A stretch of 64,000 nucleotides of DNA from Sandaracinaceae bacterium (GTDB taxonomy: Bacteria; Myxococcota_A; Polyangia; Polyangiales; Sandaracinaceae): positions 45,306 through 109,305 of the forward strand of contig JBGAQA010000013.1 in assembly GCA_044220955.1 (NCBI GenBank). The letters are read 5' to 3'. Positions 1 through 64,000 of the stretch are shown one piece after another (position 1 is the first letter of the stretch; each line of letters starts with the position of its first letter). The position numbers were made by a program, and so were the translations under genes. The notes under the pieces are model-generated. The model was not told where the DNA came from, did no database searches, and worked only from the letters and a program-made list of their open reading frames with translations.

Positions 1-201
1 GTGGGCCCGACATCGGTGCCGGTCACATCCCTCGCGGCGCCCATCGCGCCGGCCCTGGCGCATCCCCTGCACCCGCACCCCGCCCACGTGGCGCCTGCTT
101 CGGCCGTCGCTCCGACGCCGCCCCCGGCGCCCGCCTCGACGACCGCCGCCGCGCCGGAGCACCCGACGATCCGGGTGATCGATCCGTGGGACGATCCCTG
201 A
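1..201 (+). CDS. C-terminal Pro/Ala-rich tail of a protein starting upstream of the window (partial)
   Basis: Open from base 1 to TGA at 199-201; low-complexity Pro/Ala/His linker ending IRVIDPWDDP; convergent with argG. Confidence 0.55.
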   Translation: MGPTSVPVTSLAAPIAPALAHPLHPHPAHVAPASAVAPTPPPAPASTTAAAPEHPTIRVIDPWDDP

Positions 202-222
202 CGAGCGCTCCTCGACGGCGCC

Positions 223-1566
223 TCAGCGCTCGTCGCCCTCGATGGGCAGCGCGCTCAGCGGCTTCTCTGCCGCGAGCCGCTTCACGCTCGAGAGGTGGTG
301 CAGGATCAGGTCGCGGTTGTCGGTGACGGAGAGCGACTGCATCTCGAGCGCGCCGATGCGGTCCTCGGGCGTGAACGCGGGATCCCTGACCTTCTCCATC
401 GAGAGCTTGTCGGGCCCGTACGCCATGTGCTCGGCCACGGTGCTCACGATGGTGTAGTCGTCGCCGCGGCGCAGCTCGAGCTTGATCTGCCCGGTGATCG
501 AGGGCGCGACCCAGCGCGTGAGCGCGTCCTTGAGCATCATGGACTCGGGGTCGAACCACTTGCCCTCGTAGAGCAGGCGGCCGAGCCGACGGCCGAGCGT
601 CACGTACTGGTCGGTGGTCGACTCGTTGTGGATCGCCGAGAGCAGGCGCTCGTAGCAGACGTGCAAGAGCGCCATGCCGGGCGCCTCGTAGATGCCGCGG
701 CTCTTGGCGTCGATGACCCGGTTCTCGATCTGGTCGCTCATGCCCAGGCCGTGGCGGCCGCCGATGCGGTTGCACTCGAGGAAGAGCGGGAGCAGGCCCC
801 CGTGGTCCTTGCCGTTGACGGCGACGGGCAGGCCCTGCGCGAGCTCGATCGTCACCTCCTCGGGCTCGATCGCGACGCTCTTCTTCCAGTGCGCGAGGCC
901 CATGATGGGCTCGACGATCTGCATCGAGACGTCGAGGCGCTCGAGATCCTTGGCCTCGTGCGTCGCGCCGAGCACGTTCGCGTCGGTGGAGTAGGCCTTC
1001 TCGGTGCCCATCTTGTAGGGCAGGCCCACCTTTTCGAGGTACTCGCTCATCTCCTTGCGGCCGCCGAACGCCGACACGAACGCCTGGTCGAGCCAGGGCT
1101 TGTAGATGCGCAGGGCCGGGTTCACGAGGATCCCGTAGCGATAGAAGCGCTGGATGTCGTTGCCCTTGTGCGTCGAGCCGTCGCCGAAGACGTTCACGCC
1201 GTCCTCGCGCATGGCGCGCACGATCGCGGTGGAGGTGACGGCGCGGCCGAGCGGCGTGGTGTTGAAGTACTTCTTGCCGCCGACCCCGAGGTGGAACGCG
1301 CCGCACTGGATCGCGACGAGGCCCTCGCGCACCATCGCCTCGCGGCAGTCGATGATCCTGGCGGCCTTGGCGCCGTGCTCCATCGCGATCGGCGGGATCT
1401 CGTTCGGATCCTTCTCGTCGGGCTGCGCGAGGTCGGCCGTGTACGCGTGGACGTCGACGCCCTGCCGGCTCATCCACGCGACCGCGCAGCGGGTGTCGAG
1501 CCCGCCGGAGAACGCGATGCCGATCTTGGTGCCCTTCGGCGGGAGCTCACGATAGATGCGCGACAT
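223..1566 (-). CDS. argG: Argininosuccinate synthase (long, E. coli-type)
   Basis: [47 protein letters not shown] and [18 protein letters not shown] motifs. Confidence 0.97.
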
Positions 1567-1612
1567 GCGCGCGGATATGACACGAAACAGACGCTCCAGC
1601 GCGTGAATCTAA

Positions 1613-1897
1613 AGCGTTCGCGAGATCCGGGGCGCGAAGGGTTGGACACAGGTTCGGCTCGCCGCCGACGCTGGGCTCGCTCGGGCGACGATCGCGACCA
1701 TCGAGGCCGGGCACGACGTGCCTTCGCTCGACACGCTCGAAGCGCTCGCGACGTCCCTGCACGTGCCGCCAGCGTCGCTCTTGCTCGATCCGAAGCGGAG
1801 CGCTCGGCACGCGCTGGCGGTAGCGGCGCTCACCGTGAGCGAGACCAGCGCGAAGAAGCTCGCCGAGCTGCTCGGCGCTGGCAAAGAGCCTCTGTGA
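1613..1897 (+). pseudogene. XRE/Cro-C1 helix-turn-helix regulator lacking an in-frame start (frameshifted or eroded)
   Basis: Manual translation: VREIRGAKGWTQVRLAADAGLARATIATIEAGHDVPSLDTLEALATSLHVPPASLL...; in-frame TAA at 1610-1612 just upstream; absent from the ORF track. Confidence 0.7.
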
Positions 1898-1924
1898 CCA
1901 TCGACGGCGTGCTAACCTGCGGGT

Positions 1925-2494
1925 GTGGGTGCCGCGATCGACCTGCGTGACGCGATGGGCGCGGAGCGTCGCCTGCTGTCCGGCGTCGAGTACGAGCAGC
2001 TCGTGGCGGTGGGCGCGTTCGAGGACGAGCAGGTCGAGCTGATCGAGGGGGAGATCTGGGAGATGAATCCCATCGGACCGGATCACGAGGAGAGCGTGGA
2101 TCGACTCTCCGCGCTCCTGCATCGCGTGCTGGGCGCGCGGGCTCGCGTCCGGACTCAGGGCTCGATCGCGATCGGTGCCCGCTCGATCCTCCAGCCGGAC
2201 GTCCTCGTTCTCGAGGAGCGCAGCTACGCGAAGGAGCGGCCGACGATGGCCTTCCTCGCGATCGAGGTCGCGGCGAGCTCTCTGCGTCGCGATCGCACGG
2301 TGAAGGCCGCCCTCTACGCGCAGGCCGGCATTCCCGAGTACTGGATCGTCAACCTCGCCGAGCGGACCGTCGAAGTGCGGACGAACGTCGTGTCGGGCTC
2401 GTATGCGTGCGAAGCGGTGTTCCGCACGGCGGAGACGATCACCCTGAAAGCGTTTCCGGACGTGTCGATCGCGGTCGCCCAATTCCTGCCGTGA
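1925..2494 (+). CDS. Uma2 family (DUF820) endonuclease-like protein
   Basis: VELIEGEI..M.PIGPDH, LQPDVLV, AIEVA.SSL..DR..KA.LYAQAGIPEYWIVNL. Confidence 0.9.
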   Translation: MGAAIDLRDAMGAERRLLSGVEYEQLVAVGAFEDEQVELIEGEIWEMNPIGPDHEESVDRLSALLHRVLGARARVRTQGSIAIGARSILQPDVLVLEERSYAKERPTMAFLAIEVAASSLRRDRTVKAALYAQAGIPEYWIVNLAERTVEVRTNVVSGSYACEAVFRTAETITLKAFPDVSIAVAQFLP

Positions 2495-2566
2495 GGCTTG
2501 CGCCGACGTCGCCGCGGATGCCTGACGGCATGAAGTCCATGCACGAGCACCTCGCGCTGCTCGGCG

Positions 2567-2905
2567 GTGTGTGGGTGCGGCGCTCGCACGGCGCCGGCAA
2601 GCGCCCCGACCGGTACGCTCACGCCGCAAGAGATCATGGCCGTCGTCCGAGGAAATCAGGCCGCCGTCCGCGGCTGTTACGAGCGGTCGCTGCAGCAAGA
2701 CTCCTTCCTGCGCGGGCGCGTCCAGGTCGCGTGGCGCGTCGGGCAGGGCGGGCACGTCCTCACCGCGCGGATCGACGAGAGCACGGTGGGCTCGCCCGCG
2801 GTCCAACGGTGCATCCTCGATGAGGTCACGTCGTGGGCGTTTCCCCGACCGCGCGGCGGCGAGGTCGACGTGGTGTTTCCGTTCGAGTTCGGTCCGCGTC
2901 AATGA
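2567..2905 (+). CDS. AgmX/PglI C-terminal (TonB-C-like) domain protein; start uncertain
   Basis: [11 protein letters not shown]....VRGCYERSL...L.GRV...W.V...G.V......V..CIL..V..W.FP.P.GGEV.V.FPF.F. Confidence 0.75.
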
Positions 2906-2951
2906 CGGCGAGCGCGGCGCCAGGTCGAGCGCGAGACCGAGAGCGCGGCGG

Positions 2952-3374
2952 TCAGTCGGAGCACACGGTCCGCGACGTGGTGGCCGTGCAGGAGATCACC
3001 GGCATCCCGGAGGCGTCGGTCGTCCGCACGGGAGCATCCGCGCAGGGCGTCTCGGTGAGGGTCGGGCACGCGTGGCTGCCGCCGCTCGGGTCGCCGTCGT
3101 AGCCGAACATCGAGAACGAGCCGTCGTGCCCGGCGACGTATCGGCGGACCTCGGAGTCGCGCCCGCGATCGTGCCAGCCGACCCGGAAGCCGCGACCCGC
3201 CGCGATCGCCGCCGCGGCGCAGTCGAGCGCCGGCGAGCGATCCGCACCGAGCGGCACGAGCCCGCAGTCGCTCGCGCCCTCGCCCGCGCGCGAGCCGATC
3301 GCGCCATCGATGTCGCAGAGGCACGCGCAGCCTGCGAGGAGGAGCGCCGACGCGAGCGCCAGCGGAGAGTGCAT
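2952..3374 (-). CDS. Small Cys-rich lipoprotein, hypothetical
   Basis: [16 protein letters not shown] lipobox; TACCAT 7 nt upstream of ATG; real C-terminal part of the 2952..4952 shadow ORF. Confidence 0.7.
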
Positions 3375-3467
3375 CTCGGCGATGGTACTCTCGCTCTCTA
3401 CCCGTCGTCCTCGCCCCCGCCCGCGCGCAGCGGCTATGCTCCGCGCCTCACTCTCGGAGGCAGCACG

Positions 3468-4703
<1,236 letters not shown>

Positions 4704-4723
4704 ACGCGCTACGCTGCATCCCC

Positions 4724-4981
4724 GTGGCCAAGACGCAGTCGCCCGACACGCACGCAGCGGCCGAGGCGGTTCACCTCGAGCTGATGCGTCGCGCCGGGCC
4801 GGCGCGACGTGCGGCGCTCGCCATCCGCCTCTCCACGTCGACGATCCGCGCGTCGCGGCGGGCGATCGCGCGACGGCACCCCGAGCTCGACGAGCGTGGC
4901 GTGCAGCTGCTCTGGGCCGAGCTGCACTACGGCCCGTCCATCGCGGCCGCACTCCGGAAGCGGCTCGGACGCGACGCGTGA
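4724..4981 (+). CDS. Small helical protein, putative antitoxin (MenA1-like)
   Basis: 85 aa, GTG start, SPDTHAAAEAVHLELMRR...IARRHPELDE; overlaps the downstream nucleotidyltransferase (GTGA). Confidence 0.65.
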   Translation: MAKTQSPDTHAAAEAVHLELMRRAGPARRAALAIRLSTSTIRASRRAIARRHPELDERGVQLLWAELHYGPSIAAALRKRLGRDA

Positions 4982-5562
4982 CGGACGACCTTCGGGCCGC
5001 GCTCGATCCCGTCGCCGACGCGTTCGACGCGGTCGGTGTCGTCTATCGCATCGGCGGGTCCGTCGCGAGCTCGGCCCTCGGTGTGGCGCGGAGCTCGATC
5101 GACGTCGATCTCGTCGCAGACCTCCGGGTCGAGCACGTCGCGCCGCTCGTGCGGCGGCTCGGCGACGCGTACTACGCCGACGAGTCCATGATCCTCGATG
5201 CGATCCGGCTCCGCGACTCGTTCAACCTCATCCACCTCGAGACGATGATGAAGGTGGACGTCTTCGTGCTGAAGCAGCGCGCGTTCGACCGCGCCGCCTT
5301 CGCGCGCGTCGCGCACCAGACGCTCGGAGAAGGGGCGAGCGAGCGGACTTTCCCGCTCACCACGGCCGAGGACGTCGTGCTCCACAAGCTCGAGTGGTTC
5401 CGGCTCGGTGGCGGGGAGTCGCACCGTCAGTGGGAGGACATCTTGGGCGTGCTGAAGCTCCAGGGGACGGCGCTCGATCGCGTCCATCTCGATCGCTGGG
5501 CCCGCGACATCGGTGTGAGCGACCTGCTCGATCGAGCGCTGTCGGAGGCCGGTCTGGCTTGA
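4978..5562 (+). CDS. Nucleotidyltransferase (Pol-beta superfamily; MenT/AbiEii-like putative toxin)
   Basis: IGGSVAS...RSSIDVDLV, KVDVF, EDVVLHKL, RQWEDI motifs. Confidence 0.75.
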   Translation: MTDDLRAALDPVADAFDAVGVVYRIGGSVASSALGVARSSIDVDLVADLRVEHVAPLVRRLGDAYYADESMILDAIRLRDSFNLIHLETMMKVDVFVLKQRAFDRAAFARVAHQTLGEGASERTFPLTTAEDVVLHKLEWFRLGGGESHRQWEDILGVLKLQGTALDRVHLDRWARDIGVSDLLDRALSEAGLA

Positions 5563-5596
5563 ATTCCCGCGCTCTTTCGGGCGATCGTGCCGGCCC

Positions 5597-7810
5597 ATGA
5601 GCGCCGCTGCCCCTCCCTCGTCCGACGAAGCCGCCGCCGCCACCGGCGGTCTGACCGACCTCTCGCAGGTCCCCGAGGATCAGCGCGACGAGGAGTGGGT
5701 CAAGCAGTACTACCAGAAGGGCGTTCCGCAGCTGACCTGGCGCGCGGTGATCACCGGCGGGCTGCTCGGGATGCTGATGAGCCTCGCGAACCTCTACACG
5801 ACGCTGCACGTCGGGTGGTCGTTCGGCGTCGCCATCACCTCGGGCGTCCTCGCGTTCGCGATCTGGGGCGTGCTCGGGAGGATCCCCGGCCTCTCGCAGA
5901 TGACGCTGCTCGAGAACAACTGCATGCAGTCGGCGGCGTCGGCGGCCGGCTACTCGACGGGCGGGACGCTCGCGACGGCCGTCGGCGCGATGCTCCTGAT
6001 CGGGGGCGACGAAGATCGCCTCGGCTGGCTCCCGGTCGGCGCGTGGGTCTTTCTCACGGGCTGTCTCGGCGTCTTCCTCGCGATCCCGATGAAGCGGCAG
6101 ATGATCAACCAGGAGCAGCTGCCGTTTCCGTCGGGCATCGCCGCCGCCGCCACGCTGCGATCGCTCTACGCCAAGGGCCGCGAGTCGGTGCTCGCCGCGC
6201 GGGCGCTGATCGGCGCGATGGTGGTGGGCGCGATCCTCGCGTTCGTCCGCGACAAGCTCGCGTGGATCCCGGGCCTGGTGCCCTTCACGTTCCGCTTCTT
6301 CCGCGTGCGCGACACCGACTTCTCGGGCGACATGCTGATGGGCGTCGGGTTCGAGCCGAGCCTGCTGCTGATCGCGGCGGGCATGATCGTCGGCATCCGC
6401 GTGTGCACGTGGATGTTCGTCGGGTCCCTGCTCAACGTGACCGCGCTCATGCCCTACGCGCTCTCGCAGCCCGACTGGCACGAGGACGGGAAGACGTTCT
6501 TCGGACACGTCGAGACGGTCTCGCTCGGAACGACCTTCCCGGCCGGTAACGCCGAGGTGGACGGCGACGCGATCGGCGAGGTCGCGGCCCAGCTCAACGC
6601 GATCAGCTCGAGCGGCGCGATCGAGCTCCACGCCTTCGCGAACGCGGCCGAGCCCGAGGCCGAGCGCCTGGCACGCTCCCGGGCGTCAGCGGTCCGCGCC
6701 GCGCTCGAGGCGCACGGAGTGAGCTCGGACCGGATCACGATCGCCGAGCCCAGCGTCATCAGCGCGCGCGACGGCTCGCGGCGCGTCCTCTACTACGCCG
6801 GCAGCCGCCCGGTGACGCTCGCGGTGCGGGTCACGCGCTGGAGCCTCTGGTTCGGCACGGCGATGCTCGTCGCCTCCGGCCTCACGGCCTTCGCGCTCGG
6901 CTGGCGCACCATCCTCCGCGCGTTCCAGAAGCTCCGCCAGGCGCGCTCCGGAAAGAAGGAAGAGAGCGCGATCGACGCGCTCGAGGTCCCGACGAGCTGG
7001 TTCGTCTACGGCATGATCCCGATCACGATCGGCCTCGTCGCGCTCTGCTGGCTCTCGCTCCAGATCAACCCGATCCTCGGTGTCGTCTCGGTCGCGCTCT
7101 CGTTCTTCATCTCGCTCGTCGCGTGCCGCGCCACCGGCGAGACCGACACGACGCCCATCGGCCCGCTCGGCAAGATCACGCAGTTCATCTATGCCGTGCT
7201 CGCCCCCGCCAACACGACGGTGAACCTGATGACCGCCGGCATCACCTCGGGCGCGGCCGGCGCGTCGGCCGATCTGCTCACCGATCTCAAGAGCGGCTAC
7301 CTGCTCGGCGCGAACCCGCGCCAGCAGTTCATCGCGCAGGCGAGCGGCGTCATCTTCGGCACGCTCGCCGTCGTCCCGGCCTGGTACCTGATGGTCCCGG
7401 ACCGCGCGACGCTCGACGCGATCAACTCGCCGGCGACCAGCATGTGGTACGCGGTCGCGATGGCGCTCTCGCGCGGCGTCGAGTCGATCCCCGACAGCGC
7501 GCGCATGGCGATCGCGGTCGGAGCCGTCCTCGGCATCGTCATCGCGCTGGCCGAGGGCCTCGCGCCGAAGAACCTGAAGAAGTGGATCCCGAGCTCGATG
7601 GGCCTGGGCCTGGCGTTCGTCGTGAACTTCCAGAACTCGTTCTCCTTCTTCATCGGCGCGCTCATCACGCTCGTGTGGACCTACGCGCACAAGCAGTCGG
7701 CCGAGCGCTACGTGGTGCCCGCCGCCTCGGGCGCGATCGCCGGCGAGTCGATCACCGGCGCCGGCATCGCGATCTGGGACACCGTCGCCGGGCTCCTCGG
7801 CGCTGCGTGA
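5597..7810 (+). CDS. OPT family oligopeptide transporter with an inserted OmpA-like domain
   Basis: QLTWRAV, LLENNCMQSAASAAG, LPFPSG.AAA, GETDTTP, DLLTDLKSGYLLGANPRQQF, ASGAIAGES; many TM segments. Confidence 0.9.
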   Translation: MSAAAPPSSDEAAAATGGLTDLSQVPEDQRDEEWVKQYYQKGVPQLTWRAVITGGLLGMLMSLANLYTTLHVGWSFGVAITSGVLAFAIWGVLGRIPGLSQMTLLENNCMQSAASAAGYSTGGTLATAVGAMLLIGGDEDRLGWLPVGAWVFLTGCLGVFLAIPMKRQMINQEQLPFPSGIAAAATLRSLYAKGRESVLAARALIGAMVVGAILAFVRDKLAWIPGLVPFTFRFFRVRDTDFSGDMLMGVGFEPSLLLIAAGMIVGIRVCTWMFVGSLLNVTALMPYALSQPDWHEDGKTFFGHVETVSLGTTFPAGNAEVDGDAIGEVAAQLNAISSSGAIELHAFANAAEPEAERLARSRASAVRAALEAHGVSSDRITIAEPSVISARDGSRRVLYYAGSRPVTLAVRVTRWSLWFGTAMLVASGLTAFALGWRTILRAFQKLRQARSGKKEESAIDALEVPTSWFVYGMIPITIGLVALCWLSLQINPILGVVSVALSFFISLVACRATGETDTTPIGPLGKITQFIYAVLAPANTTVNLMTAGITSGAAGASADLLTDLKSGYLLGANPRQQFIAQASGVIFGTLAVVPAWYLMVPDRATLDAINSPATSMWYAVAMALSRGVESIPDSARMAIAVGAVLGIVIALAEGLAPKNLKKWIPSSMGLGLAFVVNFQNSFSFFIGALITLVWTYAHKQSAERYVVPAASGAIAGESITGAGIAIWDTVAGLLGAA

Positions 7811-7856
7811 CCCGGCTCGACGATCCGACGTGGGGCGCCTAGAGTCGCCGCCCATC

Positions 7857-9347
7857 ATGGACATCGTCCTCGTCGCTCCCGAGATCGCGCCCTACGCCAA
7901 GACCCTTCCCTCCGCCGAGTCCGTCGCGGCGCTCGCCAAGGCGCTGCGCACGCTCGGCCACAAAGTCAGCGTGATCTTGCCGCTCTGGGCCTCGATCGAC
8001 CCCTCGGCGCGGCACCTCGGGCGGCGTCTCACGAAGATCGAGGTCGAGATCGGCGGCGCCGCGACCCGCCTCTCGTTGCACGAGGGCCGCACCTCGGGCG
8101 GTGTGGACCTGCTCTTCCTCGGCAGCGACGACCACTTCCCCGCCGACGTCACGGCGGGCGACGAGGCGGAAGCGGCGAGCCTGCGCTGGGGCGTGTTCCT
8201 CCGCGGTGCGATGGAGCTGCTCCGGCGGCGCGAGAGCCGGCCCGACGTCGTGCACGTGCACGAGTGGCAGACGGCGCCGCTCGCGCTGATGCTGCGCGAG
8301 GACGCGGGGCTCTCGTCGATCCCGCGCGTCCTCTCGGTCTCCGCGATGGACGCGGTCGGCCGCTTCGAGCGGACGGCGCTGGCGCACTTCGGCATCGCGC
8401 CGGGCCTGTTCTCGATCGACGGCGTGGAGTTCTTCGGGAAGTTCTCGGCCCTCAAGGCCGGCCTGGTCGCGGCGGGTCGCATCGTGACGCCGGGTCCGGC
8501 GTTCCTGCGCGGGTTCCTCGAGCGCGGCGGCGGCGGCGGCCTCGAGGGCGTGCTCAAGTCGCGCGAGGGCGCGCTGGTCGGCATCGTGCCGGGCGTCGAC
8601 GCGTCCGTCTTCAACTCGGCGACCGACCCACACCTCACCACGCGCTTCGACGCGATGGACGTCGCCGGCGCAGGCACGTTCGGCAAGATGCGCTGCAAGG
8701 CCGCGCTCCAGCAGGAGCTCGGACTGCCTGTGAAGGCCGACGTGCCGCTCGCGGTCGTGCTCGGCAGGTCTGGGCCGCGCTCGGGGCTCGACCGCCTCGC
8801 CGAGATCGTCCCGACGCTCGCGCGCAACGACGTGCAGCTCGCCGTGATCGTCGACGACGCGGGGAGCACGGCCACCTCGCGGATCGCCGAGCTCGCGGGC
8901 CGCTTCGGCGATCGCATCGCGCTCCGCCTCGGCGCCGGCACGACCGACGACGTCGCGCTCGCGCACCGCGCGCTCGGCGCGGGCGACCTCGCCATCGTCG
9001 CGGCGCTCGAGGATCCGCGGACGACGCTGCAGATGGAGGCGCACCGCTACGCGACGCTCCCGGTCGGGCGCCGGATCGGCCTCATGGCCGACACCGTCGT
9101 CGACTGCGACGCGCAGCTGCGCTCGGGCGACGGCTTCACGTTCGAGGAGGCGACGAGCGAGGCGCTCCTCGGCGGGATCCAGCGTGCCATCGCGGGCTTC
9201 GCGCTCGGGGCGCCGTTTCGCGCCGCGCAGCTCCGCGCGATCGGCGCCGACCACGGCTGGGAGCGCCCGGCGCGCCTGCACGAGCGGGTGTACCGGCAGG
9301 CCGGCGCCGGTGCCGCGAGCACGAGCGCCGAGGCGCCCAGCGCCTGA
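7857..9347 (+). CDS. Glycogen/starch synthase-like GT5 protein with degenerate catalytic motifs
   Basis: Overall GlgA layout (PDVVHVHEWQTA, GVEFFGKFSALKAGL, K.ALQQELGL), but KTGG reads KTLP and FEPCG reads EDPRT. Confidence 0.8.
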   Translation: MDIVLVAPEIAPYAKTLPSAESVAALAKALRTLGHKVSVILPLWASIDPSARHLGRRLTKIEVEIGGAATRLSLHEGRTSGGVDLLFLGSDDHFPADVTAGDEAEAASLRWGVFLRGAMELLRRRESRPDVVHVHEWQTAPLALMLREDAGLSSIPRVLSVSAMDAVGRFERTALAHFGIAPGLFSIDGVEFFGKFSALKAGLVAAGRIVTPGPAFLRGFLERGGGGGLEGVLKSREGALVGIVPGVDASVFNSATDPHLTTRFDAMDVAGAGTFGKMRCKAALQQELGLPVKADVPLAVVLGRSGPRSGLDRLAEIVPTLARNDVQLAVIVDDAGSTATSRIAELAGRFGDRIALRLGAGTTDDVALAHRALGAGDLAIVAALEDPRTTLQMEAHRYATLPVGRRIGLMADTVVDCDAQLRSGDGFTFEEATSEALLGGIQRAIAGFALGAPFRAAQLRAIGADHGWERPARLHERVYRQAGAGAASTSAEAPSA

Positions 9348-9506
9348 TCGAGCGCTCGGCGCGCGAACGGCGGCCTCGACTCGAGCTCGCCGAGATCCGG
9401 CGCGGCGTGGTCCGCGGCGACCCGCGCTCGCGCGCCCCCGGATGCATGCGTCGGCGGGCCGCGCGGCGTCGTCCGCTCGGGCCTCGACGTGCCCACGCTG
9501 GCGGGC

Positions 9507-10436
9507 TCACGCGAGGAACACGTTCTCGGGAAGTCCGGCGGCGTCCCACGCTGCCGTTCCGGCGACGTAGAGCAAGAGCTCGCCCGTCCCGAGGTGGGTG
9601 AGCGTGATGCAGTCCATGCTGGTGAGGCCGCGGGCGACGCGCGGCGGGTAGAACACGCGCTGGAGCGCGGGCGCTGCGAGCATCAGCCCCTCGCGCACGC
9701 CCAGGATCCCCGAGGCCAGGCCCGTCGCGAGGACGAGCGCGCTGAGCGCGAGCAGCGCGTCCACGATCCGAAGCGCCGTCCGTGTGCCGTGCACGACGGG
9801 GTAGGTGGGGATGCCTTCCTTCCGGTCGCCCTCGAGGTCACGCAGGTCGTAGAGGATCTCGAACGTGATCTCGTAGAGGACGAAGAACAGGACGAGCGCG
9901 CCGACCGCCGTCCAGCGCATCGAGGGCGCCCACCCGTGCGCGGCGAGCGGGTAGCCGAAGCACGTGAGGACGAAGAGACAGGCCGACCCGAAGTTCTTGA
10001 AGAAGTAGAGCTCCTTGAGCCGCCGCATCCCGCGCGGCGTCGGCACGAGGCGGTAGTTGTAGGCCATCCCGATCGCCTGCACGGCGAGCCGGAGCGGCGT
10101 GATCTCCGGATGGAAGGCGTGCGTCGCGAACGACGCGACGAGCAGGGCGAAGCTCCCCGTCGCGACGGCGCGGCGCGAGGCGGCCACGCGCTCCGTCCCC
10201 TGGATGCCGTTCGCGAGATCCTCGTCGAGGTCGGTCACGCGGTTCAGCAGGTTGATGAGGAACCAGTCGAGCCCCGCGATCAGCGCGAGCGCGATGGAGC
10301 GCTCCCCCGTCATCAGCCACCCGAACACGATCGTCGCGGCCATCGCGATCAGCACGATGTGGTAGCGGACGATCGCGAGCGCGTCGGCGAGGAGCGACGT
10401 CTTCTTCCCGTTCACGGGCACGGGCACGGTGTACAC
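9507..10436 (-). CDS. UbiA family prenyltransferase
   Basis: NRVTDLDED and YDLRDLEGD Asp-rich motifs, RLKEL..FKN, multiple TM helices. Confidence 0.85.
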   Translation of the reverse strand: MYTVPVPVNGKKTSLLADALAIVRYHIVLIAMAATIVFGWLMTGERSIALALIAGLDWFLINLLNRVTDLDEDLANGIQGTERVAASRRAVATGSFALLVASFATHAFHPEITPLRLAVQAIGMAYNYRLVPTPRGMRRLKELYFFKNFGSACLFVLTCFGYPLAAHGWAPSMRWTAVGALVLFFVLYEITFEILYDLRDLEGDRKEGIPTYPVVHGTRTALRIVDALLALSALVLATGLASGILGVREGLMLAAPALQRVFYPPRVARGLTSMDCITLTHLGTGELLLYVAGTAAWDAAGLPENVFLA

Positions 10437-10469
10437 GAGCCCGCGGCGCGTCGGCTATCCTCGCGACCC

Positions 10470-11777
10470 ATGCCGCTCGACTTGTCGCGCTTCTCCGAGG
10501 CGCTCCGCACCGTGGACCCGGTCGTCACGGAGGGGCGGGTCACCGGCGCGGTGGGCCTCGCGATCCGCGCAGTCGCCCCGGGGGCACGGCTCGGGGCCAT
10601 CGCGGAGATCCGGAGCGAGGACCCGCTCGGGCCCAGCGTGCTCGCGGAGGTGGTCGCCTTCGATGGTGAGATCGTGACGATGCTCCCGCTCGGCGGCGCG
10701 CACGGGATCGGGCCCGGCGACCGCGTCGCGATGCACACGCGCGGCCTCACGGTGCGGGCGGGCGACGCCTTGCTCGGCCGCGTGCTCGACGGGCTCGGCG
10801 AGCCCATCGACGGAGGGCCGCCGCTCGAGGGCGAGGACGTGCCGGTGCTCCGATCGCCCCCGAGCCCGCTCGAGCGGCCTCGCGTGAACCGGATGCTGCC
10901 CCTCGGAGTGCGCGTCCTGGACGCGCTCACCCCGATCGGCGAAGGGCAGCGGATCGGCCTGTTCTCGGGGAGCGGTGTCGGAAAGAGCACGCTGCTCGCG
11001 CAGATCGCCCGCCAGGCTGCGGCCGACGTGTTCGTCGTCGGCCTCGTCGGTGAGCGCGGGCGCGAGGTGGTCGAGTTCCTCGAGGACGGGCTCGGTGACG
11101 AAGGCCGCGCGCGCGGCGTGGTGGTCGCGGCGACGAGCGACGCCCCGCCGCTCGTGCGCATGCGGAGCGCGTTCGTCGCGACCGCCGTCGCCGAGCACTT
11201 CCGCGATCGCGGCGCGCGCGTGCTCCTCCTGCTCGACAGCGTGACGCGGTTCGCGCGTGCGGCGCGCGAGGTCGGGCTCGCGGCAGGTGAGGCGCCAGCG
11301 CGGCGTGGGTACCCGCCCAGCGTGTTCGCGCAGCTCCCGCAGCTGCTCGAGCGCAGCGGCACGAGCCCGCATGGCTCGATCACGGCGATCTACACGGTGC
11401 TCGTCGAGGGCAGCGATCTCGAGGAGCCGATCGCGGACGAGGTGCGCGGCATCCTGGACGGGCACGTGGTGCTCTCTCGCGCGCTCGCGAGCCGCGGCCG
11501 CTTCCCGGCGGTCGATCCGCGCGAGTCGCTCTCGCGGCTCGCGCCCCGCGTCGCGGGCCCGGCGCACCTCGCCGCGGCCGCTCGGCTGCGCGAGCACGTC
11601 TCGATCTACGAGGAGAAGCGCGATCTGGTGCTGCTCGGGGCTTACAAGCGCGGCGGCGACGCGGCGCTCGACCGGGCGCTCGAGCGCCTCGACGCGATCG
11701 AGGCGTTTCTGCGGCAGTCGGATCGGGAGCGCGTGGAGCTCGCCGCGACGCTGGAGGCGCTCGCGCGGGTGGTGTGA
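10470..11777 (+). CDS. FliI/YscN (SctN) family type III export ATPase
   Basis: GQRIGLFSGSGVGKSTLL, LVGERGREV, LLLDSVTRFA, GYPPSVF, EEPIADEVRGILDGHVVLSR. Confidence 0.93.
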   Translation: MPLDLSRFSEALRTVDPVVTEGRVTGAVGLAIRAVAPGARLGAIAEIRSEDPLGPSVLAEVVAFDGEIVTMLPLGGAHGIGPGDRVAMHTRGLTVRAGDALLGRVLDGLGEPIDGGPPLEGEDVPVLRSPPSPLERPRVNRMLPLGVRVLDALTPIGEGQRIGLFSGSGVGKSTLLAQIARQAAADVFVVGLVGERGREVVEFLEDGLGDEGRARGVVVAATSDAPPLVRMRSAFVATAVAEHFRDRGARVLLLLDSVTRFARAAREVGLAAGEAPARRGYPPSVFAQLPQLLERSGTSPHGSITAIYTVLVEGSDLEEPIADEVRGILDGHVVLSRALASRGRFPAVDPRESLSRLAPRVAGPAHLAAAARLREHVSIYEEKRDLVLLGAYKRGGDAALDRALERLDAIEAFLRQSDRERVELAATLEALARVV

Positions 11778-11808
11778 TGGGCCAGCGCGCGAGGCGAGGG
11801 CGACCTCG

Positions 11809-12591
11809 TCAGCCGCCGAGCTCCACGAGCAGCGCCCCGCTTCCTCCCAGCTCGCTGGGCGCGGTCACGAACGCGATCACCCTCGCCGCCGCCGCGCCCT
11901 TCGTCAGCGCGCCGATCACCGCATCGCCGAGCACGGGCCCGCCCCGATCGGAGTGCAGTCCTTTTCCGTGGATGATCCGCACGCGCCTCACGCCGCGCCT
12001 GGCGGCGTCCCGAACGAACCTCGCGACGCGGGCCTCGACCTCCGCCTCGCGTGCGCCGTGCAGATCGAGCGTCGCCTCGCGCGCGGGCGTCGCGTCGGCG
12101 AGCCGCTCCAGGGTGCCCCGCGGCGCGCCCGCGCGGACGCCCGCCTGCCAGTCGTCCTCCCGCCGGACCTCGAAGCGCAGGCCCTCGGACACGAGCGCCG
12201 CCAGCCGCGCGCGGGCCGCGCGCTCGCCCTCGCGCTGCTCCGGCGCGGGAGGTGCAGGCGGCAGCGCGATCGCGCTCGCACGCGGGGGCGGCGCACCGGG
12301 GCCCGTGCCGAGCCCGCGCACGCCGGCCATCGCGTCGAAGTAGGCCGTGCGCTCGTGCCCGCGCAGACCCTCGCTCGGGCGCGCGATCGCCGAGGCCGGC
12401 TTCGGCGCCGGCGCGCGCTTCGGGGGCGGGCGCATCGGCACCACGGGCACGGTCGGCGCGGGGATCTTCGGCTTCGCCGGCGCACCGAGCTTCACGCTCG
12501 CGAGCAGCCCCTTCATCGAGGTGCCGACCTTCGGGGGCAGCGGCGGGCGCCCGTCCGGCTCCTCGGCGCCGGCCTTCTTCTTCTTGCTCAC
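11809..12591 (-). CDS. Smr/MutS2 C-terminal domain protein
   Basis: TLDLHG, VRIIHGKGLHS..GPVL, GGSGALLV; GTG start overlaps the upstream gene. Confidence 0.88.
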   Translation of the reverse strand: MSKKKKAGAEEPDGRPPLPPKVGTSMKGLLASVKLGAPAKPKIPAPTVPVVPMRPPPKRAPAPKPASAIARPSEGLRGHERTAYFDAMAGVRGLGTGPGAPPPRASAIALPPAPPAPEQREGERAARARLAALVSEGLRFEVRREDDWQAGVRAGAPRGTLERLADATPAREATLDLHGAREAEVEARVARFVRDAARRGVRRVRIIHGKGLHSDRGGPVLGDAVIGALTKGAAAARVIAFVTAPSELGGSGALLVELGG

Positions 12592-13304
12592 CTCGTCTCG
12601 CCCTCCTCGTCTCGGAACAGCGTTCGCGCCTGGTCGCCGCGCTGCGCGGCGGCGATCCAGGTGGACAGATCGAACGCGAGCAGGCCGGTGCCCTGCGCGG
12701 TCATGGCGATCGCGTACCCCTCGAGCCACTGCAGGTCCGGCACCATCTGGTCGGCGATCACGAAGAGCATGATGCCACCGAGGATGTAGAAGGCGTCGAG
12801 GCCGGCGTTCACCGCGATGGTCGTGGCGGTCGAGTACTGGCTCGCCGCCCAGTCCTCACGTGCCTGGTCCAGCGCATCGCCGCGCAGCGCGCGGGCGGCC
12901 TCGGCGTCTCGGAGCACGTGTCCGTCGAGGTCGAAGAAGATCAAGGAGAAGAGCGCGTTGAGCGCGCCCCAGATCGCCGTGCCCACGCCGAGCCCGACCC
13001 AGCGCTCGTCCTGGTACCCGATCGCCGCCGCCGCCCCGCCGAGCGCGATGGAGGCGCCGCCGAACGCCAGCAGCACGGTGCCCTCGGTGTTGCGCGCATC
13101 GCGGTGCCCGAGCCGCAGCGTCGCGAAGCGATCGGCGCGGGCGGCCCCGGTCGGGTCGGGCGGCATGACCGCGATCGTCGCGTGGCTCGGGCCCGGGCCC
13201 GGCGGCGGGGCCACGATCCGCGCCGGCACCTCGTGTTGCGCGGACGCGGGAGCCGCGCGCGCGGCGGACGCGAGCAGCAGCAGTGCGAGCGCGGTCCGCC
13301 TCAT
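12588..13304 (-). CDS. Hypothetical membrane protein with signal peptide
   Basis: MRRTALALLLLASAARA signal; about 4 hydrophobic helices; NAGLDAFY motif. Confidence 0.7.
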   Translation of the reverse strand: MRRTALALLLLASAARAAPASAQHEVPARIVAPPPGPGPSHATIAVMPPDPTGAARADRFATLRLGHRDARNTEGTVLLAFGGASIALGGAAAAIGYQDERWVGLGVGTAIWGALNALFSLIFFDLDGHVLRDAEAARALRGDALDQAREDWAASQYSTATTIAVNAGLDAFYILGGIMLFVIADQMVPDLQWLEGYAIAMTAQGTGLLAFDLSTWIAAAQRGDQARTLFRDEEGETR

Positions 13305-13386
13305 GCGATCGGTCTGGCGCGCCCGCGACGGGACGTCAAACGGCGATTCCTTGACCCTCGCGCTCGCTCCCACGATCGTCCATGGC

Positions 13387-13884
13387 GTGAGCCACGAGAC
13401 GCTGCTCGCGCTCGTCCTGCTCGCCGCCCTCGCGCTCGTCCGGGGGCGCGCGTGCTGGCGCTCGCGGCGCGCTCGGTCGCGGATGGCCCGCGCGCAGGCG
13501 GGCGAGCGCGACGCACGCGCGCTGCTCGTGCGTCACGGCTTCGACGTGCTCGCCGAGCAGGCGCGCGGCTCGCTCGTGCTGCGCGTCGACGGAGCGCGAA
13601 GCGAGCACGCGGTCCGCGCCGACTACCTCGTCGCCCGTGGCGGCCGTCGCTTCGTCGCCGAGGTGAAGACGGGCGCGCTCGCGCCCTCGCTCGACCACGC
13701 CCCGACGCGCCGTCAGATCCTCGAGTACTGCGCGGCGTTCGACGTCGACGGTGCGCTGCTCGTGGATCCGGAGTCGGGGCGCGTGCGCCACGTCGTCGTC
13801 CCGCTCCGCGGTCACCCGGCGCGTTGGCCCTGGCTCGCGCTCGGGCTCGCCGCGCTCGCGCTCGGGCTCGCCGCGCTCCGATGA
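13387..13884 (+). CDS. Membrane-anchored PD-(D/E)XK nuclease-fold protein
   Basis: AGERDA...RADYLV.....VAEVKTG; hydrophobic N- and C-termini. Confidence 0.65.
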   Translation: MSHETLLALVLLAALALVRGRACWRSRRARSRMARAQAGERDARALLVRHGFDVLAEQARGSLVLRVDGARSEHAVRADYLVARGGRRFVAEVKTGALAPSLDHAPTRRQILEYCAAFDVDGALLVDPESGRVRHVVVPLRGHPARWPWLALGLAALALGLAALR

Positions 13885-13925
13885 CCCCTTGCGCGTCGAT
13901 CGGCGCCGTCGGATCGTCTCGTCGA

Positions 13926-14771
13926 ATGTCCTCGCCCCTCGTCTCCGCCGAGTCACTCGCTCGCGAGCTCTCGGAGGATCCCGCGCTCGTCCTGCTCGAT
14001 GCCCGCGCGGGCGCGGACGCCCGCGAGCGCTTCCGGGCCGAGCACCTCCGCGGCGCCCGCTTCGTCAGCGGTGACGTCGACCTCGCGCAGCCCGGTGATC
14101 CCGCGCAGGGCGGACGTCACCCCCTGCCGCCGCCGGCGGTGTTCGCCGCCACCCTGGCGCGGCTCGGCGTCGGCGCCGGCTCCCGCGTGGTCGTCTACGA
14201 CGACAAGAACGGCACGAACCCGGCCGCGCGCGCGTGGTGGATGCTCCGCGCCGCCGGCCTCGACGCGCGCGTGCTCGACGGGGGCGTCGTCGAAGCGCTC
14301 GCGGCGGGTATCCGCGCGGAGACGGGTGACCCACCGATCGCGGCCGTCCCACCCTCACCGCTCGAGCGCTGGCTCCTGCCCACGGTGACGATCGATCGGA
14401 TCGAGGCCCTCTCTCTCGCTCCGAGCGTGCCGGTGCTCGACGCGCGCAGCGCCGCGCGTCACCGCGGCGACGCCGATCCCTTCGACCCGCGCCCCGGCCA
14501 CATCCCCCGGACGACGAGCGCTCCGCACGAGGCCTCGCTCGACGCCGACGGACGGATGCTCGACGCAGCGACGCTGCGAGCGCGCTTCGAGGCGCTGCTC
14601 GGCGGGCACGTGCCCGCCGAGGCGATCGTCTACTGCGGCTCCGGCGTGACGGCCTGCCACCTCCTGCTCGCGATGGAGCACGCGGGGCTGCCGGGCGCCG
14701 CCCTCTACGTCGGCAGCTTCTCGGAGTGGACGCGAACGGGGCGCCCCGTCGCGACGGGGCTCGGGACGTGA
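13926..14771 (+). CDS. Two-domain sulfurtransferase (rhodanese, SseA-like)
   Basis: GRHPLP, VVVYDD, AARAWWML, GHIP, YCGSGVTAC, LYVGSFSEW. Confidence 0.93.
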   Translation: MSSPLVSAESLARELSEDPALVLLDARAGADARERFRAEHLRGARFVSGDVDLAQPGDPAQGGRHPLPPPAVFAATLARLGVGAGSRVVVYDDKNGTNPAARAWWMLRAAGLDARVLDGGVVEALAAGIRAETGDPPIAAVPPSPLERWLLPTVTIDRIEALSLAPSVPVLDARSAARHRGDADPFDPRPGHIPRTTSAPHEASLDADGRMLDAATLRARFEALLGGHVPAEAIVYCGSGVTACHLLLAMEHAGLPGAALYVGSFSEWTRTGRPVATGLGT

Positions 14772-15835
14772 ACCGCGCGGCCATCGTGCTCGTGCTCGCG
14801 CTCGTCGCTCTGGTCGCGCGACCGCTCGCGGGCCAGGACGGAAGCGATCGCCCGCGCGTGTTCCGCACCGAGCCCGGCGGACCCGAGCTCGTGGTCTCCC
14901 AGACGGTCCGCACCGGCGTTCAGCCCAAGAGCGTGAACGTGAGCCCCGACGGCACCCGCGTCGTCGTCTGCAACTTCGGCTTCGCCGATCACGACAACGT
15001 CTTCGTCTACGACGCGACGACGCTCGAGCGCGTCGGCGTGCTCACGTTCCCGGGCAACGCGGTCGAGACCGTCTTCACGCGCGACGGCGCGACCCTCTAC
15101 GTGTCGAACTTCCGCGGTCACACCGTCGAGGTGTTCGACTTCACGTCCTGCACGAGCGCGACCCCGGCCTCGCCTTGCGCCGAGTCTCCCCGCGCCTCGA
15201 TCGCCACCGCGCGCCATCCGAAATTCATGGCGCTCTCGCCGGACGAGCGGACCCTCTACGTCGCCGACTGGGGCGATCGCGCGGTGTCGGTCGTCGACAC
15301 GACCACGTACCGCGAGACGCGGCGCCTGCCGACGGAGCGCCACCCGCGCGGCCTCGCCGTGCGCCCGGACGGAACGCTGCTCGCGGCCGCGTTCGACGGC
15401 AACGTCATCCACGTCTTTCCCGCCGGCGCGTCCGCCGAGAGCGCGCGCTGGGACGCCTGCGACTACCCGCGACACCTCCTTCTCTCTCCGGACGCACGCA
15501 CGCTCTACGTCACCTGTACGCTCGGCACCCTCGGCTTCTACGATGCGCAGACCGGGCGCCGCTTCGGCCTCGGCACGCTCCACAGGAACCCGCGGACCAT
15601 CGACATCAGTCACGACGGCCGCTGGGTCGCGAGCGCGAACTTCACCTCCAGCGACGTCTCGGTCGTCGACACCGTCGATCACGTCCACCGCACGCACGCC
15701 GTTCCGGGCGCGAACCAGATCGTCGGCCTCGCCATCCATCCCGGTCCGGCCCTGCGCATCTACGCCACGAGCTGGCGCACCGGGCAGCTCTTCGTGCTCA
15801 CCGAAGGCCACGCCGAGCGGCGCCGCCACCCTTGA
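14768..15835 (+). CDS. Secreted YncE/YVTN-type beta-propeller protein
   Basis: Signal peptide; repeated SPDG..LYV.N......VSVVD blades. Confidence 0.85.
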   Translation: MNRAAIVLVLALVALVARPLAGQDGSDRPRVFRTEPGGPELVVSQTVRTGVQPKSVNVSPDGTRVVVCNFGFADHDNVFVYDATTLERVGVLTFPGNAVETVFTRDGATLYVSNFRGHTVEVFDFTSCTSATPASPCAESPRASIATARHPKFMALSPDERTLYVADWGDRAVSVVDTTTYRETRRLPTERHPRGLAVRPDGTLLAAAFDGNVIHVFPAGASAESARWDACDYPRHLLLSPDARTLYVTCTLGTLGFYDAQTGRRFGLGTLHRNPRTIDISHDGRWVASANFTSSDVSVVDTVDHVHRTHAVPGANQIVGLAIHPGPALRIYATSWRTGQLFVLTEGHAERRRHP

Positions 15836-15907
15836 CGCGCGTACCGGACGGGCGTGACCGAACGCTTGGTCGATCCGGCCCGAATCGGTCATCCTCTGAG
15901 TCCTCGG

Positions 15908-17662
15908 ATGCTCCGCTTCGCCCTGGCTTCGATGGTGGCGCTCGCGCTCCTCACGCCCCACCCCGCGTCCGCGCAGCGGATCGTGCAGATCCACTTCACC
16001 CCGGCGGCGCCTCGCGCACAGTTCGCCGTGTGGATCGAGAGCCCCGAGGGCGCCTACCTGCGGACACTCGCGCTGACGCAGGCGGTCGCGTATCGGGGCA
16101 TCGGGAACCGGCCGGGCGCTTGCGAGATGAACAGCGGCTTCCACTGGCCCTACGGACGCCGCGAGGGTGTGCTGCCGGTGTGGGGCCACGCGCGGGCGAG
16201 CGCTCCGGGCGCCGAGCTCTTCCGACGGGTGATCTTCCAGGACCGCTCCTCCGAGGGCTACGCCTCGCGCACCAGCGAGGACTCGACGCGCGACGACTAC
16301 TTCTGCCTCTCGTTCAACCAGGCGAGCACGCGCCAGGAAGCGCTCGACGCCGTCAGCTGCGCGAGCGTCTTCAACAGCGACAAGGGCCGCTACATCACGC
16401 CGGACGACATCGCGCGCGGCTACTCCGAGCCGATCGACGAGGAGCCGGGGCGCTACGCGCTCGACGCCTTCTCGCTCTACCCGCCGCGCCGCGACGTGAC
16501 GCGCTGCACCCCCGGTCCGACCTGCCGGGACACGGCGGACGTCGACCTCTACGACGTGGACGTCCACCGGATCATGCCGGAGATCGACGCCGTGACGATG
16601 GCGACCGCCCGCGCCGGCGCCTCCGTCGACATCATGTTCACCGCGCCCGACGAGTGGCCTGCCGGCACCTACCGCGTGCTCGTCGAGGTCTCGGTCGAGG
16701 GTGACGCCAACGAGTCCTTCCCGACCCTGCCCGTCCCGAGCGGCCCGGCATGGGATAGCTGGGCGATGGGGTACGGCTACTCGTACCGCGGCCAGCCCTC
16801 GGTGGTCTACGCCATGGAGGTCGCGCTCGACGCCGACGGGGACACCGTCTCCACGCTCATGCCCGTGGGCTACGGCTCGGTCGACGGGCGTGGCGCGGAC
16901 GGCGGACGGATCCACACGATGGACGGCACGATCTCGATGGATCCGACGCTGCACCCGGGCAGTGGCGGCGATCGCCTCCAGGTCGTGGACGGGGCGCGCG
17001 TGTCGATGCAGGTGATCCCGCCCGCGATGTGCGAGACCAACGTGACCCCCGGTGCCGTGCTCGACCTCGTCGCGTCGGAGTACTCCGACCGCCACGACTC
17101 GCACCACTGGGCGCACCTGACGTTCCGCGCCGCGGCGGACGACCAGCGCATCGCGCGCTACGAGGCGCGCTACTCGACGGACCCGATCACCGATCAAGCC
17201 TCGTTCGAGCGGGCACAGCCGGCGCTCGCGGCGAGCATCGAGAGCCTCGCGCTCGAGATCCCCGTCCTCGCCGCGCCGGGCGATCCGATCTCGGTCGACA
17301 TCGGCGGGCTCACGTTCCAGACGCACTACTTCGTCGCGGTTCGTGCCGTGGACGGCTGCAACGCGCGCGGGCCGATCGCCGTGTCCGAGGTCACGACCAC
17401 GAGCATCCAGTTCACGACCGTCTCGCCCTGCTTCGTCGCGACCGCGGCGTACGGCTCACCGCTCGCGAGCGAGGTGTCCGCGCTCCGGCGTTTCCGCGAT
17501 CGCTACCTGATGACGAACGCGCTCGGCCAGGCGCTGGTGGCCACGTACTACGAGACGAGCCCCGGGCTCGCCGCGTGGATCGGCCAGGACGAGTACCGGC
17601 GTGAGGCAGCCCGTGCGCTGCTCGCCCCGATCGTGGGCTTCGCGCGCGCCCTGAGCGAGTAG
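15908..17662 (+). CDS. Secreted protein with fibronectin-III-like domain and CFI-box-CTERM sorting domain
   Basis: Signal peptide; YFVAVRAVD FnIII strand; C-terminal CFVATAAYGS...LRRFRDRYL...YYETSP. Confidence 0.8.
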   Translation: MLRFALASMVALALLTPHPASAQRIVQIHFTPAAPRAQFAVWIESPEGAYLRTLALTQAVAYRGIGNRPGACEMNSGFHWPYGRREGVLPVWGHARASAPGAELFRRVIFQDRSSEGYASRTSEDSTRDDYFCLSFNQASTRQEALDAVSCASVFNSDKGRYITPDDIARGYSEPIDEEPGRYALDAFSLYPPRRDVTRCTPGPTCRDTADVDLYDVDVHRIMPEIDAVTMATARAGASVDIMFTAPDEWPAGTYRVLVEVSVEGDANESFPTLPVPSGPAWDSWAMGYGYSYRGQPSVVYAMEVALDADGDTVSTLMPVGYGSVDGRGADGGRIHTMDGTISMDPTLHPGSGGDRLQVVDGARVSMQVIPPAMCETNVTPGAVLDLVASEYSDRHDSHHWAHLTFRAAADDQRIARYEARYSTDPITDQASFERAQPALAASIESLALEIPVLAAPGDPISVDIGGLTFQTHYFVAVRAVDGCNARGPIAVSEVTTTSIQFTTVSPCFVATAAYGSPLASEVSALRRFRDRYLMTNALGQALVATYYETSPGLAAWIGQDEYRREAARALLAPIVGFARALSE

Positions 17663-17671
17663 TCAATCGCC

Positions 17672-19159
17672 TCAGCGTCGGCGCTTCTTCTCGAGGAAGG
17701 GCAGCCGGTCGCGCAGCTTCTCCGCTCGCCCGAGCAGCGCGGCCGCCTTGCCGCCGTACTCCTTGACGAAGCGCATGACCGCTCCGTCGTCGTCGCCCCC
17801 CATCGGGTCGAAGCCGGGGTCGGCGGCGCGAGGGCCGTACATCTTCTCCATGATCTCGAGCACGCTGTTCTTCACCATCCCGCGGAACGGGATCTTCGCC
17901 ATCATCCCGTACATCGCCGCGTTGCCGCGCGAGGGAAGACCGGGGTGTGTCTTCAGCCAGTGCATCGCGCCGCGCAGATCCTCCAGGTACTCGTCGACGA
18001 TCTTCGTGTGGTTCGAGGTGACCGTGAGGTGGATGCAGTTGGGGCTCTGCATGCGGTCGACGGTCCAGTCTCGATCCTCCAGCTGATCGGCGAGCGCGAA
18101 GACGTCCACGCCGCTCGCATCGCTCGTGCGGTACGCGACGATCGGCGCGTCGGGCCGCGCGATCACCTCGAGCCCGTCGATCGCGCTGATGCCGTCCACG
18201 AGGCGCCGCGCCGCCTTCATCGCCTCGCCCGCGTGGTGCTGATAGCCGTCCTCGCCGAGCGCCATCATCGCGCCCCACGCCGCCGAGATCGCGCCGCCCG
18301 AGCGCGTGCCAGGCATCGTCGGCGAGGCGTAGATGCCTCCCGGCCAGTCCGTCGACACGAAGAACTGGTGCTTGAGGTAGCTCATGTCGCGATAGGTGAT
18401 CGTGGAAGCGCCCTTCGGCGCGAGGCCGTACTTGTGCAGGTCCGCCGAGATGCTCGTCACGCCCGGCACGCGGAAGTCCCAGAGCGGGATCGGCTCGCCG
18501 AGCCTCTCGAGGAAGGGCAGCACGAAGCCGCCGACGCACGCATCGACGTGGAAAGGGATCTTCCTCCGTTGCGCGAGGCGCCCGATCTCCTCGATCGGAT
18601 CGACCACGCCGTGCGGATACTGCGGCGCCGACGCAGCGACGAGCACCGTGCTCGCGTCGATCAGGCTCTCGAGATCGCGCACGTCGGCGCGCATGTCGCC
18701 GCGCACGCGCGCGTAGCGGATCTCGAGCCCGAAGTACGACGCGGCCTTGTCGAACGCGACGTGGATCGTCTCGGGCACGACGAGGTTGGGCTTGGCGACG
18801 CGCTTGTTCGTCGCGCGCGCGCGGTCACGGGCCGTCTTGACGGAGAGCAGGATCGACTCGGTGCCGCCGCTCGTCATCGTGCCGACGGCCTCGGGTCCGC
18901 CGTTCAGGAGCGCGGCCGTCATGCGGGAGACCTCGGCCTCCATGCGCCGCAGGCTCGCGAACGCCATGGGATTCAAGGCGTTCTCGGCGAAGTAGAGGTT
19001 GTGCGCCTTCACGAGGAAGTCGTGGTGCGCCTGCCCCCCGTAGTACACGAGGCTGAACACCCGGCCGCCCTTCCAGTCGGCGTCGCGCTCGCGAAAGCTC
19101 GCCATCTGGGCGAGCAGCTCGTCGTGGGGGACGCCGCGGGCGGGGATGGTGACGCTCAT
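17672..19159 (-). CDS. PLP-dependent decarboxylase family, sphingosine-1-phosphate lyase-like
   Basis: MTSGGTESILL, H.AFDKAA.YF, HVDACVGGF, DFRVPGVTSISADLHKYG, DWPGGIYASPTMPGTRSG, AMYGM. Confidence 0.88.
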   Translation of the reverse strand: MSVTIPARGVPHDELLAQMASFRERDADWKGGRVFSLVYYGGQAHHDFLVKAHNLYFAENALNPMAFASLRRMEAEVSRMTAALLNGGPEAVGTMTSGGTESILLSVKTARDRARATNKRVAKPNLVVPETIHVAFDKAASYFGLEIRYARVRGDMRADVRDLESLIDASTVLVAASAPQYPHGVVDPIEEIGRLAQRRKIPFHVDACVGGFVLPFLERLGEPIPLWDFRVPGVTSISADLHKYGLAPKGASTITYRDMSYLKHQFFVSTDWPGGIYASPTMPGTRSGGAISAAWGAMMALGEDGYQHHAGEAMKAARRLVDGISAIDGLEVIARPDAPIVAYRTSDASGVDVFALADQLEDRDWTVDRMQSPNCIHLTVTSNHTKIVDEYLEDLRGAMHWLKTHPGLPSRGNAAMYGMMAKIPFRGMVKNSVLEIMEKMYGPRAADPGFDPMGGDDDGAVMRFVKEYGGKAAALLGRAEKLRDRLPFLEKKRRR

Positions 19160-19210
19160 CGAAGACCGGCCTCTACGCAATGCATCGCGGCGACCCTACG
19201 ACGCAGGCAC

Positions 19211-20677
19211 CTACTTGGCGAGCGTGAGGTTCAGGTACTCCGGCTCCTCGGTCACGTCGCGCACCACGTAAGGCGCCAGCCAGAGCGGGATCTCGGCCAC
19301 GCGGTCGATCGATGGCAGCTCGACCTCGGCCAGGACCAGCTCGCGGTCGAGGAACACGTCGATCTCCCACGTCAGGTCGGCCTCCGCGATCGCGAAGCGC
19401 TGCTTGCGGACGCGCTTGCCCGCCGTGAGCGACCAGAGCTTCGCGAAGGTCCTCGCCGTGCACGTCTCCTCGACCTCGATCCGCGACACGCCGGCACCGA
19501 GCTTGATCGTGCGCGTGTGTTCGGTGCCGGTGTCCGTGACCTTGCGCCGCACCCGCTCGTGCAGCTTCTCGCCCGGCAGGTAGCCCTGCTCGATCGTCGC
19601 GAAGGGGCGCCCGTCGAGCAGCGGCGGCGCCGCTCGGAGCAGGAACTTGCGCTCGATCTCGACGGGCAGTGCGCTCTGAGGCGGCGCCTCCAGGGTCGCC
19701 GCCAGCCGCTCGAGCGTGGCGCTGATCGCGTTCAGGCCGTCGCCGTGCACATAGGCGGCGATGACCTCGGTGAGCAGCGCGGCCTTCTCGGCGTGCGCCT
19801 CGCGCAAGAGGGACGCCAGGCCCGGCTCCTCGCCGGCCAGCGGCTCGTCGAGCTCGCCCTCCTTCGTCGTCGCGGCGTGCGCGAGTCTGCGCGCGCGATC
19901 GAGCGCCTGCGCCTCCATCGCCTCGCCGAGCGCGCGCGTGCGCACGGCCAGGTCGTTCAGGTTCCCGAGCCGCTCCTGCAGTACGCGCAGTGCCCTGGCG
20001 CCCTCGCGCGCCTCTTCGAGCTCGTCTCTCAAGGGCTCGATCAGGTAGCGAACGCGCTTGCCGTGGATGCGCGCCTCGTGCGCGATCGCCTCGTCCTCGA
20101 TCGTGCGCACGGAGGTCAGCGCGGCCGTGAGCTTCGCGGTCTCCGCGCGCAGCTGCCGCGCGACCCGCTCGCCGAAGCGTGCGCGAGGCCGGTCGCCGAG
20201 CAGCGAGCGTTCTTCGCGGAAGTGGCCGAGGTCCCGCTCGAGCTTGGGGAGGAGCTTCACGAGCTCGGGGACGAGGGAGTCCTTCAGCTCCTCGTACGCC
20301 CGCTCCTTGCGCTCGGAGAGCGCGGCGGCCCACCAGCGCGCTCCCGCGCGCTCCGTCCAGTCGTGCCGCGAGAGCTGACCTTCGATCCACGCCAGCTGCA
20401 CCTCGGCGTCGCGCGCCTCGCCCGTCGCACGCGCGATCGCGCGCAGGCGCCTCCTGGTCTTGCCGCGGACGCTCTCGTCGAGCTCGTCCTCGAAGAAGCG
20501 CACCAGCGAGCGCAGGCGTCGGAGCGCCACGCGCAGGTCGTGCAGCGCCTCGGGATCGGTGGCCGAGAGCAGCCGGGCCGCGGCCTCGCGCGCCTCGCCC
20601 GCGAAGCCGATCGCGATCCTGCGCACCCCCTCCTCGGGACTCGTCTCCGTCAGCGGCACGGCCGGCGGCGTCAGCAT
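19211..20677 (-). CDS. CHAD domain plus CYTH domain protein
   Basis: EALHDLRVALRRLRS, HEARI.GKRVRY, LQERLGNLND (CHAD); EIERKFL, IEQGYL, WEIDVF, LAEVEL (CYTH). Confidence 0.9.
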   Translation of the reverse strand: MLTPPAVPLTETSPEEGVRRIAIGFAGEAREAAARLLSATDPEALHDLRVALRRLRSLVRFFEDELDESVRGKTRRRLRAIARATGEARDAEVQLAWIEGQLSRHDWTERAGARWWAAALSERKERAYEELKDSLVPELVKLLPKLERDLGHFREERSLLGDRPRARFGERVARQLRAETAKLTAALTSVRTIEDEAIAHEARIHGKRVRYLIEPLRDELEEAREGARALRVLQERLGNLNDLAVRTRALGEAMEAQALDRARRLAHAATTKEGELDEPLAGEEPGLASLLREAHAEKAALLTEVIAAYVHGDGLNAISATLERLAATLEAPPQSALPVEIERKFLLRAAPPLLDGRPFATIEQGYLPGEKLHERVRRKVTDTGTEHTRTIKLGAGVSRIEVEETCTARTFAKLWSLTAGKRVRKQRFAIAEADLTWEIDVFLDRELVLAEVELPSIDRVAEIPLWLAPYVVRDVTEEPEYLNLTLAK

Positions 20678-20746
20678 GCGCCGGTTGTACCCGAGATCGT
20701 GCGATCCGGGTGACGTCGGTTACTCTCCGCTCTCGGAGACGCGATC

Positions 20747-21289
20747 ATGGAAACGACCCAGGCGGCGGATCGTGCGATGGCGGGCTGGCTCGGCGCGCTC
20801 GGCAAGGCAGGGCTCCTCTCGGCGAGCGAGGTAGAGACCTCCACGGCCGTGGCGCAGTACGTCGTCGGCGAGGAGGCGATCGACTCGCTGCGCGCGTTCT
20901 TCGCGAGCGCGAGCCCCGAGGTCCGCGAGCGGGAGAAGAAGGCGGCGATCGAGGTCTGCATCTGGATGACGCACGCCGATCGCCAGGTCGATCCCGAGGA
21001 GGTCGCGCTGCTCCGCGAGATCATCGGACGCAGCGGCCTCTCGGCGGACGTCCAGGACGAGCTCGTGCAGAGCACGCACGAGCCGCCCTCGCTCGAGGCG
21101 ATCGAGGAGCGCCTGACGCACCCGGTCCTGCGCGAGCTGCTCCTCGCGCTCAGCTGGGAGCTCGCGTCCGTCGACGGCACCGTGGCCAAGTCCGAGCGCG
21201 ACTTCTACACGGGCCTGAGCAAGCGCCTCGGCGTCACGGCGGTGCGCGCCGCCGAGATCCAGCGCGCGATCGCCGAGCGCGTCGGGTAG
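20747..21289 (+). CDS. TerB-like (tellurite-resistance fold) protein
   Basis: HADRQVDPEE and ASVDGTV..SE TerB-type motifs. Confidence 0.7.
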   Translation: METTQAADRAMAGWLGALGKAGLLSASEVETSTAVAQYVVGEEAIDSLRAFFASASPEVREREKKAAIEVCIWMTHADRQVDPEEVALLREIIGRSGLSADVQDELVQSTHEPPSLEAIEERLTHPVLRELLLALSWELASVDGTVAKSERDFYTGLSKRLGVTAVRAAEIQRAIAERVG

Positions 21290-21292
21290 CGC

Positions 21293-21826
21293 TCACCGCC
21301 GCCGCTTCGGCGCGGGCGCGGTCGGCATGAGCAGGGCGCTCGTCACGTCGTCCCACGCGCCCTTCTCGTCCAGGACGATCGAGGTGACCCGCAGGTGCAG
21401 CACGACGCGCTCGACCTTCGAGGTCACGCCGGCCGCGCGCTTCTTGTCGAGCCGCTCGAACACCGCTTCGGTCCCGGGCACGGGGAACGGCCGCGAGACG
21501 TGTAGCGTCTTGCCGTAGCGCCGCTGACCGCCGCCCAGGCGCGTCCCGAGGTTCGAGTGCTTCGGATCGCGGACGCCGGTGCGTCGGTCGATCACCTCGG
21601 TGCAGATCATGTTGGCGTCGATCAGGTAGAGCCGGTTCAGCGTCCAGACCTCGAGCATGACGGTCGGGGTCACGTGCGGCGCGTCCCCGCTCGCCGCGTG
21701 CGTGTCGCGATCGAAGACGACCTCGAGCGGTACGATCTCCGGCGTGTCGGGGAATGCCTCGTGGAACGTCGTCCGGATGGTGTCCGCGATCGTCTTGCCG
21801 TCGGCGTCGTCGGACCAGTCGGGCAT
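21293..21826 (-). CDS. Hypothetical protein
   Basis: Typical GC3 codon bias; TATCCT 8 nt upstream of ATG 21826; LEVWTLNRLY..D..M.C.EV.DR segment. Confidence 0.7.
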   Translation of the reverse strand: MPDWSDDADGKTIADTIRTTFHEAFPDTPEIVPLEVVFDRDTHAASGDAPHVTPTVMLEVWTLNRLYLIDANMICTEVIDRRTGVRDPKHSNLGTRLGGGQRRYGKTLHVSRPFPVPGTEAVFERLDKKRAAGVTSKVERVVLHLRVTSIVLDEKGAWDDVTSALLMPTAPAPKRRR

Positions 21827-21888
21827 CGGCGCCGAGGATACACCGGGCGCGACCATGACGCGCTCGCCCCGAGCCGCTACGTTCACGC

Positions 21889-22824
21889 GTGTTGGCTCTG
21901 CGCGCGCAGCTCGATCGGGTCCGACGCCACGTCGAGGAACGGCTCGACCAGGCGTGGTCGATCGCGCGCCACCGGCTCGGGCCCCGCCCGCTCTCGGTCC
22001 CCTTCGAAGGGGAGCCGCGCTTCGCCGTGGTGACGGTGAACTACTCCACCACACGCTACCTGAAGCTGATGCTGGCGACACTCGGAGAGCAGACCGAGCG
22101 TGCGCGCATCGTGCGCATCGTCGTGGTCGACAACGGGTCGCGCGACGGGGGCATCGGCTTCGAGCGGGCGCTCGCGTCGCGCGTGGGCCGGGTGTCTCTC
22201 GTCGAGAACCGCCACTGGCTCTCGCACGCGCGCGGCGTCCGATCCGGGCTGAGGCGGCTCGACGCGCTCGAGCGGTCGCTGCCCGAGCACCGTCGCGCCA
22301 ACGTCGTCGTGTTCGTCGACACCGACGTGGTGTTCCGTGACCCGACCACGCTCGCGTGCGTCGCCGACCGGCTCAAGGCGCCGAAGGTGGCGGCGGCGGG
22401 CGAGCTCCGGCGAGGCGTCTACCCCCATCCGGAGGCGCAGGCGTCGTTCCTCGTCGTGCGTCGCGACTGCCTGGCGCGCCCCGACGTCGCGCCCTGGGTG
22501 AACCACGGCGCACCCGCGTACTGGCTTCAGCGCAGCCTCTGGCGCGCCGGCCTCGTGATCGCCGACTTCCCGAGCAACGCTGGCGGGTTCGTCCTGCACC
22601 GCGGGCGGAGCGGGGTCGCCGCCGCCGCGCGCTACCGTCCCCGCGCCGCCTACGCTTCGGTGCCGGACGTCGCGCCGCACTACATGGGTGTCGCGGACGG
22701 CGCCGCGATCTGGGCGGCGGTCGAGCGGCAATGGAGCGCGCTCGTTGACGACGACGGGCGAGCGCTCGAGCACCTCGCGCTCCGGTTCGGCTCGTCCCCC
22801 CTCGTCGAATCGACGGGTGCATGA
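21889..22824 (+). CDS. Glycosyltransferase family 2
   Basis: VVTVNY, IVVVDNGSRDG, FVDTD (DxD) motifs. Confidence 0.85.
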   Translation: MLALRAQLDRVRRHVEERLDQAWSIARHRLGPRPLSVPFEGEPRFAVVTVNYSTTRYLKLMLATLGEQTERARIVRIVVVDNGSRDGGIGFERALASRVGRVSLVENRHWLSHARGVRSGLRRLDALERSLPEHRRANVVVFVDTDVVFRDPTTLACVADRLKAPKVAAAGELRRGVYPHPEAQASFLVVRRDCLARPDVAPWVNHGAPAYWLQRSLWRAGLVIADFPSNAGGFVLHRGRSGVAAAARYRPRAAYASVPDVAPHYMGVADGAAIWAAVERQWSALVDDDGRALEHLALRFGSSPLVESTGA

Positions 22825-22854
22825 ACATCGGCTAAATTCGCAATGAGGTCATCC

Positions 22855-23832
22855 ATGAACACACGTTTGCTTTTCTTCCCGCTATGCTCGCTGACCCTGG
22901 GGCTCATGGGCTGTCCTGCGCCGAGCGATGCGCCCGACGCCTTCGTCGGCCAAGACGGCGGGCCCATGATCGACATGGGGCCGGGCCGCGACACGGGCCC
23001 CGGGCGCGACATGGGGCCGATGCCCGACATGGGCCTCGACGCGGGCACCGACGCTGCCGTCACCGACGCGTACGTTCCGCCCGACGCTTTCGATCCGGCC
23101 TGCAGCACGACCTGCGACGACGGCAACGCGTGCAACGGAGCCGAGACGTGTGATGGGACGACGGGGACCTGCGTGCCAGGCGTCGCCCTCGTGTGCGACG
23201 ACTCGATGGCCTGCACGACCGATAGCTGTGATCCCGTGGCCGGCTGCGTGCACGTCACGCCCGACACCGACACGGACGGCGACGACGACTGCAGCGACTG
23301 CGCGCCGACCGACCCCGCGCGCCACCACGGCGCGACCGAGATCTGCAACAGCCTCGACGACGACTGCGATCTCGGGATCGACGAGTCCGTCGCGGGCGCG
23401 TTCTACGCCGACTGCGACGGCGACGGATTCGCGACGATCGGCGCCGCCGTCTCGACCGGCTGCGTCGCGCCCCCGCCCGCCGACACCGGCTGCGGCACCA
23501 CCGCCGAGGCGTGGACGCCCACGATGGCCACCGCTTCGGACTGGGACTGCGCCGACGACGAGCCGGCCGCGCACTCGCACGTCTCGACCTTCCACACGAC
23601 GGCGATCGCGAGCGCGCCCGATCCCTCGGTCGACTTCGACTACGACTGCGACTTCGCCGAGACGCCTGAGTTCCCCTCGCAGGGCTCCTGCGTCATGGGT
23701 ACGACGTGCGTGCTCACGATGGGCTGGGCGCTGGCCGCCATCCCCGACTGCGGCGAGACCGGCGCGTTCGTCACGGCGTGCGGTACAGGCTGCGCGCCCA
23801 CCACGTCGAGCCGCACGCAAGGCTGCCACTGA
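22855..23832 (+). CDS. Cys/Asp-rich lipoprotein with putative metal-binding repeats
   Basis: LTLGLMGC lipobox; CDDGNACNGAETC, DCAP.DP..H.GATEICN.LDDDCD..IDE, FYADCDGDG. Confidence 0.85.
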   Translation: MNTRLLFFPLCSLTLGLMGCPAPSDAPDAFVGQDGGPMIDMGPGRDTGPGRDMGPMPDMGLDAGTDAAVTDAYVPPDAFDPACSTTCDDGNACNGAETCDGTTGTCVPGVALVCDDSMACTTDSCDPVAGCVHVTPDTDTDGDDDCSDCAPTDPARHHGATEICNSLDDDCDLGIDESVAGAFYADCDGDGFATIGAAVSTGCVAPPPADTGCGTTAEAWTPTMATASDWDCADDEPAAHSHVSTFHTTAIASAPDPSVDFDYDCDFAETPEFPSQGSCVMGTTCVLTMGWALAAIPDCGETGAFVTACGTGCAPTTSSRTQGCH

Positions 23833-23852
23833 CGGAAGCCGAGCGCGCGGCG

Positions 23853-24239
23853 ATGCCTCGTCTCCGCGCGCTCGCATCGTATCTGGCAGCGCGCGCGTGG
23901 ATCGCGCGCCACTACGCGGCGACGCCGCTCGACGATCTGCTCGGCGCGATCGATCGCCGCCCCAGCCGGGCACGGTCGCGCGACGACGTGCTCGGAGCGA
24001 TCCGGCTCGCCGAGCCCATCGCGCGGCGCGCGCGCCTCGGGCCGGACACGTGTCTGTTCCGGGCGCTCGCGCGCTATGCGTCGTTCAAGCGCGCCGGCCT
24101 CCCGGTGCGGTTCGTGATGGCCGTCGACGAGGACGACGACCGCGTCGGGCACGCTTGGGTCGAGCTCGACGGAGTGCCCCAGCTGGAGGACGATCTACGG
24201 CGGTACCGACGGACGCTGCAGCACCCGTCCCGCGCGTGA
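23853..24239 (+). CDS. Lasso-peptide B2-type leader peptidase (transglutaminase-like)
   Basis: TCLFRALA.Y..F...G.PVRFVMAV......GHAWVELDG, with Cys/His/acidic triad; start could be slightly upstream. Confidence 0.85.
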   Translation: MPRLRALASYLAARAWIARHYAATPLDDLLGAIDRRPSRARSRDDVLGAIRLAEPIARRARLGPDTCLFRALARYASFKRAGLPVRFVMAVDEDDDRVGHAWVELDGVPQLEDDLRRYRRTLQHPSRA

Positions 24240-25055
24240 GCGCCCGCCGCGGACCACGTGGGCCGCGAGCGAGCGAAGCCCCGCGGCCGCGCTCCGGTTC
24301 AGCAGGTGTACCGCCGGCGCACCCAGCGGGTGGTTGCCCGCAAAGCGCCCGAGCCAGCGCCGAGAGAGGCGCGCCATCGCGTCGCCGCGTGGATCGGGCT
24401 CGAGCGCCGCGAGCACCGCGCGAGCGAACGCGTCGTCGGCCTCCGACGCGATGCCGAGGGCGAGCCGCGCCGCGCGACCGAGCCCGAGCCGCTCGAGGTG
24501 CCGCGCCAGGACGAGGGGCTCCATCGGGAGCGCGCGCGCGACGAGCGCCAGGTCGGCGACGTGGCGGCGGTCCCGAGCATCGGATCGCCCGCGCACGAAG
24601 TGGGCGACGAGGTGTGCGTAGAGGTCGTGTCGCTCGAGCATCCTCACCGAGCGCCCGAAATGGATCTCCGCCGGCAACGCGCGCGCGATGAGCGCATCCA
24701 CGTCGAGGGCGAAGAGCTCCGGCTCGACGAGCCGCTCGTGCAGATCCACGTCCATCCCCAGCGCGGGATCGCGGAGCGTCGTCGCGATGGACGTCTCGGC
24801 GACGAGGACGAGGCCGAGCCCACGGAGCGCCGCGATCGACGCGCTTCGTGATGCCGGTGATACGAGCAGGTCGATGTCGCTCATCCAGCGCGGTGGGGCG
24901 GGCGGATCGAGGCGCTCACCGAGCGCCGACAGGACGAGGCCCTTGAGGGCGATCGGGGCGATGTCGCGGGCTGCGAGCGCCGTCGCCGCCCGGGCCAGGA
25001 GCGCGCGGCCCGTGAGCACACGCTCGGCGGCGCGGAGGTCCTGCTCGTCGCTCAT
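24195..25055 (-). CDS. Nucleotidyltransferase of the type found in lasso/RiPP loci (NTP_transf_5-like)
   Basis: LKGLVLS...PRWMSDIDLLV...VDLH...HLVAH...VADL. Confidence 0.82.
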   Translation of the reverse strand: MSDEQDLRAAERVLTGRALLARAATALAARDIAPIALKGLVLSALGERLDPPAPPRWMSDIDLLVSPASRSASIAALRGLGLVLVAETSIATTLRDPALGMDVDLHERLVEPELFALDVDALIARALPAEIHFGRSVRMLERHDLYAHLVAHFVRGRSDARDRRHVADLALVARALPMEPLVLARHLERLGLGRAARLALGIASEADDAFARAVLAALEPDPRGDAMARLSRRWLGRFAGNHPLGAPAVHLLNRSAAAGLRSLAAHVVRGGRSRAGRVLQRPSVPP

Positions 25056-25070
25056 GAATGGTGCCTTCCA

Positions 25071-25102
25071 TTGACACAACCAACCCCTCCGTGCAGAGTC
25101 AA
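25071..25102. promoter_or_regulatory. Divergent promoter region: TTGACA (-35) on the + strand and inverted TTGACT on the - strand
   Basis: TTGACA at 25071-25076, 17 nt, CAGAGT at 25094-25099; GTCAA at 25098-25102 is the inverse of TTGAC; lies in the 53-bp gap between NTase and precursor. Confidence 0.5.
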
Positions 25103-25108
25103 CGGCCG

Positions 25109-25273
25109 ATGTTCACGGACGAGAAGACGGAAGTCGCGCCGAAGAGCGCCGATTCGACTTCGACCAAGCGCGCTCCGTACGAGCCGCCCCGCGTCGAGCG
25201 TCGCGTCCCGCTTCACCGTCACACGCTCCAGGGCCCGCAGACGTCGGGCAGCGAGAGCGTCTTTCCTCCGTGA
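25109..25273 (+). CDS. Putative RiPP precursor peptide (54 aa) with lasso-type leader
   Basis: MFTDEKTEVAPKSADSTSTKRAPYEPPRVERRVPLHRHTL-QGPQTSGSESVFPP; YxxPxV motif and Thr at -2; next to B2, RREs and rSAM. Confidence 0.75.
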   Translation: MFTDEKTEVAPKSADSTSTKRAPYEPPRVERRVPLHRHTLQGPQTSGSESVFPP

Positions 25274-25300
25274 TCGCCACGTCCAGGGCGGTCTGACGCC

Positions 25301-26338
25301 ATGCGTCGCGTGGGCTTGCATCTCACCGACCGGTGCCAGCTCGACTGCGACCACTGCCTGCGCGACCCCGGCCGGGAGCCGCTCGATCTGGCGTTCGCGA
25401 CGATCGAGATGGTGCTGGTCGAGGCGTCGCGGAGCCTCGGCATCGCTCGCGTCTCGCTGACGGGTGGCGAGCCGACGCTCCATCCGCGCTTCACCGACGT
25501 GCTCGACCTCGTCGTGTCGCTCGGCATGCGCTGGGACATGGTGTCCAACGGCCGGCGCTTCGATCGCGTCGCGCGCTGGCTCGAGGAGCGGCCCGCGCGC
25601 CGTGATGCCTGCGAGAGCGTCGCCTTGAGCATGGACGGCGCTTCGGACTCGACCCATGACGCCATCCGCGGCTCGGGACAGCGTCGCGAGGTGCTGGGCG
25701 CGATGGCGATCCTCGTGGATCTCGGCGTTCCCTTCGAGGTCACGGCGGCGGTCCACGCCCGGAACGCGCACGAGATCCCGGCTATCGCCGAGGAGGCGGC
25801 GGCGCTCGGCGCCTCCGCCGTTCGCTTCGTGATGACCCAGCCGACGGGCACCCCGCTCGACGCGGGTCTGGCGCTGTCGGCGAGCGCCTGGCGCGAGATC
25901 CGCGAGCGGATCGCCGCGCTCCAAGGGCGCGCTCCGATCCCGGTCCTCACGGGGGTGGGCTGGCCGGAGGCGCACGCCGAGACGTGCGCACCGCTGCGCG
26001 GTGACACGCTGCACATCGACCCGCGCGGGCGCCTGACCCTGTGCTGCCAGCACGCCGGGCTGCCGGCGCCGGCTCAAGATCTCACCGTCGTGGGCAGCGC
26101 CGAACGAGGTCTGGCACCTCTGCTGGCGCCATGGGCAGCCGCGCGGCGCGACGCGGCCGAGGCTGGCGCGCTCGAGGGCAGCTGGGCCGCCTTTCGGTGC
26201 AACGGCTGCCTGGCGCGCTTCGGCCGGCCTCACTGGACGGACCAGGGGGTTTCGGGCACGCTGGCCGTCAGGGAGCGTTGGCGGGGAGATGTGGAGCGAT
26301 CCACCCTTCTCGGGCGCTCCCTGAAGGTTCTGACCTGA
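25301..26338 (+). CDS. Radical SAM enzyme with SPASM/twitch-like C-terminus
   Basis: CQLDCDHC, LTGGEPTLHP, SMDGA....HDAIRG; C-terminal C...LHIDPRGRLTLCC...CNGC. Confidence 0.92.
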   Translation: MRRVGLHLTDRCQLDCDHCLRDPGREPLDLAFATIEMVLVEASRSLGIARVSLTGGEPTLHPRFTDVLDLVVSLGMRWDMVSNGRRFDRVARWLEERPARRDACESVALSMDGASDSTHDAIRGSGQRREVLGAMAILVDLGVPFEVTAAVHARNAHEIPAIAEEAAALGASAVRFVMTQPTGTPLDAGLALSASAWREIRERIAALQGRAPIPVLTGVGWPEAHAETCAPLRGDTLHIDPRGRLTLCCQHAGLPAPAQDLTVVGSAERGLAPLLAPWAAARRDAAEAGALEGSWAAFRCNGCLARFGRPHWTDQGVSGTLAVRERWRGDVERSTLLGRSLKVLT

Positions 26339-26393
26339 GCGTCTGAACACATCGGCTTGTTCGCGCAACAGCGCGTCTTGGAGGAATGCATCC

Positions 26394-28502
26394 ATGATGA
26401 TCCACACCAGCGAGAGCTCCGCACGTCGTGCGCGGGCGTGCCTCATCGTGGCGAGCGCCCTGCTTGCGGGCGTGGGGGGTTGTGTCGGTCAGGAGCCCGA
26501 GGCGCCGCGACCCGTCCAGCCTCGGATCCAGGAAGAGCTGCCGATCGTCCAGATCGTGCTCGGCGAGTTCGACGGGCAGGAGCTCACGTTCCGCACGCTG
26601 CAGCCGGACGAGATCCGCGACGGCATGCAGGGGCGCGGAGACGGCGCGGTGGTGGAGGCGCTGAGCGCGATCCCCAGCGTGTCGTGCAGCACCGGGTGCA
26701 CCGGCGCGAGCTACGTTTCGTTCTCGAACGTCAGCAGTCCGGCCTCGTGGAGCGCGCGCCTCACGAGCGGCAGCGACGCGGCGGGGTACACGCCGTGGGC
26801 GACGAACACCTCTGCGGGCAACTGCCCGAGCGCCCCCGCTGCGGGCACGGCCGGCCTCTGTGCTCAGATCCGCGCCCGCAGCACCTACGCCGGCCAGCAG
26901 CTCGAGCGCGCGTACGTCGACTTCACGAGCCTCACGGTGTCGGGCATGACGACGGCGATCTCGATGCCGAGCCAGCCCTTCAACGCCACCTCGGACTTCG
27001 GTGTCAGCCCGACGCTGACGAACGGCCTGCGCCGCATCGGCGAGATCGGCAGGGGAACCACGGCCCTCACGTCGGGGGGTGTCACGCAGTACTGGACGTG
27101 GACGGGCACGACCACCTCCACCGGCGTCATCACCTTCCGCTTCGCCGTCGCGGTGCGCGGGGTTCTCGTCAACCCGACCCAGCGCGCGAGCCTCGCCACG
27201 GGCCAGATCGACGATCCGGCGAGCGACTATCCTGCGCGGACGGCCGTGACGCCTTCCGCGGCCGCGTCCTCGGCGACCTCGATCTCCGACGACGGCAACA
27301 CCGTCGTGTTCGCGACGAGCGCGGGCATCGCGGTGCGGACCGTCTCCACGGGCGCGACGACCACGGGCATCGGCTGCGCGGGAGCCATCAACCCGCACAT
27401 CTCCGGCGACGGGTCGACGCTGGTGTTCCAGGGCCGCTGTGCCGGGGCTGTCGGGACGAGCGGGACGCCGACCACGAACCAGGTCTACGCGTACAGCATC
27501 GGCTCCGGTGTGCTCACGCTCGTCTCGCGCACCGCCGCCGGCGGCTATGCAGACGGCGCGAGCACCGCGCCGCGCGTGAGCAACACGGGCTCGATCGTCG
27601 TCTTCCAGAGCACCGCGACCACGCTCAACCTCCCGAGCATGCAGCCGGTCAGCGGCTGCCCCGAGGCGTACCGCTACGACCTCTCGATCGACGAGATGAC
27701 GCACGTGAGCGCCATCCAGTTCTCCGACCCGGCCGATCCGGCGTCTTGGACGGGCGCGGGCTGCAACGCGTTCAATCCCGCCGGGCAGGCCCCGGACGTC
27801 AGCGGCGACGGGAACCTCGTCGCCTACCATGGCGTCCGGGCGCTCGATCCGGCGGACACGAACGGCGTCGTGGACGTGTACGTCTACGACTACTCCGCGT
27901 CGCAGGGCGCCGGTGTCGCCGCCCTCTTCCGCGTGCAGGGCAGCTCGCCCTGCCAGAGCGCGTCGCTCTCGGCCGACGGGGCTCGCATCGCGTTCGCCTG
28001 CGGCGCTGCCAGCGTGCGGCAGATCTACAGTGGCAGCTCGGCCGAGGGGAACACCTCGTTCGCCCAGGTCTCGCTGACCCCGACCGGTGGTCCCCCGGGC
28101 GCGGCGACCGCGGGCGTGCCGGCGATCTCGAGCACGGGACGCTTCGTCGCGTTCTGGAGCTCCGCCAACGCGCTCTCGGCCGCCGGCAGCTGGTCGGTCG
28201 GCGCCACCTCGCAGGTCTACGTCTGCGACACGGGCGCGCCCATCATGTCGCTCCATCGCTGCTGGGCCGCGAGCGTCCTCGAGCCCACGGCGGCCGGCGG
28301 GACGTTCTCGCCGCTCTCGGGCAACGTCGTTCCGTCGACCCGCATCGAGCTGAGCTACCCGAGCGACAGCGACGCAGGCTACGTCGCGTACACGACCACC
28401 ACCGCCCCGCCCGCTGCCTGGGGCTCCCTCGCCGGGACCAACGCCGTCCTCGTCAGCCCCATCGGCGACCCGCGCTACCAGCAGCCGACGTCGACTCCCT
28501 GA
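26394..28502 (+). CDS. Large Ser/Thr-rich lipoprotein with TolB/PD40-like beta-propeller
   Basis: LLAGVGGC lipobox; ISDDGNTVVF, ISGDGSTLVF, VSGDGNLVAY, DTNGVVDVYVYD, ISSTGRFVAF repeats. Confidence 0.85.
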   Translation: MMIHTSESSARRARACLIVASALLAGVGGCVGQEPEAPRPVQPRIQEELPIVQIVLGEFDGQELTFRTLQPDEIRDGMQGRGDGAVVEALSAIPSVSCSTGCTGASYVSFSNVSSPASWSARLTSGSDAAGYTPWATNTSAGNCPSAPAAGTAGLCAQIRARSTYAGQQLERAYVDFTSLTVSGMTTAISMPSQPFNATSDFGVSPTLTNGLRRIGEIGRGTTALTSGGVTQYWTWTGTTTSTGVITFRFAVAVRGVLVNPTQRASLATGQIDDPASDYPARTAVTPSAAASSATSISDDGNTVVFATSAGIAVRTVSTGATTTGIGCAGAINPHISGDGSTLVFQGRCAGAVGTSGTPTTNQVYAYSIGSGVLTLVSRTAAGGYADGASTAPRVSNTGSIVVFQSTATTLNLPSMQPVSGCPEAYRYDLSIDEMTHVSAIQFSDPADPASWTGAGCNAFNPAGQAPDVSGDGNLVAYHGVRALDPADTNGVVDVYVYDYSASQGAGVAALFRVQGSSPCQSASLSADGARIAFACGAASVRQIYSGSSAEGNTSFAQVSLTPTGGPPGAATAGVPAISSTGRFVAFWSSANALSAAGSWSVGATSQVYVCDTGAPIMSLHRCWAASVLEPTAAGGTFSPLSGNVVPSTRIELSYPSDSDAGYVAYTTTTAPPAAWGSLAGTNAVLVSPIGDPRYQQPTSTP

Positions 28503-28509
28503 GCGCGCC

Positions 28510-28791
28510 GTGACCGGTGCCCCGCGCTGGCGAGCCTCGCCGCGCGCGATCCACACTCGGACGCCGCGGGGCGGGGTCGTGCTCGACCCCGTCTCGAAGG
28601 CGTACTTCGCGCTCAACGCGAGCGCGGAGGTGATCTGGCGGATCCTCGAGACGGGCGCCACGGCGCAGGAGCTCGCGGACGCGCTCTGTCGCGAGTTCGA
28701 GGTCAGCTCCGAGATCGCGCGAGCCGACGTCGCGGCCTGCATCGCCGAGCTCGAGGCGAACGCGCTCGTACACGTCGATGCCGCGCGGTGA
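28510..28791 (+). CDS. PqqD family RiPP recognition element (RRE)
   Basis: VVLD.....YFALNASA..IW..L.......ELADAL..EFEV..E.A.ADV....EL....LV. Confidence 0.9.
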   Translation: MTGAPRWRASPRAIHTRTPRGGVVLDPVSKAYFALNASAEVIWRILETGATAQELADALCREFEVSSEIARADVAACIAELEANALVHVDAAR

Positions 28792-29701
28792 GTCCCAGCT
28801 CGGCCCGCTCCGCGTCACGTGGGAGGTCCCCGACGAGATGCCCGAGGCCGCCGGGGGCCTCGAGCACCTGGCGCCCGGCGCGGACCTCGCGCCCGCGGTC
28901 CGCTGGGAGATCGAGCTCGGCGCGCCGGGCCCGCTGCCCGACGCCCACGATGCGTTCTTCGGCGACGTTCGCGTCCAGCTCGGCGCGGACGCCGTCCGCG
29001 TCGTCAGCCCCGACGCGGATCTGCGCGTCGACGGCGGAGGTGTCCGCGGCCGCGTCCGGGCCCGCGCGTCGCTGCCCGCGTCGATCGCCCTCCATGCGCT
29101 CGCCGCCCACGCCGGGCTGACGCACCTGCACGCGGCCGTGGTGCAGCTCGGAGACCTGACGATCCTCGCGCCCGGCGGATCGGGCGCCGGCAAGACCAGC
29201 CTCGCGCTCGCCGTCGCCGGGGCGGGGGGCGAGCTCTTGACCGACGACGTGGTGTACGTCGACGGCAGCGGCATCGCCGAGCCGGTGCGCCGTCCGCCGC
29301 ACGTCACGGAGGACACGCGGGCGCGCTTCGCGCTCCGAGCGCTCGGTCCGGTGAAGGACGGCCTGCTCCCGAAGCAGCGTGTCCCCGCTCCGCGCGGGGG
29401 CCCGGCGCCGCGCGCACGCATCGACCGCCTGGTGTTCCCCGAGATCGCGCGGGTCGGCGTGACGCGCATGGCGCCGATCGACGACGTGGACGTCTTTCGG
29501 GGACTGCTCGCGTCGAGCGCGTTCGCGATGCTCGAGGGCGCTCCTGGCAGGGAGTCGATGCTCGACACGCTGGCGGCGCTCGCGGAGCTCCCGGCGGCAC
29601 GGCTGCTCGCGGGGCCGGACGCGCTGGCGACGCCGGCCGTCCTGGTGGACACGCTGCGCCGCTGGCTCGCCGATCCGGCGCTCACCCGTGCGCGTCGATG
29701 A
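28778..29701 (+). CDS. HPr-kinase-related P-loop kinase
   Basis: HLHAAVV, GGSGAGKTS Walker A, LLTDDVV. Confidence 0.85.
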   Translation: MPRGESQLGPLRVTWEVPDEMPEAAGGLEHLAPGADLAPAVRWEIELGAPGPLPDAHDAFFGDVRVQLGADAVRVVSPDADLRVDGGGVRGRVRARASLPASIALHALAAHAGLTHLHAAVVQLGDLTILAPGGSGAGKTSLALAVAGAGGELLTDDVVYVDGSGIAEPVRRPPHVTEDTRARFALRALGPVKDGLLPKQRVPAPRGGPAPRARIDRLVFPEIARVGVTRMAPIDDVDVFRGLLASSAFAMLEGAPGRESMLDTLAALAELPAARLLAGPDALATPAVLVDTLRRWLADPALTRARR

Positions 29702-29963
29702 GCGCGTCGGCCTCGAGGTCGGCGAGGAAGGCGACGACGTCGCGGGCGAGCTCTGCTTCGGGGACGTCGAGCTCCGATCGAATGATCGCGACGATCTCCG
29801 CGCTCGTGCGCCCGCCCAGCAGCTCCCACACGCGCGCGCCCATCTCGTTGAGGACGCGCGCCTCGAGCGAGGGCACGCGCACCACGATCATGCGCCCATG
29901 CACACGTCGCGCGATCACGCGCTTGGCGAGCCGCCACCGCCGGGTCACGCACGCACATTGCAC
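29682..29963 (-). CDS. Second PqqD family RRE protein
   Basis: VLNEMGARVWELL.G.T..EIV..I..E.DV....L.RDV..FL.DL....LI. Confidence 0.88.
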   Translation of the reverse strand: MQCACVTRRWRLAKRVIARRVHGRMIVVRVPSLEARVLNEMGARVWELLGGRTSAEIVAIIRSELDVPEAELARDVVAFLADLEADALIDAHG

Positions 29964-29998
29964 CCCGCGAGCCGCGCTGCCAACGTCGCCGCTGCATC

Positions 29999-31357
29999 GT
30001 GCGGCCCATCCTCCTGCTCGAGCTCAACGAGGTGCACTGGCCGGTGCTCGACCGCATCGCCGCTCGCCACGGCCGCCTGGCGGGGTGGCTCGCGCGAGCA
30101 CGCTCTCACACCACGATCGTCTCGCCCGAGACCCGGCTCTCCCCCTGGATCACGTGGCCGACGCTACATCGGGGCCTCCGGGCCTCCGAGCACGGCATCA
30201 CGCACCTCGGGCAAGATCCGCTCACGGGGCATGGCACTCCCCTCTGGGTGGAATGCCGGCAGCGCGGCGGATCGATCGGCATCGTCGGCGCGCTGCACAG
30301 CTGGCCCCCCGGAGATCCCGGGCCGGACGGGTTCCACGTCCCGGACACGTTCGCCGCGAGCGCCGCGTGCTGGCCGCCGGAGCTGGAGCCCTTGCAGGCC
30401 ATGAACCTCGCGCTGACGCGCGAGAGCGGTCGCGTCGCGAGCCGCCGCGTCCCCATGCGTCAGGCGCTCGCCGCCCTGCCGGTCGCGCTGCGCCTCCGCT
30501 TGCCTCCGTACGTCGCCTCGCGCGCCGCGCGGCAGCTCGTCGCCGAGCGCCTCGACGTCGACCGGCGGGACGCGCGCCCGCTGGTGCAGGCCACCCTCTT
30601 CTGGAACGTCTTCCGGCGTCTCTACGCGCGCGCCGGTCGACCCCTCGCCTACGCCAGCTTCTTCACCAACCACGTCGCGAGCGTGCTGCACCGCCACTGG
30701 CGTGAGGCCTTTCCCGAGGAGCTCGCGCCGCGGATCAGCAGCCGCGTGCATCGCGACACGGTCGAGCGAGCCTTCGATCTGCTCGCCGAGATCGTCGTCG
30801 ACGCGCTCGCGCTCGCGCAGGCGCACCCCGACCTCTTGCTCGTGCTCGCGAGCAGCATGGGTCAGGCGGCCGTCCACCGCGGCGCGCACCACGGCCGCGA
30901 GCTCGCGATCGGCGACCTGGCTCGCCTGCTCGCGCTCGCGGGCATCCCCCCCGAGGCTCACGCCCCTGGCATCGCGATGGTCCCGCAGGCGACGACGCGC
31001 GTCGGGGATCCCGCCCTGCGCGCTCGCGTCCGGCAGGAGCTGCACGCGCTGCGCACGATCTCGGGCAAGCGCTTCCTCGACGTGGAGGTGCGGGGCGAGA
31101 GCGTCAGCGTGACGATCGGTACTCCCCCGCGCGGCGACATCGATTCGGGGGTGCTGGTCGAGCACTCGGGCGCGCACGTGCGCTTCGAGGACGCGGGCAT
31201 CGTCGTGCACGAGGTGGCGCGCGGCACCGGCAATCACGTCCCGCAGGGCGCGCTCGCGCTCGCCGGTCGCGGCATCGCGCCCGACGCGTCGCGCTCGGAG
31301 ATCCCGCTCGAGAGCGTGAAGGGGCTCCTGCTCGAGCTCGCGGAGCATCCGTCTTGA
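29999..31357 (+). CDS. Alkaline phosphatase/nucleotide pyrophosphatase superfamily-like protein
   Basis: LLLELNEV, LSPWITWPTLHRG, FFTNHVAS..HRHW, ASSMGQ, TGNHVPQG motifs. Confidence 0.6.
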   Translation: MRPILLLELNEVHWPVLDRIAARHGRLAGWLARARSHTTIVSPETRLSPWITWPTLHRGLRASEHGITHLGQDPLTGHGTPLWVECRQRGGSIGIVGALHSWPPGDPGPDGFHVPDTFAASAACWPPELEPLQAMNLALTRESGRVASRRVPMRQALAALPVALRLRLPPYVASRAARQLVAERLDVDRRDARPLVQATLFWNVFRRLYARAGRPLAYASFFTNHVASVLHRHWREAFPEELAPRISSRVHRDTVERAFDLLAEIVVDALALAQAHPDLLLVLASSMGQAAVHRGAHHGRELAIGDLARLLALAGIPPEAHAPGIAMVPQATTRVGDPALRARVRQELHALRTISGKRFLDVEVRGESVSVTIGTPPRGDIDSGVLVEHSGAHVRFEDAGIVVHEVARGTGNHVPQGALALAGRGIAPDASRSEIPLESVKGLLLELAEHPS

Positions 31358-33033
31358 GCGTCGCGGCGATCCGCCGCCTCGTCGGCGAGCGCGTGCTCTC
31401 GTGGCTCGCTCTCGGAGCGGCGGCGGGCGCGGCGCTCGGAATGGTCGAGCTGGCGATCGCGACGTGCCTCCTGCTCTTCCTCGAGAGCCTGGGGCTCACA
31501 CCCTTCGGCGCTGCGCGGCCCGCGTGGGTGCCGGCGCCGATCCCGCTCTCTCGGGCGCTCGCCGGTCTGCTCGTGATCGCGGCCGTCCGCGCGGTGGCGC
31601 ACTTCGTCGCGAGCCAGTCGTCCTACGAGGCGCAGTACGGGCTCGACGCTCGCTTGCGGCGGTTCGCGCTGCACCAGATCCTCGTGCGCGAGGCGCGCCA
31701 CGTCGAGGCCGCCGAGCTGCACCGCCAGCTCGCGGACACGTTCCCGAGGGCTGCGAGCGCGGCCAACCAGGCCGCCGCCTTCACGTCGGCCTCCGTGCAG
31801 GCGCTGGTGATCGCGGTTCTCCTCTTGATCGCAAGCCCGGTCGAGGCGCTCGTCGGGCTCGCAGGCCTGGTCCTCGTCGGATCGCTCGTGCTCGGGCTCC
31901 AGCGCCGCGTGCGCCAGATCGCCGAGAGCATTCCGCGCGATCAGCGCACGCTCTACCGGGGGATCGAGCGGGTCGCGCGGAACTTCGTGCTCGTGCGCGT
32001 GCTCGGGACGGAGCGACACGAGCGTGGGCGCCTCACCCGTGCCGTCGACGGCTTCGAGGGCGAGGCGCGTCGGGCGTCGCGCCTGGTCAGCCTCGCGTAC
32101 GCCGCCACCCCCTTCTTCGGGTCGCTGCTCCTCGTGGCGATCCTCGCGCTCGGGCACGCGGGATTCCACACCGACGCGACCCGGCTCGTGTCGTTCGCGT
32201 ACCTCTACGTCCGCTTCGTGCAGACGCTCGCGGGGGCCGTCCGAACCTTCACCGGCGTCGCCCAGTCCTGGCCGCAGCTGCGCGAAGCGGCCGCGCTCGC
32301 GTCCGGCCTGGACGAAGCAGCGCGCGCCGAGGCTCTCGGTCCGGTCGCGGCCGAGGGGCCGTCGCCGGAGCAGCGAGCGACACCGACGAGGCCGCCCTCG
32401 GTGGCGCTCGACGGGGTCCGTTTCCGACATCCCGGCGCGACGGCGGACGTGATCTCGGGCCTCTCGCTCGACATCGGGTCCGGGGAGCAGCTCGCCATCC
32501 GCGGTCCGAGCGGTGCGGGCAAGAGCACCCTCGTCCTGCTCGTCCTCGGCTTCCTCGAGCCCCGGGCGGGCACCGTCCGGCTCGACGGCCGTGCGCCGAG
32601 CGAGCTCTGGGGCGCCGGGCGCGCCCGCATCGGCTACGTGGGGGCCGAGCCCTACCTCGTCGCCGGCACGCTGCGCGACAACCTCGGGTACGGCCGCCGC
32701 ACACCACCGACCGACGAGGCGATGTGGTCCGTGCTCGCGACCGTGCGCCTGGACGCGATGGTCCGCGCGCGTCCCGAGCTGCTCGATCTTCCCATCGACG
32801 AGAACGGCGGCGGGCTCTCGGCGGGCGAGCAGCAGCGCGTCGCGCTGGCGCGCGCGCTGCTCGGCGACCCGCTCTTGCTCGTCCTCGACGAGGTCTCGGC
32901 CAACCTCGACGCCGAGCTCGAGCGCGAGATCGTCGAGGTCGTGCGCGGTCTGCGCGGCCGCTGCACGACGATCGTCGTCTCGCACCGGCCCGCGATGCTC
33001 GCGCACGCCGACCGCGTCGTCACGCTCGTCTGA
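31354..33033 (+). CDS. ABC exporter, fused permease and ATPase (no C39 peptidase domain)
   Basis: N-terminal TM helices; GPSGAGKS, LSAGEQQR, LLVLDE, VSHR. Confidence 0.92.
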   Translation: MSVAAIRRLVGERVLSWLALGAAAGAALGMVELAIATCLLLFLESLGLTPFGAARPAWVPAPIPLSRALAGLLVIAAVRAVAHFVASQSSYEAQYGLDARLRRFALHQILVREARHVEAAELHRQLADTFPRAASAANQAAAFTSASVQALVIAVLLLIASPVEALVGLAGLVLVGSLVLGLQRRVRQIAESIPRDQRTLYRGIERVARNFVLVRVLGTERHERGRLTRAVDGFEGEARRASRLVSLAYAATPFFGSLLLVAILALGHAGFHTDATRLVSFAYLYVRFVQTLAGAVRTFTGVAQSWPQLREAAALASGLDEAARAEALGPVAAEGPSPEQRATPTRPPSVALDGVRFRHPGATADVISGLSLDIGSGEQLAIRGPSGAGKSTLVLLVLGFLEPRAGTVRLDGRAPSELWGAGRARIGYVGAEPYLVAGTLRDNLGYGRRTPPTDEAMWSVLATVRLDAMVRARPELLDLPIDENGGGLSAGEQQRVALARALLGDPLLLVLDEVSANLDAELEREIVEVVRGLRGRCTTIVVSHRPAMLAHADRVVTLV

Positions 33034-33042
33034 GGGGCCCGC

Positions 33043-33489
33043 TCAGGGCGCGGGCGGACCGGCGTCGGCGCCCGTGTCGAGCGCCTCCGTCGGGGCGGCC
33101 TCGACCGGCGCGATCGTGGGCCCGAACGTGCGGCGCACGTAGCCGAGCACCTGCGTGATCTCGTCCTCGGTGAGGATCTCGCGATGGGCGGGCATGACGC
33201 CGATCGCGCCATGGCGGCCGTCGCGGATGGACGTCACGAGCTCGGCGTCGGGGCGGGTGAGCGGGCCCGTCTCGGACGTGAAGTCGGCGCCGGTGACGGC
33301 GCCAGCGCCTCGACCGTCGTTGCCGTGGCACGGAAGACAGCGTGCGCGGTAGATGCGCTCCGCCGGATCGTCGGTGGGCAGCGCCCGCTCGACGTCTACG
33401 CGCGCGATCGGCCAGTCGGCCGGATCGTGCTCGGGCACGCGCGCGCACGCGGAGCACGCGATGAGCGCGAGCACGCCGAGGCGCCTCAT
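33043..33489 (-). CDS. Monoheme cytochrome c lipoprotein
   Basis: LIACSAC lipobox; CLPCH; VMPAH axial Met. Confidence 0.88.
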   Translation of the reverse strand: MRRLGVLALIACSACARVPEHDPADWPIARVDVERALPTDDPAERIYRARCLPCHGNDGRGAGAVTGADFTSETGPLTRPDAELVTSIRDGRHGAIGVMPAHREILTEDEITQVLGYVRRTFGPTIAPVEAAPTEALDTGADAGPPAP

Positions 33490-35024
33490 CCGACCGCCTG
33501 CGCCACGTGCTCGGCCGCCCACGACGCGAGGCCGTAGATGGAGATCTGCGGGTTCACCGTGCACGAGGTCGGGAACACGGAGCCGTCGACGACGAAGACG
33601 TCGTCCAGCGCGTGGTGCCGCATCGTGCGCGAGTCGACCACGCTCGTGCGCTCGTCGGTGCCCATCGCGCAGCCGCCCATGCAGTGCGCGACGAAGACGG
33701 GGACGTCGCAGGGCTCGAAAGAGGCGGCGTCGACCTCGCGCTCGATCTCGTCTTCGGTCGTCGCGTACACGCCCTGCGGGCTCGAGACCTGGCGCGCGCC
33801 GGCCGCCAGCTGGACGCGCATGCAAGCCTTGGTCGCCGCGCGCAGGGCGTCCATCAAGCGTGGGGTCCACTTGTACGTGATCACGGGACGGCCCCCCTCG
33901 CCCAGCGTGATCGTGGCTCCCTCGTCCGCGTCGGCGAGGTCGAAGCCGTCGTGGGTGAGCGCGCCCGTGAGAGAGCTGTAGGGCATCAGCTCGGCCTGGG
34001 CTTGGCGCTCGGCGCCGAGGCTGCGCCCGAAGCTGCCCGCCGACATCGGGAAGATCGGTGCCCCCTCGATCAGGAATCCCATGTCGGCACCGCGATCGAC
34101 GAACTGGTCCGAGTACACGTACTGCGGCGATCCGACGAAGGGCTCGACGCGCTCCGCGTGGACGCCGACGCCACCGACGGCGGGATGGAAGAACGTGCGC
34201 CTGCCCGTCCGGCCGCTCGGGTCGATCCCCGAGCGCAGCAGGATCGCGGGCGTGTTGATCGCGCCGCCCGAGAGCACGGTGGCCCGTGCGCGGACGGTGA
34301 TCGTGTGTGGCGTCGGTCGGTCACGCGCGTCGCGCACGCGGGCGATCACGCCGGTGCACCGGCGCCCGTCGACCTCGATCCGCTCGACCCACGCGTTCGC
34401 GTAGATCTCGGCGCCGGCCTGCACCGCCTCCGGGAGGAACGTGACGAGCATGCTCTGCTTGGCGTCGATGACGCAGCCGACGCCGCAGTAGCCGGTGTGG
34501 GCGCAGTTCTTCACGTTCCGAAAGAGCAGATCCTTGTGCCAGCCGAGCGCCTCGAGGCCGCGCCAGGTGATCCGGTTGTTGCGGTTCACCTGGTCGAGGC
34601 GCATCTGCACGACGTTCAGGCGCTGCTCGATCCGCTCCCAGTGCGGCACGAGCGCCGCGTGGGAGATGCCGTCGACGCCGTGGTGCTCCGCCCAGTGCTG
34701 GTAGACGCGCTCGGGCGTGCGGAAGCACGTCGTCCAGTTGATCACGGTGGTGCCGCCGACGGCGCGGCCCTGCAGGATCGCCATGCTCTGGTCGACCGTC
34801 GCCCGGCCGCCTCGCTCCTGGTAGAGGCGGCCGATCATGTTCCGCTCGGTGAGGTCGAACGTGTCGCTGGTGTGGAAGCCGCCGTCTTCCAGCACGACGA
34901 CGCTCTTGCCGGCCGTCGCGAGCCGCTGAGCGACGACCGCACCCCCGGCGCCCGAGCCGACGACGCACACGTCGCACTCGAGCGTGAGGTCCCCATCGAC
35001 GTGCGCGCCGGTGTGGATGCTCAT
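33486..35024 (-). CDS. GMC family oxidoreductase
   Basis: VVGSGAGG, GRAVGGTTVINW, GGAINTP.ILLRSG, HCMGGCAMG, VVDGSVFPTS..VNPQ. Confidence 0.93.
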   Translation of the reverse strand: MSIHTGAHVDGDLTLECDVCVVGSGAGGAVVAQRLATAGKSVVVLEDGGFHTSDTFDLTERNMIGRLYQERGGRATVDQSMAILQGRAVGGTTVINWTTCFRTPERVYQHWAEHHGVDGISHAALVPHWERIEQRLNVVQMRLDQVNRNNRITWRGLEALGWHKDLLFRNVKNCAHTGYCGVGCVIDAKQSMLVTFLPEAVQAGAEIYANAWVERIEVDGRRCTGVIARVRDARDRPTPHTITVRARATVLSGGAINTPAILLRSGIDPSGRTGRRTFFHPAVGGVGVHAERVEPFVGSPQYVYSDQFVDRGADMGFLIEGAPIFPMSAGSFGRSLGAERQAQAELMPYSSLTGALTHDGFDLADADEGATITLGEGGRPVITYKWTPRLMDALRAATKACMRVQLAAGARQVSSPQGVYATTEDEIEREVDAASFEPCDVPVFVAHCMGGCAMGTDERTSVVDSRTMRHHALDDVFVVDGSVFPTSCTVNPQISIYGLASWAAEHVAQAVG

Positions 35025-35662
35025 GCCCCGCCCTCTTCGTAGGGGCCGTCGCCGCTCGCGCTCATCTCGCGCAGGGCGACCAGGTTGTCTGCGTACATGC
35101 TGCGGAGCGCGTGCCGGTCGGGCGGGCCGGGGTAGCCGATGCCGGGCCACGTCCGCGGATCACCGTAGTAGAGCGACGTGCAGAGCGCGGAGAGGGCGCG
35201 GAACACGGTCCGCCGGACGGCCACGCGCGAGTCGCGCCACGCGTAGAGCACGGCGTCCTGGTCCTCGGGCGCGAGCTGCGTGAAGGGCCGCGCATGCTCG
35301 AAGAAGAGCGCGCCGGCGAGGCCGCTCTCGAAGAGCGCGAGCGCCGACTTGAGCCCGCTGCCCACCTCGGGATCGGAGCGGTCGAGGAGGCGATCGGCGG
35401 CCAGCGCCACGCCGATCGTGTCGGCGCCGGGCACGTCGGGCCCGGGCTGGGGGCAGACGCGGGCGGCGAACGCGGCGAGGATCGCGTGCTCGTCCTCGCT
35501 CAGGACGCGCAGGGGCTCGGCGGGCGCCCCGCCGCGCTTGGTCGGCCACATGGCGAGGCCGACGCCGCCGAGCGCGAGCAACGCGCCGCTCACGAGCGAG
35601 CCTCTCAAGAGGCGGCGCCGCGAGAAGGCGGAGACGGCGTCCTTCGGGCTCGGACCGGTCAC
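35021..35662 (-). CDS. Tat-exported partner, gluconate 2-dehydrogenase subunit 3-like
   Basis: SRRRLL twin-arginine signal; RPFTQL..EDQDA.L..W, YYGDP..WP.IGYPGP. Confidence 0.8.
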   Translation of the reverse strand: MTGPSPKDAVSAFSRRRLLRGSLVSGALLALGGVGLAMWPTKRGGAPAEPLRVLSEDEHAILAAFAARVCPQPGPDVPGADTIGVALAADRLLDRSDPEVGSGLKSALALFESGLAGALFFEHARPFTQLAPEDQDAVLYAWRDSRVAVRRTVFRALSALCTSLYYGDPRTWPGIGYPGPPDRHALRSMYADNLVALREMSASGDGPYEEGGA

Positions 35663-35719
35663 GGCAGCGAGTCTCCCGCGCACGGCCGCGCGTGGTCAAC
35701 CCGGCGCGGCCGTCGCCAT

Positions 35720-36682
35720 TTAGGGGCTCGCGAGATCCGTGTGCAGCACGTACACCGAGGGACGGGCGAGCGAGCTCAGGTAGACGTCGTGTGGACCGAA
35801 TGCCGTGTCGCCGAACACCCCGTTGGCCGGGAGCGTCAGCTCGCGGTTGCCGAGGAGCGAGCGCGGTGCGGCCGTGGGCGCCGCGGGATCGACGACCAGC
35901 ACGCCGGCCCCGCTCGTGACCAGCACGAGCGATCCGGTCGAGGTCGTCACCAGACCGTCCACGTTCATGACGCCCTCGTGCGCGGGCGAGGGCGTGCCGT
36001 AAGCGCCCGTGGTCCGGTCGAACGAGAGGGCGTGCACCGTCGTCGTGTCCCACGAGGCGACGTAGAGCGTGCTGCCGTCCGGCGAGAACGCGAGGCCGTT
36101 CGCATACGAGATCGACGCGACGAGCGCGACGTGGCTGCCGTCCGCGTCGGCGCGGAAGAGGGAGTCCGCGCCGCTGTCGGAGAACACGATCGAGCCGTCG
36201 GGCGCCTCGGCCACGAAGTTCGTCAGGACGAAGTCCACGCCGCCGGGCCCGGTCGTGACGAGCGGCGAGACGATCCCGTCCTGCGTGACCGAGAAGATCG
36301 CCGCAGCGCCGCCCATCGCCGCGGGCTGCTTGGCGCACACGAGCAGCGTTCCGTCGGCGCGGACCGCGAGGCCGACGGGCGAGTCGATCGAGACGAAGTC
36401 GCCGACCACGCCGTCGGGCGCGACACGGACGACGCGGTCGTCGCTCGTGCCGACGTAGAGCACCGGCGCGCCGTCGAGCGTGCGCCCGATCGCGATGCCC
36501 TCGCTGGTGCTTCCGAGATCGGCGAACACCTCGAGCGCCCGCGGCCCCGCGTCGCGGCTGCTCGCGGCGTCGGCCCCGCCGGCGGCGTCGACGCCTACGC
36601 CTGCGTCGACCGGCGGTGTCGAGGGTGCCCCGCACGCGACGAGCGAGGCGACGAGCGAGAGCGGGAGGGAAGTCCGTGCCAT
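35720..36682 (-). CDS. SMP-30/gluconolactonase-like beta-propeller lipoprotein
   Basis: SLVAC lipobox; EGIA, ANGLAFSPDGSTLYVA, VDGL. Confidence 0.85.
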   Translation of the reverse strand: MARTSLPLSLVASLVACGAPSTPPVDAGVGVDAAGGADAASSRDAGPRALEVFADLGSTSEGIAIGRTLDGAPVLYVGTSDDRVVRVAPDGVVGDFVSIDSPVGLAVRADGTLLVCAKQPAAMGGAAAIFSVTQDGIVSPLVTTGPGGVDFVLTNFVAEAPDGSIVFSDSGADSLFRADADGSHVALVASISYANGLAFSPDGSTLYVASWDTTTVHALSFDRTTGAYGTPSPAHEGVMNVDGLVTTSTGSLVLVTSGAGVLVVDPAAPTAAPRSLLGNRELTLPANGVFGDTAFGPHDVYLSSLARPSVYVLHTDLASP

Positions 36683-36728
36683 GCGAGTCACCCTAGCAGG
36701 GCGGTCGCTCGACCGGTGGACCGGTGGA

Positions 36729-37874
36729 TCAGAGCCCGAGGGGCACGAGCGCCGGGAACGGGTTGTCCGTCGCGTCTCCGAGCCCGAGCTGTCCGTATTC
36801 ACCGCTGCCCCAGCACCAGAGCGTACCGTCGGTCCGCTGGGCGCAGGAGTGATCGGCGCCGACGGCGAGCGAGAGCCAGTCGTCGTCCGCGCCGACGCGC
36901 GTCGGCGTCGCGTGAGGGGAAGGGCCCTGGTCCAGCCCGAGCTGACCGCTCGCGTCGTCGCCCCAGCACCAGAGCGAGCGGTCCGTTCGCAGCGCACACG
37001 TGTGCGAGAAGCCTGCGGCGACGAACGCCCATCCGACGTCGGAGCCGACCCGGACGGGCACGTGGCGGTCCACCGTGTCGCCGAGCCCGAGCTGGCCGAC
37101 GTCGTTCGCTCCCCAGCAGTACAGCGCACCATCGGTGTCGATGGCGCACGCGTGGCGCGTGCCCGTACCGACGGCGACCCACGAGCGCTCCGCGCCCACC
37201 CGCTGGGGCGTGCGCTGATCGACGACGCTGTCGATCCCGATCTGACCGTTGGAGTCGTCGCCCCAGCACCAGAGGCTGTGGTCCTGGTGCAGGCCACAGA
37301 CGAAGCGTGCGCGCGCCACGATGTGCGTCCACGTGGTGTCGGTTCCGACCTGCCGCGGCGCGTGCTCCTCTGCCGTGCTCTCTCCGAGACCGAGCTGTCC
37401 CGCGGGGTTCGCGCCCCAGCACCAGAGCGTGCCGTTCGCTCGCAGCGCGCACGTGTGCAGGCCCCCCAGCGTCACCTGCACGAAGTCATCGTCCACGCCG
37501 ACGCGCGTGGGCATCGTCTGGTCGATCGTGTTGCCCAGCCCGAGCTGTCCGTGGACGTTGGTGCCCCAGCACCACATCGAGCCGTCCTCGGCGATGGCGC
37601 ACGTGTGGCGCGAGCCGCCCGCGACGTCGAGCCAGGGCAGGTCCAGCGGCTCGTCGGTGGGCTCGACGAGCTCGGCGAGCAGACGGTTCTGCACGTCGCA
37701 GATCCCGAGCTGGCCCTCCGAGTTCTCGCCCCAGGCCAGGAGGGTGCCGTTCGCGGTGATGGCGAGCGAGTGGCCCCAGCCCAGCGCGAGCCCTCGCAGC
37801 GGCGGGAACGTGCGCTCCTGCCGGCACGAGACGAGCACGAGCAGAGCGAGCGCCACCACGAGTCGATGTCGCAC
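36729..37874 (-). CDS. RCC1-repeat lipoprotein
   Basis: LVLVSC lipobox; about 7 repeats of G..HTCA...DG.LWCWG.N..GQLGLG. Confidence 0.9.
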   Translation of the reverse strand: MRHRLVVALALLVLVSCRQERTFPPLRGLALGWGHSLAITANGTLLAWGENSEGQLGICDVQNRLLAELVEPTDEPLDLPWLDVAGGSRHTCAIAEDGSMWCWGTNVHGQLGLGNTIDQTMPTRVGVDDDFVQVTLGGLHTCALRANGTLWCWGANPAGQLGLGESTAEEHAPRQVGTDTTWTHIVARARFVCGLHQDHSLWCWGDDSNGQIGIDSVVDQRTPQRVGAERSWVAVGTGTRHACAIDTDGALYCWGANDVGQLGLGDTVDRHVPVRVGSDVGWAFVAAGFSHTCALRTDRSLWCWGDDASGQLGLDQGPSPHATPTRVGADDDWLSLAVGADHSCAQRTDGTLWCWGSGEYGQLGLGDATDNPFPALVPLGL

Positions 37875-37968
37875 GTACGATCTCCTGGCGAACCCTGGGC
37901 GCTCGCCTCGGGCGGCGAGTTGATCGCCGTCAACGCGCTCGGACCTCGATTGGCCAGGCTCCGCCCAG

Positions 37969-40053
37969 ATGAACGCTGGAGCGAGGGCCACGGTGGCCAC
38001 CACCGTCGCGTGGCTGCTGCTGCTCGCGGCGTGCGCGCAGGAGGCGCCGCATGCGAGCGGCGCGGCGCTCTCGACTCCCGTCGCGGACGAGATCCGCGCG
38101 ATCTTCCCCCGGACGCGAGGGTGGTTTCGCATCGTCAGCGGGCTCGGCTGGGTCCAGGACGGCAGCGACGGACTGACGCCCGACTACGCCACGCTCACGC
38201 ACCCGCGCGTTCGCCGCGCCGATGGCGCCGGGCGCCGTCTCGCGCCTCGTCTCGCCAGCCACTTCGCCGGCGTGCTGCGGCTCGCCGCGGAGAGCGCCGC
38301 CGCCGCCGCCGAGGACGCGCGCGTCGAGGTCGCCCTCACGCCCGTCGGAGCGCAGGACGTCGCCGCGATTCTCGAGGACGGCCTCGTCGTGTACCGGGGC
38401 GCGTACCAGGACACCGACGTCCTCTACAAGGCGACGCCGACCCACCTCGACGAGTACCTGCTGCTCCGCACCCGCGAGGCGCCGACGCGCTGGCGCTACC
38501 GCGTGGCGAGCGCGTCCGAGGACGTCACGCTGCGGCAGGCCGGCAACTCGATCGAGGTCGTCGATCGGCAGGGCGCGAGCTGGCTCCGTGCCTCGCCTCC
38601 GGTCGCCGTCGATCGCAGCGGCGCCCGTGTGGAGGGCACGATCGTCCTCCAAGGGGACGAGATCGTGATCGAGCTCGACCTGCGCGCGCTCCAGCCTCCG
38701 ATCCTCGTCGACCCGGACTGGATGTCGACCGGCGACATGGCGTACGGGCGCTTCTACCACCAGCTGACGCCCCTCGCGGACGGGCGCTTCCTCGCGACGG
38801 GCGGCTGCTCGGCCGCGGTCTGCAGCGGCGATCTCTCGATCAGCTGCCGCACCGTCGTGCGCACCGCGGAGCGGCTCGATCTCGGGACCCGGACGTTCTC
38901 CCGCGGCGGTGACGACACCGACCCTCGCTTCTTCCACGTCGCCGCGCGGCTCGAGGACGGCACGGTCCTGGTCGCCGGTGGGTGCGCCGCCAGCGACTGC
39001 TCGACGACCCTCTCGAGCGCGTCTCTCTTCCACCCGACCGACCTCACCTTCGAGGCGGTCGGGAGCCTCGCGGAGGCCCGGGCTGGCATGGTCGTCGCGC
39101 CGCTGCCGGGCGGGCGGATCCTGATCGCGGGCGGGTGCACGAGCGGTTCGTGCACGACGCGGACCGAGGCCTACGACCCCGGAGCGCGGGCGTTCACCAC
39201 GATCGCGCCGCTCCACGTGGCGCGCGGCCGAGCGACGGCGTCGGTGCTGCCCGATGGCCGCGTCCTCGTCGCCGGTGGGTGCAGCGACATCGCGTGCGCG
39301 AACGTCGTGGCTGCGGCGGAGCTCTACGACCCCGCGCTCGATCGGTGGATCAGCCTTCCTTCGCTCGGCGCCCCGCGCGCGGGTCACTACGCCGCCGCGC
39401 TGCTCGACGGCCGAGTGCTCGTCGGCGGCGGATGCAGCACGCAGACGTGCGCGCCCGTCCTGCGAAGCGCCGAGGTCTTCGACCCGGCGCGCATGGTGTT
39501 CGATGCCGTGAGTGACATGGGCGCGGCGCGCTTCGGCGCGGTCGCTCTGCTCCTGCCCGACGGGAACGTCATGATCTCCCAGGGCTGCGAGGGTCGCGGC
39601 GTCTGCGATCTGACCAACGAGCTGTGGGAGCCTGGCGTCGGCGCGTTCCGCCCGATGGAGAGCGCGGTGACGAGCCGCGCCTTCCACGCGACGGTGCTCT
39701 CGTACGACGCGGCGATCGTCGTGGCGAACGGCGGCTGTCAGCCCGAGACCTGCTCGTGGTGGAACGAGACCTACGACGTGAGCGGCCTCGTTCGGCCCGA
39801 CGCCGCCGTCTCGCCCGACGACGCAGGCCCGCGCGACGCCGCGGTCGTGGTGGTGGTCGACGCCGGACAGGACGCCAGCCAGCGCCGCGACGCGGGGCCG
39901 CGACCGGCGCGCTACACGGAGGGATGCGCCTGTCGCCTCGCGCCTCGCGCCTCCGGCACGCACGGAGCGACGGCGGTCTCGCTCGTCCTGGTGACGCTCG
40001 TCGGCGTGCGGAGGCGGCGGCGCACGGGCCGAGCGAGCGGGGCCGCTCCGTGA
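37969..40053 (+). CDS. Kelch-repeat surface protein with MYXO-CTERM-like tail
   Basis: R..H....L.DG.VLV.GGC kelch repeats; C-terminal GCACRL...hydrophobic helix...RRRRR. Confidence 0.85.
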   Translation: MNAGARATVATTVAWLLLLAACAQEAPHASGAALSTPVADEIRAIFPRTRGWFRIVSGLGWVQDGSDGLTPDYATLTHPRVRRADGAGRRLAPRLASHFAGVLRLAAESAAAAAEDARVEVALTPVGAQDVAAILEDGLVVYRGAYQDTDVLYKATPTHLDEYLLLRTREAPTRWRYRVASASEDVTLRQAGNSIEVVDRQGASWLRASPPVAVDRSGARVEGTIVLQGDEIVIELDLRALQPPILVDPDWMSTGDMAYGRFYHQLTPLADGRFLATGGCSAAVCSGDLSISCRTVVRTAERLDLGTRTFSRGGDDTDPRFFHVAARLEDGTVLVAGGCAASDCSTTLSSASLFHPTDLTFEAVGSLAEARAGMVVAPLPGGRILIAGGCTSGSCTTRTEAYDPGARAFTTIAPLHVARGRATASVLPDGRVLVAGGCSDIACANVVAAAELYDPALDRWISLPSLGAPRAGHYAAALLDGRVLVGGGCSTQTCAPVLRSAEVFDPARMVFDAVSDMGAARFGAVALLLPDGNVMISQGCEGRGVCDLTNELWEPGVGAFRPMESAVTSRAFHATVLSYDAAIVVANGGCQPETCSWWNETYDVSGLVRPDAAVSPDDAGPRDAAVVVVVDAGQDASQRRDAGPRPARYTEGCACRLAPRASGTHGATAVSLVLVTLVGVRRRRRTGRASGAAP

Positions 40054-40727
40054 CGAGGAGGGGCGCGCTCGTCGCCCTGGTGCTCGCAGCCCTGGTGTGT
40101 GCAGGGTGCCGAGGCGGCGCGGCCGTCGACGCGGGCAGCGACGCGGGGCGGAGGCGCCGGCGTTGCGACGCGGCGACGGCGGACGCAGGCGCCGACGGCG
40201 CGGCGACGATCGACGCAGCGATGGACGCCACCGCGCCGATGGACGCCTCGCTCGATGCGCCGACACTCGACGCGCCGGCGGACGGCGTCACACCGACGGA
40301 CGCCTCCGACGCGTGGGTCGACCCGGACGCTCCGGCCGACGTCGGGAGCGACTCCCCCGACACCAGCGAGGACACCGGCGAGGTCGCGATCAACGGCTGC
40401 ACACGCGCGGGCGCGCTCGACCTACGTGGGATGGCGAGCGCCACCGTCACGTTCGGCGGCACGACCGGGATCGCGTACGCGCCGCCTTGCATCGTCGTCG
40501 ACGTCGGGACGGTGGTGACCTTCGAGGGCCGCTTCGACAGCCACCCCCTGCAGGGAGGTGTCGCCGAGGGCGGCACCGTCGATCCCGCCACGAGCGGTCC
40601 CTTCGCCGTCCTGACCAGCACCGGGACGAGTCACTCGTTCACGATGGACGCGGCCGGCACTTACCCGTATTTCTGCACCGTGCACGCCTGGTTCGGCGGC
40701 ATGAGAGGTGTAGTGTTCGTGGAGTGA
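40050..40727 (+). CDS. Cupredoxin (plastocyanin/azurin-like) lipoprotein
   Basis: Lipobox, Asp/Ala linker, SHPL and YFCTVH....MRG type-1 copper ligands. Confidence 0.85.
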   Translation: MTRRGALVALVLAALVCAGCRGGAAVDAGSDAGRRRRRCDAATADAGADGAATIDAAMDATAPMDASLDAPTLDAPADGVTPTDASDAWVDPDAPADVGSDSPDTSEDTGEVAINGCTRAGALDLRGMASATVTFGGTTGIAYAPPCIVVDVGTVVTFEGRFDSHPLQGGVAEGGTVDPATSGPFAVLTSTGTSHSFTMDAAGTYPYFCTVHAWFGGMRGVVFVE

Positions 40728-40767
40728 GGCTCGCAGATCGGATGTCGCCGAGCGTGCGGGAGCGTGC

Positions 40768-42066
40768 TTGAGCGACCCATGGGAAGTCGACTCGCAGCGA
40801 GTCGTCATCGTCGGGATGGGCGCCGCGGGGCTCGCGGCGGCGCTCGCCGCGCGGCATGCCGGCGCGCGCGTGCTGGTGATCGCCGCCGGGGAGGGGGCGA
40901 GCGGCGTCGCGAGCGGCACGTGGGACCTCGACACGGACCCGTCGGTGCAGCTCGCTGCGGATGCGCGCTCGCTCTCCGATCTGCTCACCGACCTCGCGCG
41001 CGCTCGGCCGGCGCATCCGCTCGCCGGGCCCGCGAGCCGGCCCGCGCTCGCGGCGCTGCTCGGCGAGCTCGAGCGGGCCCTGCCCGGCCTCGTCGCAGCT
41101 TCCCTCGAGGGCGAGCGCGCGCTCGTGGCCACCGAGCTGGGCCTGTTCCGGCGGCCGGCGCTGCGCCAGGACGCCCTGCTCGATCTCGGGGCGTTCTCGC
41201 GCGCGCGGATCGGAGTCGCGCGCTTGCCGTCACTGCACGGCCTCGATCCCGGGCTCGTGGCGGCCTCGCTCGAGGAGCTGGCGGTCGACGCCGGGCGTGC
41301 GCTGCGCTTCGCGCCCGTCGACGTGGGGCTCGAGGGGCCCGCCGACCTCGTGGAGCTCGCGCGCCGCCTCGACGCGCCGGCGGGACGAGAGCGCCTCGCG
41401 CAGGCGTTGCGCGATGCGCTCGTCGAGACGCCCTGCGACGCCGTCCTCTTGCCGCCGATCCTCGGCGTCGAGCGCTCCGACGTCCGCGCGATCGTGCAAG
41501 CCGCGGTGGGCCGGCCCGTGGGCGAGATGAGCGCTTCGGTCGCGGGCCCGCAGGCGATGCGCCCCAGCGCAGCCATCGCGCGCGCGCTCGCGGCGGTGGG
41601 AGTGACGCAGCGCGCGGCGTCGGTGTGCGCGGTGGAGGTCGAGCCGGATGGATTGCTCCTGACGCTCGCCGACGAGCCCTCCCCGCACGCGAAGAGCACG
41701 ACGCTCCGCGCCCGTGTCGTGGTCCTGGCGACCGGCAAGCAGCCGACCGCGAGCCTGCTCTCCGCGGAGGGGCTCTGGCGCGAGCCGCTCGCAGGTCTGC
41801 CGATGTACGAACGAGGCCAGCCGCTCGGGCCGCGCGCCCTCGCGGACGCGGTCGTCGGTGTCCAGGTCGACGCCGAGATGCGCCCGCGGGCCGAGGGTGG
41901 GGAGCTGCTCTCGGAACACCTCTTCGCGTGCGGCGCCCTGCTCGACGGCATCGACGTGCTGGGGGTGGGCGCGGGCCGGGTCGGCGCGGCGCTCAGCGGA
42001 TGGCTCGCTGGTGCTGGCGCGGGCCGGCGCGTCCACCGACGCCACCCGGACGACCGAGACGGCTGA
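40768..42066 (+). CDS. glpB: FAD-binding protein, anaerobic glycerol-3-phosphate dehydrogenase subunit B-like
   Basis: IVGMGAAGLAAA, VLLPPILG, VGEM, VVLATGK, GVQVD..MRP, LFACGALL, G.G.A..SGW.AG. Confidence 0.65.
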   Translation: MSDPWEVDSQRVVIVGMGAAGLAAALAARHAGARVLVIAAGEGASGVASGTWDLDTDPSVQLAADARSLSDLLTDLARARPAHPLAGPASRPALAALLGELERALPGLVAASLEGERALVATELGLFRRPALRQDALLDLGAFSRARIGVARLPSLHGLDPGLVAASLEELAVDAGRALRFAPVDVGLEGPADLVELARRLDAPAGRERLAQALRDALVETPCDAVLLPPILGVERSDVRAIVQAAVGRPVGEMSASVAGPQAMRPSAAIARALAAVGVTQRAASVCAVEVEPDGLLLTLADEPSPHAKSTTLRARVVVLATGKQPTASLLSAEGLWREPLAGLPMYERGQPLGPRALADAVVGVQVDAEMRPRAEGGELLSEHLFACGALLDGIDVLGVGAGRVGAALSGWLAGAGAGRRVHRRHPDDRDG

Positions 42067-42130
42067 ATTCGTTGCGTCGCTTCGCGCTGCGCGGCGAGGA
42101 CCCGGGTCCCGTGATGTACACTCGGCTCCA

Positions 42131-42433
42131 ATGCGCGTCGCGATCTCGGCACTGGTGGGCGGCTCGGGGGTGTGCGTCGCGCTCGCGCGCGCCCAGCTCT
42201 GGCTCGCGGCGATCGTGGTCGGGCTCGTCTTCGCCGTGATCGCGTTCTCCGCGATGGGCGCGTCGCTCGGCGAGCGCTTCGAGACGCCGGACCTCGGCTG
42301 GGGCACGACCGACGTCGGCCTCGGCGCGATGCTGCGCGTGCAGCGCACGCCCTCGTGGCTCGGAGCCTGGTTGGGCATGATCCCCGTCTTGCTCTTCGTG
42401 ACGGTGCTGATCGTGATGGCCCACTCCGGCTGA
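42131..42433 (+). CDS. Small membrane protein, hypothetical
   Basis: About 3 hydrophobic segments; TACACT 8 nt upstream of ATG. Confidence 0.6.
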   Translation: MRVAISALVGGSGVCVALARAQLWLAAIVVGLVFAVIAFSAMGASLGERFETPDLGWGTTDVGLGAMLRVQRTPSWLGAWLGMIPVLLFVTVLIVMAHSG

Positions 42434-42651
42434 GCCGTGGCCCTGCGGCGGACCGGCGAGAAGGGCGGATGCGTCAGGTCAGCCCCTTCTGGGATCCCGT
42501 CCTCACGGGAACGATCCGCGGACCGATGACGAATGCGTCACCGCCGGAGCTCGTCCCCGCGTGTCGCGACGAAACCGCGAGCGCCGCACGGAGCCGCGAA
42601 TCCCCGCCGCCGTCGCGCGGGCCCTGGTAGGATCGCGGGCCTTTCTCTCGC

Positions 42652-45600
42652 ATGTCCACTCCGACCTCGCCGCCTCCTGCACAGCTCGGGCGCTACAAGA
42701 TCCTGCGCCGCCTGGGCGCCGGCGGCATGGCCGAGGTGTTCCTCGCGAAGGTGACCGGCGCCGAGGGGCTCGAGAAGGTTCTCGTCGTCAAGCGCATCCT
42801 GGAGGCGTTCGCGCGCTCGCCGAAGTTCCTCGCGATGTTCGTCGACGAGGCGAAGCTCGCGCTCCGCCTGAACCACCCGAACATCGTGCAGGTCTACGCG
42901 TTCGAGCCCGTCAAGGACGAGCTGCTCCTCGCGATGGAGTACGTCGACGGAATGGACCTCGGCCGGCTCGTGTCGGCCGCGCGCCGCCGCAACCAGCGGA
43001 TCCCGCACGCGCTCGCCGCGCTCGTCGTCTCGGAGGTCGCCAAGGGCCTCGACTACGCTCACAACCGCAAGGACGAGTCGGGCGTGCCGATGGAGATCGT
43101 GCACCGCGACGTGTCGCCGCAGAACGTGCTCGTCTCGCACGAGGGCGCGGTGAAGATCGCCGACTTCGGGATCGCGCGCGCGCGGATGATCACGGAGGAG
43201 ACCGGGATCATCAAAGGGAAGTTCTCGTACATGTCGCCCGAGCAGGCGCGCGGCTCGCGCGTCGACCGGCGGAGCGACGTGTACGCGCTCGGCGTGATGC
43301 TGGCCGAGCTCCTGATGGGGCGCGCGATGTACCCGGGCATCCAGGGCATGGAGGTGCTCGAGCAGGTGCGCGACGGGCGCGTCACCAAGCCGAGCAGCGT
43401 CGACAGGGCAGTGCCGCCCGCGCTCGAGGCGATCGCGATGCGCGCGATGGCCTTCGATCGCGAGGAGCGCTTCCAGACGGCGCGCTCGCTCGCGGGCGCG
43501 CTCAGCCGCTGGCTGCACGAGCAGGACGAGGTGGTCGACCTCACCGAGCTCGAGCGCTTCGTCGGCGAGCTGGCGCCGCGCGAGCCGACGATGATCGTCG
43601 AGGCGCCCGTGCCCATGGAGGCGACCATGCTCTCCATGCCGAGCGGCCTGCCCTCGCCCGGGCACCGCGACGTGCGCGAGCGCCGCGGCGTCGTCGTCGT
43701 CGGCGGGCGCCTCCGACAGCGGCAGCCGGAGACGGGCAGCGGCTCCGTGAGCCTCGACACCGAGGATGGTGCGCAGGAGCACCTCGAGCAGGCCACGCGC
43801 GTGCTCTCGGACATCGCCTACAAGTACGACGCCATCCTCGAGTGGCCCGGTGGCGCCGACCGTCGCGAGTTCCGGCTCATCATCGGCCTCGGCAAGACGA
43901 CCGTGGACGATCCGCTCCACGCGTGCCGCCTCGCGCTCGACGTGCTCGAGGCCCTGAGTGGCCTCTCGGCCGACGCGATCGCCCCGATCCACGCCTCGCT
44001 CGGGCTCTCGCGCGGCGCGGTGACCATCGTGCGCGGCGGCGCGGGCCGCGCGCGCCACGAGCCCACCGACGAGGTCTTCGACGTGGCGGCGCGTCTGGCG
44101 CGCGAGGCCGGAATCGACGAGGTGTTCGCGAGCGGCGAGGTGTTCCGGCTCGCGCGGCGCGTGTTCCGCTTCGCCGAAGAGCGGCGCGAGGTCACGGTGA
44201 AGGACGGGACGACGTTGCGCGCGCATCGGCTCGTCGGCGCGCGCACGCGGGACGAGCGGAGCGAGGAGCAACGCAGCGTCGCGACGCAGGCGGGCCTGTT
44301 CGGCCGCGCGCACGAGCTCGAGGCGATCGCCGAGCTCCTCGCGGAGAGCGCGTCTTCGAAGAAGAGCGCGCAGCTCCTGCTCGTGGGCGAGCTCGGCGTC
44401 GGCAAGACCGCGCTGCTCTCCGCCGCGTTCCTGCGCTCGAAGGGGACCAGCGTCCTGCGCGTCGACTGCGCGTTCGGCGCCAGCGACGTGCCCAACGCGG
44501 CCGTCGCCGATCTCGTGCGCGAGGCCACGGGAATCGCCGAGAGCGCCGCGCCCGACACGGCGCTCGCCCAGCTGCGCGAGCGGCTGCGCCGGATCCTGCC
44601 CGGCACCGAGCGCCAGAAGAACGCGCTCGCCGCCTTCGAGCCGCTCCTCGGCGGCACCCGCTCCCGCGAGACCGAGGCGGGCGACCGCGCGCAGCTCCTC
44701 GCGCGGGGAGTGCGGGACCTCGTCGGAGCGCTCGCCGCGCGCGGGCCGACGGTCCTCTGGATCGACTCGGCGCAGTTCATCGACCAGGCGAGCCGCGAGA
44801 TCCTCGTGCGGCTCGCCACCCAGACCCACGAGCGCCCGCTCCTCATCGTCGTGAGCACGCGGCCCGACCCGCGCCTCGAGGAGGCCCTGCGGGGCCTGCC
44901 TCGGATCGACCTCGGCGAGCTCGCCGAGGACGACCGACGCGCGCTCATCGCCGCGCACTTCGTCGGTCCCGACGGAGCGGGCGCGACGGTGCCGCCGGAG
45001 GTCGCGCAGGCGATCGTGTCGCGGGCCGGCGGCAACCCCTTCTTCCTCGAGGAGCTGCTCGACGCGCTCGTCGAGCGCGGCGTGCTCGAGGTCGAGGGTG
45101 AGGGTGCCGAGCGGCGTGTCGTCCGAAAGGGCGCGGGCGCCTTCGCCCTCCCCGCGTCGCTCGAGGACGTGATCGCCGCGCGCATCGCCGATCTCGCCGA
45201 CCGCGAGCGCGTGACCTTGCGCTGGCTCGCCGTGGTCGGGGCGGGGCTGCGCGAGCACCAGGTCTCGGAGCTGATGGGCACCGACGCGATCGAGTCGCTG
45301 CGCGAGCTCGAGACGCGCGGCCTCGTCGAGCGCCACGACGGCGGCACGCTCCACTTCGCGAGCGGCGTCGTGCGACAGGTCGCCTACGAGAGCGCCGATC
45401 CCGCGGATCGCGCGCGGATGCACCGGCGCGTCGCGGCCTACCTCGCGGGGCTGCCGGCGCACGTGGCGCCCGCGCGCATCGCCAAGCACCACGAGCTCGC
45501 GTTCGAGCCGCTGGAGGCTGCGCGCTATTACCGCGCTGCAGGCCTGGCGGCGCGGGCTGCGTACTCGAACAAGGACGCGCTCCGCTTCCTGGCGCGCTCT

Positions 45601-46908
45601 CTCGCGCTGCTTCCCGACTCCGCGCCGGAGCGCTTCGAGCTGCACGCCGAGCGGGAGCAGATCCTGCGCGTGGCGAGCCGCCGCGGCGAGCAGCGCACCG
45701 AGCTCGAGGCGATGCGTCAGCTCGCCGAGCGGCAGCGGGATCCTGCGCGCATCGCCCTCGCGTTCGCGCGCCTCGCGCGCCACGACCTGGACGCCGCGCG
45801 GACGGCGGGCGTGGAGGCGCTCCTCCGCCGCTCGCTCGACGCCTCCATCGAGGCCGGCGCGCGCGCGGCCGAGGTGGAGTCGCTGCGCCTTCTCGGGCAG
45901 CTCCGTCGCGACCTGGGCGACACCGAAGGCGCGCTCGAGGCGTTCGATCGGGCGCTCGCGCGAGCCGGGCTCGATCACGAGCACCTCTCGGCGCGCGGCA
46001 TGACCCTCGTGCAGAAGGCGAGCCTGCTCTGGCGCAACGGCAGCTACGACCGTGCGGTCGAGTCGGCCGCGGAGGGTCTGGCGATCGCGCGGCGCCAGGG
46101 ACACAAGGGCCACCAGGCGTCGGCGCTCAACCTCATCGGCGTCTCGCTCGCCAGCCAGGGCGCGTTCGAGGACGCGATCGCCTGCATCCGCGCGAGCATC
46201 GTGCTCGACCGGGCCGCCGGCGACCGGATCTACGTCGGCCGCAAGTGCAGCAACGTCGGGCAGATGCACGCGGAGCTCGGCGACACCGAGCGCGCCCTCG
46301 AGCTGATCGGGCGCGCGCTCGAGGTCTTCGATCGCGCGGACGACCTGCCCGCGCGGACGGACACGCTCGCGGCGCTCGCGGAGATCCTCCTCGAGCAGAG
46401 GGGCGAGGTGGACGAGGCGCGGCGCGCGCTCGACGACTCGCTGCGCATCGCGACGCGCCTCGGCGATCCGAACGACCTCGCGCACGAGCGCGTCGTGCGC
46501 GCGGAGATCCACCTCCGCCAGCACGAGTACGAGGACGTCCGGGCGGCGGCGGAGGAGGCGGCGCGCTGGGCGCGGACCGCGGGCACCGCGGGCTACGAGC
46601 TGCAGGGCAAGGCGCTGCAGGCCGTCGCCCTCGCGACGCTCGGCCACCAGCAGGAGGCGCTCGCCATGCTCGACGAGGCGGAGAAGGCGACCCGCTCGGG
46701 ACCCGTCGAGCGTGGAGAGCGCGTGCTCGGGTGGCTGGCGCGCGCGGCGCGCTGTCTCGGCGACCGCGATCGCGCGCGCGCTCTGGCGATACGCGCCGAG
46801 GGCTTCGTGGTCGCCCGCGCAGAGCACCTTCGCGATCCGCAGCTGCGCGAGCGCTACCTCGAGAGCCCGGTCGTGACGGCCGTACGCGAGGAGCTGGCCT
46901 CCTCGTGA
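42652..46908 (+). CDS. Ser/Thr kinase - degenerate class III cyclase - AAA/STAND-like ATPase - TPR multidomain protein
   Basis: LGAGGMAEV, HRDVSPQN, DFGIA, YMSPEQ; GELGVGKT, WIDSAQFID, GGNPFFLEEL; C-terminal TPR-like helices. Confidence 0.92.
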   Translation: MSTPTSPPPAQLGRYKILRRLGAGGMAEVFLAKVTGAEGLEKVLVVKRILEAFARSPKFLAMFVDEAKLALRLNHPNIVQVYAFEPVKDELLLAMEYVDGMDLGRLVSAARRRNQRIPHALAALVVSEVAKGLDYAHNRKDESGVPMEIVHRDVSPQNVLVSHEGAVKIADFGIARARMITEETGIIKGKFSYMSPEQARGSRVDRRSDVYALGVMLAELLMGRAMYPGIQGMEVLEQVRDGRVTKPSSVDRAVPPALEAIAMRAMAFDREERFQTARSLAGALSRWLHEQDEVVDLTELERFVGELAPREPTMIVEAPVPMEATMLSMPSGLPSPGHRDVRERRGVVVVGGRLRQRQPETGSGSVSLDTEDGAQEHLEQATRVLSDIAYKYDAILEWPGGADRREFRLIIGLGKTTVDDPLHACRLALDVLEALSGLSADAIAPIHASLGLSRGAVTIVRGGAGRARHEPTDEVFDVAARLAREAGIDEVFASGEVFRLARRVFRFAEERREVTVKDGTTLRAHRLVGARTRDERSEEQRSVATQAGLFGRAHELEAIAELLAESASSKKSAQLLLVGELGVGKTALLSAAFLRSKGTSVLRVDCAFGASDVPNAAVADLVREATGIAESAAPDTALAQLRERLRRILPGTERQKNALAAFEPLLGGTRSRETEAGDRAQLLARGVRDLVGALAARGPTVLWIDSAQFIDQASREILVRLATQTHERPLLIVVSTRPDPRLEEALRGLPRIDLGELAEDDRRALIAAHFVGPDGAGATVPPEVAQAIVSRAGGNPFFLEELLDALVERGVLEVEGEGAERRVVRKGAGAFALPASLEDVIAARIADLADRERVTLRWLAVVGAGLREHQVSELMGTDAIESLRELETRGLVERHDGGTLHFASGVVRQVAYESADPADRARMHRRVAAYLAGLPAHVAPARIAKHHELAFEPLEAARYYRAAGLAARAAYSNKDALRFLARSLALLPDSAPERFELHAEREQILRVASRRGEQRTELEAMRQLAERQRDPARIALAFARLARHDLDAARTAGVEALLRRSLDASIEAGARAAEVESLRLLGQLRRDLGDTEGALEAFDRALARAGLDHEHLSARGMTLVQKASLLWRNGSYDRAVESAAEGLAIARRQGHKGHQASALNLIGVSLASQGAFEDAIACIRASIVLDRAAGDRIYVGRKCSNVGQMHAELGDTERALELIGRALEVFDRADDLPARTDTLAALAEILLEQRGEVDEARRALDDSLRIATRLGDPNDLAHERVVRAEIHLRQHEYEDVRAAAEEAARWARTAGTAGYELQGKALQAVALATLGHQQEALAMLDEAEKATRSGPVERGERVLGWLARAARCLGDRDRARALAIRAEGFVVARAEHLRDPQLRERYLESPVVTAVREELASS

Positions 46909-48146
46909 TGCCCTTCGAGCGCGCGAGCATGCCGCCGCCCTCGGTGCACCGGGGCATCGCCGCGATCGTGCTCTCGGGCGGCGGGGCGCGCGGCGCGTAC
47001 GAGGCCGGCGTGCTGCGCTACGTCTTCGGCGAGCTCCGCCAGCGCTACGGCGAGCCGCGCATCGACGTCGTGAGCGGCACGAGCGTCGGCGCCATCAACG
47101 GCGCGTTCCTCGCGTCGGTCATCCACGACGTGGGCCCGGGCGTGGAGCGCCTGAACAAGCTCTGGAGCGACCTCGAGCTCGATCGCGTGCTCGGGTTCGG
47201 CGTCGGCCAGGCCGTGCGCCTGCCGCGCGTGCTCTCGGGCGGGAGCGACGGCGCGGGCATCTTCGACGTCACGCCGCTGACGAAGATCGTCGGGCAGAAC
47301 CTGCGCTGGGCCGACCTCGCGCGGAACGTGCGGCGCGGGCGCCTGCGCGCGCTCACGATCAGCGCCACCCACGTCGCGACCGGACGCCCCTGGTGCTTCG
47401 TCGATCGCGCGCCCGACGTGCCGCTGCCCTCCGGGCTGCCGCCGACGATGGTGGTGCGCGCCGATCGCATCGGCCCCGAGCACGTGCTCGCGAGCGCGGC
47501 CATCCCGGTGCTCTTCCCGCCGGTCCCCGTGCACGGCGACCTCTACGTCGACGGCGGCCTGCGTCTGAACACGCCGATGTCGCCGGCGATCCACATGGGC
47601 GCCCGGCGCGTGCTCGTGATCGGGCTGATGGCGGCACCCACCGCGCCCGCGACACCGGCCTTCGCGCCAGGCGTGTTCCCGGGGATCGCGTTCCTCCTCG
47701 GCAAGATGATGAACGCGTTCCTGCTCGATCACGTCAACGCGGACTTCTACGAGCTCGAGCGCGTGAATCGCATGCTCGACGACGGTATGGCGATCTACGG
47801 CCAGGACTTCGTCGACAAGCTGAACGAGCGCGCCGTGACGCATGGGCGCGCGCCGCGCGAGCGCATCCACGCGCTGGCGATCCACCCGAGCGAGGACATC
47901 GGGCGGCTCGCCGCGACGCACCTGCGCAAGCACCGCGCGCGCTTCGGCAAGTTCCTCGGCCGGACGCTGCTCCGGCTGCTGGACATCGGCGAGGGCGCCG
48001 ACGCCGATCTCGTGAGCTACCTGCTCTTCGACGGCGGCTTCGCGCGCGACCTGATGGATCTCGGCGAGCGCGACGCGCGCGCGAGGGAGGCCGAGCTCGC
48101 GCGCTTCTTCTTCGAGAGCGCGAGCCCGCTCGTCCCCTCGCCCTGA
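46908..48146 (+). CDS. Patatin-like phospholipase
   Basis: LSGGGARGAY, GTSVG, ASAAIP.LFP, DGG; TGATG overlap with the kinase gene. Confidence 0.92.
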   Translation: MPFERASMPPPSVHRGIAAIVLSGGGARGAYEAGVLRYVFGELRQRYGEPRIDVVSGTSVGAINGAFLASVIHDVGPGVERLNKLWSDLELDRVLGFGVGQAVRLPRVLSGGSDGAGIFDVTPLTKIVGQNLRWADLARNVRRGRLRALTISATHVATGRPWCFVDRAPDVPLPSGLPPTMVVRADRIGPEHVLASAAIPVLFPPVPVHGDLYVDGGLRLNTPMSPAIHMGARRVLVIGLMAAPTAPATPAFAPGVFPGIAFLLGKMMNAFLLDHVNADFYELERVNRMLDDGMAIYGQDFVDKLNERAVTHGRAPRERIHALAIHPSEDIGRLAATHLRKHRARFGKFLGRTLLRLLDIGEGADADLVSYLLFDGGFARDLMDLGERDARAREAELARFFFESASPLVPSP

Positions 48147-48162
48147 TCGGACCTCGTCCTCT

Positions 48163-48316
48163 TCAGGCCCGCGAGATCCGTCCGCTCGCCACGCCCTCTC
48201 TCAGCCGCGTCATCTCGACGGTCTCCGCGAGCACGATCAGCGTCGAGCCGCTCACGAGCGTGAACTCCGGGTCCGGGTTGTACTCGTAGCGGCCGTCGGG
48301 CATGCGCACCGCGATC
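48163..48316 (-). repeat. 154-bp direct repeat, copy 1: orphaned 3' end of the K+ channel gene
   Basis: Matches 54507-54660 at 150 of 154 positions by manual alignment; includes the stop codon. Confidence 0.95.
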
Positions 48317-48320
48317 GATC

Positions 48321-48608
48321 ATGAACATCATGCTCGTCGCCGTGACGGAGCGGACGCGCGAGATCGGGATGCGCACGGCCATCGGCGCGCGCGCGAGCGA
48401 CGTGATGCTGCAATTCCTCATCGAGGCGATCAGGCTCTCCCTGGTCGGCGGCGTCACCGGCATCATCCTCGGGCTCGGCGACAGCTACGGCGCCACGCGC
48501 TACCTCGGGATCCCCTTCGTGGCAGGCTACGACGTCATTGCGGGCGCGTACTTCTTCGCGGGCCTGGTGGGGATCTCCCGCAGTAGCCCGCCGACGCAGC
48601 AGCGTTGA
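48321..48608 (+). pseudogene. C-terminal fragment of a MacB/FtsX-like ABC permease
   Basis: [22 protein letters not shown]...DV..QFLIEA; N-terminal part missing at the repeat junction. Confidence 0.85.
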
Positions 48609-48657
48609 CGCGGCGACCCGGGGGCCGGACACTGACCAGGCCAGTACAGGGGGCCGC

Positions 48658-51600
48658 ATGTCGCGTGGGTCGGAGCTGACGCGTGTCTCTCTCTGCATCC
48701 TCTGCGCGCTCGCTGCGTTCCCGGTCGGGTGCGCCCCGCCTGATTTGAGTGCCAGCGAGGAGGACCTGATCGAGGGGACGAGCGATCTCGTCGCCGCGGA
48801 CGACGGCAGCTTCACGTTCGTCGACGACATCCGTCAGTGGCGGCGAGACTCGGTCGTCTTCGTTCGCTTCCCCGGTAACGACTGCTCGGCGACGCTCGTA
48901 GCCCCCGCACGTTGGCGACGGCGTCGCACTGCGTCGGGACCTTCGGAAGCGGACCCACCATGGCGTGCTTCGGCGCGCAGAATCCGAGCGGCACTGGCGC
49001 GCTACCAGCGGGGATGCCGCCGCAGCAGTGCTTTGCGGTCGTCGGGTGCGCGACGCACCAGGGCTCCCAGCGCGCTTGCGGTGACGGTCGGACCGACGCC
49101 AACGCACAGCGGGACCGCGACATCGCGATGCTGGTGCTCGAACAGCGCTTCGATCACGGTCAGACGGGTAGACGCACCCAGGACTTCCATGTCGTGCCCG
49201 CGCAGCTCGTGGCATCGGACCCTGGCAATGACCCGAGCCAATGGAACTCGCATCCTGTCCGCGTCGTCGGTTACGGTCCAAATGGCGGATGCCCCGAGAC
49301 GGGTGTGCCTGGCACCTTCGGCCCGCTGCGCAGCGTCGGCGGCACGAGCGTCCGGTACGGCAACGTTCCGCTCGCCGACATCACGGCGACGATCGATCTG
49401 TGGGCTGCCGTCAGCATGGGGGGCGATAGTGGCGGTGCAGTGTTCGTGGATCGGCCTGACGAGGACGGGCCGCTGCAACTGCTTGCGGTGAATACGTACA
49501 CCTACTTCGCGGCATTGAGCCCGTGCCCACCGTATGCCGATGGCGTGGATGCACACGATCGGGGCACACGCGTCACGTACGCTGACGTCCAGTCCTTCCT
49601 GGCCCGCTTCCTGGGGCAGCGCTTCCTCGCGCCGCCGCCGCCGCCGTCGATGCCAGCCGTGGCCGGCGAGCTCGTCTGCCAGGCCGGTGTTCCGGCGCTG
49701 TGGCTCGGCGACGTGAACGTTGCGCCGGTGGGGGAGCCCGAGCGCGTCGGCTTCGTCGACCCGGCGACCGGCCTCGCCGCAGATGTGTTCGATCCGGACG
49801 GCGATGGGCTCGCAGGAGCGGCGGACAACTGCTGGGGCATCCGCAACGACGATCAGAGGCTGGGCGACCCGACGAACCCCAGCCTCGCGTCGTGTGTGCG
49901 GCCCTCAAGCGGCGCGACGGTCTCGTACGGCTGCGACCCGGCGACCTCGAGCGCACCCGGGGCGCTCGAGACCTCCATCGATCCGGACGGCGACCGGATT
50001 CCGACGCCCTGTGACATGTGTCCGTGGGTCCGCGATTTCGATCAGCGCGATCGCAACGGGAACGGGATCGGCGACGCGTGCCGCTGCGGCGATCCGCGGG
50101 TGCCTCCGGGGGCGCCGTGCGACGTGGACACGGACGGCGACGAATACCCAGACGACGTCGATAACTGTGCGGGCGTGCCCAACGCCGATCAGCGCGACTG
50201 CAACGCGGATGCCGAGATTCACGTGCCAGGCGCCGCCGTGCTCGGGGACGCGTGCGACACGACGCCTTGCGTGACCACGGTCATCGAGAGCGACACGGGG
50301 CGCGGGGACGCCAGCGCGATCGTCATCGACCGGGTGCGAGGGGATCCCACCGGGACTTCGCCTGGCTCCTTCCGCACGGGCTTCCGCTTCTGCCCCTGTT
50401 CGGTCGCGAGTGACAACTCGTCCACATCGCGCGACCGCTGCGAGTCTTTCAACGTGTCGGACCGGTCCGGCGGCTGCGAGATTGCTAACCCGGCCCTCTT
50501 CCTCCTCCCGACGACGCCGCCGCTCGAGCGCGCCGACTTCCGTCGGGTCACGCTCAGCCCCGGCTCCGTCGATTCGGTCGGGCGGGTCGATCTGGTGCAC
50601 GACCTGCCCATCGTCTTCACCTTCGACTCCGGGTGGGACATCACGCGGACGGATGCTCCCCGGTGGGAGACCGCGTTTCCGACGTTCTACCCCGCGTCCA
50701 CGTCACCGAGCCCACCCGCTAGGGGCACCCCGATCCACGGCGTCTTCTGGAGCCTCACGTTGGGGCCGACCGCGGGTACACCTTTCGGCGGCGACCCGGC
50801 GCGTCTCGCGAGTAGCTACTTCAGCGGGCCGATCGCGGACACGTTCGCCCTCGTCGGGACTCCGCCACCGCGCGAGCCGTTCGTGCCGTTCCTGCCCCTC
50901 CCAATGGACAACGGGTTCTGTGTGTTCTGTGGCGACCAGCTCCCGATCCCGTGGGCCGTGCTCCCGTGTCTCGATCGGCGCTGCACGGGCCTCGACCCGA
51001 CCGATCCGTCGATCGCGCTGCGCGACGCGCTGGTCAGGCCGAGCGTCGCGCCCGCGTTCCATCCGCCGGGGCTCGAGCTGCTCGGCGGGCTCGGCACCGC
51101 GCGGTGGGCGGCCGCGCCCGAGCCCTTCGCGCTCGACGACGCCGCAGCGCTCCGGTTCGTCGCGCTCGACGCCTCGAGCGCTCTCCCCGTGCGGCTCCTG
51201 ACCGGCGCAGGATCGCTCGCGAGCTTCGGCAAGGGTGGGTGCCCGCCGGAGCAGCAGTGCTTCCAGTTCCCGCTGACGAGCGCAGCGACCGTCGACGCCG
51301 CGGGGAAGGAGTCGCCGCCCGAGCGGAGCGACTTCGCGCTCGCCGTCTCCGCGACACGCGCCTGCGCGTGGATCGTGGGCGGGCGAACGAGCGGCGGAGC
51401 GGAGCTGCACGACGTGTGGCTCTACGGTGCCACCAACGCGAGCTGGCAGCCCTTGATCTTCACTGGCGTGGCCCTCGGACGCGTGCGAGCGCTCGCCTAC
51501 GCCGCCGACGAGCAGGCGCTTTATCTGCTGGACGAGATCGACGCCGGTCGGCGCGCATCGGTGCGCCTAGTGCGTGCCGCTGCGTTCGGAGGTGCGGCGG

Positions 51601-51911
51601 TCGTTGTGGGCACGTGGCCGCGCTCGCGGGTGAGTGACGCCGTCGTGCTCGCGGCGGACGGCCGAGCGCACCTCTGGCTGGGTGCGTCGAATGGTGGCGC
51701 CCACGCCGTGACGCGCCTCTCACGCGACGCGCGTGATCGATGGCTCGCGGACGGGTTCCGCGCCAGTCCCGGGGCGCTCGAACGGGACGGCGCCTACGCG
51801 AACGTGCGCGGCCTCTCGATCGCGGTGCGTCGAGCGGACGGGCGGAGCGAGATTGTCGGCTACGACGCTCGGGACCTGGTCCCGCGCGGGGGGCCGGAGC
51901 GATGCTTCTGA
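48658..51911 (+). pseudogene. Large secreted trypsin-like serine protease with thrombospondin type 3 repeats; frameshift near 48905
   Basis: First frame: lipobox and CSATLVAP; second frame: LATASHC, RDIAML, GDSGG, D.DGDG..DNC repeats; one extra C in the C5 run at 48902-48906 restores the frame. Confidence 0.8.
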
Positions 51912-53242
51912 TTCGCGCATCCGTGGGCCTCGCCGCGGCGCTGCTTCTCGCTACGTGCAGTATCGGGCGGCCAGTTATCTGCCCTGACGGCTGCGCGCCC
52001 CCGTTCGACGCGGGCCCGGACGGCGGCCCTGCGGACACGCGCGGCCCTTCCGACGCGCCGATGGACTCCGGCCGCGACGGCTCCACGCGCGACTCGGCGC
52101 TCGATGGCGGGCCCACCGACCCGGGCTGGGCGCTGCTTCCGGGTCTGCCGACGGGCTGCGTCGTCGAGCGCGCGGAACACCCGGAGCGACTCCCGGTGCC
52201 GAGCTGGGAGAGCTGCGGCGAGGGCTGCCAGCGCGCGGCCCTCGATTTCGCGTTGGGGCCCGCCTCGCGCGACGGCTTCTATCGCGACGGACGCGGCTGG
52301 GTGTACCTCGGTGGGCCAGACGGGCCACCCGGGACCACGCGGGGTTGGACGGCGATCGCGCCGGTCGACGGCGCCGGAATCGCGGGGTGGCGATACGATC
52401 TCGGGGCGCCGGTGCCCTATTGCAGCGTGCGTTTCCCGTCAATCGACGATGGCCGATGGGCCGTCGTGCTTCACTTCGTCGGCGATCGCGAACTGGACCT
52501 GGTTGAGGAGCGCATTTATTCGGGGTCGCTCGACGTCAGCGGGACGCCGGAGACGCCCGTGCTGCTCGTCGAAGCCCCGTTCGTCGGACGCTCGCGCACC
52601 GTGCAGCACCTTGCGCCGACCCCTGAGCTGCTCGCGGTGGAGATCATCGGCGGCGAGATTGCTGTGTCTCATGGCGGCACGTTCGCGGACGTGTTCACCG
52701 CCTCGCCGACGAGCGGCGCCTATGACGCGTCCGCCGAGGGTGACCACGTCGTCTTCGCCGACGTGATCAGCGACTGGCGCCTGATGCACTGGACGCCCGA
52801 GACCGGCACAGAACCGTACTACGATCCGGTCGATCTCGTGGCCAATCCGCTGCTCGACTCGGGTGTCCTCGTCTGGGCTCGCGGCGCGGACTTCGACCCG
52901 ACGACCGGGCTCGCGACGCGCGCCGAACTGTGGAGTGCGCCGTTCGTTCGTGAAGCCACGGCGCTGTCTCCGACGTTCGTGGCTCCCAGCGTCGATCCAA
53001 CCGACGCGCGTTTCTACGACGGCGTATACGGCTGGGTGACGGCGAACGGCCCGGGGTTCGAGGCGCGGCTCGTGGACGTGCCGAGCGGCCGGGTCCGCAC
53101 ACTGCGGCACCCGCGGGCGGACGTTGCATGCACCGCGGTGATCTACGTCTCGCGCACCGAGGTGCTGGTCGAGTGTGCAGACCCCGGCGTCCGAGGGACC
53201 GTCCTCTATCGCCTCGACCCCGACGTCCACGCGCGAGCGTAG
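51902..53242 (+). CDS. Hypothetical secreted protein/lipoprotein, beta-rich
   Basis: MLLIRASVGLAAALLLATC signal, Asp/Gly linker, W.SCG.GC; overlaps the protease end. Confidence 0.75.
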   Translation: MLLIRASVGLAAALLLATCSIGRPVICPDGCAPPFDAGPDGGPADTRGPSDAPMDSGRDGSTRDSALDGGPTDPGWALLPGLPTGCVVERAEHPERLPVPSWESCGEGCQRAALDFALGPASRDGFYRDGRGWVYLGGPDGPPGTTRGWTAIAPVDGAGIAGWRYDLGAPVPYCSVRFPSIDDGRWAVVLHFVGDRELDLVEERIYSGSLDVSGTPETPVLLVEAPFVGRSRTVQHLAPTPELLAVEIIGGEIAVSHGGTFADVFTASPTSGAYDASAEGDHVVFADVISDWRLMHWTPETGTEPYYDPVDLVANPLLDSGVLVWARGADFDPTTGLATRAELWSAPFVREATALSPTFVAPSVDPTDARFYDGVYGWVTANGPGFEARLVDVPSGRVRTLRHPRADVACTAVIYVSRTEVLVECADPGVRGTVLYRLDPDVHARA

Positions 53243-53565
53243 CGCCGCATCGAGCAACCTCGGTGCGTTTCGCGACGGGTTATGGCCGCCCCGTGGAATC
53301 CGGGCCGTCCGGCGCCTTTTCGAGCGGCACGGGGCGTGTGAAGGCTGCGGGCGTACGCCGCTTGAGCGCCGGTTTCTCGCACCGGTCGGGGGCACGCGAG
53401 CGGGAACGTTGTGGTCTCGGTGCAGGGGGCACGACGTCCCGGCGCGGCCGGCGAGGCCCGCGGGCGGCGCGGCAGGGGTGATCGGCGGGAACTCGGTTCG
53501 CGTCTCCTGCGCGGGCGAGCGAGGGACGGATCCGTGCGTCCCCGCTCGCGCTCTCGCGCGGCCGG

Positions 53566-53755
53566 TCAGGGGGGAGTCGAAGGTCTGGTGCTGGTCGGGC
53601 GCCCCGCGGGCGGGGTGCAGCGGCCTCGCTCGCTCCAGAGGGAGAGGTGCTCGAGGCGGCGGCGTACCTCTTCTCTGTCGTGGAGCACCGCGACGAACCT
53701 CAGCCACCCGGTGCACCTCGGGCACTTCAGCACGTCCAGGCCGAAGCTGTGCTTC
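53566..53755 (-). pseudogene. C-terminal remnant resembling IS91-family (Y2) transposase tails
   Basis: KHSFGLDVLKCPRCTGWLRFVAVLHDREEVRRRLEHL zinc-ribbon tail; fused directly to the IstB remnant. Confidence 0.6.
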
Positions 53756-54120
53756 ACGACCGCGGCGCAGCTCATCGACGAGCTCTCGGCCGCGAGCCGC
53801 GAGGGCAAGCTCACGAGCGCGCTCGCGACGTACATGAGACCGCATGTGCTCGTCGTCGACGAGGTCGGCCACCTCGCGTACGGCGACGAGCGGCGAACGT
53901 GTTCCTCCGCGTAGTCAACTAGCGCCACATCCGCAAGCGCTCGATGATCTTCACCACGAACAAGAAGCCCAAGAGCTGGGGCGACGTCCTGCACGACGAC
54001 GATCTCGCCGAGGCCATCGTCGACCGCATCCTCGAGCGAGGTCGCCTCCTGCGCCTCGATGGCCCCTCGATTAGGACCAAGCATTTGGCCACGAGGAAGT
54101 CGTCGGCGATGATCCTCAGA
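53750..54120 (+). pseudogene. istB: IS21-family helper ATPase IstB, 3' half with frameshift and stop
   Basis: FTTAAQLIDEL...VLVVDEVGHL / ANVFLRVVN* ..SMIFTTNK...WG.VL.D..LAEAIVDRILE.G..L.L.GPS.R. Confidence 0.85.
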
Positions 54121-54139
54121 CCACGATTCCACCGGCCAA

Positions 54140-54179
54140 AGCTTCCGGAAAAACGCCGGCAGAATTTCCGGAACGCACA
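54140..54179 (+). repeat. Probable IS21 right end: two TTCCGGAA subterminal repeats, ending in CA
   Basis: gcttccggaaaaacgccggcagaatttccggaacgcaca immediately after istB. Confidence 0.55.
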
Positions 54180-54506
54180 GGGCGCAGAGCATGGGGCGCT
54201 CCGGTGCTCGGCTGCGCAGATCACGCGGGATCGCGACGGCGATCGGCGGGGGTGGCGGCGGCCGCCGCCGGTCGGCGCTGGTGATCGATCGGCTCTTCTC
54301 CGTCTCGGACGACGTAGACGTATGGAGCCGAATACCGGCTGTCCACTCAGCGCGATTTGGCCCAGTCAGGACTCGTTACGACCCGCCCCAGCGAGGGGAG
54401 CGGAGCAGGGGGTGGGGTCCGGAGCGACCGGAGTGTCGTGGACGTAGGGAGCGGAGCGGCCCCACCCCCGGCGGCAGCCACTGCCGAACCTCTCCTTCTC
54501 CTTCTC

Positions 54507-54660
54507 TCAGGCCCGCGAGATCCGTCCGCTCGCCACGCCCTCTCTCAGCCGCTTCATCTCGACCGTCTCGGCGAGCACGATCAGCGTCGAGCCGCTCACC
54601 AGCGTGAACTCCGGGTCCGGGTTGTACTCGTAGCGGCCGTCGGGCATGCGCACCGCGATC
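54507..54660 (-). repeat. 154-bp direct repeat, copy 2: current 3' end of the K+ channel gene
   Basis: Matches 48163-48316 with 4 mismatches. Confidence 0.95.
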
Positions 54661-55577
54661 ACGAGGACCTTCGTCTCCCTGCGGATGTTCGTGTCCTTCA
54701 GCTCGGCTCCCACGAGCGAGCTCGTCTCCGGGATCGCGACCTCCTCGATGCGGAGGTTCTTCTTCGGGTCGCGCAGCATCAGGTCGATGAACTCGACCAC
54801 GGTCGGACGGATGGCCTCCGACGCGAGGCGCAGGCCGCCGATCTGCGTCGGCGAGACGACCGCCTTCGCGCCGGCGCGCATCATCTTGCCGCGCGAGGCG
54901 ACCTCGCTCGCCTTGGCCACGATGCGCGCCTGCGGGTTCAGCGCAGAGGCGGTGATCGTGACGAAGAGGTTGTCCTTGTCCTCGGAGAGCGCCGCCACGA
55001 CGCCCTGCGCGCGCTCGACCCCGGCTTCCTTCAGCGTCTCGTCGTCGGCGGCGTCGCCGACCACGTAGGGGAACTTGTCGGGACCGAATCGCTCGGCGAG
55101 CTCGAGCAGGCGCTGCTCGCTCGTGTCGATCGTGCAGAACGGGATGTGCGAGTGGATCAGCTCCTCGATCACGTGGATGCCGGTCGTGCCGGCCCCGCAG
55201 ACGATGATGTGGCTCGAGAGGCGAGAGAGGACCTGCTTCATGCGGTTTCTCCGGAGGGCGCCGCCGAGGTCGCCCTCGACGATGAACGCCGTGATCGTGG
55301 AGACGAAGTAGACGAGCGTGCCGGACCCGAGGACGATGAGGCCGATGGTCCAGACGCGCGCGTACGGGTGCTGGTCGAACTCGTGGAGCGTGTGCGAGTA
55401 ACCGACCGTCGAGAGCGTGATGATGGTGAAGTAGATGCAGTCCCCGAACGTCCAGTCGCCCCCCCCGATGACGGTGAAGCCCCCGGCGCCGATGAAGATC
55501 ACGGCGAGGAGCCAGAGCGTGGCGATGACGAGCCTGTCGCGCAGCAGGCTCCTCTGCTCCTGGACTCGCTCGCGCAT
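54507..55577 (-). CDS. Two-TM potassium channel with RCK-N/RCK-C (TrkA) domains
   Basis: YFTIITLSTVGYS pore, HIIVCGAGTTG, GDAADDETL..AG, DKDNL, VIAVR...YNP. Confidence 0.9.
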   Translation of the reverse strand: MRERVQEQRSLLRDRLVIATLWLLAVIFIGAGGFTVIGGGDWTFGDCIYFTIITLSTVGYSHTLHEFDQHPYARVWTIGLIVLGSGTLVYFVSTITAFIVEGDLGGALRRNRMKQVLSRLSSHIIVCGAGTTGIHVIEELIHSHIPFCTIDTSEQRLLELAERFGPDKFPYVVGDAADDETLKEAGVERAQGVVAALSEDKDNLFVTITASALNPQARIVAKASEVASRGKMMRAGAKAVVSPTQIGGLRLASEAIRPTVVEFIDLMLRDPKKNLRIEEVAIPETSSLVGAELKDTNIRRETKVLVIAVRMPDGRYEYNPDPEFTLVSGSTLIVLAETVEMKRLREGVASGRISRA

Positions 55578-55648
55578 CACGCCGGGAGTGTCCGGGAGGC
55601 GCTCGTGCGTTTCAATGGCGATGAGCCGATGGCCGACGACGTGAGCGC

Positions 55649-57157
55649 GTGACGGAACCGGTGGCAGCACCCTCGAGCGCCCGCGGCGTCGCGCTGATGA
55701 CCGCGGCGAAGGCGTTCTTCGTCGTCGGAGGGCTCGCCGTGCAGCTCGGCCTTCCGCGCCTGCTCCGCTCGCCCGAGGAGTACGGCCTCTACGCCGCCGC
55801 GACGGCGCTGCTCGCCATCCTCACGAACACGCTGACGCAGGCCGCCATGCAGACGACCAGCAAGCACGCGAGCGAGGGCGGCGAGAGCCTGCGGACCTCG
55901 CTGGTACTGGCCGGCGCGCTCGGCGGCGCTCTCTCGCTCGCCCTCTTCGCCCTCGCGGACACGCTCGCCGTCCGCGCGCTGCACGATCCGCTCCTCGGCC
56001 CCCTGCTGCGTGTCCTGAGCGCGCTCCCGCTCGCGTACGCGATCTACGCGACCGCCATCGGCCAGCTCAACGGCCAGCGCGACTTCGCGCGGCAGGCGCG
56101 GCTCGACGGGAGCTTCACGCTCGTGCGCACGACGGGTCTGCTCGGCGGCGGCGCGCTGGCGGTCGGCGCGCTCGGCGCGGTGATCGGCTTCGCGTCGGCG
56201 GCCTTGGTGATGGCGTGCGTCGGGCTCGTCTTCGTCGGCATCGGCCGCGCCCGCGGCCCTGTCTCGCGTCGCGCGTGGCTCGCCTTCTTCGCGGGCGTGG
56301 CGCTCCACCAGCTGGCGCTGAACGGCCTCCTGCAGCTCGACGTGGAGATCCTGAAGTCCCAGGTCGCCACCCTCGCGAGCGACACGGGTGCGTCGTCGGT
56401 CGAGGCGGCGCGTCGCGCGAGCGAGCAGGCGGGCCTGTACCGCGCGGCACAGTCGATCGCGTTCGTGCCCTATCAGCTGGTGCTCGCGGTGACGCTCGTC
56501 CTGTTCCCGACGGTCGCGCGTGCGCGCACGCTCGGCGACACCGAAGGCGCGCGGACGGCGCTGCGCGGGGCGCTCCGCTTCGCGGCGATCGCGCTGGTCC
56601 TGACGTCGGCGCCGATCGCGGGCGGCGGCGACGCGGCGATCCGGGTGCTGCTCGACGCGCGCTACGCGCCGGGTGGCGACGCGCTCACGATCCTCGCCCT
56701 CGGGCAGATCGCGTTCACCCTCTTCGTGGTCGGCTCGACCGCGATCTCCGGCGACGGCTCGCCCTTCGCCGTCGCGCTCTCGGCCGCGGCGGGGCTCGGC
56801 GTGACCCTCGTGGTCGCGGTCCTCGGGATCGACGCGGCCGGAGCGTCGGGCCCCGTGCGCGTGGCGGCCGCGAGCGCCGCAGCGGGGGGCTGCGTCGTGG
56901 CGCTCGTGATCGTGCTCGGGCTGGTGGTCGTCCGCTTCGGGTGGGGCGCGCTCCCGTGGAGCACGCTGCTGCGCGGGTCGCTCGCGGGCGCCGCCGGGTT
57001 CACCGTCACGCGCGTGCTGCCGCACGCCGGGCGTCTGGACTCGCTGCTCGCGCTCGTGCTCGGCGCGCTCGCCTCGCTGGCGATGCTCGCGCTCAGCCGC
57101 GAGCTGGGTCGGGACGACGTGGCGCTCGTGCGCCGCGTGCTGCGGCGCGGTGGCTGA
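55649..57157 (+). CDS. MOP superfamily flippase (Wzx/MurJ-like)
   Basis: About 12-14 TM segments; ARGVA, L.RLL.SPEEYGLY, AGLY.AAQ.IA..PYQ, LFP.VA. Confidence 0.75.
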   Translation: MTEPVAAPSSARGVALMTAAKAFFVVGGLAVQLGLPRLLRSPEEYGLYAAATALLAILTNTLTQAAMQTTSKHASEGGESLRTSLVLAGALGGALSLALFALADTLAVRALHDPLLGPLLRVLSALPLAYAIYATAIGQLNGQRDFARQARLDGSFTLVRTTGLLGGGALAVGALGAVIGFASAALVMACVGLVFVGIGRARGPVSRRAWLAFFAGVALHQLALNGLLQLDVEILKSQVATLASDTGASSVEAARRASEQAGLYRAAQSIAFVPYQLVLAVTLVLFPTVARARTLGDTEGARTALRGALRFAAIALVLTSAPIAGGGDAAIRVLLDARYAPGGDALTILALGQIAFTLFVVGSTAISGDGSPFAVALSAAAGLGVTLVVAVLGIDAAGASGPVRVAAASAAAGGCVVALVIVLGLVVVRFGWGALPWSTLLRGSLAGAAGFTVTRVLPHAGRLDSLLALVLGALASLAMLALSRELGRDDVALVRRVLRRGG

Positions 57158-57845
57158 CGAGGACGAGCGCGAGCGCGAGCCACGCCGCGAGCGCGACGGG
57201 AGACGCCGCGCCGCGGCCGGCCCGGCAGCCGCAGCTCCCATGCACCGGTGGTGGTGGCGGTCGCGCACCGCCGGGGCCCGCGGCGAGCGTGGTCGTCTGG
57301 CCGTGGATCTGGTAGCCGACCTCGACGAGCACGAGGGTGAGCGCGCGACCCTCCACCGACGTGGCGCGGTACGCCTCCTCGACGGCCTCGACGTCGGGGC
57401 GATCGATGGCCGGCAGCCCGAGCGGCGCGCACGCGACCTCGTCGCGATCGAAGAGCGCCTCCACCTCGCGCACGGCGTCTTGGCCCTCGGTGATCGCGCC
57501 CGAGGCCGCGCGGGCGCCTCGGAGCATGCGCGGCCCGAGCGCGCCGACCGGTGAGGCCTGCACCATGTCGGTCGGCACGGCGCAGATGCGCCGGGGCGAC
57601 TGCACGGCGAACTCGTCGAGGATCGTGTAGCTCGTCTGCGGCTCGCGGTCGCCGTGCTGGTAGGTGATGCCCGCGCCGACCGCGACCAGCGTGCGCCCCG
57701 CGAGGGCGTCGCGATCGACGAGCCGCACGCGGTAGCCGGGCGGCGTGTGCTCCGGCGTCTCGATCACGTCCGCCGCGCAGGGCACGGCGGCGCCCAACCC
57801 CAACGCCAGGACCAAGGCCCTGCCGAGCCACGTTCGTCGATGCAT
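57093..57845 (-). CDS. Secreted hypothetical protein with MYXO-CTERM-like tail
   Basis: Signal peptide ending ..ADVI; C-terminal GSCGCRAG...ALAAWLALALVLV. Confidence 0.7.
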   Translation of the reverse strand: MHRRTWLGRALVLALGLGAAVPCAADVIETPEHTPPGYRVRLVDRDALAGRTLVAVGAGITYQHGDREPQTSYTILDEFAVQSPRRICAVPTDMVQASPVGALGPRMLRGARAASGAITEGQDAVREVEALFDRDEVACAPLGLPAIDRPDVEAVEEAYRATSVEGRALTLVLVEVGYQIHGQTTTLAAGPGGARPPPPPVHGSCGCRAGRGAASPVALAAWLALALVLVSHRAAARGARAPRRPDPARG

Positions 57846-57939
57846 CTCGATGCCCCCTCGCTGCGGAGGGTACGCGATCGACGCGCGCCGCGGACGAAGT
57901 CTCCGGAGCCCCCGAGGGACGGGATACACTCGCCCGCCC

Positions 57940-59869
57940 ATGGCGGCGGCCGCGAAGGACGAGCACAACCCTCAGGGCAGCCTGGCCGCGCTCACGATCG
58001 GCGCGATGGGGGTCGTCTACGGCGACATCGGCACCTCGCCCCTCTACGCGGTCAACGAGATCTTCTTCGGTCACGCCGCCATCGAACGTACCGACGATCA
58101 CGTCATCGGCTGCATCTCGCTCATCTGCTGGACGCTCACCCTCGTCGTCCTCTTGAAGTACCTCCTCTTCGTCCTGCGGGCCGACAACGACGGCGAGGGG
58201 GGTACGTTCGCGCTCTATGGCCTCCTCCACCGCCACAAGCGTCAGGGGTTGGGCTTCCTGCTCTGGCTGCTCATGCTCGCGGCGGGCCTGCTCTTCGGCG
58301 AGGGGATCATCACGCCGGCGATCAGCGTGCTCTCCGCGGTCGAGGGCCTGCGGATCGTCACGCCCCGCTTCGACGAGGTCGTCGTTCCGCTCACGGTCGT
58401 CATCCTCACCGCGCTCTTCGCGATCCAGCGTCGGGGCACGGCGCAGGTCGGCAAGATCTTCGGCCCGATCATCCTCTGTTGGTTCCTCTCCATCGGCGCG
58501 CTCGGTGCCCGGCAGGTGCTCGCGCACCCCGAGATCCTCGCCGCGCTGGACCCGCTGCGGGGCCTCGCCACGCTGCGCACTCTCGGCGCGTACGGGTCGC
58601 TTCAGCTCCTCGGCGGCGTCGTGCTCGCGATCACGGGCGGGGAGGCGCTCTATGCCGACATGGGTCACTTCGGAAAGCGTCCGATTCGACTGAGCTGGCT
58701 GCTGCTGGTCTACCCCGCACTGCTCGCGAGCTACCTGGGCCAGGGCGCCTACCTCCTCGGAGGCGGTGTGGTCACCCAGAGCGTCTTCTACAGCCTCGTC
58801 CCGCAGGCGCTCCTCGTGCCGATGGTCGTGCTCGCCACCTTCGCGACGGTCATCGCGTCGCAGGCGCTCATCTCGGGTGCGTTCTCGCTGGGCCACACAG
58901 GCCACCTCCCTCGGGCTCTTCCCACGCTTGCAGGTGATCCACACCCATCAGGCGCACGCGGGCCAGATCTACGTGCCCTTCATCAACTGGGCCCTCTACG
59001 TCGGATGCATCACGCTCGTCGTGAGGTTCGAGTCGAGCACCAACCTCGCCGCCGCCTACGGTCTCTCCGTGTCGGGCGTCATGCTCTCGACGTCGATCGC
59101 CATGACGGCGATCGCGCGGCTCTACTGGAAGTGGAGCTGGCCGACGATCCTGCTCTTGTTCGTGCCGCTGGCGATCGTCGACGCCTCGTTCCTCGCGGCG
59201 AACTCGCTCAAGTTCCTGGAGGGTGGCTACATCCCGCTCTCGCTCGGCGTGATCCTCTTCGTGGTGATGACGACCTGGCGCTGGGGACGCAAGGCCACGT
59301 ACGCGGCGTACTCGGGCAAGCGGACGATGACGATGAAGGAGCTCGTCGAGCTCAAGGGGCACTCGGCGATCTTCGATCGCAACGCGATCTTGATGGTCCC
59401 CAAGCCCCTCAAGAGCGAGCACGACAACGCGCCCGCGCTCCTGCAGCTGCTCTGGGAGCGCTGGGGCATCCTGCCGAAGAACCTGATCTTCGTGGAGGCC
59501 GTGCACCGCAAGGTTCCGTACGTGCACGACGCCCGATATCACGTGACGGTCTTCGACCGCTCGCCGGACCGCGGCTGCATCATCAGTGTGACGATGGCGT
59601 TCGGGTTCATGGAGGATCCGAACGTGGAGAAGATCCTCGAGAGCCTGGCCAGTCATCAGGAGATCGATCTGCCCTCCGATCCGCACAAGTGGGTCGTCCA
59701 CGCCTCGCAGGAGAACATCCTGCTCGCCAGTGGCGCGGGGCTGCTCGCTCGCCTGCGGCTGCGTCTGTTCGCGCTGCTGCGGCAGATCTCGACGCCCTCC
59801 TACTACTACTACGGGCTCGGCGATGCCGTGCAGCTCTCCACCGAGATCATGCCGGTGCGACTGAAGTGA
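57940..59869 (+). pseudogene. kup: KUP/HAK/KT potassium transporter, split by a +1 frameshift near 58890 (possibly an assembly error)
   Basis: GVVYGDIGTSPLY, ADNDGEGGTFAL, TGGEALYADMGHFG, IASQALISGAFS | QATSLGLFPRL..IHT..GQIYVP.INW; removing one G from GGG at 58890-58892 joins the frames. Confidence 0.92.
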
Positions 59870-59897
59870 CGCGCGTCCGCTGCGGCGAGACGCCCGA

Positions 59898-60368
59898 TCA
59901 GCGTCGTACGAAGTCTCCGGAGCGCCCGCCGCGCTTCTCGAGCAGGCGCACGGGGCCGATCTCCATGCTGCGATCGATCGCCTTCAGCATGTCGTAGAGC
60001 GTGAGCGCCGCGACGCTCGCCGCGGTGAGGGCCTCCATCTCGATCCCGGTGCGCGCGTGCGTGCGCGCGCGCGCGACGATCCGCACCGAGGCGCGCTCGA
60101 GCGTGACGTCGATCGTCACGGCGTCGATCGGGATCGCGTGGCAGAGCGGGATCAGCTCGGCGCAGCGCTTGGCCGCTCCGATCCCCGCGAGGCGGACGGC
60201 CGCGAGCACGTCGCCCTTCGGCGTGCGGCCGCTCTTCAGCGTGCGCAGCGTCGCGGGCCTCATGCGCACGACGGCCTCCGCCACGGCCTCGCGCGCGGTC
60301 ACGTCCTTCTCTCCGACGTCGACCATGCGAGCCGCGCCGCGCGCGTCGACGTGGGTGAGCTTCGACAT
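59898..60368 (-). CDS. moaC: Cyclic pyranopterin monophosphate synthase
   Basis: LTHVD..G.ARMVDV.EK, KGDVL, LIPLCH, TGIEMEALT, YDMLKA.D, EKRGGRSG. Confidence 0.96.
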   Translation of the reverse strand: MSKLTHVDARGAARMVDVGEKDVTAREAVAEAVVRMRPATLRTLKSGRTPKGDVLAAVRLAGIGAAKRCAELIPLCHAIPIDAVTIDVTLERASVRIVARARTHARTGIEMEALTAASVAALTLYDMLKAIDRSMEIGPVRLLEKRGGRSGDFVRR

Positions 60369-60435
60369 GCCGGCAAGCGTGCCCGAAAGCGGCGCGGTCG
60401 TGAACTCGTGTCCGGATCGTCTATCCTCCCGCGCC

Positions 60436-63264
60436 TTGTCCGACCCTCGCTTCATCGTCGGGATCGACCTCGGGACGACGCACACCGTCGTGGCCTACGT
60501 GCGCGCGGACGACGCCAGCCGGACGCCGAAGATCTTCGAGGTCGATCAGCTCGTCGCGCCGGGCGAGATCGCCGCGCGGCCGCTCCTGCACTCGCTCCGC
60601 TACCATCCGGCCGACGCGGAGCTGACCGAAGCGGCGCGGCGGCTGCCCTGGGAGCTGCCGGACATCCCCGAGGGCACGACGCCCTACGTCGTCGGCGAGC
60701 TCGCGCGCGAGCTCGGGGCGAAGGTGCCGGGGCGGCTGGTCGTGAGCGCCAAGAGCTGGCTCTCGCACGCGGGCGTCGATCGCACCGCGGCGATCCTGCC
60801 CTGGGGCGCCGAGGAGGGCGTCCCCAAGATCTCGCCCGTCGACGCGAGCGCGAGCTACCTCGCGCACGTGCGCGCCGCGTGGGATCGGGCGCACGCGGGC
60901 GCGCCGCTCGAGGCGCAGGAGGTCGTGCTCACGATCCCCGCGTCCTTCGACGAGGGGGCGCGCGCGCTCACCGTCGAGGCGGCGCAGCGCGCGGGCCTCA
61001 CCGTGCGCCTGCTCGAGGAGCCGCAGGCGGCGTTCTACGACTGGCTGGGGCGCCAGGAGGACGTCGCCGCGAGCGCAGGCGGGACCAAGCTCGCGATCGT
61101 GGTCGACGTCGGCGGCGGCACCACCGACCTCACGCTCGTCCGCGTCGAGCTGCGCGAGAGCGGGCCGCGCCTCACGCGCATCGCGGTCGGCGACCACCTG
61201 ATGCTCGGCGGCGACAACATGGACCTCGCGCTCGCCAAGCGGGCCGAGCAGGCCCTGAGCCAGAAGCTGCCGCCGGCGCGCTTCTCGCAGCTGCTCGTGC
61301 AGTGCCGGCGCGCGAAGGAGACGCTGCTCGGCGAGCAGCCGCCCGAGCGCGCGAAGGTCACGGTGCTCGGCTCGGGCAGCAAGCTCGTGGGCGGCTCGCT
61401 CTCGACCGAGCTGATGCGCGCCGACGTGCACGCGCAGATCGTGGACGGCTTCTTCCCCGAGGCCGGGATCGACGCGCGCCCGGCGCGGCGCGCGACCGCG
61501 ATCGTGGAGCTCGGCCTGCCCTACGTCGCCGACGCGGCGGTCACGCGCCACGTCGCGGCGTTCGTCTCGCGCCACCAGGACGTCGCGAAGGACGCGGTCG
61601 GCGATGGGCTCGTCGGCGGGCTCGCGCTCCCCGACGCCGTGCTGCTCAACGGCGGCGTGTTCCGCGGCGCGCCCATCGCGAAGCGCATGATCGACGTGCT
61701 CTCCGGCTGGCGCGGCGCGCCGGTGCGCGTGCTCGACAACGCCGAGCCAGAGCTCGCCGTCGCGCGCGGCGCCGCGCTCTACGGCCTCGCGCGCCGCGGC
61801 CTCGGGATGAAGATCGGCGGCGGCTCGGCGCGCTCGTACTTCCTGCTCCTCGACGGGCCCGAGGGCGGGGCGCGGCGCGGGCTCTGCGTCCTGCCGCGCG
61901 GCGCGGAGGAGGGCGAGGAGGTCGTCGTCCGCGAGCGCACGTTCTCGCTTCGCCTCGGGGCGCCGGTGCGCTTCTCGCTCGCGTCGAGCACCGGCGAGGC
62001 CGCGTACGTGCGCGCGGGCGAGATCGTCGACGTCGATCCCGAGCTCTTCCGCGAGCTGCCCCCGATCGCGGCGGTGCTCGACGACGTGGCAGAAGATGCG
62101 CCGCGCAGCTCGCTCGCGCCGCCGCGCGCCTCGCAGCCTCCGCGCGCGAGCCTCGTGGGCCGCGAGGAGCGCGTGCGCCTCGCCGCGGCGCTCACCGAGA
62201 TCGGCACGCTGCAGATGAGCTGCATCGCCGAGAGCGAGGAGAGCCGTCGCTGGAAGCTCGAGCTCGAGCTGCGCGGCCAGCACGACTCGGAGCTCGCGCA
62301 GAAGCGTGTCACGCAGCTCCACCCGCGCCACGCCGAGGCGCGCGCGCGCATCGAGGCCGTGTACGGCAAGAGCGAGGTCGAGGGCGGAAAGCTCGTCAAG
62401 ACGCTCCGCGCCGATCTCGAGAAGATCCTCGGCGCGCGCGAGAAGTGGCCCATGCCGCTTCTTCGCGAGCTCTTCGGCGCGCTGCTCGCCGGCGTGAAGC
62501 GACGCCGCCGCTCGGCCGACCACGAGCGGGTCTGGTTCAACCTCGCGGGCTACACGCTGCGCCCGGGCGTCGGCTATCCGCTCGACGACTTCCGCAGCAG
62601 GCAGCTCTTCGCCATCTTCGAGCAGGGCGTGCAGTTCGCGCCCGAGGCCCAGAACTGGAGCGAGTGGTGGACGCTCTGGCGCCGCGTCGCGGGCGGGCTC
62701 GACGACGCGCAGCAGGAGCAGGTGCTCGCCGCCATCGACTGGTACCTGCACCCGCCGACCCCGCGCCCGCGCCCGCGCCCGCCCGGCGCGAAGGCGCTCG
62801 GGTACGACGACATGGTGCGCCTGGCCGCCTCGCTCGAGCGCATCTCCGCGGCGAACAAGGAGCGCGTCGGCGGCTGGATCCTCGAGCGCCTGGTCAAGCA
62901 CGGCGAAGGGAGCTTCGGCTGGTGGGCGCTCGGCCGGATGGGCGCGCGCGTGCCGCTCTACGGCTCGGCGCACACGGTCGTCTCGCGCGCCCATGCGGAG
63001 GCGTGGCTGCGTGCGGTGCTCGCCCTCGATTGGCGCGTCGTCGAGCCGGGCCCCTTCGCGGCGGCGATGCTGGCGCGCCGCAGCGGTGATCGGACGCGCG
63101 ACATCGACACGGCCCTCGCCACCGAGACCGCGCGGCGCCTGCGGGCGCATGGCGCACCGGAGGCGTGGGCCCTGATGGTCGAGCAGGTCTCGGTCCTGGG
63201 CGAGGAGACCGTCGCGCGCCTGCTCGGCGAGTCGCTGCCGCCCGGGCTCTCGTTGCTGGAGTGA
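60436..63264 (+). CDS. Hsp70-family protein with C-terminal DUF3731-like domain
   Basis: VGIDLGTTHT, SAKSWL, TIPASFD, LEEPQAA, DVGGGTTD, LGGDNMD; C-terminal HERVW.NLAGY.LRPG.G.PLD, WWALGR.GAR.P.YGS.H; TATCCT 8 nt before TTG 60436. Confidence 0.88.
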   Translation: MSDPRFIVGIDLGTTHTVVAYVRADDASRTPKIFEVDQLVAPGEIAARPLLHSLRYHPADAELTEAARRLPWELPDIPEGTTPYVVGELARELGAKVPGRLVVSAKSWLSHAGVDRTAAILPWGAEEGVPKISPVDASASYLAHVRAAWDRAHAGAPLEAQEVVLTIPASFDEGARALTVEAAQRAGLTVRLLEEPQAAFYDWLGRQEDVAASAGGTKLAIVVDVGGGTTDLTLVRVELRESGPRLTRIAVGDHLMLGGDNMDLALAKRAEQALSQKLPPARFSQLLVQCRRAKETLLGEQPPERAKVTVLGSGSKLVGGSLSTELMRADVHAQIVDGFFPEAGIDARPARRATAIVELGLPYVADAAVTRHVAAFVSRHQDVAKDAVGDGLVGGLALPDAVLLNGGVFRGAPIAKRMIDVLSGWRGAPVRVLDNAEPELAVARGAALYGLARRGLGMKIGGGSARSYFLLLDGPEGGARRGLCVLPRGAEEGEEVVVRERTFSLRLGAPVRFSLASSTGEAAYVRAGEIVDVDPELFRELPPIAAVLDDVAEDAPRSSLAPPRASQPPRASLVGREERVRLAAALTEIGTLQMSCIAESEESRRWKLELELRGQHDSELAQKRVTQLHPRHAEARARIEAVYGKSEVEGGKLVKTLRADLEKILGAREKWPMPLLRELFGALLAGVKRRRRSADHERVWFNLAGYTLRPGVGYPLDDFRSRQLFAIFEQGVQFAPEAQNWSEWWTLWRRVAGGLDDAQQEQVLAAIDWYLHPPTPRPRPRPPGAKALGYDDMVRLAASLERISAANKERVGGWILERLVKHGEGSFGWWALGRMGARVPLYGSAHTVVSRAHAEAWLRAVLALDWRVVEPGPFAAAMLARRSGDRTRDIDTALATETARRLRAHGAPEAWALMVEQVSVLGEETVARLLGESLPPGLSLLE

Positions 63265-63359
63265 GCGAGGTCGAGGCCGACCTGCCGCCCTGGCCGGAGC
63301 GCGGATCGGCGGCCCGCACGACCGCCGCCGCGGGGCCCCTCCGAAATGCGGGATCGGGC

Positions 63360-63390
63360 TTGACCCATGGCGGGCGAATCTCGTTAGAAT
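63360..63390 (+). promoter_or_regulatory. Possible sigma70-type promoter (TTGACC-N19-TAGAAT)
   Basis: Near-consensus boxes in the intergenic gap upstream of the FHA gene; spacer is long. Confidence 0.35.
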
Positions 63391-63461
63391 CCGACGCGCG
63401 GAGAGGCGCTCACGCCGCTCCGTGTCGCGCGCGCGCGCAGAATCGCACCGAGGACCAGGGA

Positions 63462-64000
63462 ATGTTCGCAGTCGTCATCACCGAGAAGGGCGGCTCCCAG
63501 CGGAAGCTCGACTTCGACAAGACCGAAGTGACGATCGGGCGCGTCCAGGGCAACGACATCATCCTGCCCAAGGGAAACGTCAGCAAGCGGCACTCGCGGA
63601 TCGTCCTCAAGGACAACCGCTTCATCGTCGTCGACCTCAAGAGCACCAACGGCACGTACGTCAACGGCCGCAAGATCACCTCGCCCCTCGTCGTGAAGGC
63701 GGGCGACAAGATCTACATCGGTGACTTCATCATCACGCTCGAAGAGCCCGCGGGCGCCGGCGCCTCCGCCGGGCCGGCGCCCGGCATGGGCGCGCCTCCG
63801 CCGATGCCCGCCTCGCCGATGAGCCCTCCGGCCGGGGGCGGCTTCGGGGGTCCTCCGCAGCCCATGGGAGGTCCGCCCCCCTTGATGGGCGGTGGCATGG
63901 GGGGCCCGCCGCCGATGCCGTCGAGCGGCGGGATGGGCGGTCCGCCCGGGATGCCGGGGCCTGGCATGGGTGAGCCCCGCCCGCCCGCCCGCTCTGCTCC
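63462..64000 (+). CDS. FHA-domain protein with Pro/Gly-rich linker (runs off the window end)
   Basis: Manual translation: MFAVVITEKGG...VTIGRVQGNDIILPKGNVSKRHSRI...DLKSTNGTYVNG; not in the ORF track because there is no stop. Confidence 0.9.
   Translation, partial: MFAVVITEKGGSQRKLDFDKTEVTIGRVQGNDIILPKGNVSKRHSRIVLKDNRFIVVDLKSTNGTYVNGRKITSPLVVKAGDKIYIGDFIITLEEPAGAGASAGPAPGMGAPPPMPASPMSPPAGGGFGGPPQPMGGPPPLMGGGMGGPPPMPSSGGMGGPPGMPGPGMGEPRPPARSA

Follow-up and report, generated by a model that had tools for sequence, protein, structure and literature searches.

The locus described here raises the question of whether a 54-residue open reading frame with a lasso-like leader encodes a genuine RiPP precursor and, if so, what its short tail becomes. 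The window, which is the whole 64,000-nucleotide stretch of Sandaracinaceae DNA that was analysed, had received an initial annotation. Its reading of a RiPP precursor with a lasso-type leader, a cut in the L40 register and no thioether stood, while its Glu9 acceptor, its bar to phosphorylation and its atypical core did not. The frame is a genuine, conserved RiPP precursor with a lasso-type leader, and it belongs to a widespread, uncharacterised RiPP pathway that brings known parts into a new combination. As for the product, our preferred reading, held tentatively and slightly short of an even chance, is that the 14-residue tail matures to a linear, Ser-phosphorylated peptide with D-amino acids, the neighbouring radical SAM enzyme acting as a peptide epimerase.

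The precursor gene and its transcription

25071..25099, + strand: promoter-like box, TTGACA with a 17-nt spacer and a weak -10-like hexamer (conserved in the nearest loci)
25109..25273, + strand: precursor peptide, 54 aa (open reading frame list; homologues in close radical SAM loci; RNA-library contigs)
25178..25228, + strand: conserved 17-residue leader end Y(-17)xxP(-14)xV(-12)...T(-2)L(-1), predicted to serve RRE binding and B2 recognition (column frequencies; complex prediction)
25229..25270, + strand: predicted 14-aa core QGPQTSGSESVFPP, 1416.65 Da unmodified (computed)

The frame is as it had been read, with 54 residues, YEPPRV at residues 24-29, T39-L40 and the 14-residue tail QGPQTSGSESVFPP. 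The tail has the composition ascribed to it, namely Gln1, T5, S6, S8 and S10, Glu9, a single Phe and a Pro-Pro end, with neither Cys nor a C-terminal Ser. Its leader motif is commonplace, since YxxPx[LVIM] followed by Thr occurs in 26 short ATG-started frames across the whole 7.5 Mb genome (88% complete), and it is therefore the genomic context and the conservation that lift the precursor gene above chance. In a genome-wide profile search, the sole B2 gene of the genome and its only two PqqD/RRE genes were found to flank the precursor.

A sample of 169 loci around relatives of the radical SAM enzyme was assembled, and a leader profile was run on the 105 close loci with enough upstream DNA. The check that had been proposed, the collection of short frames beside homologous radical SAM genes, yielded a homologous precursor in 84 of these loci, directly upstream of the radical SAM gene in 72 of the 84. 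A precursor with a score of at least 20 was absent from the other 21 of the 105, some of which have one farther off or of another type. Precursor homologues were recovered only via the neighbourhood of the radical SAM enzyme: a protein search with the 54-residue peptide returned the window's own 71-aa gene call as its sole candidate (1 of 1), and the peptide has no match in Pfam or NCBIfam. The nearest homologue (locus L114) has the core QGPQTSGSESFFPP, and over 31 codons the two genes differ at 7 synonymous and 5 non-synonymous codons.

The 10 nearest loci were examined, and 9 of them have the box TTGACACAAC...TGCA(G/T)A upstream of the precursor. Counted from TTGACA, the ATG is base 39 in 8 of the 9 box-bearing loci and base 36 in one, and the transcript is likely nearly leaderless. 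A strict consensus scan for promoters and terminators gave 0 sites at the locus, and the intergenic RNA after the precursor stop folds no better than its shuffles (z -0.46). The frame is also open upstream to an ATG at 25058, which would give 71 aa; this start was rejected, as the conserved box at a fixed distance favours 25109, and as a weak hint no RNA contig reaches upstream of 25104.

Six RNA runs contain part of 24900-26400, and five of them, from four studies, were placed. Contigs lie over the precursor in 5 of these 5 runs, starting at 25104-25128 and ending at 25351-25373, and for comparison the contig of a DNA run spans 22798-26114. The RNA contigs are a hint of precursor transcription and of the 25109 start, short of proof, because the runs were selected for containing some of that 1.5 kb, because the contigs carry no strand, level or true ends, and because DNA may be present in the libraries. 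The B2 gene, the nucleotidyltransferase gene and most of the radical SAM gene are without RNA cover in the placed runs, from which silence does not follow. As a separate observation, one contig (X15, depth 3.5) has T for C at 25235, which would change Pro3 of the core to Ser and could be a strain variant or an error; another (X16) apparently comes from the precursor region of a relative.

A lasso-type leader without a lasso cyclase

23853..24239, + strand: lasso B2-type cysteine leader peptidase (NF033537, 37.3 bits against a cut-off of 33; PF13471; Cys...His-x-Trp-x-Glu; single copy in the genome)
28510..28791, + strand: stand-alone RRE of the B1/PqqD family, first copy (PF05402 over cut-off; NF033530, the best NCBIfam match, 58 bits and under its cut-off of 70)
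29682..29963, - strand: second stand-alone RRE (PF05402 over cut-off; counterpart in L018, L019 and L114)

The consensus of the last 17 leader residues in the family is YEAPRxxKKRSVARATL. Among 84 unique precursors, Thr occupies position -2 in 89% and Leu position -1 in 96%, at a constant distance from the YxxP anchor; the Y and P of this anchor set the register of the alignment, and their own conservation is accordingly not counted. By these frequencies the cleavage after L40 that was suggested at the outset is in the right register as a predicted cut, and the claim of a lasso-like leader is borne out by YxxPx[L/V/I] together with Thr(-2). The lasso leader model NF033521 gives weak matches to 4 of 50 family members (the best with E 0.004), the window's peptide not being among them.

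Binding of the precursor by the RRE receives weak support from modelling. The predicted complex scored 0.54 against 0.02 for the best of three controls, with at least 95% of contacts shared between runs and a partner pLDDT of 58. The mark used for such predictions was reached by 116 of 157 solved pairs and 2 of 215 mismatched pairs, the range up to 0.60 holding just 18 of the solved pairs along with the two mismatches, and the score obtained here may be due to the existence of solved structures of lasso RRE-leader complexes.

The phosphorylated lasso peptides (Bsf of Bradymonas, PMC10368454; paeninodin; pseudomycoidin) are, in the available text, alike in their split B1/B2, a kinase with His...GxxGxGKS/T...DD, a nucleotidyltransferase and an ABC exporter, and the BsfA leader has the same Y(-17), P(-14), L(-12) spacing (PMC10368454). 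In contrast, the window's family has neither a macrolactam cyclase nor a conserved ring acceptor, and carries a radical SAM gene beside the precursor. No macrolactam cyclase was found on the contig, the four asparagine-synthetase matches of the genome all lying on other contigs, nor among 28 further proteins of the window. Across 43 genomes the cyclase model NF033535 is over its cut-off in none, with weaker asparagine-synthetase-like matches in 40, and a profile built from this genome's three AsnB proteins gave a strong match in 3 of 170 loci, all of them ordinary AsnB-like.

Glu9 had been described as a lasso-acceptor-like residue. It is incidental, because no more than 9 of the 86 cores have Asp or Glu at core positions 7-9 and the cluster is without a cyclase. 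It is very improbable that the product is a lasso peptide whose Gln1 and Glu9 are joined by an asparagine-synthetase-like enzyme from another locus: the lasso-type leader, B1, B2 and Glu9 are all present, and the sub-cut-off matches in most genomes could supply such an enzyme, but both the cyclase searches and the rarity of the acceptor speak against it. A five-residue tail behind a nine-residue ring and an N-terminal Gln are also poor fits. Membership of the lasso peptides was thus rejected on the missing cyclase and the missing conserved Asp/Glu acceptor, with leader, B1 and B2 all of lasso type.

Core peptides of the family

Every one of the 86 unique cores contains Ser or Thr, and 79 have it at position 2. 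Of the seven that deviate, L042 is off its register by one residue, and the other six belong to the window's own clade, all with a Q/G/P extension and an internal x-S-G. In the window's core the extension QGPQ shifts x-S-G inward, its Ser becoming Ser6. The cores are 9-30 residues long and rich in Gly (23% of core residues). Cys is missing from 74 of the 86, any of F, W, Y or H from 28, and all aromatics, Cys, Asp and Glu together from 24, while a C-terminal Ser ends 2. Among the 80 cores first counted, Trp occurs in 0, Tyr in 2 (one being a mis-cut row), and Ser or Thr followed by G, A, P or V in all 80; the conserved aromatic in a three-residue motif expected of the triceptide type is missing from the family cores. 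Since related cores are not independent, these counts describe the sample and no statistical test was attached to them. In remoter relatives from other phyla the same gene set accompanies different cores, for example the Phe-rich QFFGGFSP or FFQSVESGATN.

The argument that the lack of Cys excludes sactipeptide or ranthipeptide chemistry holds for the window's core and for most of the family. Thioether and aromatic cross-links as family-wide reactions were rejected on the 74 cores without Cys and the 28 without an aromatic residue, and a family-wide cross-link would be without a conserved partner, because aromatic residues, Cys, Asp and Glu are all missing from 24 of the 86 cores. Neither Glu9 nor Phe12 is characteristic of the family, and ring closure, thioether formation and aromatic cross-linking are not the family's reaction.

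The core had also been called atypical. It is likely a derived form of a two-Cys type, xSGxECVFxPPxxC, with Ser10 standing for the first Cys and the Q/G/P extension placed before x-S-G. In the enzyme tree (a quick method on 81 rows, excluding those with less than 230 aa of enzyme, L026, L128, L154, L163 and L164), the window's clade nests among xSGxECVFxPPxxC cores (SH-aLRT 96), and two-Cys and Cys-free cores stand side by side. Two close relatives outside the tree, L154 (68% identical over the fragment) and L026, retain both Cys.

Such a change invites the thought that the cassette has drifted in the window's lineage, the extended core escaping the kinase or receiving a second trim at T-S|G, so that the product would be unlike that of the family. 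It is in this clade that all 6 of the 86 cores missing Ser/Thr2 through extension are found, the window's enzyme sits on a long stem, and a second RRE is present in the clade. We nevertheless consider drift improbable: all genes are intact with their catalytic motifs, the x-S-G and the acidic-x-hydrophobic-Phe pattern are maintained throughout the clade, and the cores of the window and L114 differ at one residue with radical SAM enzymes that are 58% identical.

Partner genes and predicted serine phosphorylation

24195..25055, - strand: NTP_transf_5 nucleotidyltransferase, divergent from the precursor (PF14907, 77 bits; DxD motif)
26394..28502, + strand: secreted or lipid-anchored protein, 702 aa, PD40-type propeller (PF07676)
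28778..29701, + strand: HprK-like kinase (PF07475 at E 5e-5 and TIGR04352 at E 3e-6, neither reaching its cut-off; His...GxxGxGKT...DD as in BsfK)
29999..31357, + strand: 452-aa protein, possibly of the alkaline-phosphatase superfamily, of uncertain cluster membership (PF01663 on 14% of nearest Atlas cluster members, a lead only)
31354..33033, + strand: ABC exporter, membrane and ATPase parts, candidate export route (PF00005, PF00664)

By profile, the precursor, RRE, B2 peptidase, kinase, nucleotidyltransferase and the specific radical SAM enzyme travel together, without a lasso cyclase. In 38 long loci, defined by a family precursor and at least 6 kb on each side and including the window, the kinase, the RRE and B2 all have a count of 36, and the count for the nucleotidyltransferase is 31; the profiles were built from the same loci, with family names verified by Pfam. 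The B2, kinase and nucleotidyltransferase genes of the window are intact and have their catalytic motifs. A large secreted protein from one of four families is present in 25 of the 38, and optional partners are a methyltransferase-like domain, at times joined to the transferase in one protein, as well as a formyltransferase in 7 of the 38 loci and a sulfotransferase in 2. N-terminal capping may thus be a theme, matching a Gln1 that could form pyroglutamate.

Several observations on these neighbours can be added. The N-terminal domain of the 702-aa protein resembles that of a second secreted family, which adjoins the precursor in other loci (the proteins concerned are the window's own, those of L034, L043 and L149 in family f10, and the L018:f8 paralogue); the pattern common to the N-terminal domains, C...CxxVxLRxxY...ERAY/VY, was noted by eye, and the C-terminal domains differ. 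The nucleotidyltransferase is fused to a methyltransferase-like domain in L029, L034 and L036, about 2-4 kb upstream of the enzyme, and in four Polyangium loci the methyltransferase-like part alone remains near the cluster. The formyltransferase heads the cassette in L020-L023, L031 and L145, with the sulfotransferase in L031 and L145. Directly upstream of B2 lies a MopE-repeat lipoprotein-like gene (22843-23832), in the same place in both Sandaracinus loci and partly covered by RNA contigs in two runs. The 452-aa protein at 29999..31357 has no Pfam or NCBIfam match and no PDB sequence match. A GT2 glycosyltransferase (21889-22824), together with the genes at 29999-33033 (the possible alkaline-phosphatase-superfamily protein and the ABC exporter), may constitute a small surface-glycan set, not peptide genes.

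Turning to the kinase, the absence of a C-terminal Ser had implied a bar to phosphorylation, as this residue is the target of PadeK, ThcoK and PsmK (available text of PMC8498205 and PMC9266682). Such an absence is no obstacle, because other kinases of this kind phosphorylate internal serines, BsfK of Bradymonas acting on Ser3 with the help of its RRE and with strictness for position 3 (PMC10368454, as far as its available text goes), and LppK on Ser3 of linear peptides (PMC13381572, likewise); the Ser/Thr at position 2 of most family cores would offer a comparable site. Ser6 (25244-25246) is here the predicted phosphorylation site, as the equivalent of the family's Ser/Thr2. Given the strictness of BsfK, a kinase that followed its motif to position 6 is an extra assumption.

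The nucleotidyltransferase raises a different possibility for the radical SAM enzyme, which might remodel or epimerise a group on phosphoserine, namely a sugar or nucleotide added by the transferase, with the peptide as carrier or anchor of a phospho-glycan tied to surface polysaccharide. Ser/Thr is the sole modifiable residue common to all cores, the kinase and the nucleotidyltransferase are near-universal partners, and polysaccharide genes commonly adjoin the family loci, as they do the LPP and paeninodin loci (available text of PMC13381572). Furthermore, PsmN adds hexoses to phospho-pseudomycoidin (PMC8498205, PMC9266682), a free Cys serves as H donor in the sugar and nucleoside enzymes NeoN and PolH (PMC5682303), in each case by the text available, and BlsE is among the top fold matches of the enzyme. 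This remodelling is still rather unlikely, as the nucleotidyltransferase is missing within 9 kb in 7 of the 38 long loci, the four Polyangium loci with an intact radical SAM gene among them (although it may lie elsewhere in the genome), and as the enzyme gene directly follows the precursor in most loci. Epimerisation of the core peptide itself remains the preferred reading.

The radical SAM enzyme and the proposed pathway

25301..26338, + strand: radical SAM enzyme, 345 aa, no fused RRE, with CxxxCxxC, C229, C248-C249 and C300xxC303 (PF04055 over cut-off; model pLDDT 90)

The cysteines C229, C248, C249, C300 and C303 are kept in 140, 140, 139, 139 and 139 of 140 full-length homologues, respectively. 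The corresponding C-terminal pattern Cx18Gx4CC...CxxC (G at 243) is complete in 127 of 133 distant representatives spanning the region, and the second Cys of the CC pair is absent in 6. Within the genome, Gx4CC was found in 1 of 20 radical-SAM-like proteins, which is the window's enzyme, although this control is small. Four Cys are enough for one auxiliary cluster, and one of the five C-terminal Cys is therefore spare. Relatives in which the second Cys of the pair is missing (L057, P0178, P0189, P0200, P0242, P0244 and P0259) would be natural controls for the idea of an H donor.

A similar layout is known from EpeE (YydG) of Bacillus subtilis (PDB 8AI1-8AI6; PMC13012085), an enzyme alike in its size (about 320-345 aa), its lack of a fused RRE and its five C-terminal Cys arranged as C, Gx4CC and CxxC. 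In the sequence given in the supplement of PMC13012085, counted by eye, these are C206, G217-x4-C222-C223 and C289xxC292. According to the available text of PMC8326336 and PMC5682303, EpeE has one auxiliary cluster and C223 is the H-atom donor that quenches the C-alpha radical. C249 falls in register with C223 and is a candidate H donor. The end points of the structural alignment, 309 in the window's enzyme against 298 in EpeE, give an offset by which C300/C303 pair with C289/C292. The identities of the Cys that ligate the EpeE auxiliary cluster are here an assumption of ours.

The two enzymes also differ, as their identity is 15%, the spacings are 18 + 50 here against 15 + 65 in EpeE, and TIGR04078, the family of epipeptide enzymes, is matched with 21.9 bits against a cut-off of 300. 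As a fold match EpeE ranks 33rd-37th (Z 17.5-18), behind SuiB (Z 24.5), SkfB (23.0), BlsE (22.2), CteB and anSME, in a ranking that is driven by the common barrel at 12-23% identity. A profile of the C-terminal domain found no radical SAM structure in the PDB, sequence searches with the C-terminal part gave noise only, and full-length profiles list EpeE solely through the barrel. When plasmids were searched for relatives resembling EpeE, none of the best 60 of 613 matches was useful. The enzyme is under the cut-off of every NCBIfam family among the 25 matches listed. Epipeptide membership was rejected on the failure to match TIGR04078, the one-cluster-plus-spare-Cys Gx4CC pattern being found at the level of sequence only. 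We know of no RRE, B2 peptidase or kinase in epipeptide clusters.

Given that the best folds belong to the cross-linking and oxidising SPASM/twitch enzymes SuiB, SkfB, CteB and anSME, it could be supposed that the enzyme oxidises the core, by a Ser/Thr-to-backbone ether, another cross-link, a desaturation or an oxidation of Ser, the fifth Cys being a structural residue or a ligand of a second metal site. The Ser/Thr-G/A/P/V pair in all 80 cores first counted would suit such a reaction, and the radical SAM enzyme occupies the place of the cyclase in the gene set. It is considered unlikely, since the cores offer no conserved aromatic, Cys or acidic partner, the fold ranking reflects the shared barrel, and the Cys layout matches that of EpeE, a redox-neutral enzyme.

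Because the cores share only Ser/Thr and Gly, they are most simply accommodated by a redox-neutral reaction that is tolerant of its substrate, and epimerisation combined with Ser phosphorylation is therefore given the confidence stated at the outset, just under even; Gly-rich cores count against it, as Gly cannot be epimerised. In the pathway so conceived, the RRE would bind YEPPRV and present the precursor, and B2 would cut after T39-L40, as in the biochemistry of lasso, Bsf and LPP systems. The HprK-like kinase would phosphorylate the Ser of x-S-G, that is Ser6 here and Ser/Thr2 in the majority of relatives, and a nucleotide or sugar may be added to this phosphate by the nucleotidyltransferase. 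The radical SAM enzyme, which presumably holds one auxiliary [4Fe-4S] cluster through C229, C248, C300 and C303, would abstract a C-alpha hydrogen of the core, and free C249 would return hydrogen on the other face, like EpeE C223. Candidate sites are Val11/Phe12, as suggested by the conservation of V/I/F-F in the clade. Gln1 may cyclise to pyroglutamate, and export of the product would be through the ABC transporter, with the cell surface as its place of action.

Relation to known systems and distribution

The closest parallel in gene content is LPP of the Bacillota (lppA/K/B/S/D/N; PMC13381572). Its available text describes a YxxP leader, a stand-alone RRE, a kinase of HprK-like type, an NTP transferase and an ABC exporter, no cyclase, a variable core, a link to polysaccharide loci, and a kinase acting on an internal Ser near the N-terminus of the core. 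LPP differs in using a SipW-like signal peptidase that cuts after Thr(-1), whereas the window's family has a lasso B2 and Thr(-2), and in occurring in other phyla; the terms "radical" and "rSAM" do not appear in its main text (PMC13381572). No SipW-like signal peptidase was found among the 14 cluster-region proteins scanned. LPP membership was accordingly rejected, B2 replacing the SipW-like peptidase in a gene set that otherwise agrees (RRE, kinase, NTP transferase and exporter, without cyclase).

The SynChlorMet (ScmD/E/F) and HPr-rel-A cassettes are alike in pairing PqqD, an HprK-like kinase and a radical SAM enzyme, and they give the best NCBIfam matches; these are distant, with the enzyme at 78 bits against a cut-off of 400 for TIGR04251 and the kinase at 26.5 bits against 200 for TIGR04352. 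To our knowledge, both cassettes are themselves uncharacterised.

The window's family lies outside the lasso peptides, LPP and the epipeptides, because a defining test failed for each of them, namely the cyclase and acceptor, the SipW-like peptidase and TIGR04078. In the full-text literature searched, which included the accessible parts of PMC9259500, PMC11002830 and PMC8436480 and had most subscription journals outside its scope, the gene set is not described. We give an even chance to the view that the family represents a so far undescribed RiPP class spanning several phyla, in which the leader machinery of lasso peptides serves an independently evolved, RRE-guided radical SAM epimerase (or a remodeller of phosphoserine-borne nucleotide or sugar) that would act on almost any short core to give surface-linked D-amino-acid phospho- or phosphoglyco-peptides.

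The C-terminal domain of the enzyme is matched by 395 clusters at 50% identity, with relatives in Acidobacteriota, Nitrospirota, Planctomycetota and Gemmatimonadota. The spread of the enzyme is patchy: within the order, 37 of 401 genomes carry it, and the counts are 8 of 31 for the remaining genomes of the family and 0 of 5 for those of the genus. One conserved leader precedes at least 86 different cores, and this implies that the enzymes are very tolerant. To this family the locus contributes a myxobacterial branch, whose highly variable and often aromatic-free cores constrain the chemistry more than the Phe-rich branches do. Should epimerisation be right, the enzyme would add a third kind to the radical SAM peptide epimerases of proteusins and epipeptides; leader-guided and with its own peptidase, it would be a useful tool for peptides with D-residues, and it would provide a handle on the role of NTP_transf_5 in RiPP clusters. 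The system also bears on two questions left open in the LPP paper, at least in its available text, the role of the NTP transferase and the reason why LPP peptides adjoin polysaccharide loci (PMC13381572). Since cultured, sequenced hosts are at hand (Sandaracinus amylolyticus, Polyangium, Minicystis), direct testing is possible.

Two further observations concern other loci and the rest of the window. In Longimicrobium (L103, L105 and L106) the enzyme is flanked by two different precursors, whose cores are in one case of the two-Cys kind and in the other very short; in L103 the kinase, B2 and RRE were not found by profiles within 9 kb. Beside a 999-aa frame of the window (48912-51908; no Pfam match at E 1e-5) lies a short IstB-like (IS21) ATPase fragment at 53411-53911.
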